Notes: generated by a model from the sequence alone, not told the origin. Shown: positions 1 through 64,000, counted from the first letter of the stretch. The stretch: 64,000 nt of DNA from Candidatus Omnitrophota bacterium (GCA_044225175.1 JBGAJA010000001.1:550711-614710); one strand, 5' to 3'. Program-made: numbers and translations.

Positions 1-11649: not shown

Positions 11650-12846
11650 TTATTTTGTTGCTTTGGCAGGAGAAGTAGATTTCTTAAGGTAATGATAATC
11701 GATGATTTCTGAACCGGGATAATAGTAAGAGAGGATTTGTTTATAGGTAAATTGTTGTTCCGCCATCCCCTTGGCTCCCCATTGGCACATGCCAACTCCA
11801 TGTCCCCAGCCTTTGCCAATGAAGTCCACATAATATCCTTGCATCTTGATTTCGTATTTATTGCTTTTAATTTCATTTGGTCCAATAATTTCTCTGAAAA
11901 TTTTTCCAGGAATTGTGATTTCAGTTCCATCGCGGCTTATTATTTTTAAGTTTTTGATACGATCGCTTCGATCCCGATCCATTATTTTAATTTCTTTGAT
12001 GGACTCTATTTTGTAGCCTTCTTTATTAAGTTTGAGTTGAATGTCATGTAGACGGTAGTTTCTTTTCCAATGCATGTGCGGAGAGGTCTGGCAAAACATG
12101 CAAGGAACTCCTCGTAGAGGCTGAAGATTAAGGTTCCAAATCTCATTAGCATCTTCTGTCATACCTGAACATGCTGCATGAAAATAAGCAGGTAGAACTT
12201 TATCTTGAAAAGCTAGAACCTGTCCAGGGGTACGCTCAACTGCAAGTCCTGTGCGGTAGCGTTCTGAGTCTTTTCCTCCATACACCTGAGAATAAATATC
12301 ATTCGTTACATCGTATTCATTTTTGTAGCTCTGCTCCATTTTATAGATGGCATAAGTTCTAGTCGCTACAGCTTGTGCCTTCAAAGCCTCCATCGGCCAG
12401 TGATGAGAAACTTCATGATATAAAACACCTTTAATGTAATCTTCAATATCGATGCTGTTAATGACCGTAATCTTATTATTTGCTGTTCTAAGAATTAACA
12501 CATCTCCCCTGAAATTATGATTGTTAATGACAACGTATGTATCTTTGGTGGGTTTGATCAGAAGACGTTTGACGTCAAAAACATTTGTACCGATAAAGAG
12601 GCCTTTATCTAATAGACGAATTCTTGATTTTGGCAATCGACGCCCAGAGTTGATAATTTTTCCTGAATCCATGTCCATAAAACTATAGGCCCCGCCTATA
12701 TCAATATTAAGTTCTCTAGCATCGCGAACAATGGCAACTCGTACCATTTTAGGGGGAAGATTTTCTTTGTGAGTGACTTCAGCGATTGCAAAAACACCAC
12801 CTAAGAAAATCGCTATGCTTAAAAATATAAGGGATAATTTTTTCAT
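11650..12846 (-). CDS. SpoIID/LytB-domain protein (peptidoglycan lytic transglycosylase-like), secreted
   Basis: 398 aa with an N-terminal signal/TM segment. It has the SpoIID domain core (ALKAQAVATRTYAIY ... FHAACSGMTE). Confidence 0.65.
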   Translation of the reverse strand: MKKLSLIFLSIAIFLGGVFAIAEVTHKENLPPKMVRVAIVRDARELNIDIGGAYSFMDMDSGKIINSGRRLPKSRIRLLDKGLFIGTNVFDVKRLLIKPTKDTYVVINNHNFRGDVLILRTANNKITVINSIDIEDYIKGVLYHEVSHHWPMEALKAQAVATRTYAIYKMEQSYKNEYDVTNDIYSQVYGGKDSERYRTGLAVERTPGQVLAFQDKVLPAYFHAACSGMTEDANEIWNLNLQPLRGVPCMFCQTSPHMHWKRNYRLHDIQLKLNKEGYKIESIKEIKIMDRDRSDRIKNLKIISRDGTEITIPGKIFREIIGPNEIKSNKYEIKMQGYYVDFIGKGWGHGVGMCQWGAKGMAEQQFTYKQILSYYYPGSEIIDYHYLKKSTSPAKATK

Positions 12847-13058
12847 TTTTTAGAAATAAAAAACATAATTAATGATAGTACAACGCTTGCAAGAATACAT
12901 GTCGTAATTGGAAAGTAAAAACTAAAATTTTCTTTTTTAATAAAAATATCGCCTGGAAGTCGAGAAATATTTGTGAACTTGGCTAGAATAAAAATAAGAC
13001 ATCCAGCTCCAGCTAAAATTAATCCAAGAATGATTAAATTTTTTCCTAGGTCCACCAT
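12843..13058 (-). CDS. DUF2905 small membrane protein
   Basis: 71 aa with two TM helices and the LPGDI...FYFPI motif. Confidence 0.55.
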   Translation of the reverse strand: MVDLGKNLIILGLILAGAGCLIFILAKFTNISRLPGDIFIKKENFSFYFPITTCILASVVLSLIMFFISKK

Positions 13059-13108
13059 AAGTGGGATTTATTATAGCTATGATTTCAAAATTATGCAGAT
13101 TATTTAGT

Positions 13109-13149
13109 ACAAAAGAAGAGTCGTCCCCGCCTAACGGCAAGGACGACTC
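13109..13149 (-). terminator. Rho-independent terminator. Hairpin GAGTCGTCC(N14)GGACGACTC, followed on the minus strand by TTCTTTTGT.
   Basis: A perfect 9-bp inverted repeat at 13118-13126 / 13141-13149. It is immediately downstream of the 13176..13466 gene and upstream of the DUF2905-SpoIID-queA-tgt-trmD-rplS-rnhB string. Confidence 0.6.
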
Positions 13150-13175
13150 TCGAAACACTTACCCTTTAGTTGACC

Positions 13176-13466
13176 TTATTTGGTCATTTCTAAAGGAGAT
13201 GTAACAATACCCCATGTTCCATCTACAATCTGTTTACCCATATAGAAAGTCCCTTTGAGTAAACCACCTACAAATGCAAATGGTAATACATGTAATGGTA
13301 CATCTTTGGTTTCCGTCATTAGACTATCTTTCACTTGTAAAGGTGACGTAATAACACTAGTTGCGCCATCTTTTAGTTTTTCAACAGTGCGTGGATAGGC
13401 AAAAGACGGGCTTGTAAAGGCTACAATGACCGTTAATGCTAATAAAAGATTTGATAAGCGTTTCAT
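13176..13466 (-). CDS. Small secreted protein with an internal duplicated G-x-x-[ST]-[VI]-[IV]-TSPL-[QE] motif (possibly the exosortase-associated TIGR04073-like family)
   Basis: 96 aa with a signal peptide MKRLSNLLLALTVIVAFTSPSFA. The two repeats are GATSVITSPLQV and GTWGIVTSPLEM. Confidence 0.4.
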   Translation of the reverse strand: MKRLSNLLLALTVIVAFTSPSFAYPRTVEKLKDGATSVITSPLQVKDSLMTETKDVPLHVLPFAFVGGLLKGTFYMGKQIVDGTWGIVTSPLEMTK

Positions 13467-13580
13467 ATCCCACCTCCGGTTAAGAACCCCCTTATGGAGT
13501 TCTTTCTTACTACAAGTATGGCATACAAAAGTAAGTGATACGATGGTGTTTGGTGGTTTTTGAGGAAACGTTTACTTTGA

Positions 13581-13964
13581 TTAGGATTTCAAAATTGCAG
13601 CAATGAAAAGACTTACAACACAGGAAAAACCAACAAACCAGACGAGTGAGCGTAAGGTGGCTTGATTTTGTATATATAAAACTCCATAAAGGATACGGCA
13701 GATGATAAATATGATGGCAAGGGTACTAATAAGATCATAAGATACAGAGGCAACTTGAGCTAGAATGATGCTTATGGCAAAGGCTGGAAAAGCCTCAAAA
13801 GAGTTAATATGGGCAAAATTAGCTCTTTTTCCCTTATCCCCTATTGTTTCTAAAAATTCCCTGGGTTTGCTGTTATCGTAGCCTTTTGTGCAGAATTTAG
13901 CGTAACCTACAAAGAAATAAGGCAGAATTGCGGCAATTAGAATGCAAATATAGGCAATCGTCAT
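13581..13964 (-). CDS. MAPEG-family membrane protein (microsomal glutathione transferase / YecN-like)
   Basis: 127 aa with 3-4 TM helices. It has the HxNxxExxPxF and R..Y motifs typical of MAPEG. Confidence 0.5.
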   Translation of the reverse strand: MTIAYICILIAAILPYFFVGYAKFCTKGYDNSKPREFLETIGDKGKRANFAHINSFEAFPAFAISIILAQVASVSYDLISTLAIIFIICRILYGVLYIQNQATLRSLVWFVGFSCVVSLFIAAILKS

Positions 13965-13978
13965 TTAACTAAGTATCC

Positions 13979-15073
13979 TTACCACTCTAAAGCGCCGCCT
14001 GTTTGATATTCTGTAACGCGGGTTTCGAAGAAGTTCTTTTCTTTTTTAAGGTCAATGATTTCACTCATCCAAGGAAAAGGATTGGTTGAGTTATAGACTT
14101 TTTCTAAGCGTAATTTTTCTAAACGACGATCAGCAATGTATTGTACGTATTCGCGCATCATAGGAACGTTCAATCCTAATACGCCTCGTGGTAAGCATTC
14201 CTGAGCATAATTGACCTCTAACTCAACAGCACGTTTGATTCTTTTGGTGATATATTGTGCAAATTCGGAAGTCCAGCCGTATTTATTTTCATCGATGATT
14301 GTGTTGATCAGTTCAATTCCAAAATTCATGTGAATACTTTCATCACGCAAGATATATTGAATTTGTTCGCATGTTCCAGGCATACGGTTTTGACGGCCAA
14401 AAGACAGCATAGTCACAAAGCCGCTATAGAAGAAAATTCCTTCTGTAACAACATAGAACGCAATCAAGTTATCTAAGAATTTCTGCAAGCCTTCTTTGGT
14501 TGCTAAATCTACGTTTTGATCTACGATGCCATCTGTGCAACTCATTGAGAATTCATCTTTTTCATAGATCGCTTTATTTTCACGATACATATTAAAAATT
14601 TCAGTTTCATCTAAAGATAAAGATTCAACAATGTATTGAAATGTGTGAACGTGAACAGCTTCTTCGAATGCTTGACGGAGCAAATATTGGCGGCATTCAG
14701 GATTATCAACCATTTTATAGATGGATAAAACAATATTGTTGCCCACAAGTGTTTCTGCAGTCGAAAAGAAGCCAAGGTTTCTTTTAATGACATGGCGTTC
14801 ATCATCAGTAAATGCTTTTGGGTTCTTCCACTGTTCAATATCTCTTTGCATGGAAACTTCGGTTGGCATCCATGTGTTGGCACAAGCGTCTAAATAAGAA
14901 TGCCAAGCCCATTTGTATTTAATGGGAACAAGCTGATTAACATCAACAGTACGATTATTAAGAATGATTCGTTTGTTATCCGCAGAGACTCTATCTCTGG
15001 TCATTCTCAATCCGCCATTGCATTCTTGGCCTTCTAATTTTTCTGACATTGATAAATCTCCTGTTATTGACAT
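13979..15073 (-). CDS. nrdB: Ribonucleotide-diphosphate reductase beta subunit (class I, R2)
   Basis: 364 aa with the diiron ligand motifs EEAVHVHTF and EGIFFYSGF. Confidence 0.9.
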
Positions 15074-18000
15074 GATTCACAATCTTGAACTGGTTCAGCG
15101 CTAAGCTTTGCAGTAGGCTGTTCAACCACTTGGCCTTTTTCATTGCGTTCACGTTGACCAACTACATTTCCATATTTATTAATATCGAGCGTACTTTTTT
15201 CAATACGAGTTGCACCCATAGATCGTAAGTAATAAGTTGTTTTTAGTCCTTTTTCCCAAGCGAACATATACATATCGCTAATCTTTTTTCCACTTGGTTT
15301 AGCTTGATACAGATTCAAACTTTGTCCCATATCAATCCACTTTTGACGTCGACTAGCGGCTTCAATGATCCATTCATAATCTACTTCAAAAGCAGTTGCA
15401 TATTTGGCTTTGAGATTAGCTGGAATACGTTTAATTTCTTGAACGCTTCCATCGAAGTATTTGAGGTCATCGATCATTTCTTGATCCCATAGTCCAAGTT
15501 TCTTAAGATCTTCGACTAAATATTCGTTAATAACGGTAAATTCACCAGAAAGATTGCTTTTTACGAATACATTTTTGTACATGGGTTCAATACTTTGGGT
15601 AACACCGCAGATATTACCAATTGTGGCTGTTGGGGCAATGGCCATGACAAGGCTGTTTCGAATCCCATGTGTTTTAAGAGATTGACGAATAGCATTCCAA
15701 TCCATACTTTGGCTGCGATCCATATCTAAATAATCACCACGTTCTTTGTGGAGTAATTCAATTGTGTCAATGGGCAATAAGCCTCGATCCCATTTGGAAC
15801 CTTTGTAACTAGAATATGTTCCTCGCTCTTTAGCTAATTCAATGGAACCAAGTAAAGCATAATAAGAAACAGCTTCCATGCTGCGATCAGCAAATTCAAT
15901 GGCTTCTTGGGAGGCATAACTGATATCTAGTAGATATAAAGCATCTTGAAAGCCCATGATACCCATACCGACGGGACGATGACGACTATTAGCGGTTGAT
16001 GTTTCTGCGGTGGGATAAAAATTGATGTCAATGACATTATCTAGCATGCGAACGGCAGTTGTGATGGTTTCTTTAAGCTTTTTGTGATCAATACCATCTT
16101 GAGTAACATGTGCGGTTAAATTAACAGAGCCTAAATTGCAAACGGCATTTTCTTCTTTGGAGGTATTAAGAAGAATTTCAGTACAAAGATTCGAGCTATG
16201 GACAACTCCCGCATGGTCTTGAGGAGAGCGAATGTTGGAAGGATCTTTCCAGGTGATCCATGGATGACCGGTTTCAAACACCATGGAAAGCATTTTACGC
16301 CATAATTGGACAGCAGATATAGTCCTGAAATGTTTAATCTTTCCTTCTTTAGCCATCTCTTCATATTCATGGTAGCGTTTCTCAAAAGCCTGACCATACA
16401 TGTGATGCAAATCAGGGGTTTCTGATGGGGTAAAAAGTGTCCAATCGGCGTTTGCTTTAACCCTTTTCATAAAAAGATCAGGAATCCAATTGGCTGTATG
16501 CATATCATGAGTACGACGGCGTTCATCTCCTGTATTTTTGCGAAGTTCAAGAAATTCTTCAATGTCCAAATGCCAGGCTTCTAAATATGCGCACATGGCA
16601 CCTTTACGTTTACCGCCTTGATTGACAGCTACTGCAGTATCATTGGCTACTTTCAAAAATGGGATAATTCCCTGACTCTTTCCGTTGGTTCCTTTGATAC
16701 GAGAACCCATAGCTCGAACACTTGTCCAATCGTTTCCTAAACCGCCGCTCCATTTGGAAAGCATTGCGTCATCTTGGATACATTTGAAAATGTGCCATAA
16801 ATCATCTTCAATTGTAGTTAGGAAGCATGATGACAATTGTGGATGGCGGGTTCCTGCATTGAACAGAGTTGGTGTGGATGACATAAAACGAAATGTAGAG
16901 AGGATATTATAAAACTCGATAGCGCGTTTATTTTTTTGTTCGCCTTCTTTTATGGCTAATCCCATAGCAACACGCATCCAAAAGATTTGAGGAATTTCAA
17001 TTCTCTTTTCTTGAGAATGAATAAAATAACGATCATAAAGGGTTTGTAAACCCATATAACGCAAGATGAAATCACGTTCAGGGACTAAAGCCTTAGATAA
17101 TTCTTTTAAATCAAAAGATTTTAATGCGGGATCCAAAAGTTCTAACTGACTGGCTTGAGAAATAAATTTAATAAAATATTCAGGATATTCCACGCGAATA
17201 CGTTCGAAAGAAGCATCTGTTCCTAAGGCTTCAGCATATTCTAAGAGCAACAGTAATCGAGCTGCCACAAATGAGTAATTAGGTTCTTTTTCGATAAAAC
17301 TTCGAGCCGCCATAATATTAGCTTGCGCCATTTGACGTTCCGTCATTCCATCAAAATAGCTTTTAACGGCTTCTTTAAAAAGCATGTCCACAGAAACATT
17401 AGCCAAAGACTTGCAGCATGTTTCAAATTTAAAACGAATTTCTTCTAAATCAATGGGCCGTGTTTCGCCTTTTTCGTTCTTAATAGCTAAATTTTTAACC
17501 CATTCAATAGATTCTTCTACTTGGACATGTTTGACTCTTCTTTGTTTAGCGCGTTCTTCCCTGTAAATAATATAACGTTTGGCAACATCATGATATCCCC
17601 CTGCCATAATGATCTTCTCGACAATATCTTGTATTTCTTCAATGCTGATCGATTTGCCATCAGGCCAGCGTGTTTTAATTTCTGAAGTCACCTTGTCAGA
17701 GAGTTCATGGGCTTTTTCGATGAGGATTTCATTATAAATACCTTTATTATGAGCAATCAAAGCTTTAGCAATGGCGAGGGTGATCTTTTCTTGTTTGAAA
17801 GAGACAATTTTACCATCACGTTTGATGATAGAAAAAAGTTCAAATAATTGACGACGGGAAGCATGATGACGACGGTAGCTGGCATAACGTTCAGCTACTT
17901 CTTTTTGACCGTTTTCATAAAGCTGACGAATGACTTCGTCTTGAATTTCTTCAACAGTTAGGTGAGGTTTTTGTACGCCTCGTTCCTTAAGAACGGCTAC

Positions 18001-18210
18001 TACGCAAGTAGTAATTTTATTTACATCTGTAATGTTTTCTGCAGAAAGTTCAGATTCACGAGGAAGGCCCAATTGTTCTTTGAAAGCATTAGCCACAGCA
18101 TGGGTAATTCGGTGAGGCACAAATTCAATGACTTGACCGTTACGTTTTTGTACCTTGATGTCGAAATTATTGGTTGTGACTGAAGACATCGATGGATCCT
18201 CCCTGTGCAA
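15064..18210 (-). CDS. nrdA: Ribonucleotide-diphosphate reductase alpha subunit (class I, R1) with three tandem N-terminal ATP-cone repeats
   Basis: 1048 aa. Three VxKRDG.xxxF-type ATP-cone starts are visible ([38 protein letters not shown]). It has the catalytic C/N/E region and C-terminal CESC. Confidence 0.9.
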
Positions 18211-18227
18211 ATGAAATTAATTAAGAA

Positions 18228-18243
18228 ACACTATATATATGAT
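18228..18243 (-). promoter_or_regulatory. Putative NrdR-box-like element upstream of nrdA
   Basis: ACACTATATATATGAT; the reverse complement ATCATATATATAGTGT matches the 3' half of the NrdR consensus acaCwAtATaTwGtgt perfectly. A weaker second palindromic element, ACTAGATATAGTACT, lies about 33 nt away at 18261-18276. Confidence 0.3.
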
Positions 18244-18321
18244 TTTTTAATCCGGTAACTACTAGATATAGTACTATAACAAACAGTCGTCAAATAAATT
18301 TTAAAGTATTTTTTATTCTTT

Positions 18322-18936
18322 TTATTTATTGACGCTGGTAAATCTTTTTTCTACTTCTTGCCAATTCACAATGTTCCAAAATGCAGAAATGTAATCGGGG
18401 CGTCTGTTTTGATAGTTCAAATAATAGGCATGTTCCCATACATCAATGCCTAAAATTGGAGTCTTACCTTCCATCAAAGGACTATCTTGGTTGGCGGTTG
18501 ATGAGATTTCTAATTTTCCGTCTTTTCCAACGGACAACCAGGCCCATCCGCTTCCAAAACGAGTGGTTGCTGCAGCTGAAAATTTTTCTTTGAAAGCATC
18601 AAAAGACCCGAACTCCTTATTGATAGCTTCAGCTATTTTACCAGTAGGATTCCCACCACATTTAGGACCAATGATTGTCCAGAAAAAGGTGTGATTTGCA
18701 TGTCCACCGCCGTTATTGCGGACAACATTACGGATGTCTTCAGGAACTTTACTTAAATCTGAAATTAATTCTTCGACACTTTTGGACTCTAAGTCTGCTT
18801 TTCCTTCGATTACTTTATTTACATTATTGATATAAGCCTGATGATGTTTTGTGTGGTGAATCTCCATAGTTTTTGTGTCAATGTGTGGTTCTAAAGCGTT
18901 GTGTGGGTATGTGAGTGTTGGTAATGTGTAGGCCAT
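18322..18936 (-). CDS. sodA: Superoxide dismutase (Fe/Mn type)
   Basis: 204 aa. It has the [20 protein letters not shown]-terminus and DVWEHAYYL metal ligands. Confidence 0.9.
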
Positions 18937-18957
18937 ATGAGACTCCTTTGATATTCG

Positions 18958-19464
18958 TTAAAGAGATTTCACTGCATTTAAAGTTTCATCGTAATTTGGT
19001 TCGCTGGCAACTTCCTTGACTAACTGAATATCACGAACTGTTCCTTTCTCATCAATGATAAAAATGGAACGAGCTAAGAGATTTAAACCTTTAATCAGAA
19101 CACCATATTGTTCACCAAAATTACTTCGGTAATCAGACAATGTTTTGACGGCACTCGCGTTAGCTGCACCACACCAGCGTTTTTGAGCAAATGGAAGATC
19201 TTTGCTGACCGTTACAACCACAACATCGGACAGTTTTGATGCTTCTTGATTAAAGCGTTTTGTTTGCAAATCACAGACGGGAGTATCGAGAGATGGAACA
19301 ACGGACAAAATAACTTTTTTTCCAATAAAAGAAGACAATTTGACTTCTGATAAATCGTTTGCAACCAATGTAACATCTGGTGCATGATCCCCCACTTTGA
19401 CTTCAGTGCCAGTGAGAGTTAAAGGATTGCCCTTCATTGTGATCACACCTGTACGTTCTGCCAT
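18958..19464 (-). CDS. tpx: Thiol peroxidase (atypical 2-Cys peroxiredoxin)
   Basis: 168 aa with the SVVPSLDTPVCDLQT peroxidatic-Cys motif. It is 21 nt upstream of sodA, so co-transcription is likely. Confidence 0.85.
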   Translation of the reverse strand: MAERTGVITMKGNPLTLTGTEVKVGDHAPDVTLVANDLSEVKLSSFIGKKVILSVVPSLDTPVCDLQTKRFNQEASKLSDVVVVTVSKDLPFAQKRWCGAANASAVKTLSDYRSNFGEQYGVLIKGLNLLARSIFIIDEKGTVRDIQLVKEVASEPNYDETLNAVKSL

Positions 19465-19507
19465 TTAAATTCCTTTCGTTATTGTACAGACTAGGCATGC
19501 CTCGTCT

Positions 19508-20188
19508 CTACGATGATTTTTCGATCTGATTTTTATAAATCCCAGCTGCTAAAATGCCTCCAACAATAGGTCCTACTAAATAAATCCACCAATTTTGTAA
19601 AGAGCCTCCTATGAGAGCGGGGCCAATGTAACGGGCGGGGTTCATGGCAGCCCCTGAAATGGGTCCACCCATTAAAATATCCATAACAACTGTTAAACCA
19701 ATAAATAATTCACCTAGCTTAGGAGTTCTTGGATCAACCGCAGTTCCATAAACTACGAAAACTAAAAAGAAGGTTAAAGTAATTTCAGTGATTAGGGCCA
19801 TCTGAGTAGTGATTCCGGTTCCTAGAGAGGGTGTTCCTAGATTAACGGCTGTTAAAACATCTGCAGGTACAGCAGCTTTGATGACAAATGCAGCTACAAT
19901 GGCTCCTAGACACTGGGCTAAAATATAGCCTACAGCTTTGGAAGAATCGATTTTTTTGACAAACCATAAGCCAATAGTGACAGCTGGATTGAGATGCCCT
20001 CCGCTTACGGCTCCGGTTGCTGTTGCCATGGTAGCGATTCCTAAACCGTGTGCTAAGGCAATGCCAACAAGGCCAACCTTTCCACCTGTGAGGTGATCTG
20101 CTGCGATGGAGCCAATTCCAATAAAAACAAAGCCAAATGTTCCGATAAATTCTGCAATGAAAGGTTTTAAAGATTGATTTTTATTCAT
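19508..20188 (-). CDS. MIP-family channel (aquaporin / glycerol facilitator)
   Basis: 226 aa with two NPA boxes (SGGHLNPAVT and NPAR) and six TM helices. Confidence 0.85.
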   Translation of the reverse strand: MNKNQSLKPFIAEFIGTFGFVFIGIGSIAADHLTGGKVGLVGIALAHGLGIATMATATGAVSGGHLNPAVTIGLWFVKKIDSSKAVGYILAQCLGAIVAAFVIKAAVPADVLTAVNLGTPSLGTGITTQMALITEITLTFFLVFVVYGTAVDPRTPKLGELFIGLTVVMDILMGGPISGAAMNPARYIGPALIGGSLQNWWIYLVGPIVGGILAAGIYKNQIEKSS

Positions 20189-20240
20189 GAAAGTTCCTTA
20201 AATAAAGGTTAGGAAAGACATATTACAATCTTCTTTTTAT

Positions 20241-20669
20241 TTGTCAATCGTTTGCTATAATCTATGCATGTTTACATATAAAGCACAGATCAAATTGCAT
20301 GACACCGACGCAGCAGGTCTTCTTTTTTTTGGAAAACAGTTCTTTTATGTACATGATGCATATGAAAAATTGCTTGAGAAAATTGGCTTTGGTTTTTCAC
20401 ATCTATTAAAAAAGACTGGCTATTTCCTTCCTATCGTCCACGCTGAAAGCACTTATAAAAAACCTTTATTTGTTGGTGATGAAATTGTTATTAAAGTGAA
20501 GCTGACTCACATTGGAACAAGTTCAATTACTTTTGAATATGAAATCACTCATAAAGGAGTTTTGGTTGGAACAGCCAAAACTGTTCATGTCACAATCAAT
20601 AAAGCTACCAAAAAGAAAACACCTCTTCCTAAAGCTTTTCGATCCGCTCTTGAAAAAATTTACGGCTGA
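20241..20669 (+). CDS. Hotdog-fold acyl-CoA thioesterase (4HBT/YbgC family); candidate 1,4-dihydroxy-2-naphthoyl-CoA thioesterase
   Basis: 142 aa with the HDTDAAG active-site region of 4HBT-type thioesterases. It is convergent with menE and overlaps its 3' end by 41 nt. A perfect TATAAT at 20256-20261 lies inside the annotated 5' end, so the true start may be Met10 (20268). Confidence 0.6.
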   Translation: MSIVCYNLCMFTYKAQIKLHDTDAAGLLFFGKQFFYVHDAYEKLLEKIGFGFSHLLKKTGYFLPIVHAESTYKKPLFVGDEIVIKVKLTHIGTSSITFEYEITHKGVLVGTAKTVHVTINKATKKKTPLPKAFRSALEKIYG

Positions 20670-21999
20670 TTTTGAGGCCTTGGTTTAGGTCTTGAGGCCA
20701 GGAATGGAATGACACGGGGACTTTGATTTTGGGCAGATACTGGATGCAGTAATCTCTTAAATAATGTTCATTAAAGGGGCCAAACGTGCGTACGAAGGCA
20801 ACTGGCCGATTTCCATATTCAGGGTCCTCTTTAGCAATGACGATGGCTTCTTTGACTTGTGGAGATTTCATTAAAACCGATTCGATTTCTTCGGGCTGAA
20901 TGTTTTCTCCCGCGCAAATGAACATATTGTCTATTCTTCCAAGTATGGTTAAATATTCGTTTTTAATCACGCCCCTATCCCTTGTTTCAAACCAGCCATC
21001 ATTATTCAGCGGCAAAGTGATTTTATTTTGATTCAAGTATCCCTTAAACAACACTTCCCCTTTGACTAAGATTTGGCCATTGGAATCGATCATTAATTGT
21101 CTGTAGGGCAAGACTTTGGCGCCAAGGTGTTTGATATCATCCACCTTGCTTGTGGCCACTTGGGAAGACATTTCTGTTAATCCATAGCTTAAGTAAATCG
21201 GTAAATTTAATGCTAAAGCTTTCTCGATTAATCCATAAGGAATTGAGCTTCCGCCAAGTAGAATGTATTTCAAAGATTTTAAAGCTTCGTGATTGTCTTT
21301 ATGTTCAATTAATCGGTAAAGTTGTGTTGCAACCAAAGAAATATGTGTGGGTTTATGACGACGAATGACTTGAATCAGCTCCTCTTCTCCCATGACAACA
21401 ATAGCAGCTTGAGCCAGAAAACAACGGCAAACAATGCTGATTCCAGAAACATGATGAAGCGGTAAGGACAGCACCCATCGGTCACCTTTCTCTAAAGGAA
21501 TCTCTTGTTGAGAACCCTTGGCGCTATATACGTGATTGCCCCATGTATGAACGGCGGCTTTAGGCTGACTACTACTTCCAGATGTCCAGATGATGGTTGC
21601 TTCTTGGTCCAAAGGAAGTTCCGGTGGAACGCTTGGTGGTGCGTTTCTGGCATCAAAAGAGATAAGTTCATTAAGAGTAATGATGGGAATAGGGATTTTT
21701 TTGTAAGATTCAAAACGTTTATCTGAGCATAGAACGACCTTGGGGTTCAAGCTTAGAGTGCATTGCAGGAGAGTTTCATAAGGCCATTTAGGATTCAAGG
21801 GACAGGCAACAACGCCCATTCTCCATAGAGCCAACAAGATAATGATAAATTCGATGCTATTATTCTCAATTAAGACAATTCTATCCTTGGATGTAAGTCC
21901 ACGGCCTTTGAGATGTTTGACTACAGAATTGATATACTGTTCTAGTCTCTGGTCATCAATTGTTCGTGTGCCCCATATAATGGAGGTATGTCGACTCAT
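20629..21999 (-). CDS. menE: O-succinylbenzoate-CoA ligase
   Basis: 456 aa with the AMP-binding motif IIWTSGSSSQPKAAVHT, embedded in the men cluster. Confidence 0.75.
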   Translation of the reverse strand: MSRHTSIIWGTRTIDDQRLEQYINSVVKHLKGRGLTSKDRIVLIENNSIEFIIILLALWRMGVVACPLNPKWPYETLLQCTLSLNPKVVLCSDKRFESYKKIPIPIITLNELISFDARNAPPSVPPELPLDQEATIIWTSGSSSQPKAAVHTWGNHVYSAKGSQQEIPLEKGDRWVLSLPLHHVSGISIVCRCFLAQAAIVVMGEEELIQVIRRHKPTHISLVATQLYRLIEHKDNHEALKSLKYILLGGSSIPYGLIEKALALNLPIYLSYGLTEMSSQVATSKVDDIKHLGAKVLPYRQLMIDSNGQILVKGEVLFKGYLNQNKITLPLNNDGWFETRDRGVIKNEYLTILGRIDNMFICAGENIQPEEIESVLMKSPQVKEAIVIAKEDPEYGNRPVAFVRTFGPFNEHYLRDYCIQYLPKIKVPVSFHSWPQDLNQGLKISRKFFQERIEKL

Positions 22000-23066
22000 C
22001 TTACGAGTTCTCCGTCGATGATTCCTTGCGGGTTGACCAAATGGGTTTGGTTTAACCAGCGATCGGTACCTAATCCTGGAATTTCTCCAGTAAGTAAGCT
22101 CAAATTGGCAAGGATTTTAAGCCCCACTGAAGATTCGAATGTGGAACTAATAATAGACTTCTTTCCTAGGCTTCTAGCCTCTTCTATCCACTCTAATGTG
22201 GGCACAATACCCCCTAGAATCATGGGCTTCAAGATATAGGCTTTGACAGCTTCATGATGGGCCAATGTTGGGGAGCACCTTCCAGGAGCATTGATGCCGC
22301 ATTTGACTATGACCAGGGTTTCATCTAGAGCAACTGGGAAATGGGTTTTTTCGTAAAAGGTATTCAGTCTACTCATATCATTCAAAGGTTCTTCCAGAAA
22401 GGCAATGTTCTGGTGGCCGGCTAGCTCGGTGAAAAGAATGGCTTCATTAAGGCTCCAAACGCGGTTTCCATCCAGGCGAAAGGTGGCATTTGGACCCAAA
22501 AGTTTTCTTAAATCATTGACTTTTTTAACATCTAAAGGAATGTTTCTATCTCCTACTTTTAGCTTAAATATGCCTGGTTTTAAGTCGACAAATGCCTTTG
22601 CATCATTGAGGACTTGCTCATATGTGCCCTGTAAAAGGACGGCTGTGGAAGTGCTTGTGAGAGTTCCTCCTAGAAATTCAATCAAACTTATGTTTTGACT
22701 CTTAGCGGCTAGCAAAAATAGGGCAGATTCTACTGCGCATTTGGCTGAAGGACAAAGGCTGGTAATAAAAAGATCTTGGCGAATTTGGTTGATCAATTGT
22801 TTTGCTTGAGTTGCTATTTCTAGATTTTGAAGATGTTTTTGGATCTCTTCTAGTTCATGGCGGCAATGCTTAAGTGTTTCTGGACTCACTCCTGGCAAAG
22901 GAGCTGCTTCTGACTGTACTAATAATCCTTCCCTGGAAGTTAAATTTAAATAAAATCCTGTTCGTTCGCTAAGCGTATTACCAGCAAAAGAAAAAGGAAC
23001 TTTAAAAGGTATTTGGAAAGGAGCAATTGAAGATTTGGAAATGATTAATGACTGCACAGAACCCAT
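21996..23066 (-). CDS. menC: o-Succinylbenzoate synthase (enolase superfamily)
   Basis: 356 aa with the MR/MLE-type motifs (FKLKVGDRN...LDGNRVW). Confidence 0.7.
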   Translation of the reverse strand: MGSVQSLIISKSSIAPFQIPFKVPFSFAGNTLSERTGFYLNLTSREGLLVQSEAAPLPGVSPETLKHCRHELEEIQKHLQNLEIATQAKQLINQIRQDLFITSLCPSAKCAVESALFLLAAKSQNISLIEFLGGTLTSTSTAVLLQGTYEQVLNDAKAFVDLKPGIFKLKVGDRNIPLDVKKVNDLRKLLGPNATFRLDGNRVWSLNEAILFTELAGHQNIAFLEEPLNDMSRLNTFYEKTHFPVALDETLVIVKCGINAPGRCSPTLAHHEAVKAYILKPMILGGIVPTLEWIEEARSLGKKSIISSTFESSVGLKILANLSLLTGEIPGLGTDRWLNQTHLVNPQGIIDGELVR

Positions 23067-23920
23067 CCTACTGAAAAAATAACACTATAAACTAATAAGA
23101 AGCAGCCAGTTGTGGCCAGGGCTTTGTTATAAGTTTCAGGTTTTGTAGCTGTCATTACAGTTCGTATGGTTTCTATAGCAATGAACCCGATTATGGAGGC
23201 AAAGAGCATCCCTTTGTGATCATGGGTAACTATAAATACAAAAAAAGGACAAAGTGTGGCAGCTAGAATACAAAAAAGGTATTCGTTCATTGCAAAAGAC
23301 TTTCCATAACGAACAGCCAATGTTAGTTTGCCAGCCTTTTGATCGCCATCGATGTCTCTTAAGTTATTAATGGCTAGAATGGCGCAAGATAAAAATCCTG
23401 GACCAAAGCCTGCTAGAACAACAGCCCAATTAAGATCAAGAGTTTGAATATAATATGTTCCTCCTACCGCAACGGGGCCAAAGAAAATAAAGACAAAGAG
23501 CTCTCCTAAGCCTAAATATCCCAATGGTTTTTTTCCAGCAGTATAAAGAAAGCCAGAGATAATGGCTGCTGTTGCAATGATGCCAATCGCAAGGCCGCCA
23601 ATAAAAACCAAGTAACTGCAGGCAATAGCAGCTAAAAGAAAAACTAATATGGTAACTTGAAGAACAACCTGTGGTTTTATGAGACCTGCTTGTGTAACTC
23701 TCACAGGGCCGATTCTATTTGCATCGGCCCCCTTCTTAAAATCAAAATAATCATTAGCAAGGTTTGTGCCTATTTGAATAAGAAGTGCTGCAATTAAGCA
23801 AATGCTTCCAGAAAGTAAATGGAATTCCCCATCTCCAAAGGCCATTGCCGCTCCAATTAATACAGGAGCAATTGAGGCTGGTAATGTTTTAGGACGAATG
23901 GCAAGGATCCAGGGACTCAT
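23045..23920 (-). CDS. menA: 1,4-dihydroxy-2-naphthoate polyprenyltransferase (UbiA family)
   Basis: 291 aa, polytopic, with the [11 protein letters not shown]sp-rich motif. Confidence 0.8.
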
Positions 23921-24741
23921 GGTCTTTTAGGAAATTTAGCGAAGTTTGGTTTACGTTTCTGGACAAATGCATTGCGACCTTCTTGGCCTTCTTCTGTCAT
24001 GTAAAACAGGAGTGTTGCATTTCCAGCTAATTCCTGTAAGCCCGATTGGCCGTCACAATCAGCGTTCAAGGCTGATTTAAGGCAGCGAATAGCTAGAGGT
24101 GAGTGTTGGAGAATCTCATTGCACCATTGAACGGTTTCTTTTTCTAAGTCTTTGTAGGGGACGACTGTATTGACTAAACCCATGTCTAAAGCTTGTTTAG
24201 CAGAGTATTGGCGACATAGAAACCAAATTTCACGAGCCTTCTTTTGCCCTACAATGCGTGCCATATAGCTGGAACCAAAACCACCATCAAAAGACCCTAC
24301 TTTGGGTCCAGTTTGTCCAAAAATGGCATTATCAGCAGCAATGGTTAGATCACAGATCATTTGCAGGATCTGTCCGCCTCCCACTGCATAACCTGCGACC
24401 ATGGCAATAACAGGTTTAGGGCATCCGCGAATTTGTTTTTGAAAATCTAAGACATTTAGGCGATTAGTGCCATCTTTGTCTTTATAACCTGCATCTCCAC
24501 GGATTTTCTGGTCTCCCCCTGAGCAAAAAGCATCTTTACCTTCTCCTGTTAAGATAATTACTCCGATTTTTTCATCATCACGGGCATCGTTTAAGGCATC
24601 CATCATTTCTTTAACCGTAACCGGTGTAAAAGCATTTCTTCGATGAGGACGATTGATAGTTATTTTAGCAATACCATCCATCTTTTCATATTTGATGTCT
24701 TCATATTTGCCTGCTGTTTTCCAAGAAAATCCTTTAGCCAT
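23917..24741 (-). CDS. menB: 1,4-dihydroxy-2-naphthoyl-CoA synthase (crotonase fold)
   Basis: 274 aa with [15 protein letters not shown] and the MenB-specific C-terminus. Confidence 0.85.
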
Positions 24742-24758
24742 TGTTTAACCTCTCTATA

Positions 24759-25145
24759 TTAATGAATTGGAATCTTAAACTCTTCACCTTGATAGCGTGG
24801 AATTAAATGAATGTGGGCATGCATGACCACTTGACCTGCGACAGCTCCATTATTGTTTAAAATATTATAACCATCAGGATTATGTTCCTTTTGCAATAGA
24901 CCCTTGCCTTGATTGATTAAAGAATACAATGCTTTGATTTCATCGAGAGTAGCTTGAAAGATGTGTTCGAAATGTCTTTTGGGAATAAATAACATATGCC
25001 CTTTGGTAAAGGGTTTAATATCGTATATGGCATAGGCTAGGTTGTTTTCTAAAACTCTTGGCAAGTTCTTGCAGAAAATGCATTCGGACATCGCAGCTTC
25101 CTTTTTATGACGATTAGGGTTATATCGACGTATTACGCAGGGCAC
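24759..25145 (-). CDS. HIT-family (histidine triad) hydrolase
   Basis: Contains the HAHIHLIPR His-triad. The start is probably the internal MSECIFCKN (at ~25091). Confidence 0.8.
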   Translation of the reverse strand: MPCVIRRYNPNRHKKEAAMSECIFCKNLPRVLENNLAYAIYDIKPFTKGHMLFIPKRHFEHIFQATLDEIKALYSLINQGKGLLQKEHNPDGYNILNNNGAVAGQVVMHAHIHLIPRYQGEEFKIPIH

Positions 25146-25153
25146 AGATTTGA

Positions 25154-25417
25154 TTAAACTTTTAAACTTCGTTGTAATTCTTCTACATCTTTTTTTGCTT
25201 TAGATAACGTAACATGAAAAATTTCACAATATAATTGAGTTGCCAATTCTTTTTCACCTTCCATTAAAAGATGACGAACATCAAACATGGTAGCTTTACC
25301 TTTAAGAGGAAGTTTGCCTCTTTTTCTAGCTTCATTAAGTAAGCGAATTTTATAAATATTCACAAGAATTAAAAAGCATACCAACATAATTAATGCTGTA
25401 TATAAAAAGATAATCAT
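25154..25417 (-). CDS. Small single-pass membrane protein (hypothetical)
   Basis: 87 aa with an N-terminal TM helix. It lies between xseB and the HIT gene with gaps under 12 nt. Confidence 0.4.
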   Translation of the reverse strand: MIIFLYTALIMLVCFLILVNIYKIRLLNEARKRGKLPLKGKATMFDVRHLLMEGEKELATQLYCEIFHVTLSKAKKDVEELQRSLKV

Positions 25418-25428
25418 GTAAACCTCGC

Positions 25429-25653
25429 TTAATTGTCGCTATTTTCCTTAGATTCTTTGTTCAGATCTTCAACAACTTTTTTAACTTCCATCTCAGCTTT
25501 GTCTATTCTGGATTTGCACAAGCGAATAAGTTCTACAGCTTCTTTTACTTGTTCTGCTAATTCATCAACATCCACATCATCATTATCAAGTTCAGCAATA
25601 ATTTCATCTAAACGTTCTACTGCTTCTTTGTATTTGATTTGATCAGAGTTCAT
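25429..25653 (-). CDS. xseB: Exodeoxyribonuclease VII small subunit
   Basis: Helical XseB signature (KYKEAVERLDEIIAELDND ... LCKSRIDKAEMEVKKV). I chose the internal start MNSDQ so that it overlaps the xseA stop by only 11 nt; the longer ORF start at 25701 is the alternative. Confidence 0.7.
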   Translation of the reverse strand: MNSDQIKYKEAVERLDEIIAELDNDDVDVDELAEQVKEAVELIRLCKSRIDKAEMEVKKVVEDLNKESKENSDN

Positions 25654-26971
25654 AGACTCCCTTGTTGATTTCTTTAATGTCACTGATAACCATCCCATCA
25701 CTAAATTGTATTTTTAAAGCTGAATTTACTTTCAAATTTTTTGTTGATTTAATGATTTTTCCTTTTAAATCTCTGGTAATTATAAAACCCTTCTTTAACA
25801 TGTTTTTAGGATCAACGACGTCAATTAATTTTTGATACGTTTGTATTTTAGTCTTTGATGTACTTAGACGCAATTGAATTGTTCTTTTTAAATCTTCCTT
25901 CCTTTGCAGTGATTGCCGTCGTGCTTCTTTAAGGATAGATAATGGTAATTGTTTGAATGCTCCAAGAATATTGTTAATGCGATGATGTTGGCTATGGACT
26001 GTTTCTGTTGTTCTATGTCTTAAAGTCCCCGCTTTTTGCCGCACATATTGTTGCTGGTCTCGCAGTTTCTGTTGAGCAGATTCAAGCACATATCGTTTTT
26101 TTTCTTCAAGATTTTGCCAGAATTTTTGGATAAAGGATATTAAGAGCGCAGCTGTTGCGGTTGGAGTTTTAGCAAAAGTATGAGCTGCTAGATCAGTAAT
26201 TGTTGTATTAATCTCATGCCCAATCCCACTAATCACAGGAATCCTGGATGCTGCAATTGCTTCAGCAATCATTTGACTATCAAAGCAGCTTAATTCTGTA
26301 ATTGATCCACCTCCTCGTGTGATTACAATCACATCAATTCCCTCTATTCGATTAAGCTTTTGCACAGCTTTTGATACAGAGATTTCAGTGGTTTTTCCTT
26401 GCATGATGGAATCAATGACTTTCACACTAAAAGCATACCCGCTTTTTTGAAGCTCATCTATAAAATCATGATAAGCAGCTGATCCATGTGATGTAATTAA
26501 TCCGATTGATAAAGGGAGTATGGGAAGCTGTAAAATCTTATTTTTCTCAAGAATACCCTTTTGTTTTAAAAGAGCAATTAATCGTTGTCGATCTTGAGCA
26601 ATTTTTCCTAAAGTGTAAGTCGGATCTATGGATTCAGCAATTAAACGAATTTGTCCAAAAGGTGCGTAAAAGTCAACCTTGCATAAGAGTTTGACTTCAA
26701 TGTCATCTTTGAAAACAAATGCATTTTCTGATTTCTGAAGGATTGTATCTATTCTTGGACGAGTATTTGCCCAAATCGTTACCCCAATTTTGGCGATAAT
26801 AGCATTTGAATCGGGGGCTTTTTCGCTTAAAGTAAAATATAAATGCTTTTTATCCCTCAATTCTTGCACTTCACCGCAAATCCATATTGCTTGAGGAAAG
26901 CCGCTATTTAAAACATCTCGAATGTAGTTATTTAATTCTGAAACTGTAAGAAAGTCTTCTACGTTTCTCAA
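25643..26971 (-). CDS. xseA: Exodeoxyribonuclease VII large subunit
   Basis: 442 aa with an OB-fold N-terminus and the conserved catalytic middle (GIGHEINTTITD). Confidence 0.85.
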   Translation of the reverse strand: MRNVEDFLTVSELNNYIRDVLNSGFPQAIWICGEVQELRDKKHLYFTLSEKAPDSNAIIAKIGVTIWANTRPRIDTILQKSENAFVFKDDIEVKLLCKVDFYAPFGQIRLIAESIDPTYTLGKIAQDRQRLIALLKQKGILEKNKILQLPILPLSIGLITSHGSAAYHDFIDELQKSGYAFSVKVIDSIMQGKTTEISVSKAVQKLNRIEGIDVIVITRGGGSITELSCFDSQMIAEAIAASRIPVISGIGHEINTTITDLAAHTFAKTPTATAALLISFIQKFWQNLEEKKRYVLESAQQKLRDQQQYVRQKAGTLRHRTTETVHSQHHRINNILGAFKQLPLSILKEARRQSLQRKEDLKRTIQLRLSTSKTKIQTYQKLIDVVDPKNMLKKGFIITRDLKGKIIKSTKNLKVNSALKIQFSDGMVISDIKEINKGVYEL

Positions 26972-27393
26972 TTGGTTATAAATCCTAATTTAAGAAGTTC
27001 TCGTTCTAATGATTGTCCAGCTTGAACAATGATTGCTTCATAGTTTTTAATACGAGTTTGGAGAGAATCTTTTAGGGAGTGTAGTTTTCTTGCATTATCA
27101 TTATTTTTATTCTTTTCATCAGACGTATACCATTTTTCGTAGCTTTTATACTCTTGATAAGCGTTATTAAAATTGTTTAATGATTCTAAATAAAGTTGAA
27201 TATCTTTATTATTTCTAATAATTTCTAAATCCTTAACAGAATTCGATTTATCCATTTGGAAGCCATGAACAATAAACTGCCTTTGATCCATGACATAGTA
27301 AGTTTCAAGGTTCTTTTCCATTTCTGATAAAAAACTAAGTAGATTCTTTTTGGAGGAATTTTTTTTCCTCCATGATTGAATAATACCTAACAT
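26968..27393 (-). CDS. Hypothetical coiled-coil protein, translationally coupled to xseA (4-nt overlap)
   Basis: 141 aa with no recognisable motif. Confidence 0.4.
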   Translation of the reverse strand: MLGIIQSWRKKNSSKKNLLSFLSEMEKNLETYYVMDQRQFIVHGFQMDKSNSVKDLEIIRNNKDIQLYLESLNNFNNAYQEYKSYEKWYTSDEKNKNNDNARKLHSLKDSLQTRIKNYEAIIVQAGQSLERELLKLGFITN

Positions 27394-27396
27394 GTC

Positions 27397-29403
27397 TCAC
27401 CTTTGATTGTTAAAGTGTTTTAAAGAATTGATTATTTGAGCCCATTCTATAATTGGTAAAACATTAGAATAATTATCGCTCCAAGGTTTGACTGAGTTAA
27501 ATGATCGGCTATCAAGAGGTTGCCAGTTTTTTTCGGTAATCATGCGTATATATTTTTGTTGATCCCATGTAATGATTCCCCAGATCGTTCTCATTGTAAA
27601 ACCTTCATCAGATGTTGCTTTAAATGCTGCGTAGGCTCCTACATTATGAGCAATATGGGCTAAAATAGGTTTAAGATCAAAATATCGATTGGGAATGTGG
27701 AAAAATATGATCCCACCTTCCTTAAGATGTTTTTTATAAAGATGCGTAACATCACTGTTGACTAAATGGGTTGGAATTGAATCTCCTCCAAAAGCATCAA
27801 CAATGAGCACATCGTAAAGAACATCTTTTTGTTTTTCAAGTGAAATACGTGCATCACCTAAGAACATATTGATATGGCCTGGAGCTAAACTGAGGTAACT
27901 AAAATATTTCTTGGCTAAATCTACTACATCTGGATCAAGTTCATAGAAATCAACCGGACAATCACTTCTGGAGTACATGGCAATTGTTCCTGCTCCCAGG
28001 CCAATTCCTGCGATACGGTTTATTTTAAAGAGATCTGACGTAAGTATCTCCCCCAAAGGAGATGTTGGACTATAGTAGCCTAGAGGAATCCACTTTCTTT
28101 GTGGATCAGTAAATTGTACGCCATGCAAGGTTGTACCATGAAGAAAGATTCTAATCTCATTGCTGTCAAAAATATCATAAATACCATAATAATTTCTTTT
28201 TTTAATAACTGAAGCGTGATGACGAATCATGTTTTCGAGTGGTGAAGACACAGCAATTGCAATAACTGTAAAAGTTATTAACCACATACGTCTTGTTGCT
28301 AGAGAAAGTAGAAGCAATCCAACTAAAAATTCAACCAAGTTGATTGAAATAAGAGGAATGATCCAACTGGTTAAGATCCCTCCTAAAAATCCTCCTAAAG
28401 AAATCATCACGTAAAAGAATGTTAAGTTCCCTTTTTCTGGTTTTGTGCGTATTAGTTCCCCTTGAGCAAACATACATAGAACAAAAAGAAGCAAGTCAAA
28501 AATAATTGAAGATAAAATGACGGGCATCGTTAGGATTTTACTAACAAAATAATAAATAATGGCTAGAGGAATAATAATTACAACCGATTTATTAATCCAT
28601 TTAGGATTAAAAGGTTTATTTTGAAAGTTTAGAATGAAACTAAATAGATAAATGCTTAATGGAATAATCCAAAGTAAAGGTGCGGGCGTGATTTCATAGG
28701 TGATGATGTTAGTAACAGAAAGAAATAGTACGACACCTGCGGCGGATAAACATAACCACCTTGCTGCTTGCGGCCAATTATATTTAATTTTTTCTGAAGT
28801 ATTAACCACAGGAGGGTTTATAGAAACTATTTTAAAAGCAAGGACATTAAGAACGACTAAAAGAATATAAAACGAACGCCAAATATTAATTTGATCAGTA
28901 TTTGTCAAAAAAAGTTCGAAGATGAAAGGATATGTTAATAGTCCTAAAAAAGATCCTAAATTAGAGATGGCATATAAGACATAAGGACTAGTCTTATTTT
29001 TAGTAGAAACTGATAGCCAACTTTGAGTTACCAAGCTTATTGTTGATAAAACAAAGAAAACTGGGCCAATTGTAAGAATGAGTTTTATAAATATCTCAAT
29101 AACCAAAGGCAAGGAAGTATCACTTGGTGGGATTGCTAACATTCTTCCAGGAAAAAATATAAAAGGTAGAATCAAAAGAATGAGATGGATCTTTAGGTAA
29201 GTTCTTATCCCTTTTTTTTCAATAAAATGATGGGCAAATATATATCCTGCTAGTAAAACTCCTTGAAAGAAAACAACACAGGCTCCCCAAACTAAATAGC
29301 TTCCGCCATAGCTTGGAAGAAAAAGTTTCGCAATGATTAATTCAATTTGGAATAATAGAAACGCAGATATAAAAGTAATACCTGCTAATAAGGAAAAATG
29401 CAA
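27397..29403 (-). CDS. Fused polytopic membrane domain plus spermidine/spermine synthase-like (aminopropyltransferase fold) protein
   Basis: 668 aa. There are about 10 N-terminal TM helices. The C-terminal region has GIGLGAGTIAMY...VLIVDAFGGDSIPTHL, typical of the SpeE-like SAM-dependent fold. Confidence 0.6.
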   Translation of the reverse strand: MHFSLLAGITFISAFLLFQIELIIAKLFLPSYGGSYLVWGACVVFFQGVLLAGYIFAHHFIEKKGIRTYLKIHLILLILPFIFFPGRMLAIPPSDTSLPLVIEIFIKLILTIGPVFFVLSTISLVTQSWLSVSTKNKTSPYVLYAISNLGSFLGLLTYPFIFELFLTNTDQINIWRSFYILLVVLNVLAFKIVSINPPVVNTSEKIKYNWPQAARWLCLSAAGVVLFLSVTNIITYEITPAPLLWIIPLSIYLFSFILNFQNKPFNPKWINKSVVIIIPLAIIYYFVSKILTMPVILSSIIFDLLLFVLCMFAQGELIRTKPEKGNLTFFYVMISLGGFLGGILTSWIIPLISINLVEFLVGLLLLSLATRRMWLITFTVIAIAVSSPLENMIRHHASVIKKRNYYGIYDIFDSNEIRIFLHGTTLHGVQFTDPQRKWIPLGYYSPTSPLGEILTSDLFKINRIAGIGLGAGTIAMYSRSDCPVDFYELDPDVVDLAKKYFSYLSLAPGHINMFLGDARISLEKQKDVLYDVLIVDAFGGDSIPTHLVNSDVTHLYKKHLKEGGIIFFHIPNRYFDLKPILAHIAHNVGAYAAFKATSDEGFTMRTIWGIITWDQQKYIRMITEKNWQPLDSRSFNSVKPWSDNYSNVLPIIEWAQIINSLKHFNNQR

Positions 29404-29430
29404 ACCCTAATCCCCTTCTAGCTAATTATT

Positions 29431-30039
29431 TTAACCGCCAAACATGCGACGAGTAGATGTTTTACGAATTTCTTTTTCACTCGACCATTCTAAAAGACCA
29501 GTGGTTAAGTTCTTTAGATTAAGTGTGAATTTAAAATAAACATCGGTTAATCGATTGTTACTTTGGCTAATCTCAGAAATGCTTCCAGTTAGTAAGTATT
29601 CTGCTCCATATTGTTTACCAATTTCAATTGTCTTGGTCTTATCAATATAGGGGCTATTTTTTTGAAGGTTGATTTCGTTTATTGCTGCTTGATCAGTTTG
29701 GCGATCAACAAATTGGAATTTACCGCTTTGAATTAATTTGGTTCTAATCGAATCCGTAATGGACTCCGTATCAATATGTTCCATAGATTTATTTTTTATT
29801 TGATCAACTAATAGTACAGGAGCTCTTTGCCCCATTGTTTTAGCAACTGTTGGAGAAACCAACAGAGAATCTACCATGCTTGCAGCGATTTGTTGAAGAT
29901 CAGAAGAGCTAAAGTCTGCAGATACTAGTTGAGGAGATGTGGCATCTTTATATTTTACAACTGGAGAAGCGCATCCAGAGATTAAGAACATAGAAATTCC
30001 AAATGACATAATCATGGTTTGATTGTAGAAATTTTTCAT
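29431..30039 (-). CDS. Lipoprotein, LpoB-like (COG3417 family)
   Basis: Lipobox LISGCAS. It also has the VLLVDQIKNKS...SGKFQFVDR...GAEYLLTGSI pattern of LpoB/COG3417 proteins. Confidence 0.45.
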   Translation of the reverse strand: MKNFYNQTMIMSFGISMFLISGCASPVVKYKDATSPQLVSADFSSSDLQQIAASMVDSLLVSPTVAKTMGQRAPVLLVDQIKNKSMEHIDTESITDSIRTKLIQSGKFQFVDRQTDQAAINEINLQKNSPYIDKTKTIEIGKQYGAEYLLTGSISEISQSNNRLTDVYFKFTLNLKNLTTGLLEWSSEKEIRKTSTRRMFGG

Positions 30040-30064
30040 AGTTGTTCTCCTTGACTTTAAAGCC

Positions 30065-31447
30065 TCACGTTAAGTTTTGATAGTATATCTTATTGCCTGC
30101 CCGTACGATACGAATAATTTTTTTACTATTCGCTTTAATATTTACTTTCAAATATTGAGTTGCTCCAGATTCATGTTGAAGAACTGAGTACTCATGGTCT
30201 CCCGCTGAAACTGGAATACGCAGGATTTGGGCATTGGCTGGAAGCGTTGACCAACTACGTAAATCTGCATTTTCTGAAAGAATATTGTAAAAAGAAGCAA
30301 TGATAGAGCCTAACTGACCTAATTGTCTTTGGGCTTCATAGGTTAAGACAGCTTTTGATGTTACCCTAATTATTTGATGAGTAGTAATTGCTGGAATCTT
30401 TTCTTTTAATGCTTTCAAAGCTAAGGCTGTAAATTCACATATTGGTTGAGTGCTTGCGAGTATTTGCCCCTTTTCATATAAAGTCAAAGGAAAAGAGTCA
30501 ATGCGATCTACATTGTATATAGGAAAAGAAACAGCAACCAAATTAAGATTTTGTAATGAAGTTGGAATGGGTATTTTGACTTCTTCTTTGGGAGGAATAA
30601 AGCCATCTTCAAATAAAATAATGAGTTCCCCATTATTATTTTTTGGTTCAAGTATCTTTTCAAAACTTCCCTCTATATTAAGTTCAACAGCTAAACGGTG
30701 AACATCTTTTTGAAGGTACTCGTTTTTGGGATAAATTTCTAGAGCTTTCTTGTAATCAATGTAAGCATCATTCTTTTGACCATTAATTTCGTAGATGATT
30801 CCTGAAAGATAAAAGGTATAGGCATTTTGGAATGAATTCTTTATTTGTCCTATTAAAGAATCAATTTTTGTATATGTTTCAGTAACTGAATTTGGTACTT
30901 CTTTAGATATATGATGGCTTTCTGCGGTTGTTTTAACTTGTTCTACTTCCTTTTGATGACGTTGAAGAGCCTTTTCTTGCTCAGCATTTGCCTTTCTCAC
31001 TTCGACAGCGGCTCCTTCAATGTCATTTTTATAAAGATAATTCATGGCTTGATATTGATAAAGCATGATTTTTTCATAACTCTCTAGTTTGTAGGGTAAA
31101 GCATTATCATTGATCAAAATCGAGCTTAATTGAGAGCTTGTTCCAGAGGCACTGATAATAGCTTTGCCTTCCATATTTTTTATGTGACTCTCAGCCAGCC
31201 TGAAGCTTTGGCTGCTTAAAAAGATATCACCTCTAATTTGAGCTATTCGACCCAGCTCTAATAGATACAATATTTTGTCTCGAGTTCGAATCTTACGCCT
31301 AAACTCTTTGTTTAAATCAATAGGCGTGTTTTCTTGGATTTTTTCAATGAGGGGAACAATTTGAGAGGGATAGGAATTAAATGTGTTTGTTGAAGCACAC
31401 CCATTCAAGCTAAGAGTTATTCCTATAATTAGAATTAATTTGAACAT
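30065..31447 (-). CDS. Lipoprotein with TPR-like repeats (hypothetical)
   Basis: 460 aa with lipobox LSLNGCAS. The central part is helical and TPR-like. Confidence 0.45.
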   Translation of the reverse strand: MFKLILIIGITLSLNGCASTNTFNSYPSQIVPLIEKIQENTPIDLNKEFRRKIRTRDKILYLLELGRIAQIRGDIFLSSQSFRLAESHIKNMEGKAIISASGTSSQLSSILINDNALPYKLESYEKIMLYQYQAMNYLYKNDIEGAAVEVRKANAEQEKALQRHQKEVEQVKTTAESHHISKEVPNSVTETYTKIDSLIGQIKNSFQNAYTFYLSGIIYEINGQKNDAYIDYKKALEIYPKNEYLQKDVHRLAVELNIEGSFEKILEPKNNNGELIILFEDGFIPPKEEVKIPIPTSLQNLNLVAVSFPIYNVDRIDSFPLTLYEKGQILASTQPICEFTALALKALKEKIPAITTHQIIRVTSKAVLTYEAQRQLGQLGSIIASFYNILSENADLRSWSTLPANAQILRIPVSAGDHEYSVLQHESGATQYLKVNIKANSKKIIRIVRAGNKIYYQNLT

Positions 31448-31484
31448 GACCTATTATTCTTAAGAAATGAATTGATGTCTAGTG

Positions 31485-31547
31485 GGATAAAAATAAAATT
31501 CATTAGGCCTGAGAATGTACCTTGCTACTTCTCAGGCCTAATGAATT
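31485..31547 (-). terminator. Strong rho-independent terminator: a 19-bp perfect stem (AATTCATTAGGCCTGAGAA / TTCTCAGGCCTAATGAATT) with a 13-nt loop, followed on the minus strand by TTTTATTTTTAT
   Basis: The inverted repeat at 31497-31515 / 31529-31547 was read directly. It lies between the stop of the receiver gene (31576) and the start of the TPR lipoprotein gene (31447). Confidence 0.7.
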
Positions 31548-31575
31548 ACAATAACTAACCTTCAACAACCTTATA

Positions 31576-32043
31576 CTACGTTTTTACTGAGGGTGAAACG
31601 CTGTCATCTGTTCCATCCAAGACAGCTTTAATCTTTGCCAAAATATCAGTAGGATTAAAAGGTTTTAATATCACATGCTTCATCCCACACATTTTCATCA
31701 TTAATACATGTTCACGATCTGTAAAGAATCCCGTGATAGCAATAATTGGAATTTGTTTTGTTAAAATTGAATTTTGTAATTCGTCTGCCAACTGAAAACC
31801 ACTTTTAGGTTTCATTTTTAGATCAAGAATAACAAGATCGGGCTTTAATTCACAGGTCTTTTCAAATGCAAGTCCACTATTAAACATAATTTCAACATCA
31901 TAATTACTATAAGTGAGCATTTCTTTTAATTCCACTAAAAGCTCAACATCATCATCTACCAGTAGGATTTTACGTCTACGTTGGAGTTTGGAAGATTGAG
32001 GTTCTAATTCATTTGACATTTGTGTTTGCCCCATTGAAACCAT
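31576..32043 (-). CDS. Single-domain response regulator (CheY-like receiver only)
   Basis: 155 aa. It has DDD...D...K receiver residues (ILLVDDDVELL, LVILDLKMKPKSG). Confidence 0.75.
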   Translation of the reverse strand: MVSMGQTQMSNELEPQSSKLQRRRKILLVDDDVELLVELKEMLTYSNYDVEIMFNSGLAFEKTCELKPDLVILDLKMKPKSGFQLADELQNSILTKQIPIIAITGFFTDREHVLMMKMCGMKHVILKPFNPTDILAKIKAVLDGTDDSVSPSVKT

Positions 32044-32147
32044 TTGGTTCTCCTTTCTAAATTCCTTTTATCAACCCATTACAAGGATACCATTTAATAA
32101 CAAATTGGTAATTGGCTACTTCTTCTTTTTATTGACTTTTATCCACT

Positions 32148-34154
32148 TTATTCAAAAATTTTATGTTGGATCAGTAGAATAACAGATACAGTAGTTCCTT
32201 GGTCTTTAACGCTTTGTATGTCAAGGCGACCGTGATGAAGATTAATTAGCTCATTGCAAATAGTTAACCCTAACCCAGTCCCTTTTGCTTTAGTTGTAAA
32301 GAAAGGATTAGAGATCTTATCTAAATCATCAGGATCAATGCCTGTCCCATTATCTTTGATTCGGATAGATAAATATTCTTCTTGTTTTTCAACCGAAATC
32401 TTGATTAATCCAGTTTTATTTTTCATAGCTTGATATGCATTACTAATGACATTAATTAATATTTCTCGAATCTGGTCACTATCAGCTTCAATAATAAAAT
32501 CTGGATCAATATGATAATCTTTTTCAATAGAAACTGAAGTATCTCGGAATTGGTCTTTCAGATTTGAAAGACACTCTTCAAGTAAAGAAACAATCTGACA
32601 ATTACTATAGGTAGGCATTTTGATTCTGGAATAACTTAAAAGATTATCGATAATTCGGTTTCCTTCCCAAACTTTTTTTTGGATATTCTCGAGATGCCTA
32701 TCTTGCACGAGTTCCTTGTTTTTATTCATTAAATTATGAGCTGCCATTTGAATCACCCCAAGGGGTGTTCTAAGCTCGTGGGCCACAATAGCAGCTAAGG
32801 TTCCTAAATCTGCTAAACGACTGGCTTGTTTAAGTTCATTTTTTAGCACTTCTTCCATAGCCTTACGTTCAGTAATATCGCGATAATTGATGACTATTGC
32901 TCCAATGGCTGGGTCAGCTAATAAATTTTGACCGGTTCCTTCAATCCATCTCCACGAAGCATTTTTATGACGAATTCGAGTTACAGTTGTAATAATTAAT
33001 TTTGAATCAGCAAGAATAGAAGAAAATTCTTTGGAGATTCTTGGTTCATCTTCAGGATGAATAAATTCAAAAATATTATGTCCTTCATGCTCCTCTTTTT
33101 TATATCCCATGACCTTTTCTGTGGATGGACTGCTATAAGAAATAATCCCAAAGGGATTGATTAATACGATCATATCCAAACTATTTTCAACCAAAGCTTT
33201 GAAACGCTGTTCTCTGAAAATTATTTCCTGTTGAGCGCGGCGGCGTTCATAAAGTGCTGCTGCTAAAAGAAGACTTGTTCCGCAGACGGTACCTATAAAC
33301 ATTTGTAATGACAATAATGAGGCATTCATATCATTAGAAATAAAAGGACCAATACCACTATGTGTGCCTTGGAGGTCCTGATATAAAATTGCTAAAGTTG
33401 AGGCAATTGATCCCCAATATCCAAAACGGTAGGTCAACCATACAATGAGAGCTAAAGGAACATAGGTAATGTGAATATGAGATTGATTGATAATGGACTT
33501 GGCATCAAAGAAGATACCATTGATCATTACAAATATTCCAAAAGAAAGGAAAAATTCTAATAGGCGTTTAGGGTTAAGCTTTGGAAGAGGTCTTTGACTT
33601 AAGGCCCAGTAGATAGGCACAATAGTTATAAGTGCGGTAAAATCACCTAACCACCAAGTTAACCACACTGTCAGAAAGGAATGCCAGAAAATAGGGCTAC
33701 CCATACAAACAGACACAGATCCAATAAAAGCGCTGACTACACAACCAGCTACGGTCACTATCATAAAACGTGCAATATCTTGGACTTTATGTAAGGGATT
33801 TCTGTTGCCTATTAGTTTTTTCAGAAAAAAACATGCAATTAGAGCTTCAAGAGTATTTCCTACTGCAATACTTGTAGAATACAAAATAACTTGAAAAAGA
33901 TTAAATGAAGGGTTTGGAAAGAAATATGCAGCATTGGCTAAAAACGCGCCTAACCATATGCCAGGCCATATACGTGCACCAAAAATTAAAATAGAAATAA
34001 ATCCAATCGCAGAAGGTGGCCAAATAGTAGTCACATTGCTATGTTGCCATGAAAAAAGAAATCCAAGTTGGGCGCTATAAAAATAAACAACAGCAATTAC
34101 CAAAATACTAAAGCCATAAATAATTTCGCTTAGTTTGATTTGATCTTTAATCAT
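32148..34154 (-). CDS. Sensor histidine kinase (MASE1-like 7TM, PAS, HisKA, HATPase_c)
   Basis: 668 aa. The N-terminal integral-membrane MASE1-like domain has TTIWPPSAIGF. A PAS region follows. The H-box is VAHELRTPLGVI and the N/G-boxes are at the C-terminus. Confidence 0.8.
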   Translation of the reverse strand: MIKDQIKLSEIIYGFSILVIAVVYFYSAQLGFLFSWQHSNVTTIWPPSAIGFISILIFGARIWPGIWLGAFLANAAYFFPNPSFNLFQVILYSTSIAVGNTLEALIACFFLKKLIGNRNPLHKVQDIARFMIVTVAGCVVSAFIGSVSVCMGSPIFWHSFLTVWLTWWLGDFTALITIVPIYWALSQRPLPKLNPKRLLEFFLSFGIFVMINGIFFDAKSIINQSHIHITYVPLALIVWLTYRFGYWGSIASTLAILYQDLQGTHSGIGPFISNDMNASLLSLQMFIGTVCGTSLLLAAALYERRRAQQEIIFREQRFKALVENSLDMIVLINPFGIISYSSPSTEKVMGYKKEEHEGHNIFEFIHPEDEPRISKEFSSILADSKLIITTVTRIRHKNASWRWIEGTGQNLLADPAIGAIVINYRDITERKAMEEVLKNELKQASRLADLGTLAAIVAHELRTPLGVIQMAAHNLMNKNKELVQDRHLENIQKKVWEGNRIIDNLLSYSRIKMPTYSNCQIVSLLEECLSNLKDQFRDTSVSIEKDYHIDPDFIIEADSDQIREILINVISNAYQAMKNKTGLIKISVEKQEEYLSIRIKDNGTGIDPDDLDKISNPFFTTKAKGTGLGLTICNELINLHHGRLDIQSVKDQGTTVSVILLIQHKIFE

Positions 34155-34882
34155 GTGGTTTTCTTTCGTGGAAGATTCTTATTATTTGATCTGTACTCAG
34201 TTGGTGTTTGGTTAATTATTTTTTCGAATATGCGTATAAAGGATTCTGGATTTTGATATCCTAAATGACTGGATATTTCATGAATAGTCATAGGTGTGGT
34301 ACGTAATAATTCTGCAGCTTTTTGGATTTTTATTTTGAGTCTATATTCATTAAAACCCAGTCCTGTCGTTTCTTTAAAAAGACGGCTTAAGTATTTGGGG
34401 CTTAGACAAATTTCATCTGCTACGTGATTTAAGCTGATTTTTTTATCAAAGTTTCTCTCTAAAAAAGATTTTACTCTCTCCATTTTATTTGTTGGGATGG
34501 TCAGGCCTTGATTCTTTTTGTCTAATATTCTTTGAACGATACTTAAGAATTTTCTTACTTCAAAGGGTTTTTCAATGTAATCGGTAGCATGACCTTTAAG
34601 TGCTTCTATGGCAACATCTTTAGAGCTATGACCTGTTAGAATTACAACAGGAAGATCTCGAGATTTATCGCGAATTTTCTTTAACACTTCTGTTCCAAGA
34701 AGACCTGGCATGCTTACATCCAAAATTACTAAATCGATTGCATGGGGCTTTTTAAGGATTTCTAGAGCTTCCATCCCATTTGAAGCTTCTATGACTTTGT
34801 AATCCTTAAGACATTCATGAATTTCTTCTCGGAACTCACTGTCATCATCAACGATTAAGATTTGATAGCTCATGTTAAGCAT
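34151..34882 (-). CDS. Response regulator with AraC-type HTH output domain
   Basis: 243 aa. It has a receiver (ILIVDDDSEF...LVILDVSMPG) and a C-terminal AraC HTH (LSPKYLSRLFKETTG...NPESFIRIFEKII). It overlaps the HK by 4 nt. Confidence 0.8.
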   Translation of the reverse strand: MLNMSYQILIVDDDSEFREEIHECLKDYKVIEASNGMEALEILKKPHAIDLVILDVSMPGLLGTEVLKKIRDKSRDLPVVILTGHSSKDVAIEALKGHATDYIEKPFEVRKFLSIVQRILDKKNQGLTIPTNKMERVKSFLERNFDKKISLNHVADEICLSPKYLSRLFKETTGLGFNEYRLKIKIQKAAELLRTTPMTIHEISSHLGYQNPESFIRIFEKIINQTPTEYRSNNKNLPRKKTT

Positions 34883-35582
34883 TCTTTTGGGAGTTAATAG
34901 CTATGACTGGATTTTCTTTTTGATTTAACCAATTTAATAATTTTATTATGTTCTTTTTTGATAAAGCAATGCATCCTGCTGTTGGTTTATTAGGATTTCT
35001 CCATATATGTATAAAAATAGCACTACCTTTTCCTGAAATAATAGGTTGAGTATTATATTCAATGACAATTCCCCTTTCGTAAAGATTATCAGGGCGCTTC
35101 ATTTGTTCAAAAGATTTTGCTTCTCCTTTTTCAATTATTTTTATTAATTGATTGTATTTTCTAGATTTGGGGTCATCAATCCAAATATCTTGATCTGTCA
35201 TATAAATATATTCCATTTTTGTAGAAATATTTTTTGCATATCCGAAAGCCGTCCCAAGTTTATAAACACCTGAAGGGGTTAGTCCGTCCCCTTCTTGCTT
35301 TTGATCCATAAGAGCAAATCCATTTCTTCCAATTACCGCATCCATAGAAGGAAAAATTTCTTTCCATCCATCTATATTTTTTTGCCAAGAAGTCACCTTG
35401 GCTTTAAAGATTGAACCATCAATTCCTTCAACAATTAACGCTTGAGTAATGTTTTTAGAAAGTGAATTTAAAATAGGTGGGGTTTGAGCAGGAAGAGTTG
35501 AAACAAGAAGAAGATTCCCTAAAAGAATCAATAAAGATATTTTCTTTATATTTATCATGGCTATATATGCTACCTGTCGCAT
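34875..35582 (-). CDS. L,D-transpeptidase catalytic-domain (YkuD-like) secreted protein
   Basis: 235 aa with a signal peptide. It has a putative H...(S/T)AGC catalytic motif (FIHIWRNPNKPTAGCIAL). Confidence 0.5.
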   Translation of the reverse strand: MRQVAYIAMINIKKISLLILLGNLLLVSTLPAQTPPILNSLSKNITQALIVEGIDGSIFKAKVTSWQKNIDGWKEIFPSMDAVIGRNGFALMDQKQEGDGLTPSGVYKLGTAFGYAKNISTKMEYIYMTDQDIWIDDPKSRKYNQLIKIIEKGEAKSFEQMKRPDNLYERGIVIEYNTQPIISGKGSAIFIHIWRNPNKPTAGCIALSKKNIIKLLNWLNQKENPVIAINSQKNA

Positions 35583-35662
35583 AACACAGACAAATTACAA
35601 TGATTTTAATATAATACCAAGATGCCTGTGTTTTTAAAATAAGTTAAGAAATTATTACTAAA

Positions 35663-37507
35663 TTAATCTTTGATTGTCGGTTGTTTGTGTTCTGGATTAG
35701 ACAACCACTTTTTAAGGCCGGATACATCGCTCCAGTTATAATCGGTTTCTAAAAGCAAGACAGTTTGAATAAGTGCTAAATGTGAATACCCTTGTGGAAA
35801 GTTTCCGGTAAGGCGTTTAGTTGTTATTTCAATATCTTCTGAAAATAATCCTAGGGGGTTAGCACACTTAAGAATATTCTCAAACATCTCTCTAGCTTTC
35901 TTTTCTTCACCGATCAAATACAGAGCATTGATCATCCAGAAAGTGCATACAATGAAAGCATTTTCTGGCAGCCCAAAATCATCTTCTTCAAGATAACGGA
36001 AGACGAAATTATTTCGAACAAGTTGTTCATATGTTTTTTTGACTGTACTGATGATGCGGGGATCTTGACGATCAAGAAATCCGTAGTGGAGCATCAATAA
36101 AACCGAAGCGTCTAATTGATTTGACCCATAGCACATCACAAAAGAGTTAATGTCACTATTCCAACCCTGATTCAGAATATCTTCTTTAATTTTTGAGGCT
36201 GAAATACGACATTTTTCTGAATATTTTGTCTTTCCTAGGAATTGAGCAATTTTGGCTGCACGATCTAATGCTACCCAACTCATCATTTTAGAATGAACAT
36301 AATGCCTTCTCTCTCCCCTGCGTTCCCAGATACCACAATCGGGTTCTTTCCATGAATCTTCAACATATTTAACTAGCGAACAAACGACAGTCCAGATTTC
36401 TTCAAAGTAGGTTTCATCTTGAGGGTTAATAAAGAAAAATGCATAAATAGTTTCCATTAACTGACCATAAACATCATTTTGCTTTTGCCGATAGGCATCA
36501 TTACCAATTCTAACTGGACGGGAAGATTCATATCCTGATAAATGAGAGAGTTCTTTTTCAACCAACTCTTTTTCTCCATTAATGCCATACATAACAGAGA
36601 TATTTTCATGTTTAAGCAGCATACGATTTAGTATGAAATTAATGTATTTAGCAGCTAGTTTTACGTGCCCCATACGAGTATATAAATCAATAATCATAGA
36701 AGCATCTCTAACCCAGCAGAATCGATAATCCCAATTACGATTTTTTCCTATTATCTCTGGAAGTGATGTTGTAGGTGCGGCAATTACAGCGCCAGTTTTT
36801 TCATATGTCATAAGTTTAAGAGTAATTGTAGAGCGAACTGTCATAGAAATATATTTTTCAGGCAATTTGGTGCGATAAATCCAATCTAACCAATAACTTT
36901 TTGTTTTTTCATATTCTACATAGAGTTTGTTAAGGGTAATGTTTTCCAATTTCTCATGATAAGAGAGTAAAAAGAATGAAGGTTCCTTTAATTCGATAGG
37001 TTCGCCTGTTATGACTTTATGATTATCCAAATTTGTATATAAGAAAAAATTGTCATAATCACCTTTTTGCGAAATGATTTCTACATAATTATCAGTAAAA
37101 ACGTAGAGAGGATCCCCTAGAGCATAATTTGGTTTAGGTTTAAAATCGATAATAATTTGGGGATTTCCTGAAATAATTTGAATATTACGATGAATTTCAG
37201 GAGGACAGTAGACCTCTCCTAGAGAAGTATGAAAACGCGGCATATAATCTCTTACTTCAAATATGCCTTGCTTTGTATGAAAGGTGGTTTTTAAAATGGT
37301 GGTATCAGGAAGATAGCTTTGAGTTTTTTTAATAAGATCTACAGCTGAAATCTTGAAGCATCCTCCCTTTTGTTCATCAAGAATTTGAGCGAATAAAGAG
37401 GGGGAGTCGAAAAAAGGCAAGCAAAGCCATTCAATGCTGCATTCATCTGAAATTAGTGCTGCCGTAGTACAATTTCCAATGATCGCATAGTTTTCATAAT
37501 GTTTCAT
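35663..37507 (-). CDS. Glycoside hydrolase family 15 (glucoamylase/trehalase-like, COG3387)
   Basis: 614 aa. It has the GH15 motif WDYRFCWVRDASMII and an (alpha/alpha)6 catalytic domain, with a beta-sandwich N-terminus. Confidence 0.75.
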   Translation of the reverse strand: MKHYENYAIIGNCTTAALISDECSIEWLCLPFFDSPSLFAQILDEQKGGCFKISAVDLIKKTQSYLPDTTILKTTFHTKQGIFEVRDYMPRFHTSLGEVYCPPEIHRNIQIISGNPQIIIDFKPKPNYALGDPLYVFTDNYVEIISQKGDYDNFFLYTNLDNHKVITGEPIELKEPSFFLLSYHEKLENITLNKLYVEYEKTKSYWLDWIYRTKLPEKYISMTVRSTITLKLMTYEKTGAVIAAPTTSLPEIIGKNRNWDYRFCWVRDASMIIDLYTRMGHVKLAAKYINFILNRMLLKHENISVMYGINGEKELVEKELSHLSGYESSRPVRIGNDAYRQKQNDVYGQLMETIYAFFFINPQDETYFEEIWTVVCSLVKYVEDSWKEPDCGIWERRGERRHYVHSKMMSWVALDRAAKIAQFLGKTKYSEKCRISASKIKEDILNQGWNSDINSFVMCYGSNQLDASVLLMLHYGFLDRQDPRIISTVKKTYEQLVRNNFVFRYLEEDDFGLPENAFIVCTFWMINALYLIGEEKKAREMFENILKCANPLGLFSEDIEITTKRLTGNFPQGYSHLALIQTVLLLETDYNWSDVSGLKKWLSNPEHKQPTIKD

Positions 37508-37516
37508 CTAATAATC

Positions 37517-37891
37517 CTACGCTATCTGTTCTTGCAGCACATTCAATACTTTGCTAAGTAAAAGGATAGGCCCATGGCTTTTATCAAAATAATCGTAAGC
37601 TTGAGGAATCATTTGTCTCTGAGTATCTAAAGGATAAACGCTGGCGATAATAATTTTGAGATTTGGATCATACTCTTTGATAATTTCAAAAATCGTTCTT
37701 CCATCAATACCCGGAATTGATATGTCTAATAAAACTAAGTGTATGGGTTCCCTAATTAAAATATTTAGAGCCTCATGAGCATTAGAAGCAGGTCGAGCCT
37801 CCAGGCTAGCTTCATTTATCATGGAGACATACATCCTTAATATTCTAGGCTCATCATCTATAATTAAAATTTTTCGTCTCAGTGAAACCAT
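37517..37891 (-). CDS. Single-domain response regulator (receiver only)
   Basis: 124 aa, with ILIIDDEPRILRMY...LVLLDISIPGIDG. Confidence 0.75.
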   Translation of the reverse strand: MVSLRRKILIIDDEPRILRMYVSMINEASLEARPASNAHEALNILIREPIHLVLLDISIPGIDGRTIFEIIKEYDPNLKIIIASVYPLDTQRQMIPQAYDYFDKSHGPILLLSKVLNVLQEQIA

Positions 37892-37967
37892 ATAAATTCT
37901 TTCTTTATGCCTTGATTAAATGTACCATTTTAGAAATGAAGAGTAGATGAAAATAGAATGAATCGAA

Positions 37968-39440
37968 TTACCCTAGAGGAAGAATAATTTTAAAAGTTGC
38001 TCCTTGGTTGATTTGGCTTTCCACTTGAATGCTGCCACTATGTATTTTAGCAATAGTTCCTGCTATGCTTAAGCCTAAACCATTTCCTAAAGAATTATTT
38101 CCTGTATGAAAAAATTTATCGAATATTTTTTCTAGATTCTCAGGGGTTATGCCTGGTCCTTGGTCAATAATTGACGTAATTACTTTTTGGTCCTCTGTAT
38201 CAACTTTAATACTGATGAGTTTTCCTTCGGGAGTTAGTCTGATAGCATTATCGAGAATATTGAAAAATAGACGTCTCAAATGGACTTTATCAGCTCTTAT
38301 TGTTAGTGGCGCTCTAGCTGTTTGAGTAGATACTGTTATTCCAACACCCTTTTGAACAGCAAGCATCCTTGCCTGTTCACAAAGTTCATTTAAAAATTCA
38401 ATAAAATCAAACTGTTCAAATTTAAAGACTTCGGGTTGATAATCTAGTTTTGTAAGTAGTAATAAATCTTCAATAATTTTAAGTACACGCTCCGATTCTT
38501 CTAAGACTATCCTTAAGGCTTGTTGATACTCATGTTTAGAGCGTTCTTTACGTAAAAGAAGCTCAGCTTCCCCTTTTATAATTGTTAGAGGGGTCTTTAA
38601 TTCATGGGCAACATGATGGCTGAATTCTTCAATATGTTTGAAGGATTTCTCTAAGCGAGAAATCATGTCATTAAAAGACTCAATTAAAGAACCCATTTCT
38701 TTGTCAAAATGTTTTGGTTTGATTCTCACGCTTAAATCGTGGTGAGTAATATTGTTAGCCATGTGGGTGATTTCATTGACAGGATCCATGATTCTTGAGG
38801 CTTGTTTACGATCTAAATAATTAATTAAGAATAAAAATAATGGAAGACTGAGAATTATTGCATATAGCCAATTTCGTAATTGTTGTAATAGGGGGTCTTG
38901 AGAGACGCCTATTTGTATAAAATATTCGTTTGGTAAATTACTATCAAATCGATAGGTGATGATTCGGATGGTCTTATTGTTGTAGTTAATGTTTTTAAAT
39001 CTTTCTTTAATTGTTTTTGGGAAGAAATTTTCTTCTATGAAAAGATTTCTTAATACGGGAGTTAAATTTTGAGAGCTAATAATCACTTTTTTATCACTGC
39101 TAAAAAAATTTATATAGTCGCTATGGACATTTAAACTTTGAGATTGTTTGACCCAGCCATCTGAAACTTTTTTAAGTTTGCTAGAAAAATATCCTTCGCT
39201 CTTCATGCTAATTGTTTTTTGGACTGCTTTATTAAGAGCTTGAGGTTCGTCCCCTAATATATTCATATAAAAATTGATTGTTGTATCGACAGCTTGGACT
39301 TTTGTCTTGAGCTCTTTGTCCATTTGTCCAAAGGAAATGTTTGAAATGATATATAGAATGGCGCTGAAGACGGCGAGAATAATGCCTAGAATTACAGTAT
39401 GTAGGATACTTAACTCAAATCGTATTGAATTAAATCTCAT
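37968..39440 (-). CDS. Sensor histidine kinase (2 TM, periplasmic sensor, HAMP, HisKA, HATPase_c)
   Basis: 490 aa with the H-box VAHELKTPLTIIKGEAELL and G-boxes GNGLGLSIA. Confidence 0.85.
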   Translation of the reverse strand: MRFNSIRFELSILHTVILGIILAVFSAILYIISNISFGQMDKELKTKVQAVDTTINFYMNILGDEPQALNKAVQKTISMKSEGYFSSKLKKVSDGWVKQSQSLNVHSDYINFFSSDKKVIISSQNLTPVLRNLFIEENFFPKTIKERFKNINYNNKTIRIITYRFDSNLPNEYFIQIGVSQDPLLQQLRNWLYAIILSLPLFLFLINYLDRKQASRIMDPVNEITHMANNITHHDLSVRIKPKHFDKEMGSLIESFNDMISRLEKSFKHIEEFSHHVAHELKTPLTIIKGEAELLLRKERSKHEYQQALRIVLEESERVLKIIEDLLLLTKLDYQPEVFKFEQFDFIEFLNELCEQARMLAVQKGVGITVSTQTARAPLTIRADKVHLRRLFFNILDNAIRLTPEGKLISIKVDTEDQKVITSIIDQGPGITPENLEKIFDKFFHTGNNSLGNGLGLSIAGTIAKIHSGSIQVESQINQGATFKIILPLG

Positions 39441-40111
39441 GAAGGATCTTTTAGGATGTAACCAGAGCCTCTAATAGTCTGAATTAATTTTTTCTTAAAG
39501 CCATCATCAACCTTGCTTCGTAAGTTCCTAATGTGAACATCAATAACATTCGTCATGCTGTCAAATTGTTCATTCCACACATGCTCGGAAATCATCCAGC
39601 GACTCACGATCTGTCCTTCATTAATCATGAGATACTCTAATAAGCCGTACTCTCGACTTGTTAAAACGATTTTTTTTCCTGCTCTTAGAGCTTCATGATT
39701 AAGTTGATTCAACTCGAGATCAGCGACTTTCAATATAGATGTTTTGGAGCCGCTTTGTCTTCTTAATAATCCTTTTAGACGCGCTAGAAGTTCTTCAAAA
39801 GAAAAAGGCTTTGTAAGGTAGTCATCTGCTCCAGAATTAAGACCGGAAACTTTATCTTTTACTGAAGCTCTTGCAGTTAGCATTAAAATAGGGGTATTAA
39901 TTTTCTTGGCTCTTAGTTTTCGACACATGGTAATGCCATCATGTTTTGGTAACATAATGTCAAAAATCATAACGTCATACGGATTAATTTCAGCTAAGTA
40001 GAGCCCTTCTTCACCATCGTAAGCTACATCTACAGCATAGTGTTCTTCTTTTAGACCTCGAGCAATAAAGTCGGCTATTCTTTTTTCATCTTCAACAACT
40101 AAAACACGCAT
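39437..40111 (-). CDS. OmpR/PhoB-family response regulator (receiver plus winged helix)
   Basis: 224 aa. It has MRVLVVEDEKRIADFI and the C-terminal wHTH. It overlaps the HK by 4 nt, and GGAGG lies 7 nt upstream of the ATG. Confidence 0.85.
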   Translation of the reverse strand: MRVLVVEDEKRIADFIARGLKEEHYAVDVAYDGEEGLYLAEINPYDVMIFDIMLPKHDGITMCRKLRAKKINTPILMLTARASVKDKVSGLNSGADDYLTKPFSFEELLARLKGLLRRQSGSKTSILKVADLELNQLNHEALRAGKKIVLTSREYGLLEYLMINEGQIVSRWMISEHVWNEQFDSMTNVIDVHIRNLRSKVDDGFKKKLIQTIRGSGYILKDPS

Positions 40112-40178
40112 AATCTTGCCTCCGTAAATAATTGTGCTTCATTATACCGATAATGAATATGATAGGCAAGCTTATGCA

Positions 40179-40562
40179 TTAAAGAAAACTAATAATTTTC
40201 TTAAGTAACGTTTCACTTGCAACTTTATCGCTCAGAGCTCCAACCCTTACTTCAATTCTAGATGAATTTAATGTAAGTGGTTTCACATCAATCCATATCT
40301 TCCTTCCATCCATATAACGACTTCTGATTTGTGTAACTTGACTAGAGCGATTTTCTTTTGTTATTTCTAAATTCATTGTTTTTAAAGCAGAATTACTTGC
40401 ATCTACTGTTTTATCATAGGAAGAATTGACATCTTGAACGTATTTACCTGATAACCAGACTGCGGTTCCAGCTCCTCCGGCTGTTCCTGCTAATAGGGCA
40501 ATACATCCATAACTATTAATGAGAAATAAGCCCCCAATAATTAAAAACAAGACTTTTTTCAT
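40179..40562 (-). CDS. Small lipoprotein (hypothetical, DUF3568-like)
   Basis: 127 aa with a lipobox (SYGCIA). An 8-bp hairpin, TTCATTAT-ACCG-ATAATGAA at 40143-40162, follows it. Confidence 0.4.
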   Translation of the reverse strand: MKKVLFLIIGGLFLINSYGCIALLAGTAGGAGTAVWLSGKYVQDVNSSYDKTVDASNSALKTMNLEITKENRSSQVTQIRSRYMDGRKIWIDVKPLTLNSSRIEVRVGALSDKVASETLLKKIISFL

Positions 40563-40626
40563 TTGTACTCCTTATTAATCTTATAATAGTATTCTTAAAA
40601 AGTTTTTTACCTATACCCTCTTAATC

Positions 40627-41070
40627 TCAATTTGAATTTAAAGCTTCCTCTTGTTTTCTTCTGACTTCCTGTGGATCAAGAGATTCGTTTTGTAAGTCCT
40701 TAAGAATATTCTCTGTGTTAAATATTTCTAGCCATTTAGATTCAGCAAAAACATACGAAAAAGCTTTTATAGCAATAGCTAAATAGACAATGGCGCTTAA
40801 CAAGCCTATCCACATTTTGGCTTCATTATTTAATGGGGCATAGCAAAAAAGTACTACATGAAATATAAGCAAGCTGCTCATTAAGAAGACTAAACATACG
40901 CCAATGCCTAAGAAACTTACAAATAACATTCGACTCGTTTTTACAAATTTCAAATAAGCCAATTTTATTCTTAAGTGTGTCATATCTTTATAAAGAAATC
41001 TTGCTGAATTAAGTTTTTTCACCGCGGTTGTCACTAATAAGAAGAGTAATGTTTTTAAATCTTGTTTCAT
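40627..41070 (-). CDS. YqjE-like inner-membrane protein (DUF1469 / phage-holin-3_6 superfamily)
   Basis: 147 aa with two central TM helices and a charged N-terminus. It sits immediately downstream of the DUF883 gene, as in the E. coli yqjD-yqjE arrangement. Confidence 0.45.
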   Translation of the reverse strand: MKQDLKTLLFLLVTTAVKKLNSARFLYKDMTHLRIKLAYLKFVKTSRMLFVSFLGIGVCLVFLMSSLLIFHVVLFCYAPLNNEAKMWIGLLSAIVYLAIAIKAFSYVFAESKWLEIFNTENILKDLQNESLDPQEVRRKQEEALNSN

Positions 41071-41100
41071 AGGGTTTTTCCTTTGTAGGATGAAGGTTAC

Positions 41101-41134
41101 TTCTTCCCTAAGGCAATATTGCCTTAGGGAAGAA
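41101..41134. repeat. 34-bp perfect palindrome TTCTTCCCTAAGGCAATATTGCCTTAGGGAAGAA between the DUF883 and YqjE-like genes
   Basis: It is its own reverse complement over all 34 nt. It sits 8 nt after the stop of the DUF883 gene and 30 nt before the start of the next gene. No T-tract follows on either strand. Confidence 0.8.
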
Positions 41135-41142
41135 TAAGCAGG

Positions 41143-41391
41143 TTAACCCTTAGATTTTCCAACTAATAAACCGACTAAAAGACCGCCCACCGCAGCTCCT
41201 GCTATCCAAGGCCATGGATTATCACGGACTTGCTTATCTACATCTCCTGCTACTCGAGCTAATTGTTCACGACCTTGTTTAATTCTTTTTTCGGCTTCAG
41301 AAATAGCATTTCTGATCTTTTCTTCACCTTGGTCAATTGTTAGTTTGCTGTAATCCTTGATGTTTTGATCTGTCATACCTGCTCCTTTCAT
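41143..41391 (-). CDS. ElaB/YqjD/YgaM-family (DUF883) C-terminally membrane-anchored stress protein
   Basis: 82 aa with a coiled-coil and the C-terminal DNPWPWIAGAAVGGLLVGLLVG anchor characteristic of DUF883. Confidence 0.7.
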   Translation of the reverse strand: MKGAGMTDQNIKDYSKLTIDQGEEKIRNAISEAEKRIKQGREQLARVAGDVDKQVRDNPWPWIAGAAVGGLLVGLLVGKSKG

Positions 41392-41404
41392 GATACTGTT
41401 AGTG

Positions 41405-41656
41405 TTATTTGCTTTTTTGACGAGTTTCTTCTTTTAAAATTTTTTCAGCTTCAATCCAATTATCAAAATCAGCTCCTCCTTTTTGTTCATAAATTTTATA
41501 AGCTCGCATTTGTATTTCTTCAAATGATGGAGAGAATTGATTTTGTTTTGAATTTGAGTCAGTTGTATATTCTGATCCAATGGATGTTAGCGCATTTCCA
41601 TCGTTGTTGATTTTGCTTTTTTGTGATTGCTTTGCCATATTTATTCTCCTTATCAA
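41405..41656 (-). CDS. DUF2934-family small protein
   Basis: 83 aa. The motif AYKIYEQKGGADFDNWIEAEKIL is typical of DUF2934. Confidence 0.5.
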   Translation of the reverse strand: MIRRINMAKQSQKSKINNDGNALTSIGSEYTTDSNSKQNQFSPSFEEIQMRAYKIYEQKGGADFDNWIEAEKILKEETRQKSK

Positions 41657-41750
41657 TCAATTTAAATAATAAACTTAATCTCTAATACAAATTTAACTTA
41701 ACAAAAGTTAAATTAAATTAAGATGAAGATATTATTAATGCTTATTAATG

Positions 41751-42776
41751 TTAGATTCTGGATGAATTATTCAAATTAATTCTTAGATGAGGAATTGCAT
41801 GAGGGTATTCTTTTTGGATAAAAACTAACAATTTTTCTCTCACTTCACAACGTAAATCCCATAACATGCCTGAATCTGGAGCGTCCATTAAGGCTCTTAA
41901 TTCAACAGTTTTTTCTTTCATGTCAGTTACTTGAAGAGAATTCACTTTCTTTTGCCAACGAGTACTTCCTTGAAGTATTCGATTTAATTCTTCTCTTAAT
42001 TTATCTACAGGAACAGAATAATCAACATATAAAAAAACTGTTCCCAACATACTTGAAGAAGTACGAGTCCAATTTTGGAACGGTTTTTCAATAAAATATG
42101 ATATAGGAAGAACAATTCTTCTTAAATCCCAAACACGAACAACCACATAAGTTAATGTGATTTCTTCAATTAATCCAAACTCCCCTTCAACAATAACAGC
42201 ATCTTCAATTCTGATTGGCTGAGCTAAAGCAATTTGAATTCCTGCAATGACATTTCCTAATGTTTTTTGAGCGGCAAATCCTACCACGATTCCCATAATG
42301 CCCGCTGAGGCAAAAATACTCATGCCAATTTCTTTGATTTGAGAAAATGTCATAATCATTAGAGCCAGCGTTAATATCCAAATTATGAGATCTAAAATAT
42401 GTTCAACAATTTGTACCTGTGTATAAATTCCCCTGGAACTTGTAATTTCATATTTATGAAGAATTGTGTCACGGGCTACTCGAATAATTCTTGTTAAAAG
42501 CCATCCTATTGATGCCATTACACATAATTGAACTATATGGGCTAATACTGAGTGTGTTTTATTAGATAAATGTAAGAGAGGTAATGTTGCAGCAACGCTT
42601 AGCGCGGGAATTAGTAATCTTAAAGGATCTATAAGGGGATCTAATTTAAAATTTAAAGTGTTAAAGTGAAGATTTTTATATTTTTTTTGTAAAAAGAATT
42701 CTATTGCCCATTGCAATAAAAATCCAATTATTAATGCACCTATGATTAATTGAAAAGAAAATTGTTCAATATTCAT
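41751..42776 (-). CDS. Small-conductance mechanosensitive channel (MscS family)
   Basis: 341 aa with TM helices and the MscS pore/beta domain (GIVVGFAAQKTLGNVIAGIQIALAQPIRIED...). Confidence 0.8.
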   Translation of the reverse strand: MNIEQFSFQLIIGALIIGFLLQWAIEFFLQKKYKNLHFNTLNFKLDPLIDPLRLLIPALSVAATLPLLHLSNKTHSVLAHIVQLCVMASIGWLLTRIIRVARDTILHKYEITSSRGIYTQVQIVEHILDLIIWILTLALMIMTFSQIKEIGMSIFASAGIMGIVVGFAAQKTLGNVIAGIQIALAQPIRIEDAVIVEGEFGLIEEITLTYVVVRVWDLRRIVLPISYFIEKPFQNWTRTSSSMLGTVFLYVDYSVPVDKLREELNRILQGSTRWQKKVNSLQVTDMKEKTVELRALMDAPDSGMLWDLRCEVREKLLVFIQKEYPHAIPHLRINLNNSSRI

Positions 42777-42836
42777 ATAACTACAGTAACAGATATAAAA
42801 TTAAAGAAAGATGAAAATAAAATGAATAAAGAATCT

Positions 42837-43289
42837 TTATCTCTTCTTGAAAGATTCGATGGCGGGAAATTGATATTTTTGCAGAAGAATATCGCCGGAA
42901 GGGCCAGAAATAAAAAGATTGCCCTCAAAGATTTCTTTTAGTCCCCTTACTAAATTATTGCATATATGGGCTTTATTAACATAGCCTTGTGCCCCAGCAT
43001 TTAAACACGGTAAAGCATAATCTAATTCGCTATGCGCCGACAACATGATACAAGGTAATGGGATATCATTTTCTTTTAAAAATTTTAAAAGATCCATCCC
43101 TCCGTTTTTTCCACCAATACGAATATCAATAACGGCTGCGTCGAATTCATGATACTTTGCTAACTCCATAAATTCTTCTTTTTTATGTGTTACAGAAACT
43201 TCGATGCCAGAGTCTTCCTCAAGAACTTCTTTGAGTAAGGATAGAACTAAATGTTCATCATCAACAATAATAATACGTTTTTTATTCAT
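42837..43289 (-). CDS. Stand-alone receiver-domain protein (orphan response regulator)
   Basis: 150 aa, with IIIVDDEHLVLSLL...AVIDIRIGGKNG. It is 37 nt downstream of treY. Confidence 0.7.
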   Translation of the reverse strand: MNKKRIIIVDDEHLVLSLLKEVLEEDSGIEVSVTHKKEEFMELAKYHEFDAAVIDIRIGGKNGGMDLLKFLKENDIPLPCIMLSAHSELDYALPCLNAGAQGYVNKAHICNNLVRGLKEIFEGNLFISGPSGDILLQKYQFPAIESFKKR

Positions 43290-43326
43290 ATTTTTCTTTT
43301 GAGTTAATTAATTTATTTACTTTATT

Positions 43327-46095
43327 TTAATTCTTCATAAAGACAATAGGTAAATCATCGGCTAGTTGACTAATAGGGATGTTTTGTTCAAAGTCTAGTA
43401 TTTGCTCCGTTAGAACATTTTGCCATCTTAATGGAGCATTATCAGGAAGTACAAGATAAGTATCTTCCCAAGAAGGATTATTACCTAGTTGGCTGATAAA
43501 TCTAGTGATAATACTAATGGTCCATTGATCATTAAATTGTCTAGCAAATGCTAACACATGATTATTGAATTTACCTTTAATCTCTATAGGGATATAGGTG
43601 CCTTGAGAGAATAATTCCGGGCATGTTTTTTTAAATTTTAGAATTTTACTGATCAGGTGGAATTTAATTTTAGGATCGTTTTGATCTTTGAAAATATTAT
43701 GGCTTACTTTTTTTGGAGTATTAAGAGATTCTTTAAGTAATTCAACTCTTTGAGCGTAATTCACTGACCGACGATTATCAGGATCGACAAAACTAAAGTC
43801 CCAAAGTTCTGTTCCTTGATAAAAATCTGGGATACCAGGACATGTCAATTTTAAAAGTGTTTGTGAAAGTGAATTATTAACTCCCAAGTAAGATATTTTC
43901 ATATGCAGTGTTAGAAAGGAAGTTAAGAACTCGTTATTTTGATTGTTATTAAGTAATTGATCGATGAATCTTAAACAGGCATCCTCATACTCTACTTTAG
44001 GTTTAATCCATGAGCTTTGAATTTCTGCTTCACGAATGGCTTTAATAATATAATCTTTTAAACGCTGAGGATAAATTTCCATGCTGGGCGTATCAATCGG
44101 GTATGTTCCGATCAGGGTTTGATAAATAAAATATTCATCATTGTTTTCTGGACATAAAATTCCAGAAATATTTATTTTCTTGTCTTTATTGATTTTGCTC
44201 CAATGAAGGAGGTGATCTTCCCATTCATTTGGCATTTCTGATAGAACATTAATTCTTGCTCTAACATCCTCACCTCTTTTTGTGTCGTGGGTTGAAGTGG
44301 CATTTAAAGTATGAGGCCATAATTTCTGTCGATTAACCATAAAATCATGAAAAGTTTCAAGCTTTAAACCAAACAAGGAAGGATCTCCCCCAACTTCATT
44401 AAGAGAAATCAATCGATTGTATATATAAAATGCTGTATCTTCTGATCCCTTGGCCATGAGAGCGCCTGAGAATTGTTGGAATCGTTTAGCAAAGTGGTAA
44501 TATTCATGCTTATCTATTGAAGATGTATCTGCAAGAAACTCGAGGAGTAATACTTTTTCAATAAAGTAGAATTCATGTACTAAACCAGGATTTTTATTGC
44601 GTGCAAGAGTCATGGCTTCTTTAATATGAATCTTATCTTCATTGCTATTTTCTTCTTCAGACATGTATGCTCTATAAACAGGAAATTCTGCCATAATTTC
44701 AACAATGGCTTTACGTAATGCATATAATGTAAAGTCTCTGCCGTAGCGATTACGGTTTAATATTTGCTTAAGTAATTGTGCTAAATTATCAATATCCCCT
44801 GCCATGTGTTTACCCATATAAAGTTTCTTTTTTTCACTAACTAAGTTCCGATAAGAAGTATTAATACCTGTAAAAGAGCTATAAATTCGATCAAAATTCT
44901 TTTCATTGCTTGAATCTACAAACAAATCATTAACAATATTCATAAAATCGTAACCTGTCGTTCCTTGAACAGGAAGGAACGTGGGTAATTGTTCATAACG
45001 ATCCAAAATTTTCTCGATAACAATATAAGTGTTAGGAGCCCTTTGTCTTATTTGATTCAAATACGTTAATGGATTATACAAACCATCTACATGGTCGATT
45101 CTTAATCCGGTTATTTTATTTTCATTAATTAGGCGAAAGACAAGATTATGGACTTGTTCAAAAACTTCTTGTTTTTCAACTGATAATCCAATTAGACCAT
45201 TAATTGTAAAAAATCTTCTGTAATTTAGTTCTTCATTACCAACTTTCCAAAATGAAAGTCTAAAGAATTGGTCTGATAGTAGATCATCTAAATCTTTTAA
45301 GGAATAGGGATTGCCTAGTACTCCATTCCAAGAGTTAAGCGAGTTATCTATATATTCTTTAATAATTGAGTTTGAATTGTAAAGTTTCCACAGTTGCGCC
45401 TTCATCAAAGCTACTTGGTTATAAAAACCTTCAATATTATCTAAATTGGCGATGTTTTTTAAGCCTTGAGGAATTTCTAGGAAATGAATATAGTCTGGAT
45501 CATTTCTGGCTATTTTTTCTTCCAACTTGGATATGTTGCTAGTCATAACTTTTTCGTAGGAAGAAATTTTTAAGGGAAACATAAAGTCATAAAAATTCAC
45601 ACTTAATCCATTTTCACTAATAGATAGCTTAATGAGATTCTGATCTAAACAAGATCCATAAATATCACCTAGGAAAGGAGCTAAAACTTTTCCTTTTAAA
45701 TGGTCATATGGATGATTCCAATCAATATCAAAGAATTGGTAATATCGAGATAAAGGACCTTTCTCAAGCACATCCATAAGCCAACGATTTTGGGAGTGAA
45801 ATGCCATGTGATTAGGAACAATATCTTGTATCCATCCGAGTCCTTTATTGTTTAGCTCATCTAATAATTGATTAAATAGACTCTCTTCACCTAGCTGTGG
45901 ATTAAGTTGATTGAAATCTACAACATCATATCCATGTTGACTATCTTTAACGCATTTGAAGATGGGAGAAGCATAGATATCCGAAATTCCTAGCGTAGCT
46001 AAATACTCTATAATTCTCGTAGCATCAGAGAAAGTAAATCGAGATGAAAATTGTAACCGATAGGTTGCCTGAGGAATCCTCATTGTTCTCCCCAA
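43327..46095 (-). CDS. treY: Malto-oligosyltrehalose synthase
   Basis: 922 aa GH13. The N-terminus ATYRLQFSSRFTFSDATRIIEYLATLGISDIYASPIFK...HGYDVVDFNQLNPQLG is the TreY signature. Confidence 0.8.
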   Translation of the reverse strand: MGRTMRIPQATYRLQFSSRFTFSDATRIIEYLATLGISDIYASPIFKCVKDSQHGYDVVDFNQLNPQLGEESLFNQLLDELNNKGLGWIQDIVPNHMAFHSQNRWLMDVLEKGPLSRYYQFFDIDWNHPYDHLKGKVLAPFLGDIYGSCLDQNLIKLSISENGLSVNFYDFMFPLKISSYEKVMTSNISKLEEKIARNDPDYIHFLEIPQGLKNIANLDNIEGFYNQVALMKAQLWKLYNSNSIIKEYIDNSLNSWNGVLGNPYSLKDLDDLLSDQFFRLSFWKVGNEELNYRRFFTINGLIGLSVEKQEVFEQVHNLVFRLINENKITGLRIDHVDGLYNPLTYLNQIRQRAPNTYIVIEKILDRYEQLPTFLPVQGTTGYDFMNIVNDLFVDSSNEKNFDRIYSSFTGINTSYRNLVSEKKKLYMGKHMAGDIDNLAQLLKQILNRNRYGRDFTLYALRKAIVEIMAEFPVYRAYMSEEENSNEDKIHIKEAMTLARNKNPGLVHEFYFIEKVLLLEFLADTSSIDKHEYYHFAKRFQQFSGALMAKGSEDTAFYIYNRLISLNEVGGDPSLFGLKLETFHDFMVNRQKLWPHTLNATSTHDTKRGEDVRARINVLSEMPNEWEDHLLHWSKINKDKKINISGILCPENNDEYFIYQTLIGTYPIDTPSMEIYPQRLKDYIIKAIREAEIQSSWIKPKVEYEDACLRFIDQLLNNNQNNEFLTSFLTLHMKISYLGVNNSLSQTLLKLTCPGIPDFYQGTELWDFSFVDPDNRRSVNYAQRVELLKESLNTPKKVSHNIFKDQNDPKIKFHLISKILKFKKTCPELFSQGTYIPIEIKGKFNNHVLAFARQFNDQWTISIITRFISQLGNNPSWEDTYLVLPDNAPLRWQNVLTEQILDFEQNIPISQLADDLPIVFMKN

Positions 46096-48221
46096 AATAC
46101 AGAAACACTGCGGGCGCTACAATAGTGTTTTTTCTGCTGTCGTAAAAGTTTTTCTTTCTTATGCATAAGAAAATCATCCCCACTTTTACGAGATGTATCA
46201 ATTATTCTAGCCCACCTAAAACCTTCATGTCGCGGCAAATCAATAGTAGTTCCACGGTAATTCATGTTAAAGACTAGAAAAAGGAATGTATGTTTATTTT
46301 TAGAGACAAATTCCTTATTGGGCAATTGATAACACAGAGTTCTTACTTTATGACTTGACCAATTAGGCTCTTGAAGATGTCGATTAAACCATGCGATATC
46401 TGGATAATCATCACCTTCCTTTTTCTGTCCTGTAAAAAATTCACTCCTACTTAAGACCCCATAGTTTTTACGAAAATTAATTGCTTTAGAACAGAAATCA
46501 AAGATTTCTTCGTTATTCTTGATATCTTTCCAATTTAACCATGTAAGTTCGTTGTCCTGACAATATGCATTATTGTTTCCTTTTTGGGTCCGCATGACTT
46601 CATCTCCATAGAGAATCATTGGGGTTCCTGAAGAAAATAAAAGACAGCAGAAGGCATTTTTCATCATTTGCTTTCGCAAATTAATAATGTTTTGATCATT
46701 TGTCTCTCCCTCAGCTCCACAATTCCAAGAATAATTATCGTTTACTCCATCACGATTCTCTTCATGGTTGCTTTCATTATGTTTACCGTTATATGAAAAT
46801 AGATCATGCAATGTAAAACCATCATGACAAGTAATAAAGTTTATAGTGTGATATGGTTTTTTTTCTTTGGATTGATAAATATCAGAGGAACCTGTTAACC
46901 GACGGGCCATTTCACCTGCTTGTCCCTCATCACCTTTAATAAATTTTCTTGCTGTATCTCTGAATTTATCATTCCATTCATACCATCCTTGAGGAAAGTT
47001 CCCAACTTGATATGTTGTTAAATCCCAAGGTTCAGCAATCATTTTGACTTTATTTAAAATAGGATCTTTTGCAATAGCCTCAAAAAAAGGTGATACCTGA
47101 GAATATCCCCCATTTACACGAGCTAAAAGACTGGCTAAATCAAATCGAAAACCATCGACATGCATCTTTTCCACCCAATATCGTAATGAATCAAGCATAA
47201 GATTCATTACAACGGGATTTTCAACATTAAAGATATTTCCACAGCCAGCATAGTTCGCGTAAAAGCGATAGGGTTGATCCTGATTTTCGGAATTTGGAGT
47301 TAAAATATAGTAAGTTCGATTATCAATTCCTTTGAAACTTAATGTCGGTCCAAGTTCATTTCCTTCTCCAGTATGGTTGTAAACAACATCTAAAATGACT
47401 TCAATGCCAGCTTTATGAAGTTCTTTAACCATAGTTTTAAATTCATTGACCTGACAACCTGGATAGCTTTTTGTACTAAAAGAAGACTCGGGAGCAAAGA
47501 AAGAGATAGAATTATACCCCCAAAAATCAGTTAAACCTTTTTCAATCAATTCATTACGAATGAAAAATTCTTGTGTAGGCATCAATTCCACTGTATTAAT
47601 CCCTAATTTTTTTAAATAAGGAATCTTCTCAATGAATCCTAAATATGTTCCGGGATTCTTTACATCTGAAGATGTATGAGCTGTGAATCCTTTGATATGA
47701 GTTTCATAAATAATCATTTGATTTGACGCAATTCCTGGAGAACTATCTCCCTGCCAATCGAATGAATCATCAATGACTATAGATTTTGGAGTTATCTGGC
47801 TATTTTCTCTATCATCAAAGGTCAGATCTTTATCAGGGGAATTAACTTGATAAGAAAATATTAAATTATCTTTATTTATAAATTTATCTGTTATTGCTTT
47901 AGCATATGGATCACTTAAGAGCTTGAATTTGTTAAATCTTAATCCTTTAGCGGGATTAAATTCGCCATCTACTTTGTATCCATAAAGCTGACCAGCTTTG
48001 ATACCCTCGACAAATATATGCCAAGTATTTTCTGTACGATTGAGCTTAATAATATCTGTAGGTTCTGAGTGATTAGAATTAAATAGTAGAAGAAATACTT
48101 CATTGGAATATTGAGAAAATATGGCAAAATTGACACCATTTTCTTTTAATGTTGCTCCTAAAGGAGTTGTCTCTCCTGGTGAAGTATTTTTATTTGCTTT
48201 CTGTTCTAACACAGCTGACAT
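46080..48221 (-). CDS. treX: Glycogen debranching enzyme GlgX/TreX (isoamylase, GH13 with CBM48)
   Basis: 713 aa with GH13 catalytic regions (GFRFDLASLLAR, EPWD) and an N-terminal CBM48. Confidence 0.8.
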   Translation of the reverse strand: MSAVLEQKANKNTSPGETTPLGATLKENGVNFAIFSQYSNEVFLLLFNSNHSEPTDIIKLNRTENTWHIFVEGIKAGQLYGYKVDGEFNPAKGLRFNKFKLLSDPYAKAITDKFINKDNLIFSYQVNSPDKDLTFDDRENSQITPKSIVIDDSFDWQGDSSPGIASNQMIIYETHIKGFTAHTSSDVKNPGTYLGFIEKIPYLKKLGINTVELMPTQEFFIRNELIEKGLTDFWGYNSISFFAPESSFSTKSYPGCQVNEFKTMVKELHKAGIEVILDVVYNHTGEGNELGPTLSFKGIDNRTYYILTPNSENQDQPYRFYANYAGCGNIFNVENPVVMNLMLDSLRYWVEKMHVDGFRFDLASLLARVNGGYSQVSPFFEAIAKDPILNKVKMIAEPWDLTTYQVGNFPQGWYEWNDKFRDTARKFIKGDEGQAGEMARRLTGSSDIYQSKEKKPYHTINFITCHDGFTLHDLFSYNGKHNESNHEENRDGVNDNYSWNCGAEGETNDQNIINLRKQMMKNAFCCLLFSSGTPMILYGDEVMRTQKGNNNAYCQDNELTWLNWKDIKNNEEIFDFCSKAINFRKNYGVLSRSEFFTGQKKEGDDYPDIAWFNRHLQEPNWSSHKVRTLCYQLPNKEFVSKNKHTFLFLVFNMNYRGTTIDLPRHEGFRWARIIDTSRKSGDDFLMHKKEKLLRQQKKHYCSARSVSVFWGEQ

Positions 48222-50304
48222 TAGTTGTGCCCTCTTTTAAATTGGTTAAATGTATAAAACAACGAAGCACTTCTGCAACACTCCAAGCTTGGGCAATACA
48301 TCCTCTTGCATTAAATGGCGGCTCAGCATCAAAGATTTCGCTGATAGTTCCAACTCCTGCTTCTTTTAGATGATCTTTGATAGCTTTAAAGAATTCTTGG
48401 GCTTTTTGAGGATCTTCATAGACTTTAATCCAAGCATCTATAAAGGGGCCTATAAGCCATGTCCATACCAGTCCTTGATGATAGGCAGCATCGCGTTCCC
48501 AACGATTACCTGAATAGTTAGGATGATAATCCTTATCTTTTGGATCCAATGTTCTTAGTCCATATGGGGTAAGTAATTTTTGTTCCACAGTATCTACAAC
48601 TGATTTCCATAAACGTTTTTCTAAAATTGGAAAACGTAGTGAAAGAGCTAAGATTTGATTAGGACGCAAAGACTCATCTTGTCCTTTATTGGAGTCAATA
48701 ACATCGTATAAATATCCACCCTTTTCAAACCAAAAACGGCTATTGAATGACTCAGAGACCTTTTGAGCAAGTTGAGTATATTTACCAACTGGTTTATTAA
48801 GTAGCTCCCCCCATGTCTCCATTAATTTGATGGCATTAAACCACAAAGCTTGAATTTCTACTGGTTTCCCACGTCTAGGTGTCACAACCCATTCATCAAC
48901 TTTTGCATCCATCCAGGTTAACTGATATCCTTCTGAGGCAGCTTCAATAAGGCAGTCTTGAGGATTCATATGAATGCCATAATGGGTTCCTTTAACATGG
49001 TGTTCGATTATGGATTCAAGGATGGGATAAATGGTGATTAAAAAATCCTTATCTCTGGTCCATTGAAAATATCTATCAATGGCATGAAAATACCAGAATG
49101 TCGCATCAACAGTGTTATAAATGGCATTCTTTTCGCCTTCAAAGAAATGATTAGGTAAAAGCCCATCTTTAACATAATGAGAAAATGTTTGCAGGATAGC
49201 CTTTGCTTCATTATGACGGCCAGTACATAATGTTAATCCTTCTAAGCTAATCATGGTATCTCTGCCCCAATCGGTAAACCAATGATAGCCAGCAATAACT
49301 GTCCTTTTTTGTTCCTCCGAAGATAATATTGAATTTTTTTCGTGACGTGTACGTGGAAGAATAATGAATTGATCAGCAGCTAATACTAATTGGCTGATCA
49401 CGCTATTCTTATGGCCCTCATCACACTGGGCTAGCAATCTCTGACGACGATCCAATTCTTCGTGAATTACATGCTGAGGGTCTCTTTCGATAGACTCCCA
49501 GCTCTCAGTGCTTACAATTAAAAAGACTTCTTCTTTATCCTTAAGATCAAAAGTTATGAATCCGGGGCTACCTAGATTTTCAATGTAATCCAATCCTCTT
49601 TGGGCCTCTGTTCTATAAAAAATATTCTTAATCCAATGTTTTTCTGCAACATATTGCCCGCGAAATGGTTTTAAAGTCATTTTGATAACGGGAGCTCCTT
49701 CAAAAGGTAAAATATTATAACGCTCCCCTTCTAAAGTTACTTTAAATGGCCATTCTTGTGGGTACCCCAGTTGTCCGTCATGCCTGCGACAAGAACAGAA
49801 TGGTCTTAGTTTTAATGTAAGGTTATTGCCTTCTAGTAAACGATAGGAAACATAGATACTGTTAAATCCATAAGGCATGAATATTTTCTTTTCTATAAGT
49901 GCCCCATTAATATCAAATACCCAAGTAGGAGTTTGATAATCTAATCGGAATTCTTTTAAGTGTAGAACTTCAGGAGCCTCCATAGAACCATTGCTTAATT
50001 CAACACCATTTAAGCGAATAGTTTGATTCTCAAGAATCACGTGCTCCTCTAAGAGTGGAAGTAAAACAGTGCGACCCCTTGGAGAAGATAAATTAGGAAT
50101 AAAAAGTCCATGGTGTCTTCGGGTATTGATTCCAATAACAGTGCCTGAAGCATAACCACCTAATCCATTTGTCACGAGCCATTCTTTAGAAATTAAATCC
50201 TCTACAGTTTGATCTTTAGGTATTGAAATATTCAAAATAGGATCATTCATAGACCTTCTTTCTGTTATGTAAAAACTTGGGCGCTTCTTCCAGGTAAATA
50301 CCAC
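48190..50304 (-). CDS. Archaeal-type glycogen debranching enzyme (GDE_N plus amylo-alpha-1,6-glucosidase GDE_C)
   Basis: The N-terminus is EWLVTNGLGGYASGTVIGINTRRHHGLF. The C-terminal part is an (alpha/alpha)6 GDE domain. The true start is probably the internal MNDPILN (~50250). Confidence 0.7.
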   Translation of the reverse strand: MVFTWKKRPSFYITERRSMNDPILNISIPKDQTVEDLISKEWLVTNGLGGYASGTVIGINTRRHHGLFIPNLSSPRGRTVLLPLLEEHVILENQTIRLNGVELSNGSMEAPEVLHLKEFRLDYQTPTWVFDINGALIEKKIFMPYGFNSIYVSYRLLEGNNLTLKLRPFCSCRRHDGQLGYPQEWPFKVTLEGERYNILPFEGAPVIKMTLKPFRGQYVAEKHWIKNIFYRTEAQRGLDYIENLGSPGFITFDLKDKEEVFLIVSTESWESIERDPQHVIHEELDRRQRLLAQCDEGHKNSVISQLVLAADQFIILPRTRHEKNSILSSEEQKRTVIAGYHWFTDWGRDTMISLEGLTLCTGRHNEAKAILQTFSHYVKDGLLPNHFFEGEKNAIYNTVDATFWYFHAIDRYFQWTRDKDFLITIYPILESIIEHHVKGTHYGIHMNPQDCLIEAASEGYQLTWMDAKVDEWVVTPRRGKPVEIQALWFNAIKLMETWGELLNKPVGKYTQLAQKVSESFNSRFWFEKGGYLYDVIDSNKGQDESLRPNQILALSLRFPILEKRLWKSVVDTVEQKLLTPYGLRTLDPKDKDYHPNYSGNRWERDAAYHQGLVWTWLIGPFIDAWIKVYEDPQKAQEFFKAIKDHLKEAGVGTISEIFDAEPPFNARGCIAQAWSVAEVLRCFIHLTNLKEGTTNVSCVRTESK

Positions 50305-52151
50305 TGTTTTCTAGAAGATGCTTTGACAATTCCTAGCCCGCCGTAGGCAGTATGTTCACTAGACCATAAAAATTGCCATGATTTACCTGTACGTGCGGCA
50401 AGGAGCGGTTCGGGACACGGAAATAAATTTAAGTCGTCACCCAGGTTAATTAAGAGCAGCCGATCCGATGTTTGGCCAAAATAGCGAATAACAAATGCTT
50501 TATGGTCTAAGACCGCTCCATCTAAAGATATTCTTTCTTCACCATTAAAAACATTGTCATATTTTCGAAGTCTGAGTAAATCTAGATGAAGCTGGTATAT
50601 AAATTTATGTTTTTCTTTTTTCGCATCATCGAGGTTTAATTTACAGTCTTTAAATGTTTTTGGATCAGAAGGATCACGGGTTTGATCAATTGCTGAAGCA
50701 ATGCTTGCAAATTGATTTAGAAATTCTCGTCTGCCGATAAAAATTTTTTCAGATAGCTCTTGGTTATGATCTACAAAGAAAAGAAATGGATTATCTGCAG
50801 CATATTCTTGGCCCATGAAAATCATTGGGGTTTGTGGTGCTAACAATAATAGAGCAGTCATTGTTCTATAAGAAGCAGGGTCTGTTTGTTGATGAATTCG
50901 TCGTCCAGTTAAACTATTTGCGATTTGATCATGGTTTTGGATGTAGTTAATAAATGATTCTGGATCAATCCCTTCATGAACTAAAGTTCCTCTATTTTGT
51001 TTTTGCCAGGAATAATACTGACCCTGATAAAGATATCCTCTTTTTAAACATGAAATGAATTCTTGAGCGCGTCCTAAGTAATCCAAGTAATAAGCTTCTC
51101 GATGCCCTGTAAGAGCTACTTTAGCACTATGATGAAAATCATCGTTCCATAGAGCATCAATTCCATAACCGCCTTTTTCTAAAGGATTGATAAGACGAAC
51201 TTCTTGAGATTCATTCTCAGCAATTAAAATAATCTTTTTAGGTTTAGCTGTTTGCCTTAATATTGCTGTTATTTCAGCTAAAATATGTTTAGAGTTTTTA
51301 TCGTAAATATTTTGGGTTGCGTCAAGGCGTAAACCATCTAAATGGAACTCATTAATCCAATAAAGCGCATTTTGAATAAAAAATTCCCTAACTTCTTGAG
51401 AATTCTTTCCATCAAAATTGATTGCTTTTCCCCAATCAGTCTTATATTTACTTGTAAAATAGTCTTTACTAAAACTTTCTAAATAATTTCCATCTGGTCC
51501 AAAATGATTATAAACAACATCTAAAATGATACCCATTCCAATTTGATGGGCTGAATCAATTAGTTTTTTAAACTGATCTACTGTTCCATACACATGGTAA
51601 GGAGCAAAAAGATTGACTCCATCATATCCCCAATTCCAATGACCTGGGCATTCTACTACTGGCATTATTTCAATTAAGGTGATTCCTAAATTCTTAAGTT
51701 CGTGAAGTTTTTTTGTTAGTGCATCAAAAGTCCCTTCTTGCGTAAAGCTTCCAACATGAAGTTCATATATGACTTGATTTTTTAGTGTAATACCTTCTTT
51801 TTGCCATCTTTCGTCATGCCATTTATAGTTACTATGATTAATAACCATAGAAGGACCATGAGGTCCTTGGGGTTGATAGTGAGAACAAGGATCAGGATAG
51901 GATGTAGCTTTATTTAACTTGAGTTTATAAAGATCCCCATGTTTTAATTTAGGAATGAATGCTCCAAAGTATCCTTTAGACATACTGTCTAAATTAAAAG
52001 ATTTCTTTTTTTCGTCTAAGATTACTTCCACCTGATGAGCTTGTGGAGCCCATACTTTTATATAAGAACCATGATTGGTTGGCCAAACGCCTAGTCTCTG
52101 GTCTTCTGTATTTTTTGAAACATTCATCAATTCCCCCCTAATTTGTGACAT
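50265..52151 (-). CDS. treZ: Malto-oligosyltrehalose trehalohydrolase
   Basis: 628 aa. An N-terminal CBM48 (KVWAPQAHQVEVIL) is followed by a GH13 domain (GIILDVVYNH, GLRLDA, ENES). Confidence 0.75.
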   Translation of the reverse strand: MSQIRGELMNVSKNTEDQRLGVWPTNHGSYIKVWAPQAHQVEVILDEKKKSFNLDSMSKGYFGAFIPKLKHGDLYKLKLNKATSYPDPCSHYQPQGPHGPSMVINHSNYKWHDERWQKEGITLKNQVIYELHVGSFTQEGTFDALTKKLHELKNLGITLIEIMPVVECPGHWNWGYDGVNLFAPYHVYGTVDQFKKLIDSAHQIGMGIILDVVYNHFGPDGNYLESFSKDYFTSKYKTDWGKAINFDGKNSQEVREFFIQNALYWINEFHLDGLRLDATQNIYDKNSKHILAEITAILRQTAKPKKIILIAENESQEVRLINPLEKGGYGIDALWNDDFHHSAKVALTGHREAYYLDYLGRAQEFISCLKRGYLYQGQYYSWQKQNRGTLVHEGIDPESFINYIQNHDQIANSLTGRRIHQQTDPASYRTMTALLLLAPQTPMIFMGQEYAADNPFLFFVDHNQELSEKIFIGRREFLNQFASIASAIDQTRDPSDPKTFKDCKLNLDDAKKEKHKFIYQLHLDLLRLRKYDNVFNGEERISLDGAVLDHKAFVIRYFGQTSDRLLLINLGDDLNLFPCPEPLLAARTGKSWQFLWSSEHTAYGGLGIVKASSRKQWYLPGRSAQVFT

Positions 52152-52295
52152 GTAAACGTGTTAATTTTAACAAAGCGAAGATTAAAATAAGATTAAGCCA
52201 TAAAATATTTTTGATTAATCTTATATTCATCTTGTATTAATCCGCATTGAATTAAACTACAAAAAAATGATTAAACTAATTTTCGGGGGTCTTTT

Positions 52296-52910
52296 ATGAA
52301 AATAAGAAAAGATGTAAAGCTTAACGGTTCAAGAACCTCTTCAAGTCTTTCACAACCAATTTTTCACCAGCATGCAAAACAAGTTCAGGAATATAATCAG
52401 GTTATTAGGGAGCTTCCTTTAGGACTTTCGATGGAAGTTAGACAGGAAGTGGTTAAAAAACTCAATCAAGTCTTGGCAGATACAATTACCATTAAAGATC
52501 TTTATAAAAAAAGTCATTGGCAAGTTAGTGGGGCTACTTTTTATCAATTGCACTTACTCTTTGATAAACATTATTCAGAACAAAATGAAATGATTGATAG
52601 TATTGCCGAACGAGTACAGCTTTTAGGAGGAATTAGTATAGCTATGGGTGGGGATGTAGCTGAACATACGAAAATCAAACGTCCTCCCCAAGGACGAGAA
52701 GAAGTTCTAGTCCAAATATCAAGATTACTCGATGCTCACGAGATAATAATTAAAGAAGCAAGGGCTGTTGCTAAGAGAGCCGAAGACTTAGAAGATGTCG
52801 GAACCACTGATTTATTGATCAGTAGTGTTCTTCGCACAAATGAAATGCAGGCTTGGTTCCTATATGAGCATCTGGTGAATATGCCTTTACTAAATACTAA
52901 CCAGAAATAA
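52296..52910 (+). CDS. dps: Dps-family ferritin-like DNA-binding protein with an N-terminal extension of about 40 aa
   Basis: 204 aa with the Dps ferroxidase motifs (SHWQVSGATFYQLHLLFDKHYSEQNEMID). It is divergent from the tre operon. Confidence 0.8.
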   Translation: MKIRKDVKLNGSRTSSSLSQPIFHQHAKQVQEYNQVIRELPLGLSMEVRQEVVKKLNQVLADTITIKDLYKKSHWQVSGATFYQLHLLFDKHYSEQNEMIDSIAERVQLLGGISIAMGGDVAEHTKIKRPPQGREEVLVQISRLLDAHEIIIKEARAVAKRAEDLEDVGTTDLLISSVLRTNEMQAWFLYEHLVNMPLLNTNQK

Positions 52911-52925
52911 CTTATTTTAAATCAA

Positions 52926-52952
52926 AGGGCCTTTTCATACAGTTAAGGCCCT
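52926..52952. terminator. Bidirectional terminator hairpin AGGGCCTT-(11 nt)-AAGGCCCT between the convergent dps and DUF481 genes
   Basis: An 8-bp GC-rich stem with T/A-rich flanks on both sides, 16 nt after the dps stop. Confidence 0.5.
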
Positions 52953-52976
52953 AATCTTTCTTTAGAATATTTTCAG

Positions 52977-53885
52977 CTAGAATTTATAATCTAGAGATGT
53001 AATCCACGTGTAGTCACTTTTCTTAATGGATGCTGCAGGCTTTGAATCAAAATCGTTAATAAATCGAATACTCAGAGCCCATCGGTCATTGATTGGATTG
53101 ATTAAAGAAGTTTCAGAGTGATATCTCAATTGGCCAGCATGAGTAATTGAGGGATATAGTGTAAAATCTTCAGATAGGTGAAGTTCATTGATTAAACGTT
53201 TATCAATGAATAAACGCGGAACGACTACGGCTTCTTTCTTACTTTTGAGTTCTATACGATAATTAGTATATTGATAACCTATTCCTAATTCTGTCATAGC
53301 TCTCAAATCTTGATTGTCGGAGAACCAGTAACCACGTCCAATTGAAGGTATTAATCTATAATCAATGTTTGCTAATCGATCTTGTTGTCCTTCAATCTTG
53401 TAGAAATTATACCAACTCAAATTCTTCCCAAAACTATTGGCATACCTAAGCATTCCATAAAATTTCCTAGCATCAATTTTTTTATTCGAATTTGAGTTTA
53501 GAACATCCAGTTTAGCTGTACTTTCATTAAATTTTGTCTTTCTATTAAGTTTAAAAGATCCTATCCCCTGGCTCTTATTTGTATTACCAGATGATTGTGT
53601 ATAGCCTAATGAGGCTGTTTTTTCCCACTCAATTTTATTTTGATCATCTTTTGAGGATACCTTAGTTTTGTTTAATGAGTATTCTTCAGGGTATGACTTT
53701 TGCATATCGATAAATGCTTTATCAATTTTAATATCTCCAGCAGCTGTTGTTGTGATAATGATATGTCTTTCATCATCTTGACTGAGGATTCCAGTAATTT
53801 TGTCTCCATTTTTTAAATAGATCTCTATTCCCCAAGCTGGATTAACGAGGAAGAATAAAAAAAGAAAAGAAATCAACTTTTGCAT
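52977..53885 (-). CDS. DUF481 (YdiY-like) outer-membrane beta-barrel protein
   Basis: 302 aa with a signal peptide. The N-terminal IYLKNGDKITGIL motif matches DUF481 proteins. There are alternating beta-strands and a C-terminal aromatic (DYKF). Confidence 0.55.
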   Translation of the reverse strand: MQKLISFLFLFFLVNPAWGIEIYLKNGDKITGILSQDDERHIIITTTAAGDIKIDKAFIDMQKSYPEEYSLNKTKVSSKDDQNKIEWEKTASLGYTQSSGNTNKSQGIGSFKLNRKTKFNESTAKLDVLNSNSNKKIDARKFYGMLRYANSFGKNLSWYNFYKIEGQQDRLANIDYRLIPSIGRGYWFSDNQDLRAMTELGIGYQYTNYRIELKSKKEAVVVPRLFIDKRLINELHLSEDFTLYPSITHAGQLRYHSETSLINPINDRWALSIRFINDFDSKPAASIKKSDYTWITSLDYKF

Positions 53886-53887
53886 GA

Positions 53888-54988
53888 TTATTTTTGACTT
53901 GGTGCTTGGGCATGTACTATTCGAGGATTAGGAACGCCTTTGCGTGTGATGGTTTGTTTGATTGTGGGTCTAGCATGTTTTTGAAATTCATTTAACTTAA
54001 TAGATTTTCCTAAACGAGCTGAATTATATATCGCTTCAATAATGCGTACATCCGCTTGGCCTTCACGTCCTGAAGGTTCTGGATTAGTATTATTAAGAAT
54101 ACATTTAGAAAAATAAATCAATTCCGGAGCAAATTGATCTCGAATAGGAAAGGTCGATTTTTTTGTCTTCTCATTGATTTTTACATAATGAGAAACTTCC
54201 GATTTATGATGAAAGGCTGGATCCACCCTCAAAGTCCCTTTTGTACCAATAACTTCATACATGGAAGTTGAACTTGCCCCAAAACTAGAAATGAGTAGCG
54301 CTATACGTTCTTTTGGAAATTTGAGTATAGCTCCAATCATTTCCTCAACATTTTTTGCCTGCTTATTATTTTTGGATGATAAAGCTATGACTTCGGTAGG
54401 TTCATCCCGAAATACATTACGAGCAGCATTGATTGAATAAATTCCTGTATCATAAAGTGTTCCTCTAGACATTTGATAATTCATTCGGATATTAGAGGGT
54501 TTAACCATCATCGTAAAAGTTGAATTAAAGATTCGTATATCTCCTAAGCGTCCAGAATTTGCAATTTTGGCTGCTTTGAGATTTCCTTCTTCAAAATGTA
54601 ATCGATAAGCAATCATTAACTTTACTTTGTGATTATGGGCAATTTGAGTCATTGCCATACACTCCTTCTCAGATATAGCCATTGGCTTTTCACATAGAAT
54701 ATGTATTCCCGCCTTTGCTGTTTGAATGACAAATTTATAATGTAAAGAATTTGGTAAAGCGATATAAACAGCATCAATTTGTCCGCTTTTTAGGCATTGT
54801 TCATATTCTTGGTAGGAATAGCGAAAAGGCACACGATAATGATCGCCAATTTGCTTTAATTTGACAGGATCATCAGAAACTATTGCAGTAAGCTCAGAAT
54901 TTATCTTGGCGTGAGCAAAAGAAGGTAAAACTATATCTTGAGCGATCCAACCTAGGCCAACAACGGCATATCGAACCTTTTTAGCCAT
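53888..54988 (-). CDS. Gfo/Idh/MocA-family NAD(P)-dependent oxidoreductase
   Basis: 366 aa with a Rossmann N-terminus VRYAVVGLGWIAQDIVLP and the EKP motif (LCEKPMA). Confidence 0.8.
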   Translation of the reverse strand: MAKKVRYAVVGLGWIAQDIVLPSFAHAKINSELTAIVSDDPVKLKQIGDHYRVPFRYSYQEYEQCLKSGQIDAVYIALPNSLHYKFVIQTAKAGIHILCEKPMAISEKECMAMTQIAHNHKVKLMIAYRLHFEEGNLKAAKIANSGRLGDIRIFNSTFTMMVKPSNIRMNYQMSRGTLYDTGIYSINAARNVFRDEPTEVIALSSKNNKQAKNVEEMIGAILKFPKERIALLISSFGASSTSMYEVIGTKGTLRVDPAFHHKSEVSHYVKINEKTKKSTFPIRDQFAPELIYFSKCILNNTNPEPSGREGQADVRIIEAIYNSARLGKSIKLNEFQKHARPTIKQTITRKGVPNPRIVHAQAPSQK

Positions 54989-55000
54989 TGATATCTCCTT

Positions 55001-55477
55001 TTATTTACTAATCTCAATATCTTCTCCCTCAGAAATGTCTCCAAAGACTGTATCATCAATAATAGGAAACACAGTAGTCTTCCCAGCTGAATCCCGAACT
55101 AAGATTCTGCTATTTTCTCGATCAACCTTAACGATCTTGCCTGTAGCTATAATGTTTGCTTTATTAGAACTATAAGAACTTACTCGTGAAATCTTCACAG
55201 AACCTCCGATAGATGTATTACTTATCAAATTATCTTTATCATTGTTCAATGAATCATCGCTATTTGTTGTGGAGTTAGTACTGATGTCCTGTGATTCTCG
55301 ATTGGTTCCTGTATTAATGTTGCTTCTTACAGCTATAGAATCTGATGATGCAGGATTTTTATCTGTGGGTGAAATCATTCCTGGGCCCCCAACTGTTGTG
55401 GCCGTATTTTCAGCATAGCTTCGAGGAGCTGTCAAAATCACAATTGCAGTTATCACTATAAAAAATAATTGATTCAT
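55001..55477 (-). CDS. Secreted Ser/Asn/Thr-rich low-complexity protein (hypothetical)
   Basis: 158 aa with a signal peptide, an S/N/T-rich middle and a small C-terminal beta domain. Confidence 0.4.
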   Translation of the reverse strand: MNQLFFIVITAIVILTAPRSYAENTATTVGGPGMISPTDKNPASSDSIAVRSNINTGTNRESQDISTNSTTNSDDSLNNDKDNLISNTSIGGSVKISRVSSYSSNKANIIATGKIVKVDRENSRILVRDSAGKTTVFPIIDDTVFGDISEGEDIEISK

Positions 55478-55566
55478 ACACCCTCCTATTGTTTTAACTT
55501 CTTGAATATATGATACAAAAGATGGATTAAGGAAAGATGAAGAAAAACTTAAGGGAGGTTGAAAAC

Positions 55567-57216
55567 TTATAAAAGACTTTTAGCGTAGGCGATCGATTTT
55601 TGAATATCCCAGTAAAAATGTTCTTCACCAAGCTTTTTCATAATACCTGCTTCTTTCATAATTTTTAAAGGTTGATCATGAACGCCTGAGAAAACAACGG
55701 AGACTCCGTCTTTCTTTGTTTTTCTTAATAGGTCTTCCAAAGCGCGTAATCCTGTAGCATCAATAGCAGGAACAAAGCGTAAGCGTAAAATTAAAACTTT
55801 TGGCCTTCTTTTCATTTGTCTAAGTGTATGTTCAAATTTATCTGCTGCTCCAAAAAAGAATGGTCCGTTAATTTCAAAAATTTCAACTCCCTCAGGGATA
55901 TCTTCCCGACGAATAGCTTCTGGATCATTGGGATTTTCTTCTGATTCATTTAAATATTTTACCTCTGTTACTTCTATCATTCGTCTTATAAATAAGAACA
56001 AAGCCATGATAATGCCCATTTCAATACCTACGGTCAAATCTATAAGAACAGTTAGTAGAAATGTCACCAATAAAACCAAAATATCACTTTTAGGCCCTCT
56101 AAATAATCTGACAAATAAATGCCATTCGCTCATATTATATGCAACTACCATTAAAATTCCTGAGAGTGTGGCCATTGGTATTAAGGCTGCCCATTTTCCA
56201 AAAAATAAGAATATAAAGAGAATTGTAACTGCATGAATAATGCCAGCCACAGGACTCTGACCTCCATTTTTAATGTTTGTAGCAGTTCGAGCAATAGCTC
56301 CGGTTGCAGGAATACCTTGAAATATAGGTGTCACAATATTAGCAATTCCTTGTGCGATCAATTCCATGTTAGAACGGTGGCGTCTACCCGTCATCCCATC
56401 TGCTACAACCGCTGAAAGCAAGGATTCAATACCTGCCAACAAGGCAATTGTTAGGGCTGGATGGGACATTTTGATCAGAATATCAAGATTGATATTAGGA
56501 AAATGAGGTGCGGGGAAAGTATTTGGTACGCTTCCAAAACGTGATCCGATGGTTTCTACGTTTAAGTGAAGAATTTGTGCTAATAAAGTGGTAGCTATAA
56601 TAGCAATTAAGGGTCCAGGAAGTCTATCGGTTACTTTTCGCCAATAAACAACGATAAAAATTGAAAGTACTCCTATTGTTAATGTTTCTGCATGAAAAGT
56701 AGCTAAATGTGTTAAATAAATTCCCCATTGATTAATAAAAGACTTATGAGTAAATTCTATGTGCAATCCTAAGAAATCTCTAACTTGACTTGTGAAGATA
56801 ATTAATGCAATACCACTAGTAAAACCAATTGTCACTGGATAAGGAATAAATTTAATAACATCCCCCATCCTAGCAAGACCCATAATGATCAGAAAGACTC
56901 CAGCCATAACTGTTGCAATAGCCAATCCATCATAGCCATATTGTTGGACAATTCCGTAAATGATGACAATGAAGGCCCCTGTAGGACCGCCTATTTGAAC
57001 ACGACTGCCGCTAAAAACAGAAATAAGGAATCCTGCGATCACTGCTGTGATTAATCCTTGTTCAGGCTTTACGCCCGAAGCGATAGCAAAAGCAATTGAC
57101 AAAGGAAGGGCAACAATTCCAACGATAATTCCTGCAAGAAGGTCTTGGCGAAATAGTTTTAATGTGTATCCTTCTCGCAATGCAGTGAAGAGCTTTGGTT
57201 CAAAGATAGGATTCAT
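55567..57216 (-). CDS. SulP-family anion (sulfate/bicarbonate) permease with a C-terminal STAS domain
   Basis: 549 aa with the SulP TM core and STAS (VLILRLRFVPAIDATGLRALEDL). Confidence 0.85.
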   Translation of the reverse strand: MNPIFEPKLFTALREGYTLKLFRQDLLAGIIVGIVALPLSIAFAIASGVKPEQGLITAVIAGFLISVFSGSRVQIGGPTGAFIVIIYGIVQQYGYDGLAIATVMAGVFLIIMGLARMGDVIKFIPYPVTIGFTSGIALIIFTSQVRDFLGLHIEFTHKSFINQWGIYLTHLATFHAETLTIGVLSIFIVVYWRKVTDRLPGPLIAIIATTLLAQILHLNVETIGSRFGSVPNTFPAPHFPNINLDILIKMSHPALTIALLAGIESLLSAVVADGMTGRRHRSNMELIAQGIANIVTPIFQGIPATGAIARTATNIKNGGQSPVAGIIHAVTILFIFLFFGKWAALIPMATLSGILMVVAYNMSEWHLFVRLFRGPKSDILVLLVTFLLTVLIDLTVGIEMGIIMALFLFIRRMIEVTEVKYLNESEENPNDPEAIRREDIPEGVEIFEINGPFFFGAADKFEHTLRQMKRRPKVLILRLRFVPAIDATGLRALEDLLRKTKKDGVSVVFSGVHDQPLKIMKEAGIMKKLGEEHFYWDIQKSIAYAKSLL

Positions 57217-57217
57217 T

Positions 57218-60200
57218 TTATTTCAGATCCAATAAGAATTTGATATCTTCCCAATCAAGTTTTTTACCAATACTTTCTTCTGATAATACAAGCGCATCCA
57301 TGAGAAATCGTTTGCGATTTTGTAATTCTAGCATTTTTTCTTCAATTGTTCCTTTGGTAATTAAACGGTAAGCTAGTACAGAATTACTTTGACCAATACG
57401 ATGGACTCGATCAATAGCTTGATTTTCAACGGCAGGGTTCCACCAAGGTTCATAAATAATAACAGTGTCTGCTGATGTTAAATTAAGACCAACCCCTCCT
57501 ACTTTTAGACTTAGTAAAAAAACTTTTAAAGAAGAGTCTTTATTAAAGCGTTCTACTTCTTCCTGTCGATCCTTACTTGATCCATCCATGTATGCATAAG
57601 GAATCTTTTCTCGTTCCAAATACTCTTCCATTATCTTTAACATGGAAACAAATTGGCTGAAAATAAGAACTTTATGTCCTCCGGCTAATAGTTCATCCAA
57701 AGTTTCCTTTAAAAGTTCCATTTTGCCAGATACACTTCGATGCCCTAAATCAACACCAGCAATCAAAGGATGGCAGCAAATTTGCCGTAGTCTAAGAATT
57801 AATGTCAAAATCACCATTCTACTCTTTTCAAAACCATTTTTATCAACGCTTTTGCTTGCAATCTCCCGAGCTGATTCAGCCATTTTGGCATAAATCTTAG
57901 CCTGAGTAGGCTCTAATTCACAATAGGATATCTGTTCGATTTTCTCAGGCAAATCTTTAATGACATCCTTTTTGATACGTCTTAAAACAAAAGGAAGAAT
58001 TCTTGAAGAAAGCTTAGTTAATTGTTCTTTATCTTGAAATTTAGTAATAGGAATTTCATAACGCTTCTTAAACTTTTCAGCTCCCCCTAGAAATCCTGGC
58101 ATTAAAAAGTCAAAAATAGACCATAAATCCATAATGCTATTCTCAACAGGAGTTCCTGTCATAGCTAGACGCATGGAGGCCTTTAAGGATTTAGCGACTT
58201 GAGCATTTCTTGTATTACGATTCTTGATATTCTGCGCTTCATCTAAAATAACATAATTAAAATCTACTTGCTTATAAAGTTCGATATCTCTGCGCAACAA
58301 AGAATAGGAAGTGATCACAACCTGGGCCTTATTAATTTCATCAAAAAGATCCCTTCGATGATTGCCATTTAAGACCAATGTTTTCACATTAGGCATAAAT
58401 TTCTTGATTTCTTCCTGCCAGTTCCAAACTAATGTAGTTGGACAAACAACTAAAGATGGAAGCTTATTGCCTTGTTCAATTTCCATTTGAATTATGGTTA
58501 AAGCTTGTAATGTCTTTCCAAGACCCATTTCATCTGCTAAAACACCGCCAAAATTAAACTTTCTTAGGAAAGCCAGCCAATCTACCCCTTTTGTTTGATA
58601 ATCTCTTAAAACACCATTTAAAGAGGTAGGGACTGTAACCGTTTCAATAGATTGAAATCTTTTAAGTTCTTCATACGTTGCCATAACCCTTGAATCAACC
58701 GTAGACTTTAATCCATAACGCTTAATTTCTTCCATCACAAAAGGCATTTGGGCTAAATGTAATTTTTTACTATCAAATTCTTGTGACATTGCTTCAATTT
58801 GATCAAAGAATTCTCTGGGGATAGGTAGTAATTCTCCCTTCTTTAATCGAATATAATTCTGGCCTTCTAATATTGCTTTTTTAATCTTAGTGTGGGTGAT
58901 TTCTTCATCGATTCCCTCAGCTTTATAGACAGCATCAAATTCAAACCAATCAATACCACTTCCAGTCAAACGTACAGAAGGTTCAAAGAATTTATTATTA
59001 AGAAGTTTGGATTCAAAATCATTAGAGCAATGCACATCCATATCTCTTTTAAGTAAAGGAAGCTTTTGATAAACAAATCCTAAAATGTCCTCGGTTCCAG
59101 AGAGCATAAAAACCTTAGAATTCTTTCTCCACTCAAAGGAGCAGTCACGAAGAAGGTATTGAACTTTTGTATTTTCTTGATCAATATCACGGACAACCCA
59201 GCTTAATTCTTCTTGATTGTTGCTTGGTGAGAAACGTTCTAAGCATGCACTTCCTTGATAAGGATAGGCTTCTTGATTTTCATAAACAAAAGATAGCTTT
59301 CCAAGTACACAATCTTTAACGTAACTTAAATCTAAACGACATCGTAAAGTGGGCGTAATAAAATTTATATTCTTTAAACAATCATTTTCTTCAATGATTT
59401 CACAGGAACTGTTTAAAGTATTAATCACAGATGAAATAAAGTAAGGAATTTGAGGTGTATCTAGAATTTGTTCAACATTTAAGAAGTCCCTTAAAAAGGA
59501 ATATGTGATGCTTTCCTCTAGAGATTGAAAACTTAAGGAATCTTCATCAAATAACCAAACTGGATGACCTTCCTGAATATGTGTTGTCTTAAAATTTCTT
59601 TCTGGGTTCTGGGGATCTTTCAAAGAAGCTTTTACTCCCCACTGCCCTTTTTCAATTAAACGAATACTTAAGGTCAAAGATATCTTTGGTTGAACTTTAA
59701 TTTGGATCGGTTGATTTGTCTTACTGTCAACAAATTCAACACCTGGACAATTAGCAATCGTACCTAAATAAGCAGCCCATTGCATGCGTTTCATCCTAAA
59801 CTGGGGCTGCACAAAACCTCTAGCATTTGTATCGACCGTTAAAAGTTCATTAAGGAAATTTAGTACGGTCTGTTGCATGGAAGAGAACGCTGAAAATTGT
59901 GGATAATTGATATGGCGGGTACGAGCCTGATTCAAAAGGATTTTAAAATTTAAAACAGCAAATTTTTCTTCTGCATTTATCACATAAACTTTAAAAGGAA
60001 TGCTTTTGATAACTCCACCAATAAAACCATTGGTTGAAAGTACAATTCGAATAAGAGGCTTTTGGGGAGATCTATATTTGTATTCGGGTAAAAGATAATC
60101 CGTCTTTTTCTTCTTAATAATGATAGGTTTCACTACTTGAGGTAATGTTTTCTGAGGTAATGGGGCTATTTGTGAATTAATTCTTAATTGTTTTTCATCT

Positions 60201-60523
60201 AGAAAGATCAGTTTACTTACATCCACATCGGCTGTGATCGCGACATAATGGATCCAGTGCAGAAGAACTGCAACCGAATGTTTGCACATGTTGCCAAGTT
60301 TAAAAGGACATGTGCATTCCGCAAATCGAAAATTGTCTAAGCCTTTGATATGAATTCTAACATGAAATGGATCAGGCTCTGAACCTTGAACAACTCCTTC
60401 TAAATCACTATTCTTTCGTGCTATTGTCTTAACAGCACCTTTGCGATGATAACTCTTACCTCTTGCAAAAGCCATTTCACCCGCTACACGTTCTAAACTT
60501 TTTTCATCTCTAATAAATGGCAT
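57218..60523 (-). CDS. SNF2-family helicase/ATPase with an N-terminal SWIM zinc finger
   Basis: 1101 aa. The SWIM motif is CTCPFKLGNMCKHSVAVLLHW. The SNF2_N motifs are I (DEMGLGKT), II (DEAQNIKN) and the helicase C-terminus (QAIDRVHRIGQ). Its stop is 1 nt from the SulP start. Confidence 0.85.
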   Translation of the reverse strand: MPFIRDEKSLERVAGEMAFARGKSYHRKGAVKTIARKNSDLEGVVQGSEPDPFHVRIHIKGLDNFRFAECTCPFKLGNMCKHSVAVLLHWIHYVAITADVDVSKLIFLDEKQLRINSQIAPLPQKTLPQVVKPIIIKKKKTDYLLPEYKYRSPQKPLIRIVLSTNGFIGGVIKSIPFKVYVINAEEKFAVLNFKILLNQARTRHINYPQFSAFSSMQQTVLNFLNELLTVDTNARGFVQPQFRMKRMQWAAYLGTIANCPGVEFVDSKTNQPIQIKVQPKISLTLSIRLIEKGQWGVKASLKDPQNPERNFKTTHIQEGHPVWLFDEDSLSFQSLEESITYSFLRDFLNVEQILDTPQIPYFISSVINTLNSSCEIIEENDCLKNINFITPTLRCRLDLSYVKDCVLGKLSFVYENQEAYPYQGSACLERFSPSNNQEELSWVVRDIDQENTKVQYLLRDCSFEWRKNSKVFMLSGTEDILGFVYQKLPLLKRDMDVHCSNDFESKLLNNKFFEPSVRLTGSGIDWFEFDAVYKAEGIDEEITHTKIKKAILEGQNYIRLKKGELLPIPREFFDQIEAMSQEFDSKKLHLAQMPFVMEEIKRYGLKSTVDSRVMATYEELKRFQSIETVTVPTSLNGVLRDYQTKGVDWLAFLRKFNFGGVLADEMGLGKTLQALTIIQMEIEQGNKLPSLVVCPTTLVWNWQEEIKKFMPNVKTLVLNGNHRRDLFDEINKAQVVITSYSLLRRDIELYKQVDFNYVILDEAQNIKNRNTRNAQVAKSLKASMRLAMTGTPVENSIMDLWSIFDFLMPGFLGGAEKFKKRYEIPITKFQDKEQLTKLSSRILPFVLRRIKKDVIKDLPEKIEQISYCELEPTQAKIYAKMAESAREIASKSVDKNGFEKSRMVILTLILRLRQICCHPLIAGVDLGHRSVSGKMELLKETLDELLAGGHKVLIFSQFVSMLKIMEEYLEREKIPYAYMDGSSKDRQEEVERFNKDSSLKVFLLSLKVGGVGLNLTSADTVIIYEPWWNPAVENQAIDRVHRIGQSNSVLAYRLITKGTIEEKMLELQNRKRFLMDALVLSEESIGKKLDWEDIKFLLDLK

Positions 60524-60546
60524 TTGGTCCTTTGATTAAAAATTAA

Positions 60547-60578
60547 AATCCCTGCAATATGTTCTTACTGCAGGGATT
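60547..60578 (-). terminator. Hairpin AATCCCTGCA-(12 nt)-TGCAGGGATT, followed on the minus strand by TTAATTTTTAAT; it lies only ~24 nt upstream of the SNF2 start codon
   Basis: A 10-bp perfect stem read directly; the T-rich tract is on the minus strand. Confidence 0.5.
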
Positions 60579-60612
60579 ACCTATCTCTAGATGGAGATAA
60601 TCACTTTATAAC

Positions 60613-60770
60613 TGGCGGGTAGTCGTTGACGATAGGCGAACCCTACAACCCCTTGAAATACCGCTACTTATAAAAATTTATCGCAAACGAAGTACGGGGT
60701 CGCTAATATCTCTTGACCTACCCATCGACACTACCCAGCCATACCGTAAAGGTATTTTATCAAAACGGCG
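60613..60770. repeat. Copy 1 of a ~160-bp imperfect direct repeat (the first ~62 nt are nearly identical to copy 2 and the rest is about 75-80% similar)
   Basis: TGGCGGGTAGTCGTTGACGATAGGCGAACCCTACAACCCCTTGAAATACC... was aligned by eye to 62296-62455. Confidence 0.8.
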
Positions 60771-61142
60771 CTAACTATTATAATTTACAATAACCCTAAT
60801 AACTTTACCTGTCAGACCAAATTCCATTAATTCCCCAACTTTTATACCTTTCTGATTTTTGTAATGCACAACCACGCTTTTTATTCCCCACATTACCTCA
60901 ATAAGTTCAAATCTTAAATCAGGGTAAAAGTCCAGTCCTTTGGCAAAGTAAACTTGCAATGCTGCTTTGCCCTCGATTGTGCCGGATGGGATATTCATAA
61001 TCTTTTGCGCGACTGGAGAAGTCAAAACAACTTTCTCGTCATAATGCGCCATAATCGCATCCAGATTGTGTGAATTCCATCCATCAATCCAATGGCTTGC
61101 AAATTCTCTTGCTTGTTTCTCAGTAAGCATTCTTTGACTCAT
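60771..61142 (-). CDS. NTF2-like / SnoaL-like small protein (DUF4440 / ketosteroid-isomerase-like fold)
   Basis: 123 aa. The N-terminus EKQAREFASHWIDGWNSHNLDAIMAHYDEKVVL is typical of SnoaL-like / NTF2 superfamily proteins. Confidence 0.5.
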   Translation of the reverse strand: MSQRMLTEKQAREFASHWIDGWNSHNLDAIMAHYDEKVVLTSPVAQKIMNIPSGTIEGKAALQVYFAKGLDFYPDLRFELIEVMWGIKSVVVHYKNQKGIKVGELMEFGLTGKVIRVIVNYNS

Positions 61143-61217
61143 AATTCTCTCGAGACTTTAACCCAACACGCTCTTTATCTGCCGCCAGCGCCCGGCACAA
61201 TCCAGACGTTTCTCGCC

Positions 61218-62117
61218 TCACCGCACGCGTCCATCAAAATTATCCCAGACGGCCCTGGAGATGTCGGAGATGATCTTTTCATTCGTTGCGACATCCTCGC
61301 GCGAGTTGGCAATAAATACAGCAATGGCGACATGTTTACCGTCGGGTAAAGTGATAATCCCCACATCATTGACAGCTGCCGTAATTCCTTCCTTATTCGT
61401 ATCAGAGGTCCCCGTTTTATGAGCAACCGCAGTTCCTTGCGGCAACTGCCCCTTGATCCTGTTCTGCCCTGTCTTTGTTTCCGTCATCACACCCCAAAGA
61501 AAATCAAAGCTTTTACGGGATAAAATCTTCTCTTCATAAAAAATTTTAAGCAACTCGATGATAGCTACGGGAGTAGCCCAATTAGAAAACTGGACGTTCC
61601 AGTTTTTATGCATCTCTTGTTCGTTAAATTGGACGGAAAAATCCTTGATGCCGAGGCCATGTATATAATCATTTACCACCGCAGGCCCTCCGATAAGCTT
61701 CAGCAAAATGTCGCATCCGTTATTATCGCTTTGGGCCACGGTATATTTTAAAATCTCGGCCAATGACATCTTGATATCTCCATCGGGATACTTATCCCTT
61801 ATCGGGCTCCAGGTATTCGGCAAAAGATCGTTCCTGCGTATATTTATTTCCTGATCCAATGCCAAGCGGCCTTTATCCACTTCGCTCAAGACAGTCAAAG
61901 CGAGAGGGAATTTAAAAACGCTTTGCATGGGAAACTTGCTTTCCTCATTAACACCCAAAGCCTTCCTGTCCTCTATGCCAAGAATGGAAACACCAACCTC
62001 TGCTCTCATCGGCGCAACAATGCGCGAAATTTTCGCCTGCAGTGTTTCCTCCTGTGCAAAAGCCCCATGGGAAGCCAACAAGAAGACCACGTTCATTAAA
62101 CAAAATTTTTTAAACAC
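61218..62117 (-). CDS. Class A beta-lactamase, Bacteroidetes type (CepA/CblA/CfxA-like subclass)
   Basis: 299 aa with a signal peptide. It has SxxK (PMQSVFKF), SDN (AQSDNNGCD) and KTG (HKTGTSD). It is colinear with my recollection of the Bacteroides CepA-type enzymes (YPMMSVFKF..., LKYTLQQSDNNACD). The local G+C is clearly higher than in the rest of the window. Confidence 0.85.
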   Translation of the reverse strand: MFKKFCLMNVVFLLASHGAFAQEETLQAKISRIVAPMRAEVGVSILGIEDRKALGVNEESKFPMQSVFKFPLALTVLSEVDKGRLALDQEINIRRNDLLPNTWSPIRDKYPDGDIKMSLAEILKYTVAQSDNNGCDILLKLIGGPAVVNDYIHGLGIKDFSVQFNEQEMHKNWNVQFSNWATPVAIIELLKIFYEEKILSRKSFDFLWGVMTETKTGQNRIKGQLPQGTAVAHKTGTSDTNKEGITAAVNDVGIITLPDGKHVAIAVFIANSREDVATNEKIISDISRAVWDNFDGRVR

Positions 62118-62295
62118 GAATTAATTCCCTCGTTCTTTTATTCTCCTGAGGCCAACCATCCCTTTACAAGCCACATTATCGTGCCGTATAGCCGCCATCC
62201 ACCGGATAAAACCCTCCGGTCGAACTTGAGTTCGAATCCCCGTCTACTCAAGCCTAAAACGCCTTGAATCCTCGACGAAGGGTTCACCAAAAAAT

Positions 62296-62455
62296 TGGCG
62301 GGTAGTCGTGGACGATAGGCGAACCCTACAACCCCTTGAAATACCTCTACTTATAAAACTCTACCGTAGACGTAGTATGGGATCGCTGATATCTCTAGGG
62401 GAGCCAATCGACAATTCCCAACCTTACAATAAAGGTATTTTATCACAACACCGGC
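62296..62455. repeat. Copy 2 of the ~160-bp imperfect direct repeat
   Basis: TGGCGGGTAGTCGTGGACGATAGGCGAACCCTACAACCCCTTGAAATACC... The spurious 60-aa plus-strand ORF 62308..62490 lies inside it. Confidence 0.8.
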
Positions 62456-62491
62456 AAAAATCCAGCAAAATGCCCGTTTCCTGCATATAAT

Positions 62492-63718
62492 TTACAGAGA
62501 AAAAATATCCTTAAGCTGTTTTTCCCTAACCTCGGTCAACCAACACTTCCATGTGTCCTCATTCACAGAGGGATTAATAGCTGAAAATAGCTTAGCCGAG
62601 GCGTCTCTATATGGAATCCAAAGACGCTGAACAACACGCACATCATCAACCCGGGGCACGTTGTAATCATCAGCCCGCTTTTTAAGATCACCCATAACCT
62701 TCTTATAGGTTTCATTGAGTTTCTGATCTGCTTTTACAAAAGTATTTTTAGGAGATGGCTTAAATCCAGTACGAACTTTCTCAACCAAATCTAAATATTC
62801 GTTCTTTTGATCCATTTGAGACCCGACAACCCAAGCACCCCGCCCGGATCCTCCATGCCCCTCCTCATTTGATGCCTTGGAGTCAATGAATTTAACCGCT
62901 GACGCATAAGCCGATTCAAGCAATTTTCTATACTGACTGTCAATCTTTTGACCAATCAATTTCATTTTTGTATCCCGTTCTTTTTCGTCATCATCATCCG
63001 CCCTAGAAGCGCAGAACGCCATGCCACCGCCACTCGTGATATAATCGCAGATGTTGAATTCCTTAACTTTGCCCGCTTTCCAATCTTTATAAGTCGCTTC
63101 GACAGCATACTCTAATTCAGCGGGAGCCCATCCGCCACGGGATACCAATTGCAAGATTAGCTTTGGATCCGGCTTCCCAAACCGTCCCCCTTTTGAAGCA
63201 TCTTCCGCAATCCTCCAAACGTGGTACATAGCATCATCGTCATGGGGCAAAACGTCATACTTTTTGCAAAAAGCCTTCCAATCAAACTCGCCCGGTTCAA
63301 CGCTCATTTGAATCGTCTTGAGCTTCACATCCTCATCATACAATTTTATTGATGGGTTCACCTTCTTAGCTTGTTTATATACCTCAAGCGCTTTTTTAGG
63401 ATTCGCTCTTTCTAAGCTGTTTGCTCTAAATAACAGAGCATCGAGCGCATAATCCAAAGCATCTTCGTGACCTTTTTTTGCGGCCTCCGAAAAGTGATAA
63501 ATGCTTTCCTCTGGGGTCACATTATACTTATAGGCAATCGCAAAATGAGCATCTGCACTGCCCCTATTAGCGGCCTTGATATACAGCCTCTTTGCAGATT
63601 CTCTGTCGCCAGCTTCATATATTTTGTCCGCTTGCTTCAGATCTTCTTTATAATCACTTCCGCATCCGGCCAAAAAGATAGCTGACAACAATAAGAATGC
63701 AAAAATTTTAAACTTCAT
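62492..63718 (-). CDS. Lipoprotein with N-terminal Sel1/TPR-like repeats and a C-terminal DUF1311 (LprI lysozyme-inhibitor-like) domain
   Basis: 408 aa with lipobox FLAGCGS. Sel1-like units are AANRGSADAHFAIAYKY and AAKKGHEDAL. The C-terminal DQKLNETYKKV...VQRLWIPYRDASAKLF matches the DUF1311 pattern. Confidence 0.5.
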   Translation of the reverse strand: MKFKIFAFLLLSAIFLAGCGSDYKEDLKQADKIYEAGDRESAKRLYIKAANRGSADAHFAIAYKYNVTPEESIYHFSEAAKKGHEDALDYALDALLFRANSLERANPKKALEVYKQAKKVNPSIKLYDEDVKLKTIQMSVEPGEFDWKAFCKKYDVLPHDDDAMYHVWRIAEDASKGGRFGKPDPKLILQLVSRGGWAPAELEYAVEATYKDWKAGKVKEFNICDYITSGGGMAFCASRADDDDEKERDTKMKLIGQKIDSQYRKLLESAYASAVKFIDSKASNEEGHGGSGRGAWVVGSQMDQKNEYLDLVEKVRTGFKPSPKNTFVKADQKLNETYKKVMGDLKKRADDYNVPRVDDVRVVQRLWIPYRDASAKLFSAINPSVNEDTWKCWLTEVREKQLKDIFSL

Positions 63719-63720
63719 AA

Positions 63721-63978
63721 TTAATCCTTCTTTCCCTCTAAATAATCTAATATCGGTTTAAATTCCGTAATCGTGTCTATAATCTCATCTTCCAATTTAA
63801 TGGGCTCTGTTAACACTTTCGATCCCCTGTCAATCGAGTATCTAAAATGTATGCCGGGAGCTCCGGGATCCTTATCCGCCTTTTTTAACACGTCTCCTAA
63901 GTAAATCACGTCCTGCTTATTTGCGATGTCACTCAGCTTCATATCAAAAAATTTCACCCATTTTTCGTTCCCGGGCAT
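63721..63978 (-). CDS. Hypothetical small protein
   Basis: 85 aa with no motif recognised. It is 2 nt upstream of the lipoprotein gene. Confidence 0.3.
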   Translation of the reverse strand: MPGNEKWVKFFDMKLSDIANKQDVIYLGDVLKKADKDPGAPGIHFRYSIDRGSKVLTEPIKLEDEIIDTITEFKPILDYLEGKKD

Positions 63979-64000
63979 AATGCGCTTTCCAGCCCGTGGC

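Follow-up and report, generated by a model that had tools for sequence, protein, structure and literature searches.

Immediately upstream of a SNF2-type helicase gene in a chlamydia-like genome lies a class A beta-lactamase gene (bla) and an NTF2-like gene, in DNA richer in G+C than its surroundings and set between two direct repeats. This arrangement raises the question of what the inserted segment is, where its ends are and by which route it could have arrived. In the preliminary description, the segment was taken for a horizontally acquired cassette with the two repeats as its ends. The whole stretch of DNA analysed, 64,000 nucleotides long, is referred to as the window, and all coordinates are positions in it. 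The features on which the argument depends are as follows.

57218-60523, minus strand: SNF2/SWIM helicase gene, with which the host genes resume downstream of the array (Pfam SNF2-rel_dom, Helicase_C, SNF2_assoc, SWIM)
60547-60578, minus strand: terminator-like hairpin in the host flank, a 13-pair stem followed by T-rich TTAATTTTTA
60613-60618, minus strand: right junction (attR-type), ...ACTACCCG/CCAGTT (blastn boundaries, junction table, contig L017)
60616-60775, minus strand: repeat copy A, right end (RE) of the bla unit (repeat search, alignment)
60771-61142, minus strand: cargo gene 2, SnoaL_2/NTF2-like, 123 aa (PF12680)
61218-62117, minus strand: cargo gene 1, class A beta-lactamase of subclass A2, 299 aa, with a signal-peptide-like N-terminus (NF012099)
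62118-62298, minus strand: left end (LE) of the bla unit, class 1, identical in every context and starting with CCAATTTTTTGGTGAACCCTTCGTCGAGG
62299-62301, minus strand: left junction, CCG in which copy B ends and the bla unit starts (junction table)
62299-62460, minus strand: repeat copy B, right end of the preceding unit (repeat search, alignment)
62492-63718, minus strand: 408-aa LprI/DUF1311-TPR lipoprotein-like gene
62492-64000, minus strand: last genes of the preceding unit, the 408-aa gene and the 3' part of a 421-aa gene

Boundaries and cargo of the bla unit

A repeat search of the window returned a two-copy family of 166 nt (60601-60766 and 62284-62449) with 82% identity, and pairwise alignment of copies A and B gave 86% column identity. 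Their 49-nt core (60614-60662 against 62297-62345) contains a single mismatch and has no further copy in the 64-kb window, where none is expected by chance. The direct repeats of about 160 bp, first placed at 60613-60770 and 62296-62455, are thus real, and it is also correct that about the first 62 nt are near-identical while the rest diverges. They are not the two ends of one cassette, as had been proposed, since each closes a unit on its right side, copy A the bla unit and copy B the preceding one. The mobile unit is the 1,686-bp stretch from 62301 to 60616 on the minus strand rather than the segment bracketed by the repeats. Read on this strand, it consists of a 180-nt left end, bla, the SnoaL/NTF2 gene and repeat copy A.

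The identity of the cassette stops at 60616 in blastn comparison of 12 or more loci. The break on the right side always follows ...ACTACCCG, and the join coincides with the discriminator G of the tRNA. Crossover takes place inside the CCG that both sides share (60616-60618), and CCA at 60613-60615 forms the first bases of the host flank. At the left junction, the corresponding position in other genomes is the 3' end of a tRNA-Ser gene, reading ...CCTCTCCG/CCAATTTTTT. The left end holds an inverted form of the RE motif (GGTGAACCCT compared with AGGGTTCGCC), and its start motif is also found after tRNA-Ser or an RE in other units.

At least 9 different junction contexts hold the complete unit, 98.3-100% identical, with a tRNA-Ser 3' end or another RE copy upstream and at least 9 unrelated flanks downstream. 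It directly follows a tRNA-Ser gene in L003, L009-L011, L013, L014, L016, L029, L044 and L064; the tRNAs listed in the junction table are tRNA-Ser(GCT), tRNA-Ser(CGA) and, in L044, tRNA-Ser(TGA). The bla unit has therefore moved recently as one piece. Identical bla was found in many other genomes, mostly of Candidatus Omnitrophota, and the identical unit in three activated-sludge Omnitrophota MAGs and one Rhabdochlamydiaceae MAG.

The translation of bla (NCBI name HNA62580.1) contains the SVFK, SDN and KTG motifs. It scored 401.4 bits against the NCBIfam model NF012099 (class A beta-lactamase, subclass A2; cut-off 320) and 317 bits against NF033103 (class A; cut-off 200), and it also matched Pfam PF13354. 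On the basis of these models the product is predicted to be a class A enzyme of subclass A2. It remained below the own cut-off of each named allele family (CGA/CIA, TLA, VEB, PER, CepA, CblA, CfxA). Its relatives in PDB are 6pq8 and PER-1/2, and the gene has about 64% nucleotide identity to plasmid blaVEB. The earlier assignment to class A is supported in this way, and so is the Bacteroidetes-type character, at the level of subclass A2 and with CepA, CblA and CfxA among the families whose cut-offs were not reached. The NTF2-like gene proposed at the same time is the 123-aa ORF now assigned to SnoaL_2; 379 indexed blocks of the contig collection contain its exact sequence, which was seen on 221 contigs.

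The G+C content of the bla unit is 0.444, compared with 0.361 +/- 0.029 (maximum 0.423) in host windows of the same size, and GC3 of bla is 0.513, compared with 0.284 +/- 0.041 (maximum 0.398) in 43 host genes. The SnoaL gene, with GC3 of 0.347, is not clearly atypical, and high G+C spans from about 61000 to the window end, beyond the repeat bracket. The shift noticed at the outset is thus real, with both the unit and bla outside the host range, but it is not limited to the DNA between the repeats. With at least nine junction contexts and this composition, the description of a horizontally acquired, mobile, resistance-type cassette just 5' of the SNF2 gene holds.

The genes of the preceding unit have a GC3 of 0.421, and the foreign DNA of higher G+C reaches the window end. 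Over 60616-64000 (3,385 bp) the window is 100% identical to contig CAZWOH010000001.1. The copy B RE also lies 3' of the 408-aa gene in L001, L015, L018, L019 and L023. PADLOC gave no hits for the five genes of the preceding unit, and for this reason they are not called defence genes.

The right end and the large serine recombinase

A search with the RE pattern matched 57 genome stretches, for the most part from Ca. Omnitrophota MAGs and with contigs of 0.5-2 Mb among them, and more than 120 metagenome stretches; nearly all of these loci belong to Ca. Omnitrophota. A scan of viral contigs gave 0 hits. In about half of the genome loci, a tRNA-Ser gene is situated 0.9-3 kb upstream on the same strand. 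The cargo of the family varies and includes subclass A2 bla, a class-D-like enzyme, methyltransferase pairs and, by sequence only, Bro-N-like and GIY-YIG-like proteins.

The strand of the RE opposite to the cargo possesses a conserved frame which is open in nearly all of about 50 variants. Entropy at its three codon positions is 0.33/0.23/0.59, the third positions being 2-3 times more variable. The synonymous fraction is 0.41-0.43 in this frame compared with 0.10-0.19 in the other two frames of the same strand, while one opposite-strand frame with shared third positions also scores 0.33-0.43. The frame is also preserved in RE variants with insertions of 21 and 33 nt. In ORFs such as P0044/L160 and P0045, the bona fide C-terminal region of a large serine recombinase (LSR) continues straight into the RE tail; P0045 and P0048 (PF07508 and PF13408) are 73% identical over 152 aa, ending at the junction W/R. 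In L203 the recombinase gene is split into a Resolvase-domain ORF and a Recombinase/Zn-ribbon ORF, and the second reads ...APYKNW/RRGRDLNS, running into antisense tRNA-Ser(GCT) with the join at TGG/CGG. The same arrangement of an LSR gene leading into antisense sequence was seen at tRNA-Ser(TGA) in L204, and L202 has an antisense tRNA-Ser-like tail past the junction, where ARAGORN calls no tRNA. Because integrated LSR genes run into antisense tRNA-Ser at the same join, attP is placed inside the recombinase gene. The RE accordingly reads as the C-terminal tail of an LSR together with an attachment half-site.

Both functions are apparent in the window. Copy A has a P-type half attachment site on the minus strand (AGGGTTCGCC-N17-CG) and an apparent LSR C-terminal tail remnant on the plus strand (60613-60771, WRVVVDDRRTLQPLEIPLLIKIYRKRSTGS...), and the tail frame of copy B occupies 62296-62487 on the plus strand. 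The first account of the locus had stated that no integrase is present. This is right for the window, in which tblastn with the family LSR gave no match to a recombinase gene, but the repeats themselves appear to be the 3' tail of an LSR gene with its half-site, which would provide the mechanism that had been missing. Clustering and motif scans within 8 kb of the RE-bearing loci revealed only remnants of a recombinase, and neither a tyrosine recombinase nor intI was found in their flanks. A full-length LSR with the RVVVD tail was not found among 1.84 billion representatives, where the matches were mostly fragments, as are most close members of the LSR family. In DNA sequence, the bla unit's left end was no more similar to the LSR 3' end than shuffled controls were. 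The only intact LSRs near the repeats (L092, L186) belong to a different element, at tRNA-Asn.

The conserved reverse frame was also considered as an independent small gene, an excisionase-like "orfX". It has no Pfam hit, its homologues of 51-103 aa have N-termini which are not conserved, and about 6 of 50 variants have no GTG start. This candidate was dropped, as the frame is better explained as the LSR tail.

The spacing of motifs within the sites was compared next to the crossover. Counted from the discriminator G, GGGTTCG is situated at -27 to -21 in the RE and at -22 to -16 in tRNA-Ser, and the inner 14 nt are similar in register. In serine integrases the outer (zinc-ribbon-domain) motif lies 5 bp nearer to the centre in attB than in attP (PMC3783163). 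The 5-bp shift between RE and tRNA-Ser is consistent with this attB/attP rule, though attB shows no conservation in its right half. The non-palindromic central dinucleotide could be CC. The RE and a class-2 LE together form an imperfect palindrome of about 55 bp, while class-1 left ends, such as that of the bla unit, have attB-like spacing. A canonical attP x attB reaction alone does not explain the RE-LE junctions within arrays or the attB-like spacing of class 1.

A probable array at tRNA-Ser and its competing explanations

We consider it probable that the segment belongs to an array of mobile units from a family of LSR elements targeting tRNA-Ser, with the bla unit as a non-autonomous member. 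This reading draws on the boundaries of the unit, the targeting of tRNA-Ser, the multiple contexts and the continuity of frame between RE and LSR, which are all directly seen, and on a half-site geometry consistent with the attB/attP rule. Positions 60616-64000 would represent the distal part of the array, with a host tRNA-Ser past the end of the window on one side and the SNF2 gene of the host on the other. A unit would be composed of an LE, cargo genes and an RE of about 160 nt, and RE and LE would be the two attP halves of integrative elements found mainly in Ca. Omnitrophota. Members of the family would encode an LSR, and any tRNA-Ser gene could serve as their target at its 3' end, with strand exchange at CC/CG by the discriminator base. 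Since attP would lie inside the 3' end of the LSR gene, the RE would carry the last 53-64 codons on the strand opposite to the cargo, and the integrated LSR gene would read into antisense tRNA-Ser. The bla unit has no LSR gene and would thus be a non-autonomous cassette, like a ccr-less SCC element or a CIME. Its cargo is two genes only and it is not an autonomous LSR element, whereas L202-L204 do encode an LSR. It looks like a recombinase-less derivative and appears to be bounded by the same att half-sites, at the same target, as the autonomous elements. An LSR supplied in trans, together with a directionality factor, would excise and re-insert it, and arrays would grow by successive insertion at the tRNA-proximal site. 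The expected empty site would read tRNA-Ser...CTCTCCG-CCAGTTATAAAG, and in the expected circular junction the end of RE(A) would be joined to CCAATTTTTTGGTGAACC.

The host side agrees with a tRNA-Ser target. The genome carries the NCBI label Rhabdochlamydiaceae and a chlamydial-type NrdA of 1,048 aa, in keeping with the chlamydia-like host proposed earlier; the linkage of the array to a chlamydial chromosome is based on one MAG contig. The exact SNF2 protein is also encoded on the Logan contig L017, and its orthologues are 67-79% identical. In the relative L209, a tRNA-Ser(GGA) gene is situated 200 nt upstream of the SNF2 gene on the same strand and the insertion is absent. The empty-site check suggested in the preliminary description thus finds tRNA-Ser directly 5' of SNF2 in a relative, uninterrupted; a metagenome scan for the host empty site itself gave 0 hits. 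L017, which covers the host side independently, begins with CCGCCAGTT at window position 60618, exactly at CCG/CCAGTT, presumably as an assembly-graph branch there would produce. Because L017 also carries the hairpin, this belongs to the host flank and not to the cassette. The hairpin reported at the outset is therefore real, with 13 pairs and a T-rich tail, but lies outside the cassette to which it had been assigned; its probable role is that of a native terminator behind the host tRNA-Ser.

The start of L017 at this very junction is also compatible with a partial assembly chimera, in which the bla unit, or at least the upstream part with copy B and the 408-aa gene, would come from a co-occurring Omnitrophota member and be joined via the 1.7-kb exact repeat. 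The jump in G+C falls exactly at the RE boundary, CAZWOH010000001.1 has a different downstream flank after its 100% identity to 60616-64000, all other hosts are Omnitrophota or similar, and one SNF2 orthologue is itself labelled Omnitrophota. Nevertheless, CCGCCA is all that host flank and RE have in common, too little for a mis-join by k-mers, and the rare variant bases of copy A (CCTATCGTCAACG) are peculiar to the bla unit; the join between RE(A) and SNF2 therefore probably rests on real reads. Moreover, L209 has precisely the target to be expected, a tRNA-Ser 5' of its SNF2 gene, and the source contig (819,945 nt) bears both the SNF2 gene and the 408-aa gene. We regard a chimera as unlikely, and the nature of the element would be unchanged by it.

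Insertion at a tRNA 3' end is the familiar habit of islands with tyrosine integrases, known for example from tycheposons, in which the repeats would be duplicated partial tRNA copies serving as attL and attR. The end of the RE even resembles the 3' half of a tRNA (GGGTTCG...CCCGCCA). However, only 3 nt (CCG) are shared at the crossover compared with the typical 15-50 nt or more, ARAGORN and Rfam do not recognise the repeats as tRNA copies, the flanks examined contain no tyrosine recombinase, and the frame across the site is that of a serine recombinase. A classical island of this kind is quite improbable.

Even less probable are integron gene cassettes, whose attC sites are recombined as folded single strands by the tyrosine integrase IntI. 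They would account for tandem arrays with resistance cargo in which every unit has one conserved site with the boundary inside it, and single RE sequences can form a long imperfect hairpin. Against this, the single-sequence fold z-scores are weak (-0.2 to -2.7), and RNAalifold on 28 diverse variants gave no conserved structure and zero covariation. The RYYYAAC/GTTRRRY core sites are absent, the join being CCG/CCA; the other strand of the repeat is coding and continuous with an LSR gene; and intI was not seen, while the arrays begin at tRNA-Ser genes.

That the repeat is a MITE-type element or the gene of a structured non-coding RNA, of tRNA-like or regulatory kind, and is merely present twice is hardly credible: the RE is about 160 nt long, intergenic, widely conserved and shows acceptor-like GGGTAGT/ACTACCC pairing followed by G and CCA, but it has no Rfam match even at E<=10, no covariation, and neither terminal inverted repeats nor target duplications, its substitutions show three-base periodicity with frame-keeping indels, and it travels with the cargo, marking one end of a defined unit. 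A tRNA-like or structured RNA, or an RNA-mediated origin through RNase Z or reverse transcriptase, had also come into view because the boundaries coincide with the discriminator base; this was dropped in view of the same Rfam and covariation results, the coding periodicity and the absence of a reverse transcriptase.

Relation to known systems and significance

A literature search returned no account of this tRNA-Ser cassette system, and the array of tRNA-Ser-targeting units was compared with several described ones. SCCmec elements carry resistance cassettes, use large serine recombinases and insert at the 3' end of a conserved housekeeping gene (rlmH). SCC and CIME form tandem composite arrays, in which recombinase-less units with the same att flanks are thought to be moved in trans. 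The present family resembles SCCmec, pseudo-SCC and CIME in site-specific LSR insertion at the 3' end of a conserved gene, in its arrays and in its recombinase-less units. It differs in its target, which is tRNA-Ser with all isoacceptors instead of rlmH, in its hosts, which are Ca. Omnitrophota and a Rhabdochlamydiaceae MAG, and in the apparent use of one LSR in place of the CcrA/CcrB pair. Moreover, attP lies in the LSR frame, and the right ends of units carry a conserved recombinase tail.

The attachment sites of SSV1-type archaeal integrases and of mycobacteriophages with integration-dependent immunity are situated inside the int or the repressor gene, and the integrases are of the tyrosine type. 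Here too the attachment site is in an ORF, integration changes or splits the product and excision restores it, but the exchange affects only the final ~55 codons of a serine recombinase, which give way to a tail encoded by antisense tRNA. Integron cassettes are likewise small, mostly promoter-less units with one conserved 3' recombination module, grouped in arrays with resistance and unknown cargo. The present units are not integron cassettes, as attC structure, core sites and IntI are absent, the chemistry is that of a serine recombinase on double-stranded sites, and tRNA-Ser takes the place of attI.

Like LI/A118, Bxb1 and phiC31 (PMC3783163), the family has minimal identity at the crossover and an imperfect attP palindrome of about 50 bp. 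The position of the outer motif, 5 bp nearer to the centre in the putative attB, and an inner half-site similar in register are consistent with these serine integrases (PMC3783163); unlike in these, the right half of attB, which is the downstream flank of the tRNA, is not conserved and two left-end spacings occur. Tycheposons of Prochlorococcus have a lineage-specific tyrosine recombinase, partial-tRNA repeats and replication modules, and an LSR is present in only a minority of the elements of that study (bioRxiv 10.1101/2020.12.28.424599). Both systems place cargo elements at specific tRNA genes and leave islands with degenerate recombinase fragments and att remnants; newer insertions push older ones outward in tycheposons and would do so in the present arrays. 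The serine recombinase and repeats which are not tRNA fragments set the present units apart, and they are not tycheposons.

A bolder reading, which we hold to be doubtful, is that of an undescribed Omnitrophota "cassette chromosome" reaching a chlamydial genome and combining a tail swap, two kinds of left end and cross-phylum reach. Integration would replace the C-terminal LSR tail of about 55 residues by one encoded by antisense tRNA-Ser, and recombinase activity or directionality would in this way have an inherent switch that depends on integration. The left ends would be of two kinds, with attP-like or attB-like spacing, and recombinase-less cassettes with an attB-like end would regenerate the target beside the tRNA, giving integron-like growth of the array. 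Identical beta-lactamase cassettes would thus be carried across phyla and into obligate intracellular Rhabdochlamydiaceae.

The family suggests a concrete route of gene transfer in uncultured Ca. Omnitrophota, by which units of 1-7 kb or larger could enter any tRNA-Ser gene. Among their cargo are beta-lactamases of class A and of class-D-like type, methyltransferase pairs and numerous unknown genes. The identical bla unit in sludge Omnitrophota and Rhabdochlamydiaceae MAGs points to a wastewater or environmental resistance reservoir with cross-phylum reach. An LSR with its own attP interrupting its gene, and with a compact attB provided naturally by tRNA-Ser, is interesting for its mechanism and perhaps also for biotechnology. 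If the chlamydial link is true, intracellular chlamydia can still gain such cassettes, and the role that a secreted beta-lactamase might have in chlamydia becomes a question.

Boundaries and setting of the beta-lactamase unit

The minus strand carries every gene near the beta-lactamase (bla) gene.

Features around the bla gene
63718..62492, minus strand: LprI/DUF1311-type gene, 408 aa, then repeat copy B
between copy B and the beta-lactamase gene, minus strand: non-coding stretch, ~180 nt
62117..61218, minus strand: beta-lactamase gene, 299 aa
61142..60771, minus strand: SnoaL_2/NTF2 gene, 123 aa, then repeat copy A
60578..60547, minus strand: terminator-like hairpin, between copy A and SNF2
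60523..57218, minus strand: SNF2 helicase gene

In the whole window (1-64000) this strand holds 45 of the 46 ORFs of at least 150 aa. The cumulative GC skew falls steadily from ~40 kb onward, and the G+C of the host part is stepwise (~0.40 at 1-25 kb, ~0.33 at 25-60 kb).

The preliminary description saw a horizontally acquired cassette bracketed by direct repeats. The repeats are real. Copies A and B were found by a repeat search of the window (166 nt, 82% identity), and their 49-nt core, with one base different, occurs nowhere else in it. Acquisition was right in substance but the proposed anatomy was wrong. Exact look-ups of both cargo proteins yielded many contigs with the same gene pair and differing neighbours, and the DNA common to them was always 62301..60616 of the window (1,686 bp, 98.3-100% identity by blastn). 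This unit consists of a ~180-nt leader, bla, the SnoaL gene and copy A, while copy B lies outside. That it is nearly identical in many contexts indicates recent movement. The 5' neighbour is either a further repeat copy or a tRNA-Ser 3' end (...GGGTTCGAATCCC..CCTCTCCG|CCAATTTTTTGG) with anticodon GCT, CGA or TGA. At the 3' side, past ...CGTCAACGACTACCCG, at least nine unrelated flanks were found, some opening with CCA and others not. These junctions place the join at the discriminator G of the tRNA, where the two sides have only CCG in common.

The G+C of the bla unit (0.444) is above that of every same-size host window (mean 0.361 +/- 0.029, maximum 0.423), and the GC3 of bla is 0.513 vs 0.284 +/- 0.041 in 43 host genes. 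The unit is atypical for the host in composition, as had been noticed, but the shift is not confined to it and high G+C extends beyond copy B up to the window end.

The bla and SnoaL proteins of the window bear the NCBI label of a Rhabdochlamydiaceae MAG, and the SNF2, SulP and 408-aa genes lie on one contig of 819,945 nt. NrdA (1,048 aa; window 15064-18210, minus strand) scored 1,347 bits to NF009029/PRK12365, just under the cut-off of 1,350; by its length and triple ATP-cone layout we take it to be chlamydial-type. TreY, a trehalase-like protein, MenE and several histidine kinases are encoded near it. The taxonomic label is in some doubt, since one SNF2 orthologue (74% identity) bears the name Omnitrophota.

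An empty site was anticipated in relatives. Three observations favour a real insertion. In the related locus L209 (SNF2 73% identical), a tRNA-Ser(GGA) gene lies 200 nt upstream of SNF2 on the same strand, which is the expected empty target. Other relatives differ in synteny. CCG|CCAGTT is the exact start of an independent contig with this SNF2 gene, as an assembly-graph branch there would produce; such a branch would fit coexisting occupied and empty alleles. The host flank and the right end (RE) have only 6 nt in common and copy A has unit-specific bases, so the join of copy A to SNF2 is unlikely to be an assembler artefact. The DNA upstream of the bla unit, a 1.7-kb exact repeat, could have been mis-joined in assembly, which we consider unlikely.

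The repeat and the recombinase genes

Two readings of the repeat, first as a tRNA-like element (acceptor-type pairing, then G and CCA) and then as an attC-like site, were dropped: Rfam had no match, even at E<=10, folds of single sequences were weak, and RNAalifold of 28 diverse variants gave neither consensus structure nor covariation.

On the strand opposite the cargo, nearly all of ~50 repeat variants have an open reading frame for the conserved peptide (W)RVVVDGRRTLQPLEIPLLIKIHRKRSMGWLIALDEP.... In this reverse frame the third codon positions are 2-3 times as variable as the others. The synonymous share of codon differences is 41-43%, vs 10-19% in the strand's two other frames; on the opposite strand, one frame with the same third positions also reaches 33-43%. 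Insertions of 21 and 33 nt preserve the frame. Its first ~60 nt show no variation at any codon position, pointing to an extra constraint at the DNA level. The frame lacks a conserved start, and its beginning coincides with the junction; at some loci it follows, in frame, the C-terminal part of a large serine recombinase (LSR). Protein P0044 of locus L160 thus reads ...SKLIDMYLEGSISLEEYQ...KEFLEKIGSNFILKERRLNFS...LNW|RVVVD. PF07508 (Recombinase) and PF13408 (Zn_ribbon_recom) domains are present in the homologues, which bear the name 'recombinase family protein [Ca. Omnitrophica]'. Protein P0045 shares 73% identity with the 152 C-terminal residues of P0048, up to W|R, where the identity stops.

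G+C-rich insertions of 21, 33 and 63 nt (e.g. GAAGTCCTGAGCAAGCGGAGCGAGCCGAAGGAT), all multiples of three, were seen at one repeat spot, between GGGTTG[CT] and AGGGTTCG, in loci L055 (RE ending at 6993), L074 and L047 and proteins P0019 and P0032. L047 has an additional later frameshift.

In locus L203, an XRE-type HTH gene is followed by a Resolvase-domain ORF (PF00239) and a Recombinase/Zn-ribbon ORF. The latter ends in ...APYKNW|RRGRDLNS, with antisense tRNA-Ser(GCT) from TGG|CGG on. The arrangement in L204 is the same, at tRNA-Ser(TGA). In L202, antisense tRNA-Ser-like sequence past the junction is followed by a run of N, and ARAGORN called no tRNA there. As integrated LSR genes run into antisense tRNA-Ser, the element attachment site (attP) appears to lie within the LSR gene, in its 3' end. 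With attP intact, the gene would end in the ~55-residue tail carried by the repeat, and in the integrated state in a tail encoded by the antisense tRNA. RE would then comprise the left half of attP and the LSR tail, and the left end (LE) the right half.

Two classes of LE differ in att-like spacing. The class-2 LE (CCATTGTTGACGCTCAGGCGAACCCT) repeats the RE end (AGGGTTCGCC-N17-CG) in inverted orientation, and with RE it makes up an imperfect ~55-bp palindrome. The LE of the bla unit is of class 1 (CCAATTTTTTGGTGAACCCT), and its DNA similarity to the LSR 3' end was not significant. The inner 14 nt of tRNA-Ser and RE match in register at 9-10 positions. The GGGTTCG motif lies 5 bp nearer the crossover in tRNA-Ser than in RE, a shift that fits the attB/attP relationship of serine integrases (PMC3783163).

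L203 also contains (941-1072, minus strand), just upstream of the LSR start, an inverted partial copy of the LSR C-terminal end (44 residues, 64% identity), which may be a remnant of another unit. In an Omnitrophica MAG, an RtcB gene (L202 6642-7089; 1,408 residues, two intein-splicing regions, faint LAGLIDADG match) is located close to the LSR locus. L092 (6312-7766) and L186 (5012-6487; oriented coordinates) encode intact LSRs of a different element (484 and 491 aa), whose last ~21 codons are antisense of tRNA-Asn(GTT). Overlap of a recombinase gene with its tRNA target thus also occurs outside the tRNA-Ser family.

Distribution and cargo of the repeat family

A degenerate repeat-end pattern matched 57 stretches of species-representative genomes, nearly all Ca. 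Omnitrophota MAGs and including contigs of 0.39-1.98 Mb. The other labels were some uncultured Planctomycetales/Planctomycetia, two Aminicenantes, one Elusimicrobia and one Saccharibacteria. In metagenomes the pattern matched more than 120 stretches; viral contigs gave no match. About half of the genome loci have a same-strand tRNA-Ser, of whichever isoacceptor, at 0.9-3 kb upstream. Cargo varies by unit and includes the bla/SnoaL pair, a class-D-like beta-lactamase, methyltransferase pairs, Bro-N-like and GIY-YIG-like proteins (likeness by sequence only) and many unknowns. The bla unit is present in three Omnitrophota MAGs, HK-STAS-OMNI-1/2/3, presumably from activated sludge as their naming suggests. 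Of the first 81 loci, 9 (L034, L042, L049, L054, L063, L072, L081 and others) encode small GIY-YIG-like proteins (~80-110 aa) directly beside tRNA-Ser genes or repeat ends.

The 299-aa enzyme is a class A beta-lactamase, as described, of subclass A2 (NF012099, 401 bits, cut-off 320). No named allele family reached its own cut-off. Related solved structures include 6pq8 and PER-1/2, and the nearest plasmid gene is blaVEB (~64% nucleotide identity). On a 505-kb contig of HK-STAS-OMNI-2 (L044 2059-2955) bla is split over several ORFs, owing either to decay of this copy or to indel errors in long reads. The class-D-like gene (L002 2497-3291; NF012161, 215 bits, under the cut-off of 250) belongs to the unit adjoining the bla unit. 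It is also found in L007, L008, L009 and L035, up- or downstream of the bla unit by contig, so two beta-lactamase cassettes travel within shared arrays. The unit ahead of bla is a conserved gene block encoding proteins of 76 (DUF2188), 368, 883, 185, 421 and 408 aa, carried by several Omnitrophota contigs and always ending in RE (L018 4166-11227, L019-L024, L051, L079, window 62492-64000). It had almost no Pfam matches and zero PADLOC hits.

Interpretation of the bla unit

From its ends and gene content, the bla-SnoaL unit appears to be a recombinase-less derivative of LSR elements, comparable to ccr-less SCC elements or CIMEs, and would be moved by an LSR acting in trans. The LSR model leaves the formation of RE|LE arrays and the attB-like spacing of class-1 LEs unexplained. 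It also gives no reason why close LSR copies are mostly fragments and the L203 gene is split into two ORFs. No description of a cassette system of this kind was found in the searchable literature. The elements belong to a known kind, the serine-recombinase cassette elements, and are set apart by their targeting of tRNA-Ser, a recombinase gene that contains attP, Omnitrophota as main host phylum and an apparent spread into a chlamydial genome.
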